A stretch of 64,000 nt of DNA from Heptranchias perlo (lineage: Eukaryota). The notes below the pieces were generated by a model. The model was not told where the DNA came from. It did no database searches and saw nothing but the letters and a program-made list of their open reading frames with translations. The position numbers and the translations under genes are program-made. Below are positions 1 through 64,000 of this stretch, piece after piece. Within the stretch, counting starts at the first letter, position 1, and the number at the start of each line of letters is the position of its first letter. The stretch is from assembly GCF_035084215.1 (NCBI RefSeq), contig NC_090340.1, positions 11,656,001 to 11,720,000 on the forward strand. The letters are read 5' to 3'.

Positions 1-134
1 CAATGTTGGCCAGGACACTGGGGGAGAACTTCCACTGCTGAGAATGTGCATCCACTTGAGCTGGCAGACGGGGGCCTCGGTTTTTAACATCTCATCTGAA
101 AGACCGAGCCTCCCAACAATGAACTCCCTCGGTA

Positions 135-505
135 AAAAGAAAGACTTGCATTTATATCGCGCATTTCATGACCTCAGACCATCCAATTAAGTAATTTTGA
201 AGTGGTCACAGCAAGCTCCCACAAACAGCAATGTGATAATGACCAAATAATCTGATTTTTTTTTTTAAAAGAGATGTTGGTTGAGTGATAAATATTGGCC
301 AGGACACCACCCCTGCCATTGGGATCTTTTACATCCACCTGAGAGGGCAGACAGGGTTTAATGTCTCATCCAAAAGACAGCACCTCCGACAGTGCAGCAC
401 TCCCTCAGTACTGCACTGAAGTGTCAGCCTGGATTTTGTGCTCACGTCTCTGGAGTGGGACTTGAATCCACAACCTCCTAATTCAGAGGCGAGAGTGCTA
501 ACAAT
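135..505 (-). mobile_element. DeuSINE-like SINE
   Basis: Reverse complement of the 5008-5458 family; another partial copy lies at 1-130. Confidence 0.78.
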
Positions 506-514
506 GGAACCAAG

Positions 515-800
515 ATGATCCTGTGTAACTGAGACATACAGAAGGACCCAGGCTCAATGCCCCAGTCTGTGAGCTTGAATGGCATCCACAATTTGCCACA
601 GTAGACCCCGGGATAGGGAAGGGAATAGTAAGCCTAATCACTACTCAGTCCTGTCTGCTGGAAAGTGCATGTGTGGACATTCAGCGAGGGCAGAATCAGG
701 CTCAGCTCTGATGACCCCATGCTGGAATAGTCTGCCGCTGCTCACTGTTCCGCCTCACACATGAAGATTGATCACTTGAGCGAGGTACTGGAGGGCAGCC
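515..800 (+). mobile_element. LF-SINE-like fragment
   Basis: CTGCTGGAAAGTGCATGTGTGGAC...CTCACACATGAAGA...CACTTGAGCGAGGTAC. Confidence 0.6.
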
Positions 801-1764
801 CATTGCATTGCACCTCAAAAGGAAGAAATTTAGCTGAAACCATGTTTCCAAACATTCCTTCTCAACTGCGTATCTTCCGATAAGCCATATCAAAAGGCTT
901 GTGGATCAATGTCAGACTTCTAAATTAAAATTGTGTGAATTTTATGCCATTCAGGGTGAGGGATGTCAATGCTGCACAATGTAACTTCTCATTTTAATCA
1001 CCCATGTCAGCATCAAGCACTCCCAGGTTATGCACAGCACTGTTACATATAGAATAAAGCTCCCTTCACTCTGCCCCAGCAAAGTGCCTCAGTCCCAATC
1101 TCAGAACAGCGCCCCCTTTCGGCACCAGTTGTAAGACCTCGGAGTGAATTTGCTAATTTGCTAAACTAGGGGGCAGTACCGAGCTCTGGGCCCAGACTCA
1201 CCAGCAGCCGGATGAATACATTTCATAGAGTTACACGGAGAGAGAAGATTTTCTTTCCTTTTGTCGGGATTGGAACACAAACCAGGTCTTTGAGTTGAGA
1301 AAGAAAGAAAGACTTGCATTTCTATAGCGCCCTTCATGACCTCAGGATATCCCAAAGCGCTTTACAATAAAACAAAGTACTTTTGGAAGTGTAGTCATGG
1401 TTGGAATGTAAGAGAAGCCAGCTTTGTCTAACGACACCACACTGCCCTCAACCTCAGACTTAATGCCGTACCTAGATAATTATACTTTCATTTGTACAAA
1501 CAATGCTGGGAACTCCAAACGCTCTATACCGATTTTTAAAAGCGGTTTCCAGTCTTCTGTGATGTAATTTGCTGAATTCTCCCTCCCCCCTCCCTGGCCT
1601 GGAGATCCTAAGCTCAACTGTAGAATTCCTGCTCTTGCCTCAGGGATCAAACATGGACCGTCCTGTCTATGTGGTTCAGTTCAACGCCACGTGGAGCATT
1701 AACAGGGAAAGCTGACAGAATTTGCATCTTTTACGGCTCAATTCTTTTCTTCTTTGCATTGAAA

Positions 1765-2017
1765 GAACCAGAGGTGAGATGAGGAGAAATGTTTTTGTGC
1801 AGCAAGTTATTGTGATGTGGAATGCACTGCCTGAAAGGGCGGTGGAAGCAGATTCAATAATAAACTTTCAAAAGGGGTACTGGATAAATACTTGAAAAGA
1901 TTAAATTTGCAGGGCTGTGCGGAAAGAGCAGGAGAGTGGGACTAATTGGATAGCTCTTTCAAAGAGCTGGCACAGGCTGAGTGGCTTCCTTCTGTGCAGT
2001 ATTCTATGATTCTATGA
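1765..2017 (+). mobile_element. CR1 3' fragment
   Basis: Encodes WNALPERAVEA; ends in ATTCTATGATTCTATG. Confidence 0.8.
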
Positions 2018-3069
2018 AGGTTGATGAGGGAGGGTGGGATTGGATTGCAATCCTTTCCATAAGGGTCCTCCCAATAGCCCGGTAGGGAAGAGCACATCTA
2101 CTGCAGCTCTAAGCTATACAGACCAGCACGTTCCATGCTTGATCACTGGCTTGTTCTGACTATCCAATCTCAACAGTGGGCAGCGGCTACAATTGGACTG
2201 GGGGGAGGGGGCATTTTAACTCACTGAAATCGGTATTAATGTGGGTGGCGACGGCCTCAAAATGGGGTTGGGTAGTCTCACCGCCCCGGTATTGCCGAAC
2301 ACTCTGCCCGCTGCCAGTTTAACAAGGGCCTACCATTGAGCATCAGAAGCACCCGCCTGACCAGCCATTTTAGGACAGAACTGGTCGCAGCTCACGCCGT
2401 GCACTCTCTGACCAGTCCCACTGGCGATAGAGTTGAACAGGCCTCAGAAAACTAAGTTTAAAATTATTTTTGTGGGGCCCACAACAATAATCTGGGTCGC
2501 TGCTGTTCCGAGCTCCAACTCCCCTCTGCGATCGCTACTCCTCCCTCCCCTCCCCACCGCCCTGGACTTACTTTGCTGTCGGTCATATGGCGTTTGGGCA
2601 GCCTAAATCTCGCAGTTCTATTTAAGTGAGGCCCGGGCCTCAAAATGGCTCCAGGCTCTTCGCTGCCGGAACAGGCAGGATGCAAGTTCAAATCGACCCC
2701 CAGGGTCTGTGGGCCAGAGAGGGAAGAAAACTATCTCACTCTTAATCATATCCAGTGACTGGAAAAGGTGAGGGGGTCACTCATTGAGCATAGGATCAGG
2801 CTTCACTGCGATGCCCTCCTCAGTCGAACAGCCTGCCCAATATTGACTGTTCAGGCAAAACATATGAAGACTGGCCACCTGGGTAAGGTACCAGAAGGTG
2901 TGGAATTTGTACCCCAACATGAATCAGCATCTTTGGAAGAAGAAGGGAGGGAGAATCGGGGAAAATAATTATATAAAAGCAAGTGGTCAGTCTTTCTACA
3001 GAAGACACAATGCCTTCCACAGTGCAATGCTGCCCTATCGAGCAACAGGCAGTCATTGGACTTAAACCA

Positions 3070-3255
3070 GATTCGTGCCTTCAGCTGCCTAGGCCCTAAA
3101 CTCTGCAATTCCCCCCTAAACCTCTCTCTCCTCCTACAAGATGTTCCTTAAAACCTAACTCTTCAACCAAGCTTTTGGTCACCTGTCCTAATATCTCCTT
3201 ATGTGGCTCGGTGTCAAATTTTGTCTGATAACGCTCCTGTGAAGCACCTTGGGAG
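3070..3255 (+). mobile_element. L2-type LINE 3' end, interrupted (remaining pieces at ~3490-3505 and ~3988-4016)
   Basis: Co-linear with the 3' end of the copy at 20215-20672. Confidence 0.75.
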
Positions 3256-3490
3256 GTTTCCCTCAGAGGGTGGTGAACCTCTACCAGAGAAGGCAGTGGA
3301 GGCCAAGTCATTAGATGTATTCAAGAAGGAGACTGATATATTTCTTAATGCTAAAGAGATCAAGGGATATGGGGAAAAAGCAGGAACAGGGTACTGAGTT
3401 AGACGATCAGCCATGATCGTTTTGAATGGTGGAGCAGGCCCAAAGGGCCGAATGGCCTACTCTTGCTCCTATTTTCTATGTTTCTATGTT
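3256..3490 (+). mobile_element. CR1 3' fragment nested in an L2-like tail
   Basis: LPEKAVEAKSLDVFKKE; ends in TTTCTATGTTTCTATG. Confidence 0.82.
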
Positions 3491-3504
3491 TTACTACGTT
3501 AAAG

Positions 3505-3987
3505 GCCTTGGAGAGGGTGCAGAAAAGATTTACTAGAATGGTTTCGGGGATGAGGGACTTCAGTTACGTGGATAGACTGAAGAAGCTGGGATTGTTCTCC
3601 TTGGAGCAGAGAAGGCTAAGAGGAGATTTGATGGAAGTGTTCAAAATCATAAAGTAAATAAAGAGAAACTAATACCAATGGCGGAAGGGTCAAGAACCAG
3701 AGGACACAGATTTAAGGTGGCTGGCAAAAGAACCAAAGGCAACATGTGGAAAAACTTTTTTATGCAGCGAGTGGTTATATCTGGAATGCACTGCCTGAAA
3801 GGGTAGTGGAAACACATTCAATCTTAGCTTTCAAAAAGGAATTGGATAAATATTTGTAGGGAAAATATTTGTTAGGCTTTGGGGAAAAAGCAGAGGAATG
3901 GGACGAACTGGGTTGCTCTTATAAAGAGCCAACACGGGCTCGATGGCTTGCCTCCTTCTGTGCTGTAATGATTCTATGATTCTATGA
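3505..3987 (+). mobile_element. CR1 3' fragment nested in the same L2-like tail
   Basis: LERVQKRFTRM...LEQRRLRGD; ATTCTATG tail. Confidence 0.85.
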
Positions 3988-5007
3988 AAAATGCCATATA
4001 AATGCAAGTTGTTGTTAAGAAAGAAATATTACAATGCAGAAAATGTACAAAGTATCATTATATTATCTAAAACACTATATGGAAATTAAAATGATAGTCA
4101 GGAGATAACTTTTTTTTAAAGATATATTCTCAGCTGTGGTATCAGTTAACACCAAACTTATGGTAATCATTAATGAATGACAGTCCGTCTTCCACATCTG
4201 AGATTCTGTGGGGGAGAGTTTATGTGGGGGTCTCCCGGTGTAACTTCAGCAGAGGATCGATGGAGCCACTGGAAAACTTGCATAAACAGCAGTTTTTAGC
4301 CATTTCTCTGGAAGTTCATCCGGTCTCCTGCTGAAGTTATAAAGAAAGAAAGAACTTGCATTTATATAGCGCCTTTCACGACCTCGGGACGTCCTAAGAG
4401 TTTCAAAGCCAATGAAGCACTTTTAAAGTGTAGTCACTGTTGTAATGCACGAAACACAGCAGCCAATTTGTGCAGTAGACCGAGACAACCCCCCCACCCC
4501 CACCTCACAGAAATTTCAAGCACCGATTTAGTGTATCAATTAAAGCTGCTGAATCTCCTCATACACAGCTGTAAACAGCTGGCTGACTGCACACTGCTGT
4601 GATGTGATTTGTTATTACTGGCAAGAAAATCTTTCTGAATTGAACTGTGCTGATGAGGAGTCAAAAGGACTTATATTCACACTGAAAAAAAAAATCACTG
4701 GTTGGTGTGTCATATTAAATTAAACAAAACATGGTTAGCTCCAGTTAGTAGTAGAGAGCAGATTCAAGTATAATGAGTACACTCTTTATTTTTGGCAACA
4801 AGTAAATGGGGTTTACTGAGTGTACCCACTTTTCATATCTGGAGCTAAGGTATGAATGAGGTTTAAAGATTGTGGGGCCAATAGTCTGATACAATTCGTC
4901 TGAGGTGTAAAGGGCCCTGGGAGCCAATAAACAAGATGGCCCCTGAAAAATATTATTTCGGGGGGCCGGCCCCCAAATACCTCTGGCTGGAATACCTCAA
5001 CCAGTGT

Positions 5008-5458
5008 CAGCTGTGGCTCAGTGGTAGGGCTCTCGCCTCTGAGTCAGAAAGTCGTGGGTTCAAGTCCCACTCTAGAGTCTTGAACACATAATCCAGGCTG
5101 ACACTCCAGTGCAGTACTAAGGGAGTGCTGCACTATGGGAGGTGCTGTCTTTTGAATGAGACGTTAAACCAAGGACCCATCTGCACTCTCAGGTGAACAT
5201 AAGAGACCCCATGGCATTATTCGAATTAGAGCAGGGGAGTTCTCTCTGGTTAATATTTATCCCTCAACCAACATCACTAAAAGCAGATGATCTGGTCATT
5301 TATCTCATTGCTGTGGGACCTTGCTGTGTGCAAATTGGTTGCTGTGTTTCCTATATTACAATAGTGACTACACTTCAAAAGTACTCCATTGGCTACAAAG
5401 TGCTTTGGGATGTCCTGAGGTTGTGAAAGGCGCTTTATAAGTACAAGTTCTTTCTTCT
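5008..5458 (+). mobile_element. tRNA-derived SINE, DeuSINE/SacSINE1-like, full length
   Basis: A-box TGGCTCAGTGG, B-box GGTTCAAGTCC, conserved core and TTCT tail. About ten related pieces lie in the window. Confidence 0.8.
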
Positions 5459-6419
5459 TTTCCTTCTTTTATCATCGTACAGGTAACCACATTAACTCCT
5501 GATAATTGATTAGGTTATTTTACTCAGTATTGATGTGAGATTATGGGCGTGCATTTATGAGGGGGCTGTTAGAAGTTTTTTGAAATTATGAAAGGTTTCG
5601 CTAGTGAACAGGGAAGACCATTTCTTCCGGTTGGGGAGTCAGTGATGAGGCATTATCAATTTAAAATTGTCACTAAGAGAGTGAGGATAAAGGTTAGCAG
5701 AAATTCTTTTCGCAGAGGGTTGTTGGAACAGGGAAATCTTTGCCAAAGGGAGTGTTTGAGTCAGAGACCATTGCACCTTTTAAGGGAAAAATGGAAAAAT
5801 ATTTGAAGGGAACTTCAGAGGTCAACTTTCAGCCTTATTTTTCTTCTGATTAATTTAGGTCACACTTGTTTACACAGTGCTTGCTGATCCTGAGTATGTA
5901 TTTATCCTGAACGATCGGCATTATGCCTTTAAAGGGTCACACTTGCCCTCTGGAGAGGTGGTGTTGAAAAACCCCTCCCCCAATCAATTTGTTTACGCTG
6001 TTCCCCTTAATTTCTTGATGACAGCTTTTTAAAAATGATATAGACTTGGTTCCTGATCTTCGGTATTTCTATCACATCAATTTTGATCATTCTGTGCTAG
6101 CCATCCCACAAGAGGGCCACAACTCCTGCATGTTTTCTGGGTCAATTAGCATTACTAAGTCAAGATGTGCACTGTCTCTTGTGGCTTCCCTGACGCACTG
6201 GGCCATGAAGCAATCATGCATTACATTTAACAATTCAGACTCAACCACTTGGGTATTTCCCAACTCCTACTTGGCTGATTTAAGCCCCATTAAATTAACC
6301 TTCCTGATTTCACAGATCCTTTTTATCTCTTCACAGAGCAAACTCGTTCTCTGTAGCATAACCCTCGTGTTAGCTGTGCTTTTATACACAAAACTAGGGT
6401 AGCTTGTTGTGTAGCTTTT

Positions 6420-6682
6420 TGGTGGGGGAGTCCAGAACAAGGGGGTACTTCTTTCACAAAAGGTGGTGGAAATCTGGAACTCTCTCCACCAAAAAGCCGT
6501 TGAGGCTGGGGGTCAACTGAAAATTTCAAAACTGAGATTGATAGATTTTTTATTAGGCATAGGTATTAAGAGTAATGGAACCAAAGCGGGTAGATGGAGT
6601 TAAGATGCAGATCAGCCATGATTTAATGGATTGGCAGAACAGGCTGGAGGGGATGAATGGCCTACTCCTGTGCCTGTGTTCC
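6420..6682 (+). mobile_element. CR1 3' fragment
   Basis: IWNSL motif and the GATCAGCCATGAT...GAATGGCCTACTCCTG 3' UTR. Confidence 0.8.
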
Positions 6683-7894
6683 ACCTCCCATAGCATCAAC
6701 TTCTTTAACATCCCACATATCCCCAACATATAAGGTTACAACATCTCCTTTCCTATTGAATCTATCTATCCTGGACATGTTATGACCCTGTATGTTGTAA
6801 TCGTTATCATGCTTTGGTGTCAGTCACATTGCTGATATTCCACCTAGACTGTAATTCTCTAATGCCACAACTGTTCAAGGATCTTATCCTAATTGTTCTA
6901 GTGCCCATGCTCACATGGATATTAAAAATCCTTCTCGATGAGTGTAGGGATGTGCCAAATAGATGACCAGGAATTTTGAGCTGGCTGCTCATCCTTGGCT
7001 TGTGATGGCCCAGAACGTCATCAGCAGTAGCTTGGGAAAGACTGGGGCAGGAGGGAAAGGAGGAGGAAAGAAAGTGCCCCTACTTTGTAAAATAAATCAA
7101 AAAACAATCAAAATCAGCTTCTAAGGTACTGAACAAAGTGATAAACCCAAGGGGACACTAGAAATAACCCTTACAACCCCAAACACCATTTTAAATGTGT
7201 GAGAAAAAGTACCAGAGGGTGTAGGAAACAGATTACATAGAATGTACAGCACAGAACAGGCCATTTGGCCCATCCAGTCTATGCTGGTATTTATGCTCCA
7301 CACAAGCCTCCTCCTACCCCTATTTACTTCATCGCACACTATCGACATATCCACACTGAAATACAATAAATAAGGGGGGAGGGGGGGCATACATAAATAC
7401 CAAGCAAAATGTAATTTTCATAAATTCTTATTTGATATTCTTATAGCTCATATTTGGATTATTTCAACACTTTGACAATCGCTTAGACCTGAGTATTTAT
7501 TTTTGTTTGGGCAGGATGGGCAGAGTCAGAATTCACTTTCAATGAGTTTCACTGGGTACAGTATGAAAACATTGAACTTTCAGCATATAAAGCCTATTGG
7601 TGAAACATCACCTGTGCGTTTAAAAGATAAGCCTCGTTAAACATCGTGCTCCATGGATAGAACAAGGTATGTCAGAGCTTTATCGGTGCTGATGTATTTC
7701 AGAGATTTGTTTTAGGATATCACAGGTGCCATCCATTCTGTTCCATCTGTATCCAATTTATACAGCAGTTACTCAACTAATTGCAGCAGCTGGCCTGAAG
7801 TTGTTAAAATAAAATAATTTTTTCTACTGATTTATTTAAAAATTTGTCAAATCTAACAATTGAAAAGAAGTTACGATTTGAGTGGAATTGACCT

Positions 7895-8280
7895 TCCTGC
7901 GATGGCCTAGTGGGGTACAGTCACTGCCTGGTTTTGCAACAAATCCATCCAGACCGGAAGGTCCCAGGGTTGTCCCCTGGTCTCCGCTGAGTTAGCTGAC
8001 CATAGGCAAGACCAGTTGGGGTGCTAGAGTTGATCTCGGCAGCCCAACACTGGGCAGGGGTGGCAGCAAATCAGCCAGGGTTTTGTCTTCTGATTCCTAT
8101 GCGCACATGTCCGGCATGAGAATAGGATCAGGTTTAGCTACGACACCTTCCATAGTTGAATAAACTGACAGCACTCGATGTCTAGGCTAACGTGGTCTCT
8201 TGGGCAAGATACTGGATGGCGCCAAGCTTTCATGGAACTGTACCCCAGCAACACACAGGAGAAGACAGGAGAAAATTTGG
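7895..8280 (+). mobile_element. LF-SINE-like ancient SINE (representative copy)
   Basis: GCTGAGTTAGCTGA, AAATCAGCCAGGGTT, GGATCAGG, GTCTAGGCT and GGAACTGTACCCCAGCA blocks occur in the order recalled for the LF-SINE consensus. Confidence 0.6.
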
Positions 8281-9334
8281 GGGACAAAGTGATCAAAGTG
8301 GACTCTCAAAATATAGGTCACAGATCAATTTTACACGCAACCAAAACAATAGGGCGCGCAAGTGTGGGAAACATGTGAAAGATCCCTTAAGGTTCCAGTG
8401 CACAGAGCAGGCTGATGAAAGGGTTCCCCAAACTTGCTGATTGGTAACAAACTACAAGCAGCAGCAGTTCACAATATGAGACCCCATTAAAGCTTTGAAT
8501 CAAACATTCAGATAGCTGTTCATCAAGTTTGTCCTTGATCATCCTGCACAATCTGGCTCGGTGCCAGTGGTTACTAATCTGTTCATTTATACATAGTTCA
8601 TCACAGGCCCCAGCACCATAAATCATTCATCTGCCTTCCACTTTAATTAACATCTGCCGACACCCAGTGTACAGGCAAGTGTACAATCCAGTTTGAAGAA
8701 CATTGGGATATAGTATATGAATAATTTGAGACATGACATATGGTAAGTGGAGCATGATTGGAAGGAACAGGTGATTTTGGACCTATGTTTCCCAAAGTTC
8801 TCCACTACTGGGGTTTTCCTTGCCTCATGTCTGGGTCTGTTGTAGAATCATTAATCATAGCAATCAATCTCTATCAGTCAACAATTCCATTCTCGTTGTA
8901 TCGTGCGACTACCAGGATGGTAGAAGGCGAACTAGATGGACTGTGGTCTTTTTTTGACTAGCAAATCCTATGTTCCTAAGTGGATCACTGCAAACTCCCC
9001 AGCGGCTCAGTGAATAAATGCAAAACCTAGTGTACTTCTGAGCTGTGTAGTGCGGCAACATCTCAGGTTTGGTCAATATCGAGTTAGCTGAGTTCAGCCG
9101 CATGGCAATGAAGACAGTGCAATTGGCCAACATATTGCCAGACTAGGAATGGCCTGACAATACTCACTGTCTAGACTCAGGGACAAACAACGGCTACCTG
9201 GGTGAGGTGTTGAGGAGTTGCTTGTGCCAGTCAAACAGCACCCCAGCAGAAGCCAGCATCTTCTGGAGAAAAAGGGACAAAAAGATGGACTTTCAAATGT
9301 TGGGGCAGAAGGGGTATATGAAAGAGAGAGAGAG

Positions 9335-9492
9335 GGGGTAACTTTAACCCAACCTGCCCAGCGGGAAACTGACAGGATCGGGTCGAATGCTGTTTTTACA
9401 CCCAGCCCGATTTTATTCTCAGTTGACTTCAACGGGCGGGCGATCTGACACTGTTAGTTTCCCACTAGGCTGGTTAGGTTAAAATTAAAACC
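9335..9492. mobile_element. Palindromic MITE-like element
   Basis: TTTAACCCAACCTGCCCAGCGGGAAACTGACA is inverted relative to TGTTAGTTTCCCACTAGGCTGGTTAGGTTAAA. Confidence 0.65.
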
Positions 9493-9889
9493 AAAGAGAG
9501 AGAAAAAAAACAGGGGAAAAAAATGCTCTGCATTCTTCATAAACAGCATCGTTGGAGGACTTGAGTTAGATTTGCAGTTTGACACAACACACGACAATTT
9601 CAAATGAGCGGCCTATCGAAACTACATCAGGAATTTCTGCTTTCCAAGCCAAAGATTCTTGACGACAGTACCACTTTACAGATTCCATACCATTGGTAAC
9701 AGACCTGGTGTGTTTAATACTGTACAGGGTCTGTGAAGGAAGCTGAATAGGTTTTTCTTTTCTTTTTCTACAAAGGAAGCTGTGAAAAAGCTTACCTAAG
9801 CTATACTAACAAAATGCCTCAGTGCCCCCTGACATCATCAATAAATATACCTGCCAAATTTCCCACAAGCAAGTACTGGAGGGCCCTAC

Positions 9890-10071
9890 CTTGTGTGTCA
9901 GTGTCACCAGGAAAGGGTCGATTAGAGTCTTAATAGTCTTTTGGTCGCTCGGTGCTGAAGGCAGCATTTTATATCACTCGATGTGCTACAGATTTACAAC
10001 TTCTACCACAATGACTGGTGAGACAACAGCTCAATCAGTGAACAGTAAATCCTTCCTTTCTGTAGATATCT
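9890..10071 (-). other. Candidate spliced exon of an unidentified transcript (possible ATG at 9967: MLPSAPSDQKTIKTLIDPFLVTLTHK)
   Basis: Acceptor TTTTCCACAG and donor AAG|GTAGGG in unique sequence. All three frames contain stops, so it could only be UTR plus start, or non-coding. Confidence 0.3.
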
Positions 10072-10515
10072 CTGTGGAAAATGTCAAATTAAAACACACC
10101 CACAAATAATAAAAGTCTGGCCTAATTTTCTTCACCACTGCAGAATGGTCGGAAGGGTTGGATGACTGAAGATTCCAATAACACAGGAGGATTTTCAGAT
10201 ATTATACAAGTATTTATATTTGGCCTGATGCTATGAGAAGACATCACGGAGGTAGGCACTTGGACCTCAGAGAGTAGCTCTCAGTCAAAGGCCCACAACC
10301 TCTTCCCCCCACTCTCCGCTTTTTTTTATTTACCAGAATGATACCAGTCCCTATTGTGCCTGATGGGGACAATCCAGGGGGACGATGCCTATGTTTTCTG
10401 CTGCCTGCAACAACTGCCCTCAAAGGCCTCTTGAAAAATGGAGTGCCAGGCACCATTGGAGGCAATGGGTTTGTAGGGTCACAGGGATGCTGGCAATGCA
10501 CGCACACATTTGATG

Positions 10516-10890
10516 TAGGGTTGCCAACCCTCCAGGATTGTCCTGGAGCCTCCAGGAATAAAAGACTAATCTCCAGGACATTGCTGCGAGCAACTCAAGA
10601 GAACAATTATAGGAGCATTTAAAAATTGTGTTTTAAAAAAAAATTATTTTGTTTACTAGTTATAAAAATATTGGACATGGATGAAAAGGCAGTTGGATTG
10701 ATAGTCATGAAATCATCCAATCGGGTAATGACGTGTTTATTCACTATTCAATTGGCATGGGAAGGCAGTTCATCGCGAGGATGGACATGTCGGATGACCA
10801 ATGGCAGGAGTATGTGGGCGGGGCGGATAACGGCAGGAGGTCATGTGATGACACCTCCAGGAATATGTCCAACCAGAGATGGCAACCCTA
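10516..10890. mobile_element. Non-autonomous hAT-like DNA transposon (MITE)
   Basis: 11-bp TIRs TAGGGTTGCCA/TGGCAACCCTA; 8-bp TSD ATTTGATG / ATTTGAAG (7 of 8 match). Confidence 0.85.
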
Positions 10891-11979
10891 ATTTGAAGGT
10901 GAGTTGCTCCTGACATCTGCTGTCCCCCTAACTATGACTCAAACCTGTGCTTCTTAGTTGTCTATTGACCAACTCTTACAGGAGGGGCAAGCGGGATCTC
11001 TTTGGGATTAAGCTGGCTCCAATAGGACACAGCTGACAACAGGAGATTGGAAACAATCCAACCCTCTGTGCAAGATCGGATTCATGAGCCAGTCAGGTCC
11101 ACAGTATTCCAGGCCACTGTTTAGGATTGACCAGCCAGCCTCACTCATTCGTGGGATCTGGAAGTATGGACCGGTCACTGAGGATTGGTATTCTTCCCAC
11201 TTGGATCCAGATAACTCTGCAAGCCAGTGGTCTAATGGGTAAGGTGGACCTACCTGGATAAGCAGCGGGCAGCTTGCTCATGCTGTGTGCTGGGAAGTTG
11301 TGCAATTTTAGTTGGATAAACACCAGCAGTACCCCAATACAAACTTGAGGGTTCCTAAGCCCTGGTTCCTGCCAACCTAATGCAAGCTCTCTGGACTTTG
11401 GTAAGTGGGGTGTATCCTTACAGGGAGACAGTGTGCCTTCCATCATGGACAAATAGAAGCTCTACTTACGTGGATTTTTGATAGCTTGGTTTGGAGATTG
11501 TAAAAGATGATGATGGACTGCTGCTCGGCTGTGATACCCCTACAGTTCAATAGCAGCTCAAACATGAAGACCACTTGGGTGAAGCTCTGGAGAGCTGGAT
11601 GAGTCACCCTCTTCAGGAGAGGAGGGACAGGAAGTCACACCGTTACCTGCTACACCAGACTTTTCCTTTAGCTGGCACCACTGGTCTGGACTGCAAGTTA
11701 TTCCAGGGTTACTGGCAACAGCAGTCACTTAACAACTGGTGCCACAGTTCTACACAGCAGCGTGATCTCCACAGCTTCTCTCCCCCACCCAGCCAATAAG
11801 CAGTACATTACCCTCTGGATTGGTGGGTCCATTCGATGCTACGTCCAACACTTCCCATGTCCTCTCCTAAAGGCAAGAACTGGCAAGCTATGTGCCTTTC
11901 CAAAAGGCTGCCCAGTGCAATCCCTACGTCGATGCCACAGTCTCGGAGGCATTGGTTTGTGCCAGCACAGGGTTACTAC

Positions 11980-12215
11980 CAGGGTTGCTAACCCTGCGGG
12001 ATTGCCCTGCAGTCTCCAGGAATTAAATATTAATCTCCTGGGCACGTCTGCGAGCAACTTGGGAGAAAAAAATCATAAGGGCACTAAAAAAAAAACCTTC
12101 TTTTCATTTGCTTTGAACATTTTTGTTAATTAGTTATAAAAATACCGGAGATGGGAAAAAAAAGGCTGTGTTTGACTGGACGGAACGGTTGGAGGTGAAG
12201 AAACCTCCAGGAAAA
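11980..12215. mobile_element. Partial copy of the hAT-like MITE (left end)
   Basis: AGGGTTGCTAACCCT...CTCCAGGAATTAA..TTAATCTCC. Confidence 0.7.
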
Positions 12216-13944
12216 CGGAGCGCAATTCCCCCACTATTGATTCGACCGTCTTTGAACAAGGTTCTAATTATTCAGGTGAGCAGCGACACCTTCATTGATG
12301 CTGATAATTAAATGATAATGATCTCATCTCTCAAAACAGAATCATGCCTTGGCCCCGACCTGTTCCTTTTTGTGTTGTAAAGGCCCACGGCAACACAATG
12401 TTTTCTTGCTAAATATTTTCAGTCGTGAAATAAATGTACCCAATTTCCAAGAGCTTCATATCTAGTTTTCTTTTCCCCCCTAACCTCCAGGCAGCCAGAT
12501 GAAATTGTGTTTCATTTTTTAACACCCTGAGGGAATTTTGATCAGCCCTGCTTTTACTGATATTAAGAGAATAACTGAAGCTACAAGCCCTCAAGGAGAA
12601 AAAAATTCCTTCAACACGCTGATAAGAACAGAGCTACAGTGAAAGAGAGAGAGGAAGAAATCTCTTATGTTGTGAACACCAATCCCTACAATAAAGCCGC
12701 AAGAGATTTGTAAAACTTTATCAGAAAAACACACTATCCCTTAGTATCAAAGTTGAAAGAAAAATAATGAATTCAAAACTAGTACAGCCCTGGGATTAAA
12801 GTCACGGAAATTGGTTTTAAAAAGGATAAATATATATATTTATATACAAATCAATAGCTGAGGGATTTTCAACTTCATTCCATTATGTTCTGATTTCAAG
12901 CGTACAGAAGTTAGAATGAGAAAGGCCAAGTTAGGTAGGGGGATCCTTTATGGAGAAGACTTAGAAGACAAATATTTAAGTCAGGAAGAAGCCGAGGTCA
13001 TATGGGGTCACCGGAGGCCAAGAGTCACATGTGAGCCACACAGACCAGAAGGCCCCAATAGATCCCCAGTCTTTCCTAATTGAGCTGACCTGTGGGTGGT
13101 GGGGGGGTCAAAGACAGAATCAGACTCAACTGTGATGCCCTCCATGATTAAAAAAAAATCTGCCAACATGTGGGCTGCCAAATAGCCACGTCGGTGAGGT
13201 AACCGAGGCTGTCTGGTACCTGCGGAACCATAGCTGAGCAAGTGTCGGAGTCTTCAGGAGACTGGGAGAGAACACTGGTGGGGGAAGAATATGCAGGTTA
13301 TCCTATAGTTACAAATAATGAGAAGTACATCATTGCTTACTTAAGCAGATTTGGTGTTTCATCGAGCTTCACCTGTGTTGGACTTGCATTTCTACAGTTC
13401 ACATTGAGTAATAGTGAGCAATCGACTGCATCTGGTACAGTTTTAGACACATCTGTGCACTCCACATTTCATTTATGTCTTGGTGTCAACTGCCGTATTT
13501 GCAGCATAAGCACACTACAAATTGGATACCAGTTACTGGAAAGAAGCCAGCATATGAGAGAGGGAGCCATAAGACTCAAGATGGAGAAAATGGTAGTCAT
13601 CTGTCCGGGGTCTAAGATGCAGAAGCCACACATGTGCCATGTGCCTCCCATGCCTCCAAAAGCTGTTGAAGGACATGTAAAATGCAAATGTGAGTCATTT
13701 ATCAATAATTAAAACCACTTTAGCCAACTAACGAACAGTGATAGTTAAAAAACAGATGACTCAACTGATCTGAACTACACCCCAACGAGGAGTGATTGCC
13801 TTCAAAAGAGGGGAGGGGAGAAATTTGGTAAAACAAAAACGGATGTGGTCATAACAGAGCAGTCTGATTTCGACATTCCTGAAATCGTGCACCCACTGTG
13901 GAATTCAAATTCGATTTTAGTTGATCATCCATTTCTCAACCAAC

Positions 13945-14305
13945 AACAACTTGTCTATAAATAGCACCTTTAATGTAGTAAAATGTCCCAAGGTGCTTCA
14001 CAGAAGCATTATCAGACAAAATTTGACACATAAGGAGATATTAGGACAGGTGGCCAAAAGCTTGGTCATAAAGGTAGGTTTTAAGGAGTGTCTTAAAGAA
14101 TCATAGAAGTTTACAACATGGAAACAGGCCCTTTGGCCCAACAGGAGGAGAGAGAGGCGGAGAGGTTTAGGGAGGGAATTCCAGAAATTAGGGCCTAGGC
14201 AGCTGAAGGCATAGCCGCCAATGGTGCAGCGAAAGAAATCGGGGATGCGCAAGAGGCCTGAATTGGAGGAGCGCAGAGATCTCGGAGGGTTGTAGGGCTG
14301 GAGGC
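13945..14305 (-). mobile_element. L2-type LINE 3' fragment
   Basis: LQPYNPPRSLRSS...WNSLP on the minus strand; CAACAACAAC tail. Confidence 0.8.
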
Positions 14306-14319
14306 ACTGAATATTCCTG

Positions 14320-14620
14320 GGGTATATTTCCCTGAGTGCCAATTCCCATTCAACTTGTCATTCTTTATATGTGAACCTAGACAGTAAGTGTTGGCAGGCG
14401 GTTTGATGATGGAGGGCATCACAAGCAAGTCTGACCCTGCCCTCACCTGGCATCCTCACAGACCCACTTCCATTAGAAGTCACTGGATAGTGAACAGGAT
14501 CTGGAGTTGTAGCTGATGTTCCCCTCCCTAACTCAAAGGCACTGAGGTGACTATAGCATCACAGTGTCTGTCCCTGCTGAGAACAGCTAATGCAGAACAG
14601 GGCAGGAATCAAACCGGCAG
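14320..14620 (-). mobile_element. LF-SINE-like fragment
   Basis: Reverse complement of the same conserved blocks. Confidence 0.55.
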
Positions 14621-14957
14621 TGATTTAAATCTGATTCAATCAGCCGACTAATGAAATAATTGGGGTGAACTTCACAGAGATGGCAGGGGAGGAAGGAAGA
14701 TGATTCACAACAGTGGAGCACAAAGTATTTCTTGATACATAATGACGATATAATGGCCAATGGCTACTTAGTACAAACAACTTTAGGAGAAATCTCACTT
14801 AAGCCAACACTTTAATGTTGTGCGATACACTTCTTGTATGATGCAGCATAATTCATCACCTCAAACTACTCCCACTACCACTGTCAGTGAGCGACCTGTT
14901 ACCACCAGTATTTTACCCTAGTATTGCGTAGCTCAAAATACTCCTCTAGGCACAATA

Positions 14958-16658
14958 GAAACAAATGGGTATGATCTCATGACCATTACAGAGACGTGGT
15001 TGCAAGGTGACCAAGGTTGGGAGCTAAATATTCAGGGTTATTTAACATTTCGGAAGGATAGGAAAAAAGGTAAAGGTGGTGGGGTAGCTCTGTTAATAAA
15101 GGATGAAATTGGTACAATAGTGAGAAATGATCTTGGCTCAGAAGATCAAGATGTCGAATCAATTTGGGTGGAGGTAAGAAATAGCATGAGAAAGAAATCA
15201 CTGGTGGGAGTAGTAAATATGCCCCTTAACAGTAGCTACACTGTCGGGCAAAACATAAATCAGGAAATACGGGGGGCTTGTAAAAAAGGTAATGCAATAA
15301 TCATTATTAAGGAAATAGTAGCAGGACATTTGGAGACTCATAATACAATCAAGGAGAATCAACATGGTTTTATGAAGGGGAAATCATGTCTGACAAATTT
15401 ATTAGAGTTCTTTGAGGAAGTAACGGGCAGGGTGGATAAAGGGGAACCAATGGATGCAGTATATTTGGATTTCCAAAAGGTATTCGATAAGGTGCCACAT
15501 AAAAGGTTATTGCACAAGATAAGAGCTCATGGTGTTGGGGATAATATACTGGCATGGATAGAGGATTGGCCAACTAACAGAAAACAAAGAGTCGGGATAA
15601 AAGGGTAATTTTCAAAATGGCAATCTGTAACTAGTGGGGTGCCGCAGGGATCAGTGCTGGGGCCTCAACTATTTACAATATATATCAATGACTTGGATGA
15701 AGGAACAGAGTGTCTTGTGGCCAAATTTGCTGATGATACAAAGATAGGTGGAAAAGCAAGTTGCGATGAGGACACAAAGTGTCTGTAAAGGGATATTGAC
15801 AGGTTAAGCGAATGGGCAAAAATTTGGCAGATGGAATATAATGTGGGAAAATGTGAAGTCGTCCACTTTGGGAGGAAAAATAAAAAAGACAATATTATTT
15901 GAATGGAGAAATACTACAAAATGCTGCGGTACAGAGGAATCTGGGTGTTCTCGTACATGAAACACAAAAAGTCAACAGACAGGTGCAGCAGGTAATCCGG
16001 AAGGCAAACGGAATATTGGCCTTTATTTCGAGGGGGATGGAAAATAAAAGCAGGGAAGTCATGCTACAACTGTAGAGGGTGCTGGTGAGACCACATCTGG
16101 ACTACTGCGTATAGTTCTGGTGCCCTTATTTAAGGAAGGGTCTACTTGCCTTGGAGGCAGTTCAGAGAAGGTTCACTAGATTGATTCTGGGTATGGAAGG
16201 GTTGTCTTATGAGGAAAGATTGAACAGGTTGTGTCTATACTCATTGGGGTTTAGAAGAACGAGAGGAGATCTTATTGAAATATATAAAATTCTGAGAGGA
16301 CTCGATAGGGTGGATTCTGAGAGGATGTTACCCCTCATGAGGGAATCTAAAACTAGGGGGCATAGTCTCAGAATAAGGGGTCACCCGTTTAAGACGGAAA
16401 TGAGGAGGAATTTCTTCTCCCAGAGGGTTGTGAATCTTTGGAATTCTTTACCCCACAAAGCTGTGGAGGCTGAGTCATTGAATACATTCAAGGCTGAGTT
16501 AGACAAATTTTTGATCAGCAAAGGAGTCAAAGGATATGGGGAAAGGGCGGGAAAGTGGAGTTGAGGTAAAAATCAGATCAGCCATGATCTCATTAAATGG
16601 CAGAGTAGGCTCGAGGGGCCAAATGGCCTACTCCTGCTCCTACCTCTTATGGTCTTAT
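14958..16658 (+). mobile_element. CR1 LINE with internal deletion (APE endonuclease fragment joined to RT)
   Basis: ITETWL...GGGVALLIK (APE) joins at ~15302 to [35 protein letters not shown] and KFADD, ending in a CR1 3' UTR. Contains stops. Confidence 0.93.
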
Positions 16659-17027
16659 AACCCAAGTTTGGAAGAACCAGATCTGTAATTCTGCTCCAGA
16701 ATACTTTTCACAGTTCAACTAAGACCCGGACAACAAAATCATGAGTGCACTGTTACAATTGCTGAAATTCTGGAGGCAACAGTAGTGGTGTCATTGCAGT
16801 GTCTATTTCTGTAGAGTAGCCCTGTGGGTTATGCCCAATGCACATCACTGTTGAATCCACAGTGACAATTTCAGCCACGGCGCATTTGAGGATCTTGCGA
16901 TGTAATGGTGGTGTGACATCACGATACACCAGGAGCCCCGAAGAGTGCCAGAAACCTGCACTGACACTAAGATTCTTCATATGACAATTTACTGATCAGA
17001 GCTCGGCCAGCAGGAGTTGGAGACACA

Positions 17028-17212
17028 CGGGTAAACTTCAATCTTCATCACCTGGGTGGTAATGTAGCGGAGCTGATCGCTCGCTGGCTGTACAACCCGC
17101 CTGATTTTCAATTCAATGGAATGGAATAGGTTCTTTAACAGGCTGGTTCTTTAACAGGTGGGCGATCCGCTCTGAAAGATTACCCAGGCAGTGAAGATGA
17201 AAGTACACCCCC
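17028..17212. mobile_element. Palindromic MITE-like element
   Basis: GGGTAAACTTCAATCTTCA...CCTGGGT versus ACCCAGG..TGAAGATGAAAGTACACCC. Confidence 0.55.
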
Positions 17213-17571
17213 ATCTTTCCCCTGCAAGTGAACTGGGCCTTTCCATGAGTGGTGGTCAGTACAGAGAGCTGCCCATCCGCTCTCTTGATCCAAGGTGAGG
17301 CGACAAATTAATGTCGATGTATCACAAGGAATCAGAGAAATCACTAATTCAGAGATTCACAGACACAATCCCTTATAGGTGATAAGCAGATAAGAATGAC
17401 ACCTAAAAGCTTTTGAAAAAACAACTCACGTCTGGATCAGACGACAGCAATACTCACACTTCCTAAGGAATATTAAAGGAGAACAATGGAGGGTTGCAAC
17501 ACACATCCACGACATTTTGTGCCAGCTTGGCAAGGAGCTCATAAATGTGAGAAATGCAAGTTTGTCTGCCT

Positions 17572-17636
17572 GGGCTGGTCCTCTCTGTCCGGGCTGGTCC
17601 TCTCTGTCCGGGCCGGTCCTCTCTGTCCGGGCCGGT
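17572..17636. repeat. Short tandem repeat, 19-bp unit, ~3 copies
   Basis: GGGC(T/C)GGTCCTCTCTGTCC repeated three times. Confidence 0.85.
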
Positions 17637-18239
17637 GCCGTTTGACTGCGTTGATCCTGTCTGTCTGTTCTGGTCCTGTCTGTCTGCATTGGTGTTGCTG
17701 TCTACACTGGTCCTGTTTGTTTTTCTTGAAGAAGTGGTTGTTTGAACAGTGCTGCACACTTTGGGTGTCTCTCTGCACCATTTCTTGGATAGGGCAGATT
17801 TAGAGGCACTATGCACAGTGGGTGAGGGACCCACTGTGTATACACACACAGAATATGATAGTCTGATACATTGGGCTGTGGACTGATCAATTTTAGATTC
17901 ACACCTGCCACTCCTACATTCAAGAATGCTCTAGGGTGGGTGGAGCGGGGGCTGCTTGGCTAAGGGTTGACATTTCCACATGGGTGAGGGAGAAACTCCC
18001 AGGCCAGTCACTGGACACCACTCCTGCTGGCTGCTGGCCAGCTGAATTGAATGCGTCAAATGCTTGGCTCCTGGAATACTAAGGAGTATAAATTACGTAG
18101 CTTGAGGCTGAGCAAGGGGTTTGCCACTGACTCAGTGAGTATGGACTTAATACAGCCACATCGCAACACTGCCATGTTTATGCTGGGGAGTTCCAGTCTA
18201 AGATGGTAGGCCGGAAGGTCAGAACCGTGCTCCTCTGAC

Positions 18240-18740
18240 AGTGAGAAATTGGAACAGGCCAGACTGACCAAGTTCAATGCCCAGTCTCCACTGAGTCAAC
18301 CGATCTCAGTGTGCGCAGTAATGGAGTAATATCATTGGCCTCACCTTCCTGGGCTGTGGGATGGGGGAAGGGAAGTCAGCCAGTGTTCCCGCTCCTGAGT
18401 GAAAAGTGCATGTAGGTGAACAGGATGGGGCTCAGCTGTGACACCTGGACATTTGAACCACCTGCCAACACTTACCGTCCAGGCACCCACATGAAAAATA
18501 GTCACTTGCAAAGGGGAAGGAAAAGGGTGAAAAAGGCAGTTGAACTCCTGTTCCTGATTACTATCAGTGATCCTGGCTGTGTATATATCAGATCGGGACA
18601 GGTGCAGGCTAGGCAGGGTTGCCCATCACAATGAAATAATCAGACGACATTCACTGTATAGGCTCCCAGATGGAGAGTGGCCACTTGGGCCAGGTACCAG
18701 AGGATGTCAATTACCTGTGGGGCTCCACCCCTTGGAGAGA
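18240..18740 (+). mobile_element. LF-SINE-like fragments
   Basis: GTCAGCCAGTGTTCCCGCTCCTGA, GGCTCAGCTGTGA, GGCCACTTGGGCCAGGTACCAGAGG. Confidence 0.55.
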
Positions 18741-18804
18741 AAAAAAACAATTCTAATCTCAGGCATCTGCACTCATTGGTTTGATCCGCATGAAAAACAA
18801 AAAC

Positions 18805-19240
18805 CATAGAACCATACAGCACAGAAGGAGGCCAGTCGGCCCCTCGTGCCCGTGCCAGCTCTATGCAATAGTCCCAATCCCCTGCTCTTTCCCGATAGCC
18901 CTCCAAATTTTTCCTTTTCAAGTATTTATCCAATTCCCTTTCGAAAGTTATTATTGAATCTCCTTTCACCACCCTTTCAGGCAGTGCTTTCCAGATCATA
19001 ACAACTCACTGCGTAAATAAAATTCTCCTCATGTCGCCTCTGGTTCTTTTGCCAATTATCTTAAATCTGTGTCCTCTGGTTACTGACCCTTCTGCCAGTG
19101 GAAACAGTTTTTCCTTATTTACATTATCAAAGCCCCTCATAATTTTGAATACCTCTATTCAATCTCCCTTTAACCTTCTCTGCTCTAAGGAGAACAATCC
19201 CAGCTTCTCCAGTCTCTCCACAAAACTGAAGTCCCTCCTC
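18805..19240 (-). mobile_element. CR1 3' fragment
   Basis: Minus-strand WKALPERVV...ELDKYLK plus 3' UTR. Confidence 0.85.
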
Positions 19241-20214
19241 CTCATCCCCAGGTTCTGTGGCTTTGCATAAAGCAAAAATTCTGGACTTGTTACAGCCAAC
19301 TAAGGAGTGCGCCCGTTGGAATATAAAACAGGTTGCAAAATGTGGATGCTAAGCTGCTGTTATGTTTTGAATTGTAATTTTCTTTTTCAAATACAAAGAT
19401 TACAACACGAAGTGGTACGATAATAAACAAGCTTCAATGCATTGTAGCGGCAGAGCAAACAGAGGCCTTGAGAACTGCAGGTCCCTGCTTCAAGTGAGAA
19501 GGTGGTAAACGTAGATAAAGGCAAACACGCTGATCCTTTCTCTTTTAAATGAATGCTTTCATGTGCTGGCTGCACATGGAGGGTACTCCACCAGAGAAAG
19601 CAATTTAGAAACTAATTGCAGTTCATAAATTATCTTCCTGTAGCACGGAGCCCAGGAACGGATGTCATTTTTCTTACTTCTCTTTGTTTGTTTAAATCAT
19701 ATTCGCTCCCCCCCCCCACCCCCATCAAACTGATTCTACAGTAACAATAAATCAATTCGTTCTGCTAATGGTTGTAAATCAAGAGTGTTGTGTTGCCCAC
19801 CAGAAACCTTATTCCAATGATAAGGGATAACAGCATCTCTCCTGGGATAGACTACAAACAAGCCCGCGTTGATGCACTGTGTTTATACTCCATTCTGTAC
19901 TCACCCATACAAAGCACTGACGGGTCTCTTCTGTCCCGCTTTGGGTCGATATGGTTTGGGCTCCCCAGCCATGTTTATATCTGCAAAGAACGAGCATATA
20001 GATTTTAAAAAATACTTTTATATACATTATTTGTATACATCTATATGTAAATAAAATCATCTGTCCCTTCTACTCCCTGGAGTATTTGGAATGCCTTGTG
20101 GATGTGGCTCAGTCTGAGATTGCACCGATACTGTGACAACAGGCTCTATATTATACGGAGCGAAATGTTAATCACTCCTCCTCTCCTGAAGGCACTGTCT
20201 GGGGTAAGGCACCA

Positions 20215-20672
20215 AGTCCCGTTCTCCCATCTCCCCTGTGCTCACTGACCTACATTGGCTCCCAGTCCGGCAACACCTTGAATTTAAAATTCTCATCCTC
20301 GTGTTCAAATCCCTCCATGGCCTCGCCCCTCCCTGTCTCTGTAGCCTCCTCCAGCCCTACAATCCTCCGAGATTTCTGCACTCTTCCAATTCTTGCCTCT
20401 TGCGCATGCCCGATTTTAATCGCTCCACCAATGGCAACCATGCCTTCAGCTCCCTAGGCTCTGGAACTCCCCCCGAACCTCTTCATCTCTCTACTTCTCT
20501 CTCCTCTAAGTAGCTCCTTAAAACCTACCTCTTCGACCAAACCTTTGGTAACCTGTCCTAATATCTTTTTATGTAGCTCAGAGTCAAATTTTGTCCGATA
20601 ACGCTCCTGTGAAGCACCTTGGTTCGCTTTACTATGTTAAAGGTGCGATATATATGCAAGTTGTTGTTGTTG
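20215..20672 (+). mobile_element. L2-type LINE 3' fragment
   Basis: LTDLHWLPVRQ...FKILILVFKSLHGLAP; (TTG)n tail. Confidence 0.85.
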
Positions 20673-21479
20673 TTGCAAAGTTCCACGGGCTCCACATGCC
20701 CTCTGGTATTTTATGTAAGGGGCCATTCTTCATGTGGGAGCCTCAACGGTGAATATCAACAAGCTATCCAGCAATGGTGGGTGGGGTTACCCACAGCCCA
20801 GCCTGATCCTGTCCTCACCTCATGTCCAGGTGTGCACATTTTCAGCAGATAGTGACCAGGAGCAAGGACCCCGGCCAATTTCCCTTGCAGGACAGGATAA
20901 TTCGAGGGGCTTGGAGACAAAAATCTATAAAGCCCAGAATATCGAATGGTAAAGTTAATGGAATATTTGCCTGAGACTTGAATACACCAATTTATCTTCC
21001 ATTGCCTTTCACATAAAGCCATCTTACTTCACTGAAGAGTAATTTGCATCAGATTTATCTAGAGGTTAATTACCAACTCTTTATTTGCATATGGTGCTAC
21101 CATTGCAGTTCATGATTTCAGAAAGTCTCCATTTCAATGGAGCTCTCCTAATGACAGGATCACCAGTCCTGGGCTATCTGATTGAATGGGAGATACTTCA
21201 TCAAGGTGGCTGGAACTGCACCAATTGGGTGGAGGTTAATGGGGAGAAATTGGCAGACGATCTCATTCAATTGTAGGGCAAGTTGTCACAAGTTTAAAGG
21301 CAAATTTAAGATCTATATCAGGAAGTTCTTCTTCACATAAAGAATGATCAAAACATGGAATGGACTCTGGGATAGGGTATTGGTGAGGCAAAAACCCTGG
21401 AATCATTTAAGAACCACTTGGATGCTGCAATGGAAGGACTTCAGGGTCTATCTGAATGGATGAGCTAAGATTTACATTG

Positions 21480-21860
21480 AGTTACAATGAATCTACAGCA
21501 CAGAAACAGACCATTCGGCCCAATTGGTCTATGCCGGCGTTTATACTCCATGCAAGCCTCCCCCCTCCCTACTTCATCTACCCCTATCAGCGTATCCTTC
21601 TATTCCTTTCTCCCTCATGTGCTTATCTAGCTTCCCCTTAAATCCATCAACTACTTGCCTCAACTACTCCTTGTGGTAGCACGCTCCACATTGTAACCAC
21701 TCTTTGGGTAAAGACATTTCTCCTGAATTCCCTTTTGGATTTATTACTGGCTATCTTATATTGATTACCTCTAGTTTTGGACTCCACCACAAGTGGAAAC
21801 ATTTTCTCTACGTCTACCCTATCGAACCCTTTATCTTAAAGACCTCTATCAGGTCACCCT
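21480..21860 (-). mobile_element. CR1 3' fragment
   Basis: Reverse complement resembles 22717-22984 joined to 26154-26315. Confidence 0.78.
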
Positions 21861-22314
21861 CAGGATGGGCCGAATGGTTTTTTCAACTGTAATTATCTTG
21901 TGATTTTACAGACAAAAGAGTTCTGGCTGGATTTGAGCCTAGGCCCCAGAGGTGAAATCCCTTGCCAGGCCCATGATTAATCAACTATTTTAGTCATAAT
22001 TTGGATTGCATACTTGTGTCAATTGTCTGGTGTTACATTCTAGAATCAAGCCCTGTGGGAAAACACCAAATACATTTCATGGGGAATGCGGAATACCCTA
22101 TCCAGAAGTTAAAATAAACTGCAATAGAATGTCACATCATTCAGACACTGTGAATGTCTTCACGAAACATCTCCCTGCACTGTAAAATTTAGGAGGTCTA
22201 CAACATTGGAGGGAGTTGAGCAATAAATAGGAAAGCACCTTGGCGTGCAGGTTCTAAATGTTCTTTAAGCTGCCCCCTGACCTGCCCAAGGGCTTAATTG
22301 ATAATATAAATAAA

Positions 22315-22510
22315 AAGCAAAAAAAAAACTGTAAATGCTGAAAACCTGCAACAAAAGCACAAATGCTGGTAATGCTCAGCGTCTGCGGAGAGAACAGAGG
22401 AGGTAACGACTCAGTGTGAGATGAGAGGTCCACACCCAAAAGATTAATTTGTCTGTTCTCTCAACAGACGCTGGGCGACCTCACGAGCGCTTACAGCATT
22501 TTCTGTTTTC
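22315..22510. mobile_element. Degenerate fold-back element, probably the ends of another PLE family
   Basis: AAATGCTG...AGCGTCTGCGGAGAGAACAGA is inverted relative to TCTGTTCTCTCAACAGACGCT...CAGCATTTT. One-sided extension on the left; decayed GATGA-ggt..cc-AAAA motif in the centre. Confidence 0.55.
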
Positions 22511-22716
22511 AGCTCATTTGAGTTCAAACATGAGCTATACAAATCAGGAAAGTCCCAGATTCAAACCCCAGTCTGATCTCAGCCAAGGCAAAAGAGAGGG
22601 ACATATGATTGTTCTCAGCACCCCTGGGCTAAGGAAGAGGGGAAACAAAAACTTATGGGGCCCTGTTCCTATTTGATATCAGTGTGTATTTGTACACATC
22701 AAGTGAAGACTCTTGT

Positions 22717-22984
22717 ACAAGGCTCTTTTCTTCAGAAAAGAGAAGACTGAGTGGTGACCTGATAGAGATCTTTAAGATTAAGAAAGGGTTTGATAGGGTG
22801 GACGTAAAGAAGATGTTTCCATTTGCGGGGGAGACTAGAACTAGGGGCCATAAATATAAGATAGTCACTAATAAATCCAATAGGGAATTCAGGAGAAACT
22901 TCTTTACCCAGAGAGTGGTTAGAATGTGGAACTCGCTACCACAAGGAGTAGCTGAGGTGAATAGCAGAGATACATTTAAGGGGA
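22717..22984 (+). mobile_element. CR1 LINE 3' fragment (left part of the PLE target)
   Basis: LFSSEKRRLSGDLIEIFKI...RRNFFTQRVVRMWNSLP. Confidence 0.9.
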
Positions 22985-23081
22985 TGGTAGCCATGATGTG
23001 GAGATGCCGGTGATGGACTGGGGTTGACAATTGTAAACAATTTTACAACACCAAGTTATAGTCCAGCAATTTTATTTTAAA

Positions 23082-23120
23082 TTCACAAGCTTTCGGAGGC
23101 TTCCTCCTTCCTCAGGTGAA
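23082..23120 (-). ncRNA. Minimal type I hammerhead ribozyme (left arm)
   Basis: Exact reverse complement of 26065-26103. Confidence 0.85.
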
Positions 23121-23354
23121 CGATGTCGAAATGAAATCCTCGAAATGAAATCGCATTTATAATTCACAGAACAATGCTTGGTGATTACAGACAGTTTTTT
23201 CAACTGCCCGTTGCCAAGGCAATCAGTGTGCAGACAGACAGGTGTTACCTGCAAGTTCTCAGAACATACAAATCACCAAAAAAAAACAACAAACAAAAAA
23301 AAAACAGAGATAGAGAGGTAGAAACATAGAAAAGACAGCAACTGACCTGTTATA

Positions 23355-24504
23355 TTAAAAACAGATAACATTTGTTCGCTGGTGGGGTAACGTGTAGCGT
23401 GACATGAACCCAAGATCCCGGTTGAGGCCGTCCTCATGGGTGCGGAACTTGGCTATCAATTTCTGCTCGACGATTTTGCGTTGTCGTGTGTCTCGAAGGC
23501 CGCCTTGGAGTACGCTTACCCGAAGGTCGGTGGATGAATGTCCATGACTGCTGAAGTGTTCCCCGACTGGGAGGGAACCCTCCTGTTTGGTGATTGTTGC
23601 GCGATGTCCGTTCATCCGTTGTCGCAGCGTCTGCATGGTCTCGCCAATGTACCATGCTCTGGGGCATCCTTTCCTGCAACGTATGAGGTAGACAAAGTTG
23701 GCCGAGTCACAGGAGTATGAACCATGCACCTGGTGGGTGGTGTCCTCTCGTGTGATGGTGGTATCTGTGTCGATGATCTGGCATGTCTTGCAGAGGTTAC
23801 CGTGGCAGGGTTGTGTGGTGTCGTGGACGCTGTTCTCTTGAAAGCTAGGTAATTTGCTGCGAACGATGGTCTGTTTGAGGTTGGGTGGCTGTTTAAAGGC
23901 GAGTAGTGGAGGTGTGGGGATGGCCATAGCGAGGTGTTCGTCGTCATTGATGACATGTTGAAGGCTGCGGAGAACATGGCGTAGTTTCTCCGCTCCGGGG
24001 AAGTACTGGACGACAAAGGGTACTCTGTTGGTTGCGTCCCGTGTTAGTCTCCTGAGGAGGTCTATGCGATTTTTTGCTGTGGCCCGTCGGAACTGTCGAT
24101 CGATGAGTCGAGCGTCATATCCCGTTCTTACTAGGGCGTCTTTCAGCGTCTGTAGGTGTCCATCGTGTTCCTCCTCGTCTGAGCAGACCCTGTGTATTCG
24201 CAGGGCCTGTCCATAGGGGATGGCCTCTTTGACGTGGTTCGGGTGGAAGCTGGAAAAGTGGAGCATCGTGAGGTTGTCTGTGGGCTTGCGGTAGAGTGAG
24301 GTGCTGAGGTGCCCGTCTTTGATGGAGATTCGTGTGTCCAAGAAAGAAACCGATTCTGAGGAGTAGTCCATGGTGAGCTTGATGGTGGGATGGAACTTGT
24401 TGATGTTGTCGTGTAGTCTCTTTAGTGATTCGTTGCCGTGGGTCCATAGAAAGAAAATGTCGTCGATGTATCTGGTGTATAGTGTTGGTTGGAGGTCTTG
24501 TGCA
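23355..24504 (-). pseudogene. PLE ORF remnant, left arm: C-terminal half of RT, Cys/His linker and GIY-YIG endonuclease
   Basis: Translation contains RYIDDIF (RT catalytic motif), FLD, LYRKPT, HFSSFHPNH, CHGNLCKTC and FVYLIRC...WYIGET...LRQRMNGH. The N-terminal ~26 aa of the called ORF are just the antisense of the spacer. Confidence 0.93.
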
Positions 24505-24659
24505 TCGACCAAGCTTCCCCTGGTACCACGGTTGCAACCACAGGGAAGTCTATCGTCAATTTGTCCTACCACACCCTTCAACCAGACGAAATCGAAGTTC
24601 TCAGCCGAGGGCTCAATTTCTGCCCCACTACCAAAATGGACCCCACTAGTCCCGCCGCG
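24505..24659 (+). pseudogene. Spacer between the arms: N-terminal fragment of a PLE ORF
   Basis: Translates to ...KSIVNLSYHTLQPDEIEVLSRGLNFCPTTK, the NLS...L.RGL.F.P motif typical of PLE N-termini. Joined out of frame to the RT at ~24660. Confidence 0.8.
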
Positions 24660-25831
24660 AGTTCGAGCAGGACTTCTTCACTGCACAGGACCTCCAACCA
24701 ACGCTATACACCAGATATATCGACGACATTTTCTTTCTATGGACCCACGGCGAGGAATCACTAAAGAGACTACACGATAACATCAACAAGTTCCATCCCA
24801 CCATCAAGCTCACCATGGACTACTCCTCAGAATCAGTTTCTTTCTTGGACACACGAATCTCCATCAAAGGCGGGCACCTCAGCACCTCACTCTACCACAA
24901 GCCCACGGACAACCTCACGATGCTCCACTTTTCCAGCTTCCACCCTAACCACGTCAAAGAGGCCATCCCCTATGGACAGGCCCTGCGAATACACAGGGTC
25001 TGCTCAGACGAGGAGGAACGCGATGGACACCTACAGACGCTGAAAGACGCCCTAGTAAGAACGGGATATGACGCTCGACTCATCGATCGACAGTTCCGAC
25101 GGGCCACAGCAAAAAATCGCATAGACCTCCTCAGGAGACTAACACGGGACGCAACCAACAGAGTACCCTTTGTCGTCCAGTACTTCCCCGGAGCGGAGAA
25201 ACTACGCCATGTTCTCCGCAGCCTTCAACATGTCATCAATGACGACGAACACCTCGCTATGGCCATCCCCACACCTCCACTACTCGCCTTTAAACAGCCA
25301 CCCAACCTCAAACAGACCATCGTTCGCAGCAAATTACCTAGCTTTCAAGAGAACAGCGTCCACGACACCACACAACCCTGCCACGGTAACCTCTGCAAGA
25401 CATGCCAGATCATCGACACAGATACCACCATCACACGAGAGGACACCACCCACCAGGTGCATGGTTCATACTCCTGTGACTCGGCCAACGTTGTCTACCT
25501 CATACGTTGCAGGAAACAATGCCCCAGAGCATGGTACATTGGCGAGACCATGCAGACGCTGCGACAACGGATGAACGGACACCGCGCAACAATCGCCAAT
25601 CAGGAGGGTTCCCTCCCAGTCGGGGAACACTTCAGCAGTCATGGACATTCATCCACCGACCTTCGGGTAAGCGTACTCCAAGGCGGCCTTCGAGACACAC
25701 GACAACGCAAAATCGTCGAGCAGAAATTGATAGCCAAGTTCCGCACCCATGAGGACGGCCTCAACCGGGATCTTGGGTTCATGTCACGCTACACGTTACC
25801 CCACCAGCGAACAAATGTTATCTGTTTTTAA
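24660..25831 (+). pseudogene. PLE ORF remnant, right arm: C-terminal half of RT and GIY-YIG endonuclease
   Basis: FEQDFF...RYIDDIF upstream of the called ATG, then VVYLIRC...WYIGET. Nearly identical to the left arm and 5'-truncated. Confidence 0.93.
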
Positions 25832-26064
25832 TATAACGGGTCAGTTGCTGTCTTTTCTATGTTTCTACCTCTCTATCTCTGTTTTTTTTTTGTTTGTTGT
25901 TTTTTTTGGTGATTTGTATATTCTGAGAACTTGCAGGTAACACCTGTCTGTCTGCACACTGATTGCCTTGGCAACGGGCAGTTGAAAAAACTGTCTGTAA
26001 TCACCAAGCATTGTTCTGTGAATTATAAATGCGATTTCATTTCGAGGATTTCATTTCGACATCG

Positions 26065-26103
26065 TTCACCTGAGGAAGGAGGAAGCCTCCGAAAGCTTGT
26101 GAA
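26065..26103 (+). ncRNA. Minimal type I hammerhead ribozyme in the PLE terminal repeat (right arm)
   Basis: TTCAC-CTGAGGA-A-GGAGG-AAG-CCTCC-GAAA-GC-TT-GTGAA: stem I TTCAC/GTGAA, CUGANGA core, stem II, GAAA, palindromic AAGCTT in place of stem III. Confidence 0.85.
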
Positions 26104-26153
26104 TTTAAAATAAAATTGCTGGACTATAACTTGGTGTTGTAAAATTGTTTACA

Positions 26154-26315
26154 ACATTTAAGGGGAATCTAGATAAACACATGAAATAGAAAGGAATAGA
26201 AGAATATGCTGATGTGGTTAGATGAAGTAGAGTGGGAAGAGGCTCGTTTGAAGTGGAAACACCAGCATAGACCAGTTGGGCTGAATGACCTGTTTCCCTG
26301 CTGTAAATTCTATGT
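26154..26315 (+). mobile_element. CR1 LINE 3' end (right part of the PLE target)
   Basis: Continues FKGNLDK and the CR1 3' UTR; co-linear with the uninterrupted relative at 47675-48105. Confidence 0.85.
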
Positions 26316-26863
26316 AGGGCAGGTAGGGGCTAGGTTGAGTTACCCTTCACAGTGAAAGAACCTGACGACATTCACCGTCCAGGCTCACACATAGAGAACG
26401 GTACCAGAGGGCTACTGGGGCCCATGAAATGTATGGTAGCAGGAACTAGTACCTTTGGGTGAGCGGAGGAGCATTACATTTTATGTATAAATCCAGCACA
26501 GGACAGATCTGATTCTTTAAATGCTGGAACTAGCACTCCAGACTAATCAGTGGATACTTCAAAGATATTTTGCACTGGCTTCTGAGTCACTTTGACAACT
26601 TACCCAGTTTGTAAGTTATGTAAATGATTACATCACTGTGCTTCCAATTAGGGTTTTTTTTGGAAGGTCATTAGTAATCAGGGTTAAAATATATTTTTCT
26701 ATTTTAAAACTCCTTTTCAATGAATACTATTTGGGATGAGATATTTACTGCAGTACAAGCAGTTCCCCCAGTGTGGTTAATGTCAGCTCGCCTGGTCCTG
26801 ACATTCATCTATCTACAGTAGCATTTCAAAGTGACCATTACACATGTCTAGTCCCAAGACTGT

Positions 26864-27005
26864 GGGGTTAATCTGGACTTTGTGCGATAGTATAAAATGG
26901 ATGATAACAAATCCACCTGTTTTACATCTCTACCTATTTTGATTTCTACTGACTGCCAATTCGCTGTCACCCGTGTTACACTATCGCACTAAGTCAAAAT
27001 TCCCC
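26864..27005. mobile_element. Palindromic MITE-like element
   Basis: GACTTTGTGCGATAGTATAA versus TTACACTATCGCACTAAGTC; GGGG/CCCC ends. Confidence 0.6.
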
Positions 27006-27379
27006 GCAGTGAGTGCAAACAGGCTATTCGACTGTACAAGCCATCACAGCCGAGCCTGTCCTAGCACATTCAGCTTGTTTTTGGGAAGTAGCAGCAGCAG
27101 CTTGAAGGGCTAAAGAAACAGGAAGGACCAGCATACGGAAAGGTCACTGATCAAAAGAACTGCTACCTTCAGTAATCATGAGCTTCACTGAAAGTCACTG
27201 TAATATTGTGCAATTGTATCATTTGATAGATGAATCCAAAGAAAGCCACGATTGTTTAAGACTCTTAATTCCTTATGGAAGAAAGACTGGTTTTCATCTT
27301 TTTAACTTGCTATTGATCCCCCAGTGGCTTGTGGGTAAATTGACCCCCTGCAGCATTAAGCAATCCAGATGGGGAGAAC

Positions 27380-27830
27380 ATAGGAATTGGTGGACAAAAA
27401 AGGACCAAGGTCCATCTAGTTCGCCTTCTACCATCCCGATAGTCGCGTGACACGACGATAATGGAGTTATTAACTACTCATGGCAATCAATCTCTGTCAA
27501 CTAGTCTACAACAGACCCAGACATGAGGTGAGGAAAATCCCAGTGGTGGAGAGCTTTGGAAACATAAGTCCAAAGTCACCTGATCCTCGCAAGCATGGTC
27601 CACTCACCACACGTCATGCCTCACATTACTCATATACTGTATCCCAAAATGTTATTTTCTGAAAGAAATCTATCGAATTTGAATTTGAATGAATCAACAC
27701 TAACTGCTCCCACCGTCTCCCTAGGGACCCTGTTTCATAGATTGACCACTCACTCACTGAAATATTGTTTCCGCAGATTTGTTTTGAATTTACCCCCCTG
27801 CAAGTGCAGGCCGTGTCCTCTGGTTCTACT
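27380..27830 (-). mobile_element. CR1-type 3' fragment
   Basis: Minus strand encodes an RGHGL...FKTNLRKQYF.E.VVNLWN-like C-terminus. Confidence 0.65.
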
Positions 27831-30689
27831 GTTCCATCCCTGGTTTGGGTTTAATTGATCTCAGACAGGCAGTCGTTGGGAGTGCTACAATTAACCTCTC
27901 TGCATTTTTTTTCCAAGCAAGGGATCAAGCCTGATCACTACCCAGTAAACCCCACCGCCAAAAGCAGCCATGCGGACAACACATGAGAATGGACTGAGCT
28001 TGTCTGTGAGGTCCTACACAATCAAGTACCCTGCCAACCCAATGCTTTGGTTCACCTATGTGGAGTGTTTATTTGGGTGCACTGCTGGTGACATCTATTT
28101 AACCATACTATAGAAAGAATTGGCACCTTCAGAGGGAGAACATTGGAAAATTGTAACCTGAAAGAATATTCAGTAAAACAAATTCATTCTGTTTCCCAAA
28201 CGGCAATTACATTTTATTCTGTTTGTTTATTTTTTCTTCTCTTTCATTACTCAGTCCCTTTTCACTTTAAGCTTTCCTTACCTTCTCGTTACCAGGTAAC
28301 ATATTTTGCATAACCTCACACTCACATGAATTATTTTTATTTGCATTGCTCCACGGTTGAGCTTGAAGTCTCCTATTTGTCACAAATTAAACCAGCCCGC
28401 AGAGATCCAGGGAGACAGATACAGACCAGAAAAACAGGACCGGGACAATAGTTAAATCACCTGTCATTTGAACGGGGAAGAGTGGATTTTTTTTAAAGCC
28501 AGTATGAAAGAAAACAAGTTACTAATCTGATGCCATTGCTTTCCCTTCGATGATTTGTTTTCATTTTACATTCTCTGAAGAATTGCACTCCGACTCCCAC
28601 CACCCCCGACTGAAGCTGTGTTATGGGCTTCACGGTACTGGTAGCCCTCTGGTACCACACCCAACCAAACATTATTCACACAAGAGTCTCAGGACCGAAT
28701 GCCGCCCGCAGGGGTATCTCGACCACAAGGGACATCATGGCCAACTCCAGCCCTATCCTCGCCCACCATCCACCGATGTGCAGCGGTTGAAAGCACAGGT
28801 GTGCCGCCAGAGACTGACCTGACTCCACCTGTAGCGCTCTATGTAAACAAGGAGGTCCTAACACCTCTCAGCAGCAAAAGCATTGCCTGGCGCTGGGCAG
28901 AGAAAGTGCAGAGTTCGCTTGCATGGGCCTGTCACGCAGTTCTTCTGCACTGCAGGCCTGCGCACCTTCCCCCCAACAATTGGGAAGCTCAGTTAAAGCA
29001 GCGCATATAACAGCTACTTTCAAGTCATGACCGTAACTTCGGAACAAAGCTGCAGCTGTTCCCGTCTACCGCTGAAGGTCTGAAAACCGCTGTGCAATTT
29101 ACGCAGGTAAATTTCTAGAGCACCAGCAGCCTTAACACATTGTAGAACCACTTCCCTAAGAGGTATATACGAGGATATCGTACCTATATCGTTATAAGGA
29201 TAAAAATAAAATACATAAGGCCGTTTGCTGCCAACTCTTCAGCAAGTTTAAAACAGAGGCCCTGAAATTTCAGGATTTACAATCCAGTGGTTATGCTGCA
29301 GTTTGCAGGGTCAATGGGAGGGCATCATTAGCACAGTGCAGGTGGGCACGAGCAATGCTTCTGGCACATCTCTGGTGCCCACCTGCCCATGCCAATGGAA
29401 CGTCCAGCATTAGTCTGCCCATGGGAAGGGAGGGGGTTGCCCAAGTCTCCCTGATGATCAGCCCTGTCAGTCCCCTAAGCGAGGAGGCCAATCTCCGACA
29501 ATTGTGACAAAAGCAAAATCCGTGCAGTCTTTGGAGGGGTCCAGCTGCTTGCCTGGCCTGGTGAATCAGAGGGAGTGGGAGGGAAAGAGCGGCCATGGGC
29601 CCTGGTCAAAATCAGGGGTCCAGCCAGCATCGGGAGGAGGGGGGGTTCAGTATGGGATGGGGAGGGGATGGAGTCCAGCATCGATGGTGGTGGGGGGGCG
29701 GTTGGCTGATCGCGGGGGTCCTGTCGGCCAGGTGAGTTTGTTGGGCCTGGATGAAACACTCCTGCTCCTCCGGGCCCACAAGCAGTCCAATAAAGGCCCT
29801 CACCTCATGGATCCGGCCTTCCTGCCTGCTTTCACCTGACATGAATTGGAAGCGATGGGAAACCTGAACGGGTAAGGTTAAATTCATTTAACTTTTGCAA
29901 TACACACAGAATTAAGTACCTCAACTATTTCAATGGAGTACATTGCCCTTTTAAGTATAGGCCCGCCGGCTTTAAATGGAGGAGAGACTTCCTGGTGTCT
30001 GTTGTGCACACGCAGACAAACCTGTCTGGGTTAAACCCAGAGTGGGCGAGTTGGAGCCGGGATGCAGTCCTGCTCCAAAAAGCTGTTATTTTAACCTCCC
30101 ACCTGCCCCCAACCCACCCGTTCTTGGGGGTTAAAATTACCTCCAATGACTCAGGGCCATGAGTCGACATCTATTAGCTGAAGAGAGCCTCTGGGAAGCT
30201 GCATTCATAAATATCCGAGATTACTTGGAAACAGAAGCACAGGCATATAATAGCGCAGGAAGGCACAATCCTGAAAAATTCATATTGGCATCAGAGAATA
30301 ACAATTTCCCACCCAATGACTATTCGCCATTAATGGCGCAGAGAACACTGAATACAGAGTAGGAGTTCTCCACTCCATGGTCTTGATATCGCAGTGGAAA
30401 GTGATCTTTAATCTGCCGACATTTCTGCTAGATGACTGCCGCATAAGGAATAGTCCAGCACTCTATTTCTGTTCCTGCCAATCAGGGCAGATTGTATTGC
30501 ACACTGAATTGGAACAGAGATAGTTACATGAGGGCTATAATTGAGAAGCTATATTTCCTACTAGCGAGAGGATGAAGCTCAATGAAAAATAACACTGCAC
30601 ATATTGGGAACAGCTCCTCCAATGGTTTACTCATGGGTGAGTGCACTGTGTGGCGCACTGCTGGGTCCCAGATTTGATCCTCCATCAAT

Positions 30690-31010
30690 GTCCTGGAATC
30701 TCCAGGAATTGAAGATTAATCTCTAGGATACTGCTGGGGGCAAACCAGGAGAAAAATCATTGCAGCATTAAAAGAAAAATTCTTTAAATTATTGGTTATA
30801 GAAATGCTGGAGTTGGGAAAGAACAGGTTTGACTGACAGTCATGAATCATCCAATCGGGTAATGAAGAGTTTGTTTGTTTTCTAATTGGCCGTGGGAAGG
30901 CAGGGCACTGCGAGAATGGACATGTCGCGTGACCAATGGGGGGAGTCTGGGGGCGGGGCAGTTGAAGGGAGGATGTCATGTGATGAAACCAGCCAGAGAT
31001 GGTAACCCTA
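30690..31010. mobile_element. Partial copy of the hAT-like MITE (right end intact)
   Basis: Co-linear with 10540-10890; ends GAGATGGTAACCCTA. Confidence 0.75.
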
Positions 31011-31199
31011 GTCTGGACTGTAGGTGTGATGTTAAAACTGGCCTCAGCACCGCTGGTTTAACAAAGGAAAAATACTCCCGCTCCTCACGATAACAGTGAT
31101 TCCTGCTGGAAGGTCCTCCTGTGGACAGGAGCTGGGCTCAGGTACAATGCCTGCTGACACTTACTGCTAACCCGACACATGAAACACGTCCACTTGTGT

Positions 31200-31582
31200 A
31201 ATGAGGGGTGATCTGATGGAGGTGTTTAAAATGAAAATAGGATTCGATAGGGTGGAAACAGAGAAACTATTTCCTCTGATGGGGGAATCAGAGCGAGGGG
31301 ACATAAAATTAGTGCCAGGCCATTTAGGAGTGAAATCAGGAAGCACTTTTCACACAAAGGGTAGTGGAAATCTGGAACTCTCTCCCCCAAAAGGCTGTGG
31401 ACATTTGGGGGTCAATTGGAGCTTTCAAGACTGAGATTGATGGATTTTTGTTAGGTAAGGGCATCAAGGGTTATGGAGCTAAGGCAGGTAAATGGAGTTG
31501 AGGTACAGATCATCCATGATCTAACTGAATGGCGGAGCAGGTTCGAGCGGCTGAATGGACTACACCTGTTCCGATGTTCCTA
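31200..31582 (+). mobile_element. CR1 3' fragment
   Basis: MRGDLMEVFKM...LFPL plus CR1 3' UTR. Confidence 0.85.
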
Positions 31583-32046
31583 AATGGTGCCAATTGACCA
31601 CACCCAGCAAGAATAGTATCTTGAAGAGAGAAGAAAGGATTAGAAAAACACAGATTTTTGGTAGTCTACTCTCCCCAATGATCTCTTCCCCAGGAATAGG
31701 ATCTTTGTGACGACGTAGGTCGATATATCATCGGGCCCTCCACACTCAAAAGCCTCCCAGATATGAAATGACAGTTATATTCTACTTGTGAGGCAGACCG
31801 TAACTCATGCACCAATTTGTTACCAATCTGTTATCCAGTCAGTTGTGAACTATAAGCCATGTTCCACAACCGTCCATTTCACAAACTCAGTGTGGATTCA
31901 CATATTCTGCATCAACAAGTCATTGACACACAAAAAATACCAATGTATAGTTTACAAAGCCATAAAATAACACAATGCAAACTTCATCAACTTCATATCA
32001 GCCACATCAACTGAGTTCCCTGATGTCCAGTGTGACAGTCCTATAG

Positions 32047-32500
32047 AAGAAAGAACTTGCATTTATAAAGCACCTCTCATGACCTCAGGACGTCCCAAAG
32101 TGCCAATGAAGTACTTTTGAAGTATAGTCACTTTTGTAATGTAGGAAATGCAGCAGCCGATTTGTGCACAGCAAGGTCCCACAAACATTAATGTGATAAT
32201 GACCAGATCGTCTGTTTTTAATGGTGTTGGTTGAGGGATAAATAATGGCCAGGACACCAGGGTGAACTCCCCTGCTCTTCTTCGAAATAGTGCCACTGGA
32301 TCTTTCACGGCCACTTGAGAGGGCAGACGGGACCTCGGTTTAACATCTCATCTGAAAGATGGCACCTCCAACAGTGCAGCACTCCCTCAGTACAGCACTA
32401 AGTGTGCTAGTCGAGATTTTGTGCACAAGTATCTGGTAGTGGGACTTGAACCCACAAAGTACTGACTCAGAGACGGGAGTGTTACCACTGAGCCATGGCT
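32047..32500 (-). mobile_element. DeuSINE-like SINE, full length
   Basis: Reverse complement of 5008-5458, including A and B boxes. Confidence 0.8.
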
Positions 32501-33204
32501 AACATCTATCACAGGACTACATATCTGCAGCATCGAGTAAGGGCAGGGCTGTGCTCTCCCTGGCTAAAAGGGTTTGCCGGCGCTCGCCTGGGCTCAGGCG
32601 TTAAGAATGGCTACGTGGCAGAGGTAGCGGAGTGCCGTGGCGATCTCTGAACTCAAACCCCAGCACAGTCAGTGTGTTGAAGGAGAACAGACAAAATCGG
32701 GGAAAAAAAAGAAATCATCAAAAAAAGCTGCAGCAAAACTCCTTAGTTCGTTTCCATTATCAACTTGAAACTCGTTACCGAGCTACAGGTTTGCAGTCCT
32801 CCCGAGGCTCTATTCCTTGGTGAGTTTATCTTTTAAATTAAGCTATTCAATTCCTCCCCCCTCTGACAGCAGAAGAGCTGAAATGAGCATTCAACCTGCA
32901 ACCTTCTCCTGCCTCCTTGATCTCCTTAATGACAGTTCATTAAATGCTAACACCTTCTTCCAAAGGAACCAGTAATTGGGTAGTTATCTCCTGCATTCCC
33001 TGGAGAACGTGACCAACGATTGAGCAATGCTTCAACCGCCTGTCCCCTTGCTATTCTCAAGACACGGTTCTCGTATTCTAGAGCAGGAGACTGCACATTC
33101 CTCGTCTAAAATGAAATAGATTTTTGACAAAGAATAAGTAATTAATCCATGAATTATAGTGACTTTCTAATTAGGTATGAGGTCTTTAACTGGGTATTTA
33201 ACTT

Positions 33205-33840
33205 AAAGAAAGACCTTCACTTATACAGTGCCTTATCACATCTCTCAGAAATGTCTCAGACACTTTGCCTGAAATGAATCTAGGTGCAGTCACTAGGCAA
33301 ATGTAGCAGTCATTTTATGCATAGCAAATTCCCACAAAGAACAATGAGATAAACGACCAGCGAATCTGTTTTTTATTTGGTGGTGTTAGTTGAGGGAAAG
33401 ATGTTGGCCAGGACACTGGGGCGAACTCCCTTGCTCTTTGTCATGGGATCTTTAACTTCCACCAGAACCGGCAGAGTAGGCAGTTTAACACCTCAACCAA
33501 TACTCCAGCAAGGTCCCACAAACAGCAATGAGATAAATGATCAGTTATTCTATGTCAATGATGTTGGTCAAGGGATAAATATGGCACGATTCAAAGAAGA
33601 GCTGGGGAGTTCTCCCTGGTGTCCTGGCCAATATTTATCCCTCCATCACTAAAAAAAGAGTATTTGGTCATTATTTCATTGCTGTTGGTGGGACCTTGCT
33701 GTGCAACTTTGGCTGCCTCGTTTCCTACATTGTGGAATGTATTTCATGTATTTCCTACATTTCCAACAGTGACGACACTTCTAAAGTACTTTGTTGGCTT
33801 TGGGACGTCCTGACTGTAGAAATGCAAGTCTTTCTTTCAC
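33205..33840. mobile_element. Cluster of DeuSINE-like fragments (minus, minus, plus)
   Basis: Segments match the SINE core in both orientations. Confidence 0.65.
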
Positions 33841-34264
33841 AGCTCCTGGAAAACCCACACCCCCAAGGCCCAAGAGAAATTTCTAACTTAAGTCCCTGGT
33901 TTTAATGATTTTGTGATCTGTTTCAGAACGTTTTATTTGTTTATGATGTTTTGGCTGTTACTTTTAACTATATATACGCCGGAAAATAGCAGCTGAAAGC
34001 CCTGCGGAAACAAAATTGAGGAATCTGATTGCTCAGTTTCCTGCTGGTTTTTCCATCTCCCAATGGCACTCCCTGCTACTTTTGGTTCACACATAGATAC
34101 TGGAATGATAACGTAAGATGTAAAAGGTGAATGGTGTCAATCAATTGATCCTTTGCCCTCAGACATGAGATACTTTGGAGGAGCAAAGTGTGACTCTTTT
34201 GAAGTAGGCTAGGCTTTCAGGTGTGACATGTTAGACAGATGACTTTTCATTATAGAGCTGGACA

Positions 34265-36695
34265 CTTCTGTGAAGTGGCAGAATGTATAAATGCAGAGAT
34301 TAGACAAGCATGTTGCAACAGCAGAATGGTTTTAATGGGGGATTTTAACTTTCATATTGTTTGGGATAAGCAGACAAGCCCATTCAACGTTGAGTTTGAA
34401 AGGCAGAAACCCGTATCAGCTACTAAGATTCTAAATTTAGGTAAGGCCGACTTGAATGGGATGAGACAGAGATTGTCCACAGTAAACTGGGCAAATCTGA
34501 TAATGGGTAAAACAACAGAAGATCAGTGGGAGTTCAAAAAAGAATTTAACGTGATACAGAACCAGTTTATACCCCTATGGGGCAAGCGCTCGACTTGCCA
34601 AAAAAAAACAGCCATGGACAACAAAAGAGGTAAGGGACAACATAAAATTAAAAGAAAAAGCAAACAAAAATGCAAAAAAAACATAGATCCTGGATTCTGG
34701 GAGAGATACAAAGAACAACAAAGGGTGACAAAACAGATATTAAGAGCTACAAAAAGGAAGGATGAAAAGAAACTTGCAAGAGATATCAAAATCAACACAA
34801 AAAAAATTACAATTATACTACAGAAAATAGGGTGGCAAGTGCAATGCAGGCCCCTTAAAAACTGATAATAGTGATATTGTAAATGAAAATAAGGAAATGG
34901 CGGACATGTTAAATAATTACTTGCGTCAGTATTTACAGTAGAGGAAGAGGATAGCATGCCTGACACGCCAAGGAAACTAATTTCCGGGACGGGGACTCAC
35001 CATAATTAACGTAAGCAAATTAACAGTAATGAAGAAAATAATGGCACTAAAGAGTGACAAATCCCCAGGACCAGATGGTTTTCATCTCAGGGTTTTAAAG
35101 TAAGTAGGTGAGAACATTGCAGATGCCCTAACTATAATCTTCCAAAGTTCTCTCGATTCAGGAATCATTCCTTTAGATTGGAAAATTGCACATTTCACTC
35201 TGCTATTTAAGAAAGGTGAGAGGGGGAAACCAGGGAATTATAGACCAGTTAGCCTAACATCCGTTGTCAGGAAATTACTAGTCTCTAATGAAGAATAGAG
35301 TGACTGAGCACCTTGAAAATTTTCAACTGATCAGAGAGAGCCAACATGGATTTGTAAAGTGTAGGTCATGCCTGACAAACCTGATTGAATTTTTTGATTG
35401 AATTTTTTGAAGAGGTGACTAAAGTAGTGGACAGGGGAATGTCTATGGATGTTGTTTATAGGGACTTCCAGAAGGCATTCGATAAAGTCCCTCGTAAGAG
35501 ACTGTTAGCTAAAATTGAAGCTCATGGAATTGAGGGCAAATTATTGACCTGGTTAGGAAGTTAGTTGAGCGGCAGGAGACCGAGAGTAGGGATAATGGGC
35601 AGCTATTCAAATTGGCAGGATGTGACTAGTGGTGTCCCACAGGGATCTGTGTTGGGGCTTCAACTATTCACTGTAATTATTAATGACTTCGATGACGGGA
35701 TAGAGAGCCACATATCCAAGTTTGCCGATGACACAAAGATAAGCAGCATTGTAAGCAGTGTAGATGGAAGCATACAATTACAGAGATATTAATAGATTAA
35801 GTGAATGGATAAAACTGTGGCAAATGGATTTCAATGTAGGCAAGTGTGAGGTCATCCACTTTGGACCTAAAAAGGTAGATCAGAGTACTTTCTAAATGGT
35901 GAAAAGCTCGAGACTGTGGAGGTCCAAAGAGACTTAAGGGTCCATGTACATAGATCGTTAAAATGTCATAGACAGGTACAGAAAATAATCAAAAAGGCTA
36001 ATGGATTGCTGGCCTTTATATCTAGGAGGACAAGAATACATAGGGGTAGAAGTTATGCTACAGCTATACAGAACCCTGGTTAGACCACACCTGGAGCACA
36101 GAGTTCTGGGCACTGCACCGTAGGAAGGATATATTGGCCTTGGAGGGAGTGCATTTACTAGAATGATATCTGAACTCCAAGGATTAAATTATGAGAAGAG
36201 ATTACACAAACTAGGGTTGTATTCCCTGGAATTTAGAAGATTAAGGAGTGATTTGATCGAAGTTTTCAAAATATTAAGGGGAACTGATACAGTCGATAGA
36301 GAGAAACTATTTCTGTGGCTGGGGAGTCGGACTTGGGGACATAACCAAAAAATTCGAGCCAGAACTTTCAGGAGTTTTTAAAAAATTCGTTCATGGGATG
36401 TGGGCGTCGCTGGCGAGGCCGGCATTTATTGCCCATCCCTAAAGTGAAGTTAGGAAACACTTCTACACGCAAAGGGTGGTAGAAGTTTGGAATTCTCTTC
36501 CGCAAATGGCAGTTGATGCTAGCTCAATTGTTAATTTTAAATCTAAGATTGATAGATTTTTATTAACCAAAGGTATTAAGGGATATGGGTTTAAGGCGGG
36601 TATATGGAGTTAGGTCACAGATCAGCAATGATCTCAATGAATGGCGGAACAGGCTCGAGGGACTAAATGGCCTACTCCTGTTCCTATGTTCGTAT
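34265..36695 (+). mobile_element. Degenerate CR1 LINE ORF2 and 3' UTR
   Basis: [32 protein letters not shown] and KFADDTK, with many stops and frameshifts. Confidence 0.93.
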
Positions 36696-38334
36696 GACAG
36701 ATGCTCCCCAATAGAATGCTGGTAATTCTTATTTGTATGTGGAGATTGAATGAATGAACAAAGATGTTACATTCCAGCACCCCTCATTTTGATGAATTCC
36801 CTCACTAAAATTCATTTACACTCCAGTTACCTACTGCTAATGATGTCAACAGAAACCACCAGTTCAGTTGACAATTAAATTATCAGTTGTAGAGAAACTG
36901 TAAAGTGAAACATTGACTACAAATTTCCACCAGAATTAAGTCAGCTGAAAAATAAACCCCCCGATTACCAGGAGAACACAGCTACCAGCACAAATCATTT
37001 CACAATCGATGAAACAATTACTTTAATGGATTGGACACTTGCACAACCTGGAGACTGAAAATCTGAAAAAAAAAGATTGTGCTGATTCACAGACAGGAAT
37101 TGTTAAGAGGGAGATCTGGGACAAGCTTTACGTTAAAGGTGCCATATCAATGAAACACAAACAGAAAACAAAGTGCCACCCTGTCAACATAACCTTCTAT
37201 TCCTTTCTCCCTCATGCACTTATCTAGCTTCCCCTTAAATGCATCTATGATATTCGCCTCAACCTAATTTAATTTAAGGCAGATATTATCTCAGGGCCCA
37301 GTTCATATTCCTCCATTTTACAGCGGGGAGAAATGCCTTGCCATTCACTGTTAAGCGTTGTCACGTGGAACATTCTTCAAGCTGTCCTGCCAAGAAACCA
37401 CAGGGAAATTGAACTTACAGTTGTAATGAAATGGAGTAGACAGGTGAGGGGGCAAACAGTGGGATAGCTGGTACTAAGTCAATGAATGAAGGCATTGCAA
37501 CCTAATGATGAAGGTCATAAGCATCATCACACAAAATTCCCATTAAAATCTGGTATAATGGCTGCATCGGTACTTAATAAGCCAGCCAGCTAACAAATCT
37601 CTGCAGTGGGCAAGCTGTATCACAAGGTGTGTGGGTCATAAAGATTTACATGAAGGCACAATGCATTTAACATGTGCCCTCACCCTGGGGTCATTCACTG
37701 AAACAGCAATGAAACAATTTAATGGCCTACTTGTGTTGCAGAACTGCTTCTTGAAATGGCCCTGCAGTAAGAGCTGAGCTGCCGGTGGTGTGGAATGCAG
37801 CCCCTTTCTGTTGTGGGGTGGATTCCCCCAGCATCACAAGCATTCACAGTCGCATTAAAGTCAGAGGTAGCGGCTTTATTTTCTGGTTGCCGTACCTTTG
37901 CCAATAGGCTGAGCAAGGAACGCACAGAGCAATGAGCGGGAAAGAAAAAAAAATCACCATCTGTCTGCGGAAGTAACCGGCAGCCGGCAGCCAGAAAAGA
38001 TGGCAGCTTCCGACACTGGCAGTGTTTAGATTGCTAATGATGGCATTCACAAAAATAACCCCCACCTTTTCAGCTGGGTCTCAGGGCCTCTGAAGCTAGC
38101 GGTGCCATCTCGTTTACTTTATAGCAGTGACACTTTTGTAAATAGTCATTCTTGGGATGCGGGAGTTGCTGGCAAGGCCGGCATTTATTGCCTATCCCTA
38201 ATTGCCCTGAGAAGGTGGTGGGTGAGTCTTCTATCTTTGTAATAGTTTGGTACAACTGAGTGGCTTGCTGGGCAACTTCAGAGGACAGTTAAGAGTCAAG
38301 TGCATTGGTGTAGGACTGGAGTCACATGTAGGCC

Positions 38335-38708
38335 AGTCCCACTCCAGAGACTTGAGCATAAAATCGGAGTGCTGCGCTGTCGGAGGTGCTATCTTTCGGA
38401 TGAGATATTAAACCGAGGCCCTTCCTGCCCTCTCAGGTGGATGTAAAAGATCCCACAGCACTATTCGAAGAAGAGCAGGGGAGTTCTCCTCAGTGTCCTG
38501 GCCAATATTTATCCCTCAACCAATACCTAAAATAGATGATCTGGTCATTTATTTCATTGCTGTTTGTGGGATCTTACTGTGCGCAGAATTGGCTGCCGCA
38601 TTTCCTACATTACAACAATGACTATACTTCAAAAGTACTTCAATGGCTGCAAAGTGCTATGGGACATCCTGAGGTTGTGAAAGGTGCTTTATAAATGCAG
38701 GTCTTTTT
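38335..38708 (+). mobile_element. DeuSINE-like SINE, 5'-truncated
   Basis: Co-linear with 5064-5458. Confidence 0.8.
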
Positions 38709-39639
38709 CACTTACTAGCCTAGGGACACTGAGGCCAACTGTAGTGTCCCTACTGCCACCTCTGGATGAAGTCAGATAACTCAGCAAACAGAAGGGATGG
38801 AATCTGCCACCTACCTGGTACATGTAGCTCAGTACCCCACCATGTGGCGCATTCACCTACGGAGCCATGGGCTGAGCACATTCAGCTTAAAACTGAAGGA
38901 ATATTACAAATTCAAACCATAGGGCATTAAGTGCAGATCCCTGACTGGTAGTAAAGAGTTGTAATACATTATTCCCTGTTCATGAAAGCTACTCTTGTAG
39001 AATTTGATTTCACTTCAGGGACATATGTTTCTGCCTTTAAGTGTACTTAGTAACTAAAAGTCAGAGCCATATTTGTAAAGTGTTTTTATATCAGTGCTGC
39101 AATGCAGATCTTGTTAAGATGCAACTAAGTTCTCAAGTTTGAAGAAATATCCTTTCTTTTGAGATCCTGATCCCTGATTTCGTGGTGTGTAAAGATACTG
39201 TTTTCCCCCTGGATTTCTCCTCTCCAGAAGACGCAAATACAGTTCAAAGGGTGCCTGCAGTGCTTCAATACATTGCCAAAACAGACTATTCAACTCTAGA
39301 GGGCAACATGGCTGAGCCTAACCAGGCTCTCACCCCACGAACATGCAGAAACAGATACAGACAAACACTTCCTAACAGGGATCACAAATGGAAACATGAA
39401 TCCTGGTTGATTTTTTTCACCTCTTGGGTCCAGAATACTGAAGCCAATTGTGCCCTAATTGTTGCTCTGAGTGAGATCAGCTACACCAGCACAGGCTGAG
39501 TAGATTTTTTTTTTGGTTGGGGGGGGCGGGGTGCGTGAGGGGAGATAAAGGTGGGGTTCCTTTGCAGTCAAGTTGGATCCAAGATCATCCACCATGGTGA
39601 CTGATGATTGGAATCATCAGGCTGGTTCTTCTTCAGCGA

Positions 39640-40192
39640 GTGACTCACCTCCCGACTCCCCAAAGCCTCTCCAGCACCTACAAGGCACAGGTCAGGAGGG
39701 TGATGGAATACTCTCCGCTTACTTGGCTGGTGCAGCTGCAATAACATTCAAGAAACTCGACACCATCCAGGACAAAGCCAATCCACCAGCTTAAACATCC
39801 ATTCCCTCCACCATCGGCATATCATAGCTGCAATGTGTCCTATTCACAGCATGCACTGCAGCAACTTGCTGAAGCTTCTTCAATAACTCCCAAACCTGCG
39901 ACCTCCACCACCCAGAAGGACAAGGGCAGCGGGTGCATGGGAACAACATCACCTCCATGTTCCCCTCCAAGTCACACACCATCCCAACTTGGACATATAT
40001 CAGCCGTTCCCACATCGTCGCTGGGTCAAAACCCTGGAACTCCCTAGCTAACATCACTGTGGGCGTATCTTCACCACATGGACTGCAGCGGTTCAAGAAG
40101 AAGGCTCACCACCACCTGCTCAAGGGCAACTAGGGATGGACAGTAAATGCCGGCCTCGCCAGCGCCCACATCCCGAGAATGAATAAATGAAA
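39640..40192 (+). mobile_element. Non-LTR LINE 3' fragment of a second family (YKAQVR..MEY type)
   Basis: YKAQVRRVMEYSP...KKLDTIQDKA...WNSL...LQRFKKKAHHHLL; 3' end TAGGGATGG..TAAATGCCGGCCTCGCCAGCG. Confidence 0.8.
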
Positions 40193-41632
40193 AACTTGGG
40201 TAAGTGAGGTATGACCCTAGAGGAGATAGCGTATAATCTATGTGTGTCAGACTAACCAAGCAAACTTGGAATTGAATTTGGGACTTTCTGATCTGTACAA
40301 CTCAGCACGACACCAGGTAATGCCTTTACCCACTAGCCGGCTGGGGAAGCTAAAAATACAGTTTTATTCTCATTTATATGTTCTCTATATATGGGAAAGG
40401 AGTTTATATACAGATCTTTATGGTAACTGTGCCTGCTTGATTTTGCAACTACTATTTAAACAGTCTGAAGACTAAATCCCATAATCAAAGTGAAATTAGT
40501 GCATCATACACTCTAATTGCTACTTTCAAGAACGTATCCACTTACCAAGCAATATTCCAGTCAGTATCTTGCAGCTCAGTTTTTGCAACACTAAGCACAG
40601 AATGGTGTAGAATTTCAAACTATATTTTTGGTCTTTTCATTTCATTGTCAGTTTTTTTCTAGTCCTCTCTTTTGAATGTCTCACCAGACGCCCATATTCC
40701 AGTGAGGAGCTTTGAATCGCAATCAGGGAATGGGGAAGCAAGAGTGATTTCTCTCTTCCCAAGCGCAGGGACACTAAGTCCAATTATGGCAACACCACCA
40801 TACCTCAGATCGGATAATGTGACCCAAATCAGGGATCAAACCTGGCTTCTGGTGTGCATGGCTCAGCTGCATGGCAGCTTCACAGACTAAACGTTCAGAA
40901 ACCAGCCATCATTTTTAATCAGTTGATCAATAGGCGCATGGAAGAAAAAAAATGCAACCTCGAAGAATGGCCATGAGGCGTAAAGCCAACAAATTATCAT
41001 GGAAAACAGTGAACACCAGAAAGCTGTACCATTTTTATGATGAATTAACCTTTAAAATAATTGACCAGACAATTTGAAGGATAAAGTAATCCATTGGCAC
41101 AGGGGGATTCAGCACAATACATTATATTTGAGCTTCACAATTCCAATATATTGCCACAGATTTACATCCAAAGCAAGCTATTGTAAAAATGTTATGTTGT
41201 GCGCGTTAAGTAAATCACATAAATAGGTTTAAAAATGTAAGTTTTAAAATTGTGTAGACTTTTTAACATGTATAAATATATCTACAGATTTAGAATATAT
41301 ATATATATAGATTTAGAAATATATATAACACATGCACTGAGGGAAAATCATTTTCTTGTTCACTTTAATTTCCCACTGCTGTGGCCTGCCTGATTTACAT
41401 TATTGACTAAATATTAACTCTTGCGAGCAGCTCCCATCAGTGGTTATCCTTCCTCAATATAATGCCTTTGCTAACAGAAGAATGTACTAACATCTGCAAA
41501 CAAAGTAGCATCTTTTTGAATTAATAATTAATAGAAGGGTTTCAAGCCCATCATTTTGGATCTGCTCCAACTTGGGCGGGCAGTGCCAACTGACTGGGGT
41601 ATCCCAACATTTGTAAAATCAAAATCAACACC

Positions 41633-42252
41633 AAAAATGGACTGACAATCAGATCAGAAGCTGGAAAATCCTTGTGGGAACTAGCAAGAGCTTTTGGGAG
41701 TTGTGTGTGGTGGTTGTAGTAGTGGACAGCTATGCCATTAGTTAAAGCGTCAAAAGGAATTTCGGACAATGGGCACATGGCAGAGACACACACGGGCTCC
41801 CAGACATTGGGCAAGTGGCACACACATGGGCTCCTGGCAATGGGTGCACACAGCACACGCATGGGCTCCCATACAATGGGCATATGGCACACACACATGG
41901 TCTCCCAGACAATGGGCACATGGCACAGAAACACATGAGCTCCCAGGACATTGGGCAAGTGGCACACACATGGGCTCCTGGCAATGAGTGCATGCAGCAC
42001 ACTCATGGGCACCTGTACAATGGGCACATGGCACAGCCACACATGGGCTCCCAGACATTGGGCAAGTGGCACACACATGTTCGTCTCTTGTGCCAAGCTC
42101 CGTCGTTCATCTTGATGGAGGGTTATGTGCATCATTTATGAACTGCGCAGGGCACACTGGCATAGCTGTCCACTACTACACCCACCACCCACAACTCTTG
42201 CTAGTTCCCACAAGGATTTTCCAGCTTCTGACCTGATTGTCAGTCCATTTTT
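41633..42252. repeat. Fold-back: ~95-105 bp inverted arms enclosing a minisatellite
   Basis: 41633-41737 is inverted relative to 42158-42252, with few mismatches and one 10-bp indel. Confidence 0.85.
41765..42079. repeat. Minisatellite, ~9 units of 33-38 bp with higher-order structure
   Basis: Variants of ACAATGGGCACATGGCACACACATGGGCTCCCAG in the order A-B-C-A'-A-B-C-A-B. Confidence 0.9.
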
Positions 42253-42985
42253 ACTTTCTCTCATTCCTCCATTTCGAACTTTATTTTAAAACCCAAGCTT
42301 GGCATCACTTTATCTTCCTACTTGATTGATCCTACCTTCCCTTGTCCTCTTTTCAGCCCTGGAGGTGGCCTGCACTATAGGCCTTGACCCTTTACCTAGG
42401 ATTCTCAATTTTTAAAAGCTATGTTCGACTCAGCAGTAAGATGAATTATTTTCCACAAATGACAGCTCAAGAGTAACAGAGCTGCAATCGGGCTCGCACG
42501 TGGAGATACTTATCACATCACACAGCTGCTCAGAACATCTGGGGGTAGAAATCCATCTGGGGCGGTCGCGCAAAACAGGCTGCCCGTCCGATATTCCATT
42601 CCATTAACTTCAGACACACCTCAGTTTTGCAGCTCAAGGAAATCTATTGTGGCTCCTTTGCATTGACTCTTCCTTTGTGAGGAAATCAGATTTTTATTTG
42701 CATTGATATTATAAGCTTCATTCACTTCATTCATTCTCCAGTTCTCAGTGCAGCCAGGACCGAGTGGGTAAGCGTACTGCCTTGTTTGGTTACCAAGCCT
42801 TGCACAGTAGGAAGGTCCCAAGGTTAAAGTCAGTAAGGAGGATTCTCTGTGTCCTCACCCCTCCATGGCAGGATACCTGGCCCGCTATGAGCAGCGATGG
42901 AAAAATAGTGTGATTTTCTAATCCCAGCAGTGGCCAATTAGCTCAACACACACCTGGACTTGGAAAGTCTACCCTTCTAACTCTA

Positions 42986-43092
42986 ATGTAAGGACTCTTA
43001 CAACACCAGGTTATAAATTTGTTGGACTATAAACTGGTGTTGTAAGATTCCTTACATTTGTCCACCCCAGTCCATCACCGGCATCTCCACAT
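42986..43092. mobile_element. Miniature PLE insertion (inverted terminal ends plus tail)
   Basis: TSD CCTTCTAACTCTA at 42973-42985 and 43093-43105. 31-bp inverted arms (42985-43015 / 43028-43058, 2 mismatches). Tail CCCCAGTCCATCACCGGCATCTCCACAT is identical to the tail of the large insertion. Confidence 0.9.
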
Positions 43093-43811
43093 CCTTCTAA
43101 CTCTATGCATCTATCGAAAGATTAATTTTGCCAGATATAATTTCACGATGTTGTGATAAACAACTTTCATAAGGAGAATGGGGAAGCTCCCTACTGCTGC
43201 AATAGATAGACACAGCACAAAGATCGGTAGGGTTCCTAGTTCATGCCCTTGTCTGTGCTGAGTTAGCTGATCTCAGCGCTGCTGGCAGTAGAGCACTTCA
43301 GCTGGTTAAGAGATGAAAAATAAAATAGCCAGAGTTTCTGTTCGCTTTCCAGTGACCCCATGTGATAAATGCCAGCTCCGTTCTGTGTATTATTATAGAG
43401 TATTTTTATATATCTTTTCAAATGTATTTTAGTTTGACCAATGCATTGGAAATTTTAAAATGGAGTCATGGTTACTTGGATTTCCTTGGTCCTGGGTTTG
43501 TGGATAGAGTGAATATACAGAACAGGCTCAATGCAGATGGGGGCTAATTGTTTGTGATTGCCATAGCAATAAAAGGGGTGCCATGCCAGTGAAAGGTTCC
43601 AGAAGCCTTTCTTTCAGGTCTGAAATAGTAAACAGCTCATCAAACAGTGAGGGGTGGGTGCATTCCTCTACCATCAGGCAGTTCAGGAAGAATTTGAGTT
43701 TCTTCAAAGGCAGTCACCTAATGTGAAAGGCCTCCTTTGAATAAGCAGACTGGAAAGTGTAGTTTACTGCTTCTTAAGTTCATTCAGCTGAACCACACTT
43801 CCACATGATGG

Positions 43812-44048
43812 CACTGAGGTAGAACTCCACAGAACTGAGCTGGAACTCCATGGGCCTGAGCTGGAGATCCATGGACCTGAGCTGGAGATCCACAAACCTC
43901 ACAAATGTCTCTATGGGCCTGAGCTGGAACTCCATGGGCCTGAGCTGGAACTCCATGGGCCTGAGCTGGAACTCCATGGGCCTGAGCTGGAACTCCATGG
44001 GCCTGAGGTAGATCTCTATGGGCCTAAGCTGGAACTCCATTGACCTGA
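43812..44048. repeat. 21-bp minisatellite, ~11 copies
   Basis: CTGAGCTGGAACTCCATGGGC units. Confidence 0.92.
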
Positions 44049-44088
44049 AACACCTACATTATATTCATTCAAGGTTCAGTTAAAAGAC

Positions 44089-45485
44089 TTATTTCTTCAT
44101 CTGTTCAGGGATATGGGCGATGTTGGAAAGGTGACGTTTATTGCTCATCCCTGAGATGGTGGTGATGGGCCTTCTTGAACCACTGTTGCACTTATGGTGA
44201 TGCTGCTCCCACAATAGCGTTAGGTAAGGAATTCCAGGACTTTGAACCAGTGACGATGCAGGAACGACAATATATGACTGGGTCAGGATGTTGTGCAACT
44301 TGGAAGGGAACATGAAGGTTTTTTTTATTAGTTCATGGGATGTGGGCATCGCTGGTAAGGCCAGCATTTATTGCCCATCCCTAATTGCCCTTGAGAAGGT
44401 GGTGGTGAGCCGCCTTCTTGAACTGCTGCAGTCCGTGTGGTTTATGATATTGCTCCATTTATCCTTCTTGAAGCTAGATGTCATGGGGATGGGAAGTACT
44501 GTTGAAGTAAGCTTGGTCAGTTGCTGCAGTGCATCCTGTAGATAGTACATACTGCAGCCACAGTAGTGGAGAGGGTTGATATTGAGTCCAGTGGCAGGGA
44601 CACCAATCAACTGGACTGCTTTGCCCTAATGGTGTTGAGCTTCTTGAGTGTTGTGCTGCACTCATCCAGGTGAGTGGTGAATATTTATAATGGAGAGGCT
44701 TTGAGGATTCTAGAAGTGAGCTGCACGTGAGAGTAACCAGCCATTGGATCTGCTCATGAAGCCATGGTGTTGATGTGGCTCCAATCAAGTTTCTGGTCAA
44801 TGGGGACCTCCCAAGATGCTGATGGTGGTGAAGTCAGTAATGGTGGTGCAGTTGATGGTCAGAGCGAGGTGGCTCGGCTTTGTCCTGTTGGAGATGGTCA
44901 TTGGCTAGTGCTTATAACGTGTGACTATTACCTGCCACTTGGCGACCCAGGTCTGTATGTTGTGCTAGTCCTGCTATTGGTTAGCATGGACTTGTTCATT
45001 ATCAGAGGAGTTGCAAATGGAGATGAACACTGTGGAATCATCATCAAGCAGCCCCACCCATAACATTACGATGGAGAGAAAATCATGAAGAAGCAGATGA
45101 AGGTGGTTTGGGCCAGGATGCCGCCCTGAGGAACACCTGCAGTGATGTTCTGAAGCTATGATGATTGATTCTGACAATCACAACCATCTTCTTTTGACTC
45201 AGGTTTGACTCCAATCACTGGAAGGTTTCCCTTTGACCACTATTGACCTCAGTTTTGCTGGAGCTCCTCAGTGCCCTACTTGGTCGGATGCTGCCTCGAT
45301 CTCAAGGGAAGCTATTCTCGCCTCTCTTCTGGTGTTCAGCTCTTGCACCATGTCTGGATCACGGCTGTGATGAGGTGCAGAGCCACATGGTACTGGCAGA
45401 AGCTGAACAGAGCGTCGGTGAACAGGTTATTGGTGACTGGGTGCACTGCTGTGATTCCCTACATCCCTTTGCTGATGATTGGGCA
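44089..45485 (-). mobile_element. Older copy of the same LINE family, with a younger 3' end nested at ~44319-44440
   Basis: Reverse complement matches 39640-40192 and extends further 5' into the RT (GVPQG and DD-like segments). Confidence 0.72.
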
Positions 45486-45487
45486 GA

Positions 45488-45940
45488 GGGGCTCAGTGGT
45501 AGCACTCTTGACTCTCAGTCAGAAGGTCATGGGTTCAAGTCCCACTCCAGGGACTTGAGCACAAAATCCAGGCCGACATTTCAGTGCAATACTGAGGGAT
45601 TGCTGCACTGTTGGAGGTGATGTATTTCAGATAAGACATTAAACCAAGGCCCCGTCTGCCCTCTCAGGTGGACGTAAAGGATCCCGTGGCACTATTTTGA
45701 ATAAGAGCAGTTGAGTTCTCCCCGGTGTCCTGGCCAACATTTATCCCTCAACCAACATCACCAAAACAGATTATCTGGTCATTATCACGATGCTGTATGT
45801 GGGAGCTTGCTGTGCACAAATTGGCTGCTGCGTTTCCTACAACAGTGCCTACACCAAAAGTACTTAATTGGCTGTAAAGCGCTTTGGGACGTTCTGAGGT
45901 TATGAAAGGCACCATATTAATGCAAGTTCGTTCTTTCTTT
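45488..45940 (+). mobile_element. DeuSINE-like SINE, full length
   Basis: GGCTCAGTGG and GGTTCAAGTCC boxes, core and tail. Confidence 0.8.
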
Positions 45941-46894
45941 AAAGATTCCACTGCAGTGTGAAATTCAGCGAGTAATACAAAGTATTTACGTTTTGCAATA
46001 TTATTTGTAATTATGTCCAAACTAACTAATGTCCACCCGAAATGAATTCAGTTTAAAATAATGAATAATATACTGTATTGTAGTCATTGTCAGCTATGGT
46101 TAGTGGCTCTTTGAAAGGACCATAGATGACAGAGATCCAGGAAAGAAATGGGGACACTGGCTCTTTTGTTGAGGGAGTGCAACACACTCGAACCATTTTT
46201 GGAAAGAAATGCTCGCAACAGTCACGCTGACCTAAATACCACTGGTGACCCTAATTGATGTGTCAGAGATCAACAAACAAGTCTTTATTAAGGTCTACGA
46301 ACCAATGATTCTTGCCAATGGTAGGGGGAGGAGGTGAGGAACAGACTGGTCCATCTCTTCCAATTTAAGTGAGAACAGATAAATGTTTGATGATTGTTCT
46401 CGATGGTATTCTATTAGATACTGGGATAGATTTCATCTGTTATGCTTCTTAATATGTGTGATAATCAAGCTATGGGGTGAACATTGGGGGAATATTATAA
46501 ATGGCAGCAAGGCAACTGCTTCCTTTACTCAATAAAGGAGTTTTACTGATGGCACATACGTGTTATTCCCGCTTTAGAGACACTCGTTACTATAAAATGA
46601 TCTGACTTGAGAGATAAAAGGACAGTCCTGTGGTTCTCATGAGTTGTTGTGGGGTCACCATTTATAAGTAAACGCACAGAGCTAGATTCCATCCCATTTA
46701 GATACGGTAATGGCCGTCTCCTGCTCTGTGATCTCCTCCAGAAATTCAATTAAGTTAGTCAATCATTGCCTGTCCTTCACAAATTCACGATGAGTGTTCC
46801 TTATTAGGCCAAATCTCTCTAAGTGTTTCCTAATTTCATCCTGTATCAGTTCAAAGGATAGTATTCTGCACCGCATTGCCTAGATCTCCTCTCA

Positions 46895-47230
46895 TAACAC
46901 AACAACTTGCATTTATATAGCGCCTTTAACACAGTAAAATGTCCCATGATGCTTCACAGAAGCATTAGCAAACATAATTTGACACCGAGTCACAAAGAGA
47001 TATTAGGACAGGTGACCAAAAGCTTGGTTAAAGAGGTAGGTTTTAAGGAGTGTCTTAGAAGGAGAGGGGTGGAGAAGTTTAGGGAGGGAATTGCAGCTGA
47101 AGGCACTGCCGCCTATGGTGGGGCGATGGACATCGTGAATGCGCAAAAGACTAGAATTGGAGGGGCGCAGAGATCTCGGAGGGTTGTAGAGCGACAGAGA
47201 TTTGAACACGAGGATGAGAATTTTAAAACA
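46895..47230 (-). mobile_element. L2-type LINE 3' fragment
   Basis: FKILILVFKS...LKTYLF on the minus strand. Confidence 0.8.
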
Positions 47231-47674
47231 CATCTTACTGCAACACCCAAGCAGCAAACCTGCTACTTCCCTCACCACACATCAGGTACTGACATTCATC
47301 AACACAGCTTCAGCTCCCATAACACCACTGCTCAACCTGGGGCTCCCTTGGGCAATATGGACCAGCTCCTGCATGGTCAGTCCTGCTCTCAATCCTTTAC
47401 TATGTGACAATTACCAATCCACCCTGATACACTTGCTGCTCAGTTTCTCTCATTCTCTGCCTTCTTGAGAGTCCCCATACAGCCCATCGCCCTGCACCTC
47501 TGCTCTCAGCTCTTCATCCTCCAGCAGCCTGCTTTCACGCATCTCTTCCAACCTCATCTCCCAGGGAGCCTTCAGCTCCGCCATGTTGACATTCCATGGG
47601 GCAAACCCAGCACAGATCGTCAGATGGGAGCGCAGGTTGGATATAGTCATACCCTCTCAGTTCTGGTATCCTAT

Positions 47675-48105
47675 TAGGACAAACTGAACAGGCTGGGGCT
47701 CTTTATTCTAGATTGAGAGGTAACCTGATAGAGGTCTTTAAAATTATAAAAGGATTTGATAGGGTAGATGTAGAGGAAATGTTTACACTCACGGAAGAGT
47801 CCAAAACTAGGGGCCTTAAATATAAGATTGTCACTAATAAATCCAATAAGGAATTCAGGAGAAACTTCTTTACTCAGAGAGTGGTTAGAATGTGGAACTT
47901 GCTACCACGTGGAGTAGTTGAGGAGAATAGCGTAGATGCATTTAAGGGGAAGCTAGATAAGTACACAAGGGAGAAAAAGGAATAGAAGGGATATGTTGAT
48001 GGGATGAAATGAAGTAAGGTGGGAGGAGGTTCGTGTGGAGCATAAACGCCAACATAGACCTGTTAGGTCAAATGGCCTGTTTCTGTGCTGTAAATTTGAT
48101 GTAAC
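47675..48105 (+). mobile_element. CR1 3' fragment
   Basis: RGNLIEVFKII...RRNFFTQRVVRMWN...FKGKLDK. Confidence 0.88.
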
Positions 48106-48771
48106 GCTATGGTGCTGTTTGTGCAAACAAGAGGTTCTGTATGGGGACTGCAGGATCCCTCAATAAACTTCAATGTGTACTGTAGCACTATACTCAACCT
48201 CAGACCTACACCATATCCGTGCACCACGTGCATCTCAATCAACAATATACCACGAATACAATGAAAACAATGTCGTTATTTTTTTATTACATGCAGAACA
48301 TAACATAACAAATAGGAGCAGGAGTAGGCCAATCGGCCCTTCGAGCCTGCTCCGCCATTTAATAAGATCATGGCTGATCTGATCCTAACCTCAAATCTAA
48401 ATTCATGTCCAATTTCCACAATGAAGTGGCACTGCATTTCCAAAAGGATTTGAAGATTTGGAAAGTTTTTTTAAAAAGTCTGAATTGGAATTGTTCTGGG
48501 CCTGTCACATTTGCTTCTGCGTATTTTACTTCCGTTCTGATTACACATCACATCAGCCTCTGTATCTGGCCGCAGCCCCGTCTACATTGATTTTTATTAC
48601 CAGGCACCTCTGGTAACTGTCACTTACTTCTTAAAAGCTACTTCATCACCGAGACGTGTTGCCATGGCAGCAGAATTAGCTGCCATTCACAGCTGAACCT
48701 CTTCCCACCCAAAGAGAGCCGCGTTGATGAGCGTATCATCGCACTCGCACGCCAGGGGTCACACCGGTTGT

Positions 48772-48799
<28 letters not shown>
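48772..48799. repeat. (AC)n microsatellite
   Basis: About 14 AC units. Confidence 0.95.
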
Positions 48800-48802
<3 letters not shown>

Positions 48803-49029
48803 TCTGTCATAATCTGACTAATTCAGCATTTCGACACCCCCTCCTTCCTGACAGCACTTTATATGACAGGACCTCAGGGATGTCATTGTGCAGCCAGGCC
48901 TGTGCGATACGATCAAGGTAGCACAATCTGAATGTCAGTCCGGCCTGTTAATGTCTTGAAGTTTGTTTTGTTTTGATAAATTAATAAACACAACAGGGCA
49001 GATTTTTGTCTTCACCGTCTGAGCTGTAT

Positions 49030-49380
49030 ATAAGAACATAGCAACAAGGTGTCGGCCATTCTGCCCCTCAAGCCTGTTCCGCCATTCAATTAGATCATGG
49101 CTGATCTATATATCAACTCCCTTTGTTCCATATTCCTGGTTACCCTTACGTAATAAAAATCTATCGATCTCAGTCATGAAACCTCCAATTGACCCCCAGC
49201 ACCTACAGCCTTGTGGAGCAGAGAATGCCAGATTTTTACTACCCTTTTTGTGAAAACGAGATTCCTGATTTCACTCCTGAATGGCCCAGCTAATTTTAAG
49301 ATTAAGCCCCTTGTTCTCGAATCCCCCACCAGAAGAAATAGTTTCTAACTACCCTATCGAATTCTTTTAATCTTTTAAAC
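49030..49380 (-). mobile_element. CR1 3' fragment
   Basis: Reverse complement of a CR1 3' UTR and ORF2 end. Confidence 0.78.
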
Positions 49381-49479
49381 AGCTGTAACCTGGGGAGCAG
49401 ATCGGACGCCCTTTATAGAACTCGCCCGGTTCTCATTCCATTGATTTCAGAGCCAATAACTAAAATAGCACTTTCTCAT

Positions 49480-50010
49480 GGTGATATTGGTCAGACCACA
49501 TCTGGAGTACTGCATTCAGTTCTGGGCACCACACCTCAGGAAGGGTATATTGGCCTTGCAGGAGGTACAGCGTAGATTCACCAGAATGATACCAGGGCTT
49601 AGAGGGTTAAATTATGAGGACGGGTTTCATAAGCTTGGCTTGTATTCCCTTGAGTTTAGAAGATTGAGGGGTGATCTGATCGAGGTGTTTGAAATGGTTA
49701 AAGGATTTGATAAGGTAGATGCAGAGAAACTATTTCCTCTGGTGGGGGAATCCAGAACAAGGAGTCATAATCTTAAAATTAGAGCTAGGCCGTTCAGAAG
49801 TGAAATCAGGAAGCACTTCTTCACATAAAGGCTAGTAGAAATCTGGAACTCTCTCTCCCAAAAGGCCGTGGATGCTGGATCAATTGGAGCATTCAGGACT
49901 GAGATTGACAGATTCTTGTTAGGTAAGGGTATCAAGGGATATGGAGCAATGGCAGGAAAATGGGGTAGAGGTACAGATCAACCATGAATGGCCTCCTCCT
50001 GTTCCTATAT
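49480..50010 (+). mobile_element. CR1 3' fragment
   Basis: LVRPHLEYCIQFWAP...RRLRGDLIEVF. Confidence 0.88.
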
Positions 50011-50364
50011 TGTTTCCCCCCCCCCGCCGCCATCTCTCCTGAAAGTTGGGATACAGTTCCAAGGCCAGTGTGGGTGCTCTCCAACACCTCCCCCATGTGA
50101 CAATTTTCCAATTCCGAGCCCGGGAAGTGAACCATGGATCCACGCTGGCACTAGTCAGAAATTCCAGCGTGTGCTGCCCAGGATTCTACAACCTGTAAAA
50201 TAACCATGAGTATTGACAAAATGTTTAACTTGGGGCGGGGGCGAAGAGGGGGTTGCATCAGAGTCAAACCCAATTTGGTTCTACATGACATCCACACACA
50301 CTTCCGACGGAGCTCACTGTGTTGCGATCATGAGGGTGTGTACTTTCCCTCAGTTCCCTCTGGA

Positions 50365-50692
50365 ACCTCCTCCAGCCCTACAACCCTCCGAGATCTCTGC
50401 ACTCCTCCAATTCTGACCTCTTGCACATCCCCGATTTTAATCGCTCCACCAGTGGCGACCGTGCCTTCAGCTGCCTAGGCCCTAAGCTCTGGAATTCCCT
50501 CCCTAAACCTCTCTGTGTCTCTACCTTTCTCTCCTCCTTTCAGATGCTCCTTAAAACCAAAATCTTTGACCACGCCTTTGGTCACCTGTCCTAATGTCTC
50601 CTTATGTGGCTTGGTGTCAAATTTTGTCTGATAATGCTCCTGTGAAGCATCTTGGGGCATTTTACTGCACTAAAGGTGTTTTATTGTTGTTG
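50365..50692 (+). mobile_element. L2-type LINE 3' fragment
   Basis: Co-linear with 20345-20672. Confidence 0.8.
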
Positions 50693-50699
50693 AAGGGAA

Positions 50700-50920
50700 G
50701 GGGAAACTGCGCCAGTGTTCCTGCTCCAATGGCCCCTGCTGTAAAATGCACGCGTGTGAATGTCGGGTGAGGACAGGATTGAGCCTGGCCGTGATGGCAG
50801 CCAACCTTGAATAGTCTGTCAACATTCACCGTCTAAGCCCGTATGTGGCGACTGGCCAAATGGACGACATACTAAGAATGGCTGCCCGTGCCCATGGAAT
50901 AAGTACCCCAGCAAGACTGT
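50700..50920 (+). mobile_element. LF-SINE-like fragment
   Basis: GTCGGGTGAGGACAGGATTGAGC...GAATAGTCTG...TACCCCAGCA. Confidence 0.6.
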
Positions 50921-51869
50921 ACATTTTCAGGATACGAAGGAAGAGAAGAGAGAAAAAAAATCATAAAAATTATTTTCCTGGGTTAAATGAATTGGTTACA
51001 CTGCACTCACAATTAATTTTGAAGTGATAATTACGTCTAATTGTTATTCATCATTTATACTGGTGCAGCACTACAATCTCTGCTAAAAGGTGCTACTGCT
51101 GACGTGGACTTTCGCTAATGCAGGATTCATTTAATAGGCTCGTTCTCTTTCTGATAGCTCTTATATATCACTGCCTCTGGGAGCAGCAGCAAAGCTAATG
51201 GTTCCCTCTCTAGTACACAAACTATAGAAAACACTCTATGCTGATTGTTCATAACTCAGTGAAAGGCGCTCGGGGGGCTGGTTCTGGTCCCAGAAGCAGC
51301 GGTATGTATCTAGGTCCAGCCCAGACTAGGCAGCTTGGGTACTCCGTCCCCCAAGTGCTCTTGCCGCAGAGGGATCTATGAATCTTTTATCAGAATTCTT
51401 ATGTCGTATTATTCTTACCAATACTGCATGTTTTGTGATTGCAGCTGTTGTCACTGTTTGGGAGTTTTTGATACATCATACTTTCCCTTTATTGCTCGAG
51501 CTTGCATGGTTTAAACTTTATTTTGACTATAAAAGGAAAAGTCTCTTTATAACATACCTGTTGCTGCAAATATGGATTTCACATGGCTGATGAACACAAG
51601 GCTATAGAGAGGACCTACCGTGCTTCTATTTTACATTCAAAATCATGAAGGGTTTTGATAGAGCAAATAAGGAGAAACTGTTTCCAGTGGCAGAAGGGTT
51701 GTTAACCAGAGGACACAGACTTAAGTAATAGGCAAAAGAACCAGTGGGGAGGAGAGGAGGAGAATTTTTTTAAAGAGCCGGCACAGGTACGATGGGCCAA
51801 ATGGCCTCCTTCTACGCCATAAGATTCTATGATTCCATTTTCTCCTCTCTTCTGTTAAAGGCGCCGACT

Positions 51870-52680
51870 GTTAACCCGGAAAAGTGCGAGGTGATGCACT
51901 TTGGAGGGACTAACAAGGCAAGGGAATACACAATGAATGGGAGGACCCTAGGCAAGACAGAGGGTCAGAGGGATCTTGGTGTGCAAGTTCACAGGTCCCT
52001 GAAGGCGGCGGAACAGGTAGATAAGGTGGTAAAGAAGGCATATGGGATACTTGCCTTTGTTAGCCGAGGCATAGAATATAAGAGCAAGGAGGTTATGATG
52101 GAGCTGTATAAAACACTGGTTAGGCCACAGCTGGAGTACTGTGTGCAGTTCTGGTCGCCACACTACAGGAAGGATGTGATCGCTTTGGAGAGGGTGCAGA
52201 GGAGATTCACCAGGATGTTACCAGGGCTGGAGCGCTTCAGCTATGATGAGAGACTGGGAAGATTGGGTTTGTTTTCCTTGGAGCAGAGGAGGCTGAGGGG
52301 GGACATGATTGAGGTGTACAAAATTATGAGGGGCACAGATAGGATGGATACTAAGGAGCTTTTTCCCTTCGTTGAGGGTACTATAACAAGGGGACATAGA
52401 TTCAAGGTAAAAGGCGGGAGGTTTAGAGGGGATTTAAGAAAGAACTTTTTCACCCAGAGGGTGGTTGGAGTCTGGAACTCACTGCCTGAAAGGGTTGTGG
52501 AGGCAGGAACCCTCACAACATTCAAGAAGCATTTGGATGAGCACTTGAAATGCCATAGCATACAAGGCTACGGACCAAATGCTGGAATATGGGATTAGAG
52601 TAGACAGGGCTGATGGCCGGCGTGGACACGATGGGCCGAAGGGCCTCTATCCGTGCTGTATAACTCTATGACTCTATGAC
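51870..52680 (+). mobile_element. Young 5'-truncated CR1 LINE
   Basis: Uninterrupted ~240 aa ORF2 C-terminus (KCEVMHFG...LVRPQLEYCVQFW...RVVGVWNSLP) and a (CTCTATGA)n tail. Confidence 0.93.
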
Positions 52681-53459
52681 TTACTCTGGGATACAGTTAC
52701 ACGGGTAAAGTACTGGAGAGACACCCAAGTGGCCACTCTTCACATGTGGCAGGAAGTGATGACAGGCTATTCGACTGTGAATGGCGTTATAGCCAAGCCC
52801 ATTCTTGACCTCGACAAGAGCACAATTTCTAGCGGGGTCACTGGACAGTAATTAGCAGCTAATTTCAGTGTCCTCTAATCCTGAGGCTAACTGTAATGTT
52901 GCAATAGATGGAGTTAAGGTGCAGATCAGCCATGATCTAATTGGATGGCGGAACAGGCTCGAGGGGCTACTCCTAATCTCATGTCCCTAAACCAACCTGC
53001 ATGTGCGCCGTTCCTGTTGTCCTGTGCCTCCACTGTAGGCCTGATCCTGAGCATATGTAGAAAATGAAAGAGTGTTTTTCTGTGCATCAGCCTCCAAAGA
53101 GCTGATGGGAAAATGGAGGCACAGGGCAGTAGAGAATCCGAAGAATGCAATCAAATTGGCCATCAAGATAGGCCCTGGGGTCAGAGGTGTTGACCCATCG
53201 ATTTAAGGGCAGCATAGTTTTACACTTAACAATATGAGTGATGTCATTGTTGGGGGAGGAGCAGTATTCCACTTCCTGGATTCAGGGGGGTAGATTTTAC
53301 CAGTCCCAGCACACTGGATCACTGGGAGAATATCGCTCCCTGGTTTAAACAAAGTCTGACCTCGCACTACATTCCAAGGTTGGTCCATTTATAAGCTCCT
53401 TGCCTAGTTTATACCTGAAGGAGGCCAGGAAATTGCACATCTCAACAGTAGCGTAAAAT

Positions 53460-53915
53460 TAAAGAAAGGACTTGCATTTATTAGCACTTTTCACATTCAC
53501 AGAATGTCCCAAAACGCTTCACAGCCAACAAATTACTTTTTGAAGTGTAGTCACTGTTATAATGTAGACATTTGCAGCAAGCAATTTGTGCACGACAAGG
53601 TCCCACAAACAGCAACAAGATAAATGACCAGTTAATCTGTTTTTGATGGTGTTGTTTTGAGGAACAAATGTTGGCTTGATTCCTGGAAGAACTCTGCTTC
53701 AAATAGTGCTATGGGATTTTTTACATCAACCTGAACAGGCGGACGGCGCCCTGGTTTAATGTCTCATCTGAAAGACAGCACCTCCAACAATGCAGCGCTC
53801 CATCAGTACTACACTGAACAGTCAGCCTGGATTATGTGCTCAAGTCCCTGGAACAGGGCTTGAAACCAAATGCTTTCCCACTCAGAGGCTAGGGCGCTCC
53901 CTCTCAGCCAAGCTA
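53460..53915 (-). mobile_element. DeuSINE-like SINE, diverged
   Basis: Reverse complement of the same family. Confidence 0.72.
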
Positions 53916-56039
53916 ACGCTCTAAAGGGATACGTCACCACTTAAAGGTAAGTGGCAATATATGGGGTCAAAAATTGTTTTAGCTTTACCAAAGGTCACAT
54001 GGGGCACAGGAGAAGTGACTGGCAAAACCTAAGGGAAGACAATCATGGAGAGTCTATGGCGAAGTGAAGCAGAAGTGCAGCAATAGAGCTCCTTACTTAG
54101 CAAAGATGAGGTGTTGCTGCATGAGATGGGTCGTCCCATTTGGAACTCTAGGGCCACCCTCACCAGCGGACAGCACTAAAGCAGGATTGGCACGAAGCGA
54201 CAGCCAGGATGAGTGCCGTGCCCACCACTTGCACAACCAGGGAACAGACTCAGAAGATGACGATGCAAGGTTGCTGTCACGAATTCAGGTTTGCTGTAAG
54301 TTCAGTGGCGTCAGTCGCTCCCTTAAGTGGAGGCTGACTCCCTGAATCTACTAAAGTGGCAATAGGACCCCAGGCGTCTATGAAACCCACTTGTGACCTG
54401 GACCAGAACTCCATGACTGAAGTGCGTGTACTGCTTCAATATCTCCAAAGGACTCGCACTGACACTGGGCAAGGGTCATTGGATTTGGTTCATAAGCTGC
54501 TTTATTCCATGGTAGGCAGAAGACTAAGCCTGAGAAACACTTGGTACAATCAGTATAACTCCTGTCAGCGTACAATTACTATTAAAGAACACGTGTTCGC
54601 CAGCTCAATTCAGTGGGCCTCTTTAGTTGATGTAAAGACAAAAACTCTCCGCGACCAGGCCTTAGGTTCCACACTTGCAGCCTGCTGCTGTCTGATTCCT
54701 TCCAGTTTTTTTGCTGCTTTACAAACATGCTTCTCGTTTCTGTGTTGATTGTTAAAATGCCTCTGCTCAAAGACGGGCAGAGATCAACACTGTAGGTGCT
54801 AGATTTCTGCTCAATGACCAGACATTGATGATGAATAGGAACTCTTTGGTCCACCCCACATTTAAAACGCTTCTGGACTGCCATTAGATTGACAACTCAT
54901 CCTAGAGCAGCTAACCACTTTGGGCAGGCTTCTGCTCAAAACACATTTTAAGACAGCTCATGTCTAGGTCCTATTTGTGGAAAAAAATGGCCACAGAATC
55001 TTCAACCATGACAGTGCCAAACTACAACTATCCAACTCTACCAGTTAGCAAGTGCATGCCACAGTGTTGCTTGTCAACCTGTTTCATGTTTACTGCTGGC
55101 CCTTGCCAGTCCTCATACAACCTTACAGCTCTTTCATTGCTGACCTTGCATCCCCATACATGCATGGCACACATTCAAACTGCAACTTACAATTGAAAAG
55201 GCTTCACACATCAATACATTCTAACACAACATAGCAGTCATTTACTGATACACAGGATGAGCACGTGTCACTGTGCATGTGCTCTTTCAATGTACAACAT
55301 TTTGAGAATACTTCTCTGCTTGCATGACAAGATGGCAAATGACACAAGGAAATAGACCTGAACTGGAAGAGGGCTCAGAAATGGACACTAGATTCACTTG
55401 GAGGTGGTCACTCTGGACATCCTTGCATAATGCTGCAAGCCTCCCCAAGCTATTGTGTAGTACCATCTGCCACTTAAGAATGGTTCCCGTTCTTACCCAC
55501 TCCAACATTGGCATATGCTCGAGCGTGCAAAGTTAGTATCTTGTAATGAGAGCTTTTCTTGAAGTTGTCTCTTGGAGCCACTACTCTAACATTTGTTGTC
55601 TTTTTTATCAGTTTAGGCCTGTAAGGGCAGCCTGACTGCACCCTGCATCCCTCTCCAACATTTGCAAGCACCAGCACAGCTGCACATATTCTGGAGTTTG
55701 AGGACATAGCACTGGGTGAGTCAGAGTAGAAAGGCGAGGAGCAGCACATGGTGTTGGCAGAGGAGGAGCAGGAAACCTGCTGACCAGATGGCCACATGGT
55801 TGATATCAATAACCTCTCTGCTTCAAGAAAGGCGGCAGTGTGGGAACACAGGGTAACCGTGTAATGCTGCAGTTGTTATTCAGTGCAAAAGAAGATGAAG
55901 TGTTGACCATGCTGCCCAAAGTACTCTTATCTGTTTGGTACATGTGTGGGCAATGCATTGTTGGGTACAGCAGTTGATCCCTATGCTAGCCTAGAAGGAA
56001 GCAGAGGCAGAAAAGTAGAGGGCATTGGTAGCTTTGACT

Positions 56040-56220
56040 TTTTAAAAATTCATTCACGGATATGGGCATTGCTGGCAAGGCCGGCATTTATTGCCCATCC
56101 CTAATTGCCCTGGAGAAGGTGGTGGTGGGCCTTCTTCTTGAACTGCTGCAGTCCGTGTGGTGAAGGTTCTCCCACAATGCTGTTAGGTAGAGAGTTCCAG
56201 GATTTTGACCCAGCAAAGAT
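56040..56220 (-). mobile_element. 3' end of the same LINE family
   Basis: Minus-strand WNSLPNSIVG...FKKKAHHHLL. Confidence 0.8.
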
Positions 56221-57569
56221 GATCATTGTCATAGTCATTGCACAGCAGGTGTGGGCCTGCAAATACGGTTGGCAAGATATCGGTAAGGCAGGCTGTCCGA
56301 TTCCAATCTCTTTCAATCCTGCACATCAACTGTGAAGTTGTCCTTCTTGCGTACTCCCACCATAACTGCGGCAGGAGTCTACTAAAAGGCCACAAATTAG
56401 GTCAAGATCTGGATATGTCTGGTCCCGGCCTTGAGCTGTAGTTTCTGGAATGGCTTGTTGGGTGCGGAGCCTCTGCTCACCTCAAACAAGGCCGTTGGTG
56501 TAAGTGAGTGGGGCTGAGGGCTCCCTACGTTGCGAGTTCCTACTTCCGCAGCCCTCAGAGGAACCCAGAGTATATTTAGTAAGACCAGGCATACCAGCTG
56601 ACCAACAGCAGAAGTGGGGCCCCCAGTAGACAAACAGCTTGATCCCAGCGAAAGGCCAGGAAATCCTGCCCTCGGTTGAGCATTTTTTGCCCGATTTTGC
56701 CGCCCTGAACGAGGTGCTTGCACATTCTGAGTGCGAGCACTCTCGGCCAGCAATACTTCCCAGCTGCAAAAAACGGTGGGCAGGCGAGAATCACGCCTAA
56801 GGCCTGCTCGTCTGATTCCCCAGCCCTGGCTCGCCTGATCCGACACAATTAGCAACGCAGACCGGAAAATCTGCCGCAGCGTGGCGACATCAAACGCTTC
56901 CCAGATCGAGCGCTGGTATGATTTTACAGCGTGCCGTAGTGTTGCTGATCTGCTGAAATGCAGTTCCCCGCACCCCCCCCACCCCCACCCAACAAAAGAA
57001 TGGTGGAATATCTGTGAGGAATATAACATTCCATCAGTCGCAGTTCAGTCGTAGCAAACAGCACGTTAGCAGGTCAGCCGAAGCTTTGACCCCTGACCTC
57101 AGAAGAGTTGCTCCAAGTTGCACCAATGTGACATTTCCATTTCCCATAACAGGCACCCTGATAGCCTCTCTGACAGCAAGTGTCTATTAAGTGCCACATT
57201 ACCAGTGGTTTTGTGCTGCGAGCTTGTCCCGTGGGGAACTGGTTCGAGGCTTTCTGAAAATATAAGTTAGGGACCTTAGCAGCTCCGGAAGAGAGGAGAT
57301 TATCTTTAATAAACCCCGTTACAATTCGCTTTCAGTTGCTGTCTGTTGTTAATCTACACTCGAGAGATCCTGTGGGAAAGGACTATTGTGGTCACTCTAC
57401 ATAGCGACATTGTAAATTGATTCATTTAGAAACAATTCTGCTCCAGTGCAGTCAGTGAAACTCTTCTCCCCACTGCCTTTATTTCTCTCTCCCCTACTGG
57501 CAATAATAACTGCCAGGTTGCAGTCCCACAAGTGTCATCCACCCTCCAATACCTTCATATGTGAGCCTT

Positions 57570-57925
57570 GTCTCATCCTCGTGTTCAAATCTCTCCATAG
57601 CCTCGCCCATCCCTATCTCTGTAACCTCCTCCAACCTCAACCCTCAGAGATCTCTGCATTCCTCCAACTCTGGCCTCTTGTGTATCCCCCATCTCCTTCG
57701 CTCCACCACCGGCAGACGTGCCTTTAGCTGGCTTGGCCCTAAAGCTCTGGAATTCCCTCCCTAAACCTCTCCGCCTCTCTCTCCTCCTATAAGAGGTTCC
57801 TTAAAACCTTTTTGAACAAGCTTTTGGTCACCTGTCATAATGCCTCCTTCTCAATTTTTGTCTGTTTGCGTTCCTCTGAAATATTTTACGATGTTAAAGG
57901 CACTATAGAAGTGCAAGTTGTTGCT
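57570..57925 (+). mobile_element. L2-type LINE 3' fragment
   Basis: LILVFKSLHSLAHPYL; co-linear with the copy at 20215. Confidence 0.78.
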
Positions 57926-59629
57926 ATTGTGGACTGCTAGTGTGGGGGCATCACAATTGAACCCAATCCTTTACTCACTCAACTTCTGTATGGGCAATTT
58001 TGAGCGGGGGGAGGGTTGGAGTCACTAAATATTGGTTAGGAGCAGGGGTCCTGGCTGACTTTTTCCCCTCTCCAACTTGGTGACACTGATGCCAAATGTA
58101 TTGTGCTAGCCACCGCCTATCTAAAGTCAAATGACCAGGGAGATGGAGCCAGAGAAATCCCAGGTCTGTTCGGTTTAGTATCACGTCACAGGGTAGATTT
58201 ACAGAGTACACCAAGGGGGTGGCTTAAGCTGTCCTGTGTGGTTATCAGAGAATAATATGGCTGTGCAGCATTTCCATTGTGATGCCACTTGCAAGTGATG
58301 GATTGGCACACTTGTCACCCCAATATATGTTCTGCTCTGAGCTGCATCACTCAGTCACACTGCTTAGCTATACAGGCAACAAAGAACAAACACACACTTC
58401 TTCAAAGATGACAAAAGCAGATCCAGAGTAGCGGCAGGATGGTTGTGAGGTTTAAAGGTCACTTTACTCTAAAGCAAGTACTCGAACAGCAATCTCCCAC
58501 AGGATGCCGAGTGCTGGGTGAATTAGTCGAAAGGTGAATTCATCAAAAAGGCAATTAATGATAAGAGCACTTTTTTGCTTTTGAAAAAGCTTTTAATATT
58601 TTGAGCATTGCATGTCTCAATGTTCTACCTGTGTCAATCAGTGATCCCCCGCGTCAATCAATCAGCGATCCCTGTAACCCTCTACAAGCCCGGTGCAGGG
58701 CCGAACAAATGGGTTGGCATCTCAGCCTGGCTGTGGCCGAGTCAGAATGCCGGCCCCCAGTGCAAGCGGCATCAATGGCAACCAATGCAACTGCCTCCTC
58801 ACAGTACTGGCTACTCCGGTTAAAGGGTCACCTCTGACAGCATGTTTGGCTTTGGAGGAAACCCCATGAAGTAGGGCACTCTCATGTCTCTGCAGGTAAT
58901 CAGCTTACCCGGCTGCCACGCCTGGCATCTGGAGAAAAGCCAATATTCCTGCAGGATACAGGAATTCCGGAACACCGAGCATTCTGTTGTCCGTGCTGGC
59001 GTGTATGGACTAAGTTTAGTGTAAAATATCATTACAACCAAACTGATGTGTGACAGACAGACAGACAAAGCCAACAACCACAGCAAGGGCACAGGAGATG
59101 TCAGCATTAAAGAAACAGCCGCACTCACAAGACAGTCCAGAATGTCACCCGAGCATAACGCAACGCCATCAACGCTCTCAAGACCAACCGCAACATCGTC
59201 ATCAAACCAGCGGACAAAGGAGGAGCCATCATCATACAGAACAGAACGGACTATTGCAAAGAAGCATAGCGACAACTGGACAACCAGGAACACTACAGAT
59301 GGTTACCCGCAGATCCGACCAAAGAACACACCCACCAGCTCAATAAACTGATCAAGACCTTCGATCCAGACCTTCAAAGCATCCGACGCGCTCTCATCCC
59401 ACGTACTCCCTGCGTGGGAGACTTCTACTGCCTCCCAAACATACACAAAGCCAACACACCCGGACGTCCTATCGTATCAGGCAACGGAACCCTGTGTGAG
59501 AACCTCTCTGGATAAGTCAAGGGCATCCTGAAACCCATCGTACAGGGAACCCCCAGCTTCTGTCACGACACTACAGACTTCCTATTCAGCACCCACGGAC
59601 TAGTTGAACCAGGAACACTTCTCACCACG

Positions 59630-60979
59630 ATGGACGTCTCGGCACTTTACACCAGTATCCCCCACGATGACGGCATCGCTGCAACAGCCTCAGTACTCAA
59701 CACCAACAACAGCCAATCTCCAGACGCCATCATCCTGGATCACAATGTCTTCACCTTCGACAACCTGTTCTTTACCCAAACACACGGAACAGCCATGGGG
59801 ACCAAATTCGCACCCCAATACACCAACATTTTCATGCACAAGTTCGAGCAGGACTTCTTCACTGCACAGGACCTCCAACCAACGCTATACACCAGATACA
59901 TCGACGACATTTTCTTCCTATGGACCCACGGCGAAGAATCACTGAAGAGACTACACGATAACATCAACAAGTTCCATCCCACCATCAAACTCACCATGGA
60001 CTACTCCTCAGAATCGGTTTCATTCTTGGACACACGAATCTCCATCAAAGATGGGCACCTCAGCACCTCACTCTACCACAAGCCCACGGACAACCTCACG
60101 ATGCTCCACTTTTCCAGCTTCCACCCTAACCACGTCAAAGAGGCCATCCCCTATGGACAGGCCCTGCGAATACACAGGGTCTGCTCAGACGAGGAGGAAC
60201 GCGATGGACACCTACAGACGCTGAAAGACGCCCTCGTAAGAACGGGATATGATGCTCGACTCGTCGATCGACAGTTCCGACGGGCCACAGCGAAAAATTG
60301 CATAGACCTCCTCAGAAGACAAACACGGGACACAACCAACAGAGTATCCTTCGTCGTCCAGTACTTCCCCGGAGCGGAGAAATTACGCCATGTTCTTCGC
60401 AGCCTTCAACATGTCATCGATGACGACGAACACCTCGCTAAGGCCATCCCCACACCTCCACTACTCGCCTTCAAACAGCCACCCAACCTCAAACAGACCA
60501 TCGTTCGCAGCAAATTACCCAGCTCTCAGGAGAACAGCGTCCACGACACCACACAACCCTGCCACGGCAACCTCTGCAAGACATGCCAGATCATCGACAC
60601 AGATACCACCATCACACGAGAGGACACCACCCACCAGGTACATGGTTCATACTCCTGTGACTCGGCCAACGTTGTCTACCTCATACGTTGCAGGAAAGGA
60701 TGCCCCGGAGCATGGTACATTGGCGAGACCATGCAGACACTGCGACAACGGATGAACGGACACCGCACAACAATCGCCAGACAGGAGGGTTCCCTCCCAG
60801 TCGGGGAACACTTCAGCAGTCAAGGACATTCAGCCTCCGATCTTCGGGTAAGCGTACTCCAAGGCGGCCTTCGACACACACGACAACGCAAAATCGTTGA
60901 GCAGAAATTGATAGCCAACTTCCGCACCCATGAGGACGGCCTCAACCGGGATCTTGGGTTCATGTCACGCTACACGTAA
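59630..60979 (+). pseudogene. PLE RT plus GIY-YIG ORF (449 aa open part of a disrupted ORF)
   Basis: MDVSALYTSIP, QTHGTAMGTKFAP, RYIDDIF, CHGNLCKTC, VVYLIRC...YIGET. The upstream part (59116-59630) carries stops and frameshifts. Confidence 0.92.
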
Positions 60980-61221
60980 CCCCACCAGCAGGAAAAAAAA
61001 GTTATCGGTTTTTAATACAACTGGACATTCTCTCTCTCTCTCTCTCTGCCTTTCGGGTCTCTTTCTCTCTTTGTCTGTGTAATCTGACCCATTGTGTATT
61101 CAGTATACTGGGATGTACTGTTTTCCGTGGCTAACCTGTCTGAACACCAACGACACCTTTGATTGGTGTGATCGTGTCCCAGCCTAATAGAAGATATGCG
61201 ATTTGAGAAACCTTCACTCAC

Positions 61222-61258
61222 TCACCTGACGAAGGAGATAATCTCCGAAAGCTTGTGA
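61222..61258 (+). ncRNA. Minimal type I hammerhead ribozyme of the third PLE
   Basis: TCAC-CTGACGA-A-GGAGA-TAA-TCTCC-GAAA-GC-TT-GTGA. Confidence 0.85.
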
Positions 61259-61467
61259 TTTTCAAATAAAACTGTTGGATTATAACCTGGTGTTGTATGA
61301 TTCCAAACAAAAAGGTGGCATTCTCTGTCACCCCAACTGCACGACTCTTCTGCTGTATTGTGTTCACATATGCAAAAAAATGCCAGCTAGACATTAGCCA
61401 ATTTCACAAGGGTATATCCAAGTTCCCTGGCAATGCTGTCACTCCAACTGCATTGAGGCCTTGCATC

Positions 61468-61618
61468 AATGGGATCTTACTGTGTGCAAATTGGCTGCCA
61501 CGTTTCCTACATTACAACAGCGACTACACTTCAAAAGTACTTCATTGGCTGTAAAGCGCTTTGGGATGTCCTGAGGTCGTGAAAGGGGCTATGGAAATGC
61601 AAGTTATTTTCTTTCTTT
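61468..61618 (+). mobile_element. DeuSINE-like 3' fragment
   Basis: Matches 5315-5458. Confidence 0.72.
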
Positions 61619-62112
61619 AAACATTATGTCACCACCAGGCATATGAAATGATAAAATCTCCCCCTGTTAGGTTGCTCATAACCCACTTGATGCAGATTTT
61701 TATAAAAAAGGGATAATTTTGATTTCTTCAAGGTGAGAGATGTCTGGAAAAGAACACTTCCCATTCAGGCACCTATTATCAGCATCAAGTATTCCCAGGT
61801 CAGGTCTAGTATGGTTAGATGCAAAGCAAAGCAGTCCCAAAAATGTTCCTCAGTCCCAACCTCACTTACTACACCAGTGCAATATTTTTCCAATTCCCAC
61901 ACCAGCCATCCTGAGATTGCCAATTTGTGCCACGGTTATTTTTGTTTTATGCCCATTAGGAATTGGGTTGACAACGCCCAGACTCTCAGCCGGGAGACTT
62001 TCGTCCCCTTGGTCTGAGTCCCAGGGATCAAAGCCCAAAGTGCTAGATGCATATCAAGATATTTCTCATATTGCATCCTCTAAGTGGCTATTATGAACAT
62101 TGGGCAAACAAT

Positions 62113-62863
62113 GGCCCGGAATTTGCTCTGAAAACAACGGCGATGCTAACAGGGCTCACCGTTATTCCAGGGCACTGGAAGCGCAAGTTCCGGCAAGTGC
62201 ACATGCGCAGTCAAACGCGGAAATCTGGAAGTTGCTCTCCCAGATGCCCTGCTCCTCCGACAGCTGCGTGGGAAGGAGATCTCGCTGGCTGGTTCACCAT
62301 CAGATGGCTGCAACGGCACAAAGTTGCTCTCCTGCCCAGCTGGAAACAAATTATTTTCACCAGAAAAAGCTATGTCCAGTTTTTTTAGCCTAACCAAAAT
62401 TTTAACAGCGCGTTAAGTCTTAATGACCGCCAAACAACCTCTCTGGCACAGAAAATACACTTTTACAAGTGTGCAGACTCATTCCTTCAAAATCTAATTG
62501 TTGTTGGACATTTTTTCAAAAATTATTTTTTTCCTGTCTCTTAATTAAATATTTCTTACCCTCTCTTTATTTTGCTTTCTGTAAATTTAGATTTTACATT
62601 GAATTTACTATTCTAACTGACACTTCCTGGTTCTTACCCTACGCGGCTTGTTAAGGATGCTTCAATCTGATTAGTTATGGGGATGCACAGTTCCTTGCCC
62701 CGTTCACACAGCTCTTAGATGCCTGAGAGAGGACGCTGCACATTTTTCTGCTCCCCATCGCAGGACGTTGGTGCCCAAAAGCCCATTGATAGTTTATGGG
62801 TAAGTTTAAATCAAACGAGCAGCGGGCGGCGTTCCTTCAATGCTCAGCCCAAAAATCCGGGCC
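62113..62863. mobile_element. Non-autonomous TIR element
   Basis: Ends GGCCCGGAATTT / AAAATCCGGGCC; flanks AAT and ACT; no ORF. Confidence 0.55.
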
Positions 62864-62879
62864 ACTGATCTTTTGCCAA

Positions 62880-64000
62880 GAGAACATTACTGAATCGGTG
62901 CAGAACATTTTGCCGGGGTGGGGGGGGAAGGGGTTTGGAAGCGGGGGGGAAGGGGAACAGCCAGAAGTCGTGATCCAAGTTAGATCTAACGACATAGGAA
63001 GGAAAAGGGATGAGGTCCTACAGACAGAATTTCAGAAGCTAGGGAGGAAGTTAAAAAGCAGGGCCTCAAAGGTTGTAATCTCTGGATTATTCCCAGTGCC
63101 ATGTACTAGTGAGCATAAGAGCAGTAAGATAAGACAGGTTAATGCGTGGCTGGAAAGATGGTGCAGGAGGGAGGGCTTCAGATTCCTGGAGCATCGGGGT
63201 CAGTTCTAAGGCAGGAGGGACCTGTACAAGCCGAACGGGTGGCACCTCAACAGGGCTGGGACCAATATCCTCATGGGGAGGTTAACCAGTGCTGTGGGGT
63301 AAGGCTTAAAACTAATTTGGCAGGGGGAGGGGCACCAGGGTGACGCATTAGAGAGGAGAGACAAGGTGCACAGAGGACTGGGAGAGACAAACAGCATTAG
63401 AATAAAGAGTAGTTCAGAAATAGGAGGGATCAAACGGGGGAAAATGCGAGGCAGTCTAAGATGGGTTTGAAGTGCATGTGCGTAAATGCACGGAGCATAG
63501 TAAATTGCCACATGGGATTACGGTACAGTGGCAATAATGGAAACCTGGCTCAAACAAAGGGAGGATTGGGAACTTAATATTCCTGGCTACAAGGTATTCA
63601 GGACAGGTAGGGAAGGAAAAAAAGAGGGGGTTGGCAGTATTGATCAAAGTTACAACACAGATGATGTAGTTGAGGAGTCAAAGACAGAATCTATTTGGTT
63701 AGAATTAAGGAACAATAGAAGAGCTATTATACTACTGGCTGTATACTGTAGGCCACCAAATAGTGGGAGGGAGATAGAGAAGCAAATTTGTAGGCAAATT
63801 GCAGGAAGATACTTTCGAGTAGTAAATATGAGGGATTTCAATTATCCTAATATAGACTGGGAAAATATCTATGTAAAGGGCAAAGAGGGGGAAGATTTCC
63901 GGAAATGTGTATAAGAGAACTTTCCTGATTGGTATGTTTACAGCCCAACAAGGAAGGAAGCAGTGCTGGATCCAGATCTGGGGAATGAAGTAGGGTAAGT
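62880..64000 (+). mobile_element. 5' part of a degenerate CR1 LINE: ORF1 esterase-like region and start of the ORF2 APE domain (runs off the window)
   Basis: QPEVVIQVRSNDIG...NAWLERWCRREGFRF...HLNRAG (SGNH-like ORF1), then ETWL, IPGY, YCRPPNS and DFNYP. Confidence 0.88.

Follow-up and report, generated by a model that had tools for sequence, protein, structure and literature searches.

An inverted repeat in the 3.25 Gb genome of Heptranchias perlo is a real, ordinary and dead insertion of a Penelope-like element (PLE), of a known kind and with one arm that is chimeric at the sequence level. The reading preferred here, with a probability of roughly 0.6, is that both nicked strands of one target site primed cDNA at two start sites and that the right arm was patched from the DNA of a neighbouring copy at or soon after insertion. 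The locus is one among thousands and of little weight in itself; the counts obtained for its family weigh more. It lies in a window of 64,000 nucleotides (C18:11,656,001–11,720,000), the whole stretch of DNA analysed, to which positions refer unless a contig or locus is named; reference coordinates are those of a full-length copy of the element (L006).

Architecture of the insertion

Alignment within the window pairs 23031–24504 (minus strand) with 24682–26154 (plus strand) at 98.6% identity over 1,474 columns, with 20 mismatches and one gap, so that the inverted repeat with arms of about 1.47 kb described in an earlier sequence-only reading is real. The insert is bracketed by a 13 bp target-site duplication (TSD), ACATTTAAGGGGA, at 22972–22984 and 26154–26166 (both plus strand), of which the window holds no further copy. 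Removal of the insert in silico leaves the host repeat, presumably a CR1 LINE, continuous with two paralogues of the same window. The left part of the host 3′ region (22744–22984, plus strand) aligns to the paralogues at 47710 and 21863 (minus strand), and the alignment resumes past the insert in the right part (26167–26316, plus strand). The claim of a single TSD splitting the host is thus upheld, as is that of one insertion event, which agrees with the single TSD, the contiguous host and the recurrence of the same layout across the PLE family. An inverted paralogue of the host LINE end is located at 21483–21863, about 900 bp upstream (81–85% identity), and an older inverted pair surrounds the left flank.

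The right arm ends at 26153 with ...TGTTTACA and has no tail. Only the left arm carries one, of 47 nt (22985–23031, minus strand), or of the 46 nt reported previously if the A common to the TSD is left out. The left arm proper (23032–24504, minus strand) is 5′-truncated at reference position 1523 and retains YIDD, the thumb, the Cys linker, GIY-YIG and the 3′ UTR.

A separation of 177 bp between the arms had also been claimed, but positions 24502–24659 (plus strand) correspond to reference 364–521, an N-terminal piece of the PLE ORF that is 97.5% identical to full-length copies, and the untailed right arm follows from 24660 to 26153 (plus strand, reference 1501–2994). Judged by this match, the supposed spacer belongs to the right copy, which consequently starts at 24502 and overlaps the left copy by 3 bp at the head-to-head junction (24502–24504). 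The right copy has lost 979 bp internally (junction at 24644–24664, plus strand), with a frameshift, and the DKG, DVSALYT and GTAMG motifs are gone with the deletion. Two substitutions at this junction (24650–24662) can also be read as a 10 nt micro-inversion of adjoining sequence, typical of repair-type template switching. Neither arm is able to encode an RT, and the copy is dead since most RT motifs are missing from both arms. A Pfam search of the truncated arms gave no match, and no function is indicated for the locus.

Identity of the element

Among the EN+ PLEs, the linker motif assigns the element to the Neptune/Nematis type. The full-length copy has an open frame of 889 amino acids with a match to RVT_1 (E = 2.8e-10) and a CX4CxxC linker between RT and EN (CHGNLCKTC at residue 740). 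A CX2-5CxxC motif in this position is described as the mark of Neptune/Nematis, Penelope and Poseidon being without the linker (PMC8557442). Membership of the Penelope/Poseidon clade was rejected because the linker is present. A C-terminal GIY-YIG-type motif (VYLI..C..C..YIG) is recognizable by eye and PF01541 is present in many homologues; a Pfam search of the PLE protein itself returned no GIY-YIG match. A sequence search of the PDB produced a single match (E = 0.97) and a tblastn search of phages none.

Among named protein records, the nearest relatives are those of sharks: Heptranchias perlo (94%), Scyliorhinus torazame (85%) and Mustelus asterias (80%), with turtles at about 43–45%. The shark proteins are of one family with the protein of the element and have PF00078, PF28514 and PF26215 assigned to them; the records say only 'uncharacterized' and contain no insertion anatomy. 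A record named as an epn2 isoform includes a piece 96% identical to the PLE protein, probably through annotation read-in or exonisation.

The PLE unit measures 3,068 bp and occurs in tandem, pLTR-forming, at four of the loci inspected (L038, L039, L064 and L079). The tail consists of the beginning of the following unit, namely its 5′ UTR and first codons; at the present locus it matches the link between tandem units in L038 and L039. A minimal hammerhead-like motif is predicted in the right arm (26065–26103, plus strand), with CUGAGGA and GAAA cores and stems I and II (z = −1.5), and is identical in the left arm (23082–23120, minus strand); it has no Rfam match at E ≤ 5. Hammerheads of PLEs are of the minimal type (PMC6155905). 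The predicted RNA fold of the element end with its tail is not significant (z = −1.4).

Other repeats in the window include a third, more diverged copy of the family at 59116–61297 (94%, reference 752–2684), which differs in its 3′ UTR and has a hammerhead-like end of its own, a short element end with a tail at 43013–43093 (89%) and a tandem array of a 21 bp repeat at 43787–44080.

Head-to-head pairs and the one-tail rule

A head-to-head pair within one TSD is the standard layout of this PLE family in the genome. The 35 nt end motif has 44,062 exact genome matches, and among the first 100 matches listed 48 fall in 24 head-to-head pairs, together with one tail-to-tail pair. Extrapolation gives about 10,600 head-to-head pairs genome-wide (about 10,000 in round terms) from a sample confined to the first 5.7 Mb of a single contig and possibly atypical.

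Family TSDs, ends and tails were tabulated on sampled loci, as the sequence-only reading had suggested. A position-ordered sample of 60 regions, which covers 99 of the 100 matches, contains 113 ends with a bimodal distribution: 55 extend by 0–8 nt, 53 by 34–48 nt and five are read-through. Head-to-head pairs, 36 in number, account for 72 of these ends, and exactly one end is tailed in 36 of 36; in one of them the untailed end is reached by way of a tandem unit. Of the 36 pairs, 35 have a TSD of 11–15 bp, mostly 12–13 bp, and L084 has none. With three pairs being satellite duplicates of one insertion, the independent insertions number 33, for which the one-tail outcome has p ∼ 1e-10 under independent choice of ends. 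In a second set, selected for longer arms, the rule holds in 18 of 19 resolvable loci, with three further loci unresolved; the exception (L152) is tailed at both ends and lacks a TSD. Single-arm copies with TSDs, both tailed and untailed, occur as well.

Central overlaps of 1–6 bp are present at 31 of 62 junctions. Exclusion of eight complex and two unresolved rows from these 62 leaves 52 simple pairs. By hand count, the untailed arm extends beyond its partner on the 5′ side by more than 20 nt in 17 of them and the tailed arm in 11, with the arms level in 24; on these counts the notion of an untailed arm that is invariably the longer was discarded. In 17 of the 52 simple pairs each arm holds sequence absent from its partner, and these include pairs with no ORF difference (L016, L026, L037, L145 and L154). 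The relationship between partners was scored for pairs whose arms overlap by 200 bp or more of ORF, L149 and short pairs being outside the set. In all 33 pairs other than the present one, the partner is among the top three relatives of at least one arm or ties with its best relative, which is what copying of one template would give, though arm-to-arm conversion could have added to this similarity.

The 5′ ends of short arms (L044–L102) cluster immediately 5′ of the hammerhead-like motif, at reference 2892–2911, and a few are found at 2942–2947, immediately 3′ of the expected hammerhead cut site; the two positions possibly represent an RNA start and the self-cleavage site. Mini-insertions amplified within a satellite, several with the same flank, are seen in L068–L073 (C1 3.93–4.02 Mb), and L076 (C1 4.435–4.442 Mb) is a palindrome with arms of 3,060 bp and five mismatches.

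A chimeric right arm

The deletion junction of the right copy has two matches in 3.25 Gb, obtained with two different search patterns: one at the locus and one 164 kb away, a proximity with a chance of about 1e-4. The neighbour (L031, C18:11,844,565) is a head-to-head insertion with its own 13 bp TSD, other truncation points and unrelated flanks. Segmental duplication of both loci was rejected, as the flanks have in common only old repeats at 69–78%, and so was a widespread deleted subfamily, as the junction occurs only twice genome-wide. No third deleted copy was found in C18 11.606–11.878 Mb or, by the junction search, genome-wide. At the head-to-head junction of the neighbour (L031 6265–6279) there is a 15 nt duplicate of adjoining sequence.

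The near-identity of the arms noted in the sequence-only reading stands as an overall figure (98.6%) but not as an even one. In the inner part (reference 1523–1900) the arms differ at 12 of 378 positions and beyond it at eight of 1,094 (Fisher p = 0.001, with the boundary at 1900 picked post hoc after inspection of the data). The corresponding values for the right arm against the right arm of the neighbour are 2/378 and 20/1,087. The inner right arm is closest to the neighbour (three differences, against five for the next and a median of seven, of 86), and the outer part is closest to other copies. The arms at the locus rank each other 55th and 64th of 85, which makes this the only one of 34 insertions with arms that are not near relatives. 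They have no rare variant in common that would point to a single RNA at this locus. A rare allele at reference 1711 is carried by four of 92 segments, namely both arms of the neighbour, the right arm at the locus and one other.

These comparisons mark the right arm as a chimera, its inner part from the lineage of the neighbour and its outer part from that of the left arm. The left arm of the neighbour covers part of the deleted interval, and the nearest relative of the neighbour right arm is its own left arm, which fixes the direction of transfer as from the neighbour to the locus. The donor is identified by sequence as the neighbour right arm, in its present or an earlier form, and the tract assigned to it runs from 24660 to 25110 (plus strand), with the switch placed between 24870 (reference 1711) and 25111 (reference 1952). 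Since the divergence of the tract from the neighbour (2/378) is close to that of the outer arms (8/1,094), the transfer would date from roughly the same time as the insertion. An additional 12 bp deletion in the neighbour is absent from the locus and must be either a later event or the sign of a lost third donor. The piece at reference 364–513 has one variable site and is compatible with both a single switch and a conversion patch.

The overall divergence of the arms is 1.36%, with related insertions at 0.96–1.25% and older ones at 2.3–4.2%; its status as an outlier was abandoned after matched controls. Three linked alleles were likewise dropped as a private marker, being carried by 22 copies. 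The chimeric arm represents a datable transfer of sequence between copies 164 kb apart and warns that arm-to-arm divergence can misdate an insertion.

Mechanism of insertion

In the preferred reading, the GIY-YIG endonuclease would make a staggered cut of 13 nt and both 3′ ends would prime RT on a tandem transcript, the upstream start giving the untailed arm and a start about 40–47 nt downstream the tailed arm. Two nicks 13 nt apart, both extended on the 3′ region of the RNA, would necessarily yield outward-facing arms within one TSD, with the two cDNA ends probably joined through the 3 bp microhomology. A PLE protein has been reported to cleave and extend both strands, with two start sites that bound the tail and a predicted dimerization (PMC11167929). 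In the same paper the strands did not differ in start site in vitro, a point against the reading. The proposal of the sequence-only reading, that the two target strands primed at different positions, describes the most likely mechanism, given the family-level evidence and this in vitro work. At the sequence level, the inner right arm and its 979 bp deletion trace to the older neighbour at a distance of 164 kb, namely to its right arm. The tract was probably copied from the DNA of that neighbour, either because the growing cDNA left its RNA and invaded the homologue or by ectopic conversion soon afterwards. DNA repair prefers homologues close by. A DNA donor is favoured for this reason and because L1 cDNA is reported to use such homologues (bioRxiv 10.1101/2024.08.27.596794).

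An alternative that we consider unlikely is fold-back or self-priming, in which primed cDNA or an antisense template copies itself, a nuclease trims one tail and central deletions make the arms unequal. This has been put forward for head-to-head PLEs (PMC3846280), and the tail has been attributed to endonuclease resolution (PMC8557442); fold-back likewise predicts shared haplotypes and one tail, and the 24 simple pairs with arm starts within 20 nt of each other are in its favour. However, the 17 simple pairs with private sequence in each arm argue that neither arm was copied from the other, and the tail boundaries are both placed at RT start sites in PMC11167929. Fold-back is weakened by these points and no further, since later central deletions could mimic the arm asymmetry and could yield it without twin priming. 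Less likely again is a switch of the right arm between two RNAs during RT, in which the second RNA was just being transcribed from the neighbour or from a deleted local copy since lost. A single switch point would be enough, the tract and outer-arm divergences agree with a transfer at about the age of the insertion, and a lost donor would account for the extra 12 bp deletion of the neighbour; yet no third deleted copy is found in the ranges searched, and the neighbour would otherwise have to be transcribed.

An artefact of assembly or polishing, with reads of the two loci mixed or a palindrome created, would be conceivable in that each locus is a long palindrome and the two share a contig, but it is very improbable: the shared tract is not identical (2/378 substitutions, one more upstream and the 12 bp indel), the TSDs are intact at both loci and the layout recurs across the family with matching TSDs. 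When contigs of four runs from one sample were searched with the right half of the insert, about 10,000 family contigs in each swamped the signal, and no listed piece bridges either junction or shows an empty site, an outcome that speaks neither for nor against the structure. A chance meeting of two separate insertions at the same site is hardly credible and is largely refuted by the one TSD that brackets both arms with none at the centre, and by a tail arrangement and 3 bp overlap that fit the family pattern, even if, taken over their full length, each arm has other copies as near to it as its partner.

A transcript through both arms would fold back on itself, as the sequence-only reading had supposed, and the predicted structure of the central 1,391 nt is a near-perfect hairpin (−1337 kcal/mol); for PLEs of rotifers, small RNAs are reported in PMC3846280. 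The further proposal that the locus is a dsRNA source that silences the PLE family, a functional addition and not an alternative origin, is nevertheless strongly doubted. About 10,000 other head-to-head copies offer comparable hairpins, so that the locus is not special, and nothing specific to it supports the idea: a search for host exons gave no Pfam match among the 148 longest non-repeat frames (of 189; short exons would escape), and no promoter was identified.

Returning to the preferred reading, a stronger form of it can be proposed tentatively, with chances a little below even: coupled twin priming would be the default mode of PLE integration, an RNA-bound dimer obligately giving each nicked strand one start site, and at the present locus the cDNA would have been finished on the neighbour 164 kb away. 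If true, this would explain the head-to-head layout, the one-tail rule and the 12–13 bp TSD together. The near-strict one-tail rule and the shared haplotypes provide a clear prediction for the existing in vitro PLE system, which makes the insertion mechanism testable.

Comparison with known systems

A truncated copy in inverted orientation, a one-ended tail and a TSD around the unit have already been described as typical of EN+ PLEs (PMC8557442, PMC3846280 and PMC2377424), and the origin of the tandem and inverted structures is called undefined in PMC8557442. In the text of these three papers available to us, which includes Pen2a_Av (PMC3846280), the elements resemble the present one in the inverted 5′-truncated copy at the 5′ end, the enclosure of the unit in one TSD, the 30–40 bp tail that is often one-ended, the tandem units and the internal deletions. 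The H. perlo family differs in that it is very large, with a nearly strict one-tail rule and a narrow range of TSD lengths (mostly 12–13 bp), counts of this sort being absent from those portions; the copy at the locus has a chimeric arm in addition. Neither twin priming of PLEs nor a counted one-tail rule was found in the text of the open-access papers searched, and the available parts of PMC5105311, PMC9977147 and bioRxiv 10.64898/2026.07.22.740005 contain nothing on head-to-head PLE structure.

The Poseidon element PAc of Anolis (PMC11167929) is similar in its pair of internal RT start sites delimiting the tail, its extension of both strands, its hammerhead in the pLTR (a putative one here) and a tail that extends into the ORF's beginning. 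It belongs to the Poseidon clade, whereas the PLE protein considered here has the CX4CxxC linker, and in the part of that paper available to us the two-strand extension is not tied to head-to-head copies.

Twin priming and templated or chimeric insertion of L1 offer a close parallel to the two steps proposed here: both nicks prime on one RNA, microcomplementarity joins the cDNAs, and a growing cDNA may switch from RNA to nearby homologous DNA (bioRxiv 10.1101/2024.08.27.596794). In L1 the second primer is internal, which gives a 5′ inversion, a single 3′ end and a poly(A), whereas the present insertion has the element 3′ end on both arms and no poly(A); an L1-type twin-primed 5′ inversion was rejected on these grounds. 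The templates described for L1 in the same preprint are also shorter than 250 bp and lie within 15 bp, in contrast to the ∼0.4–0.6 kb from 164 kb away at this locus.
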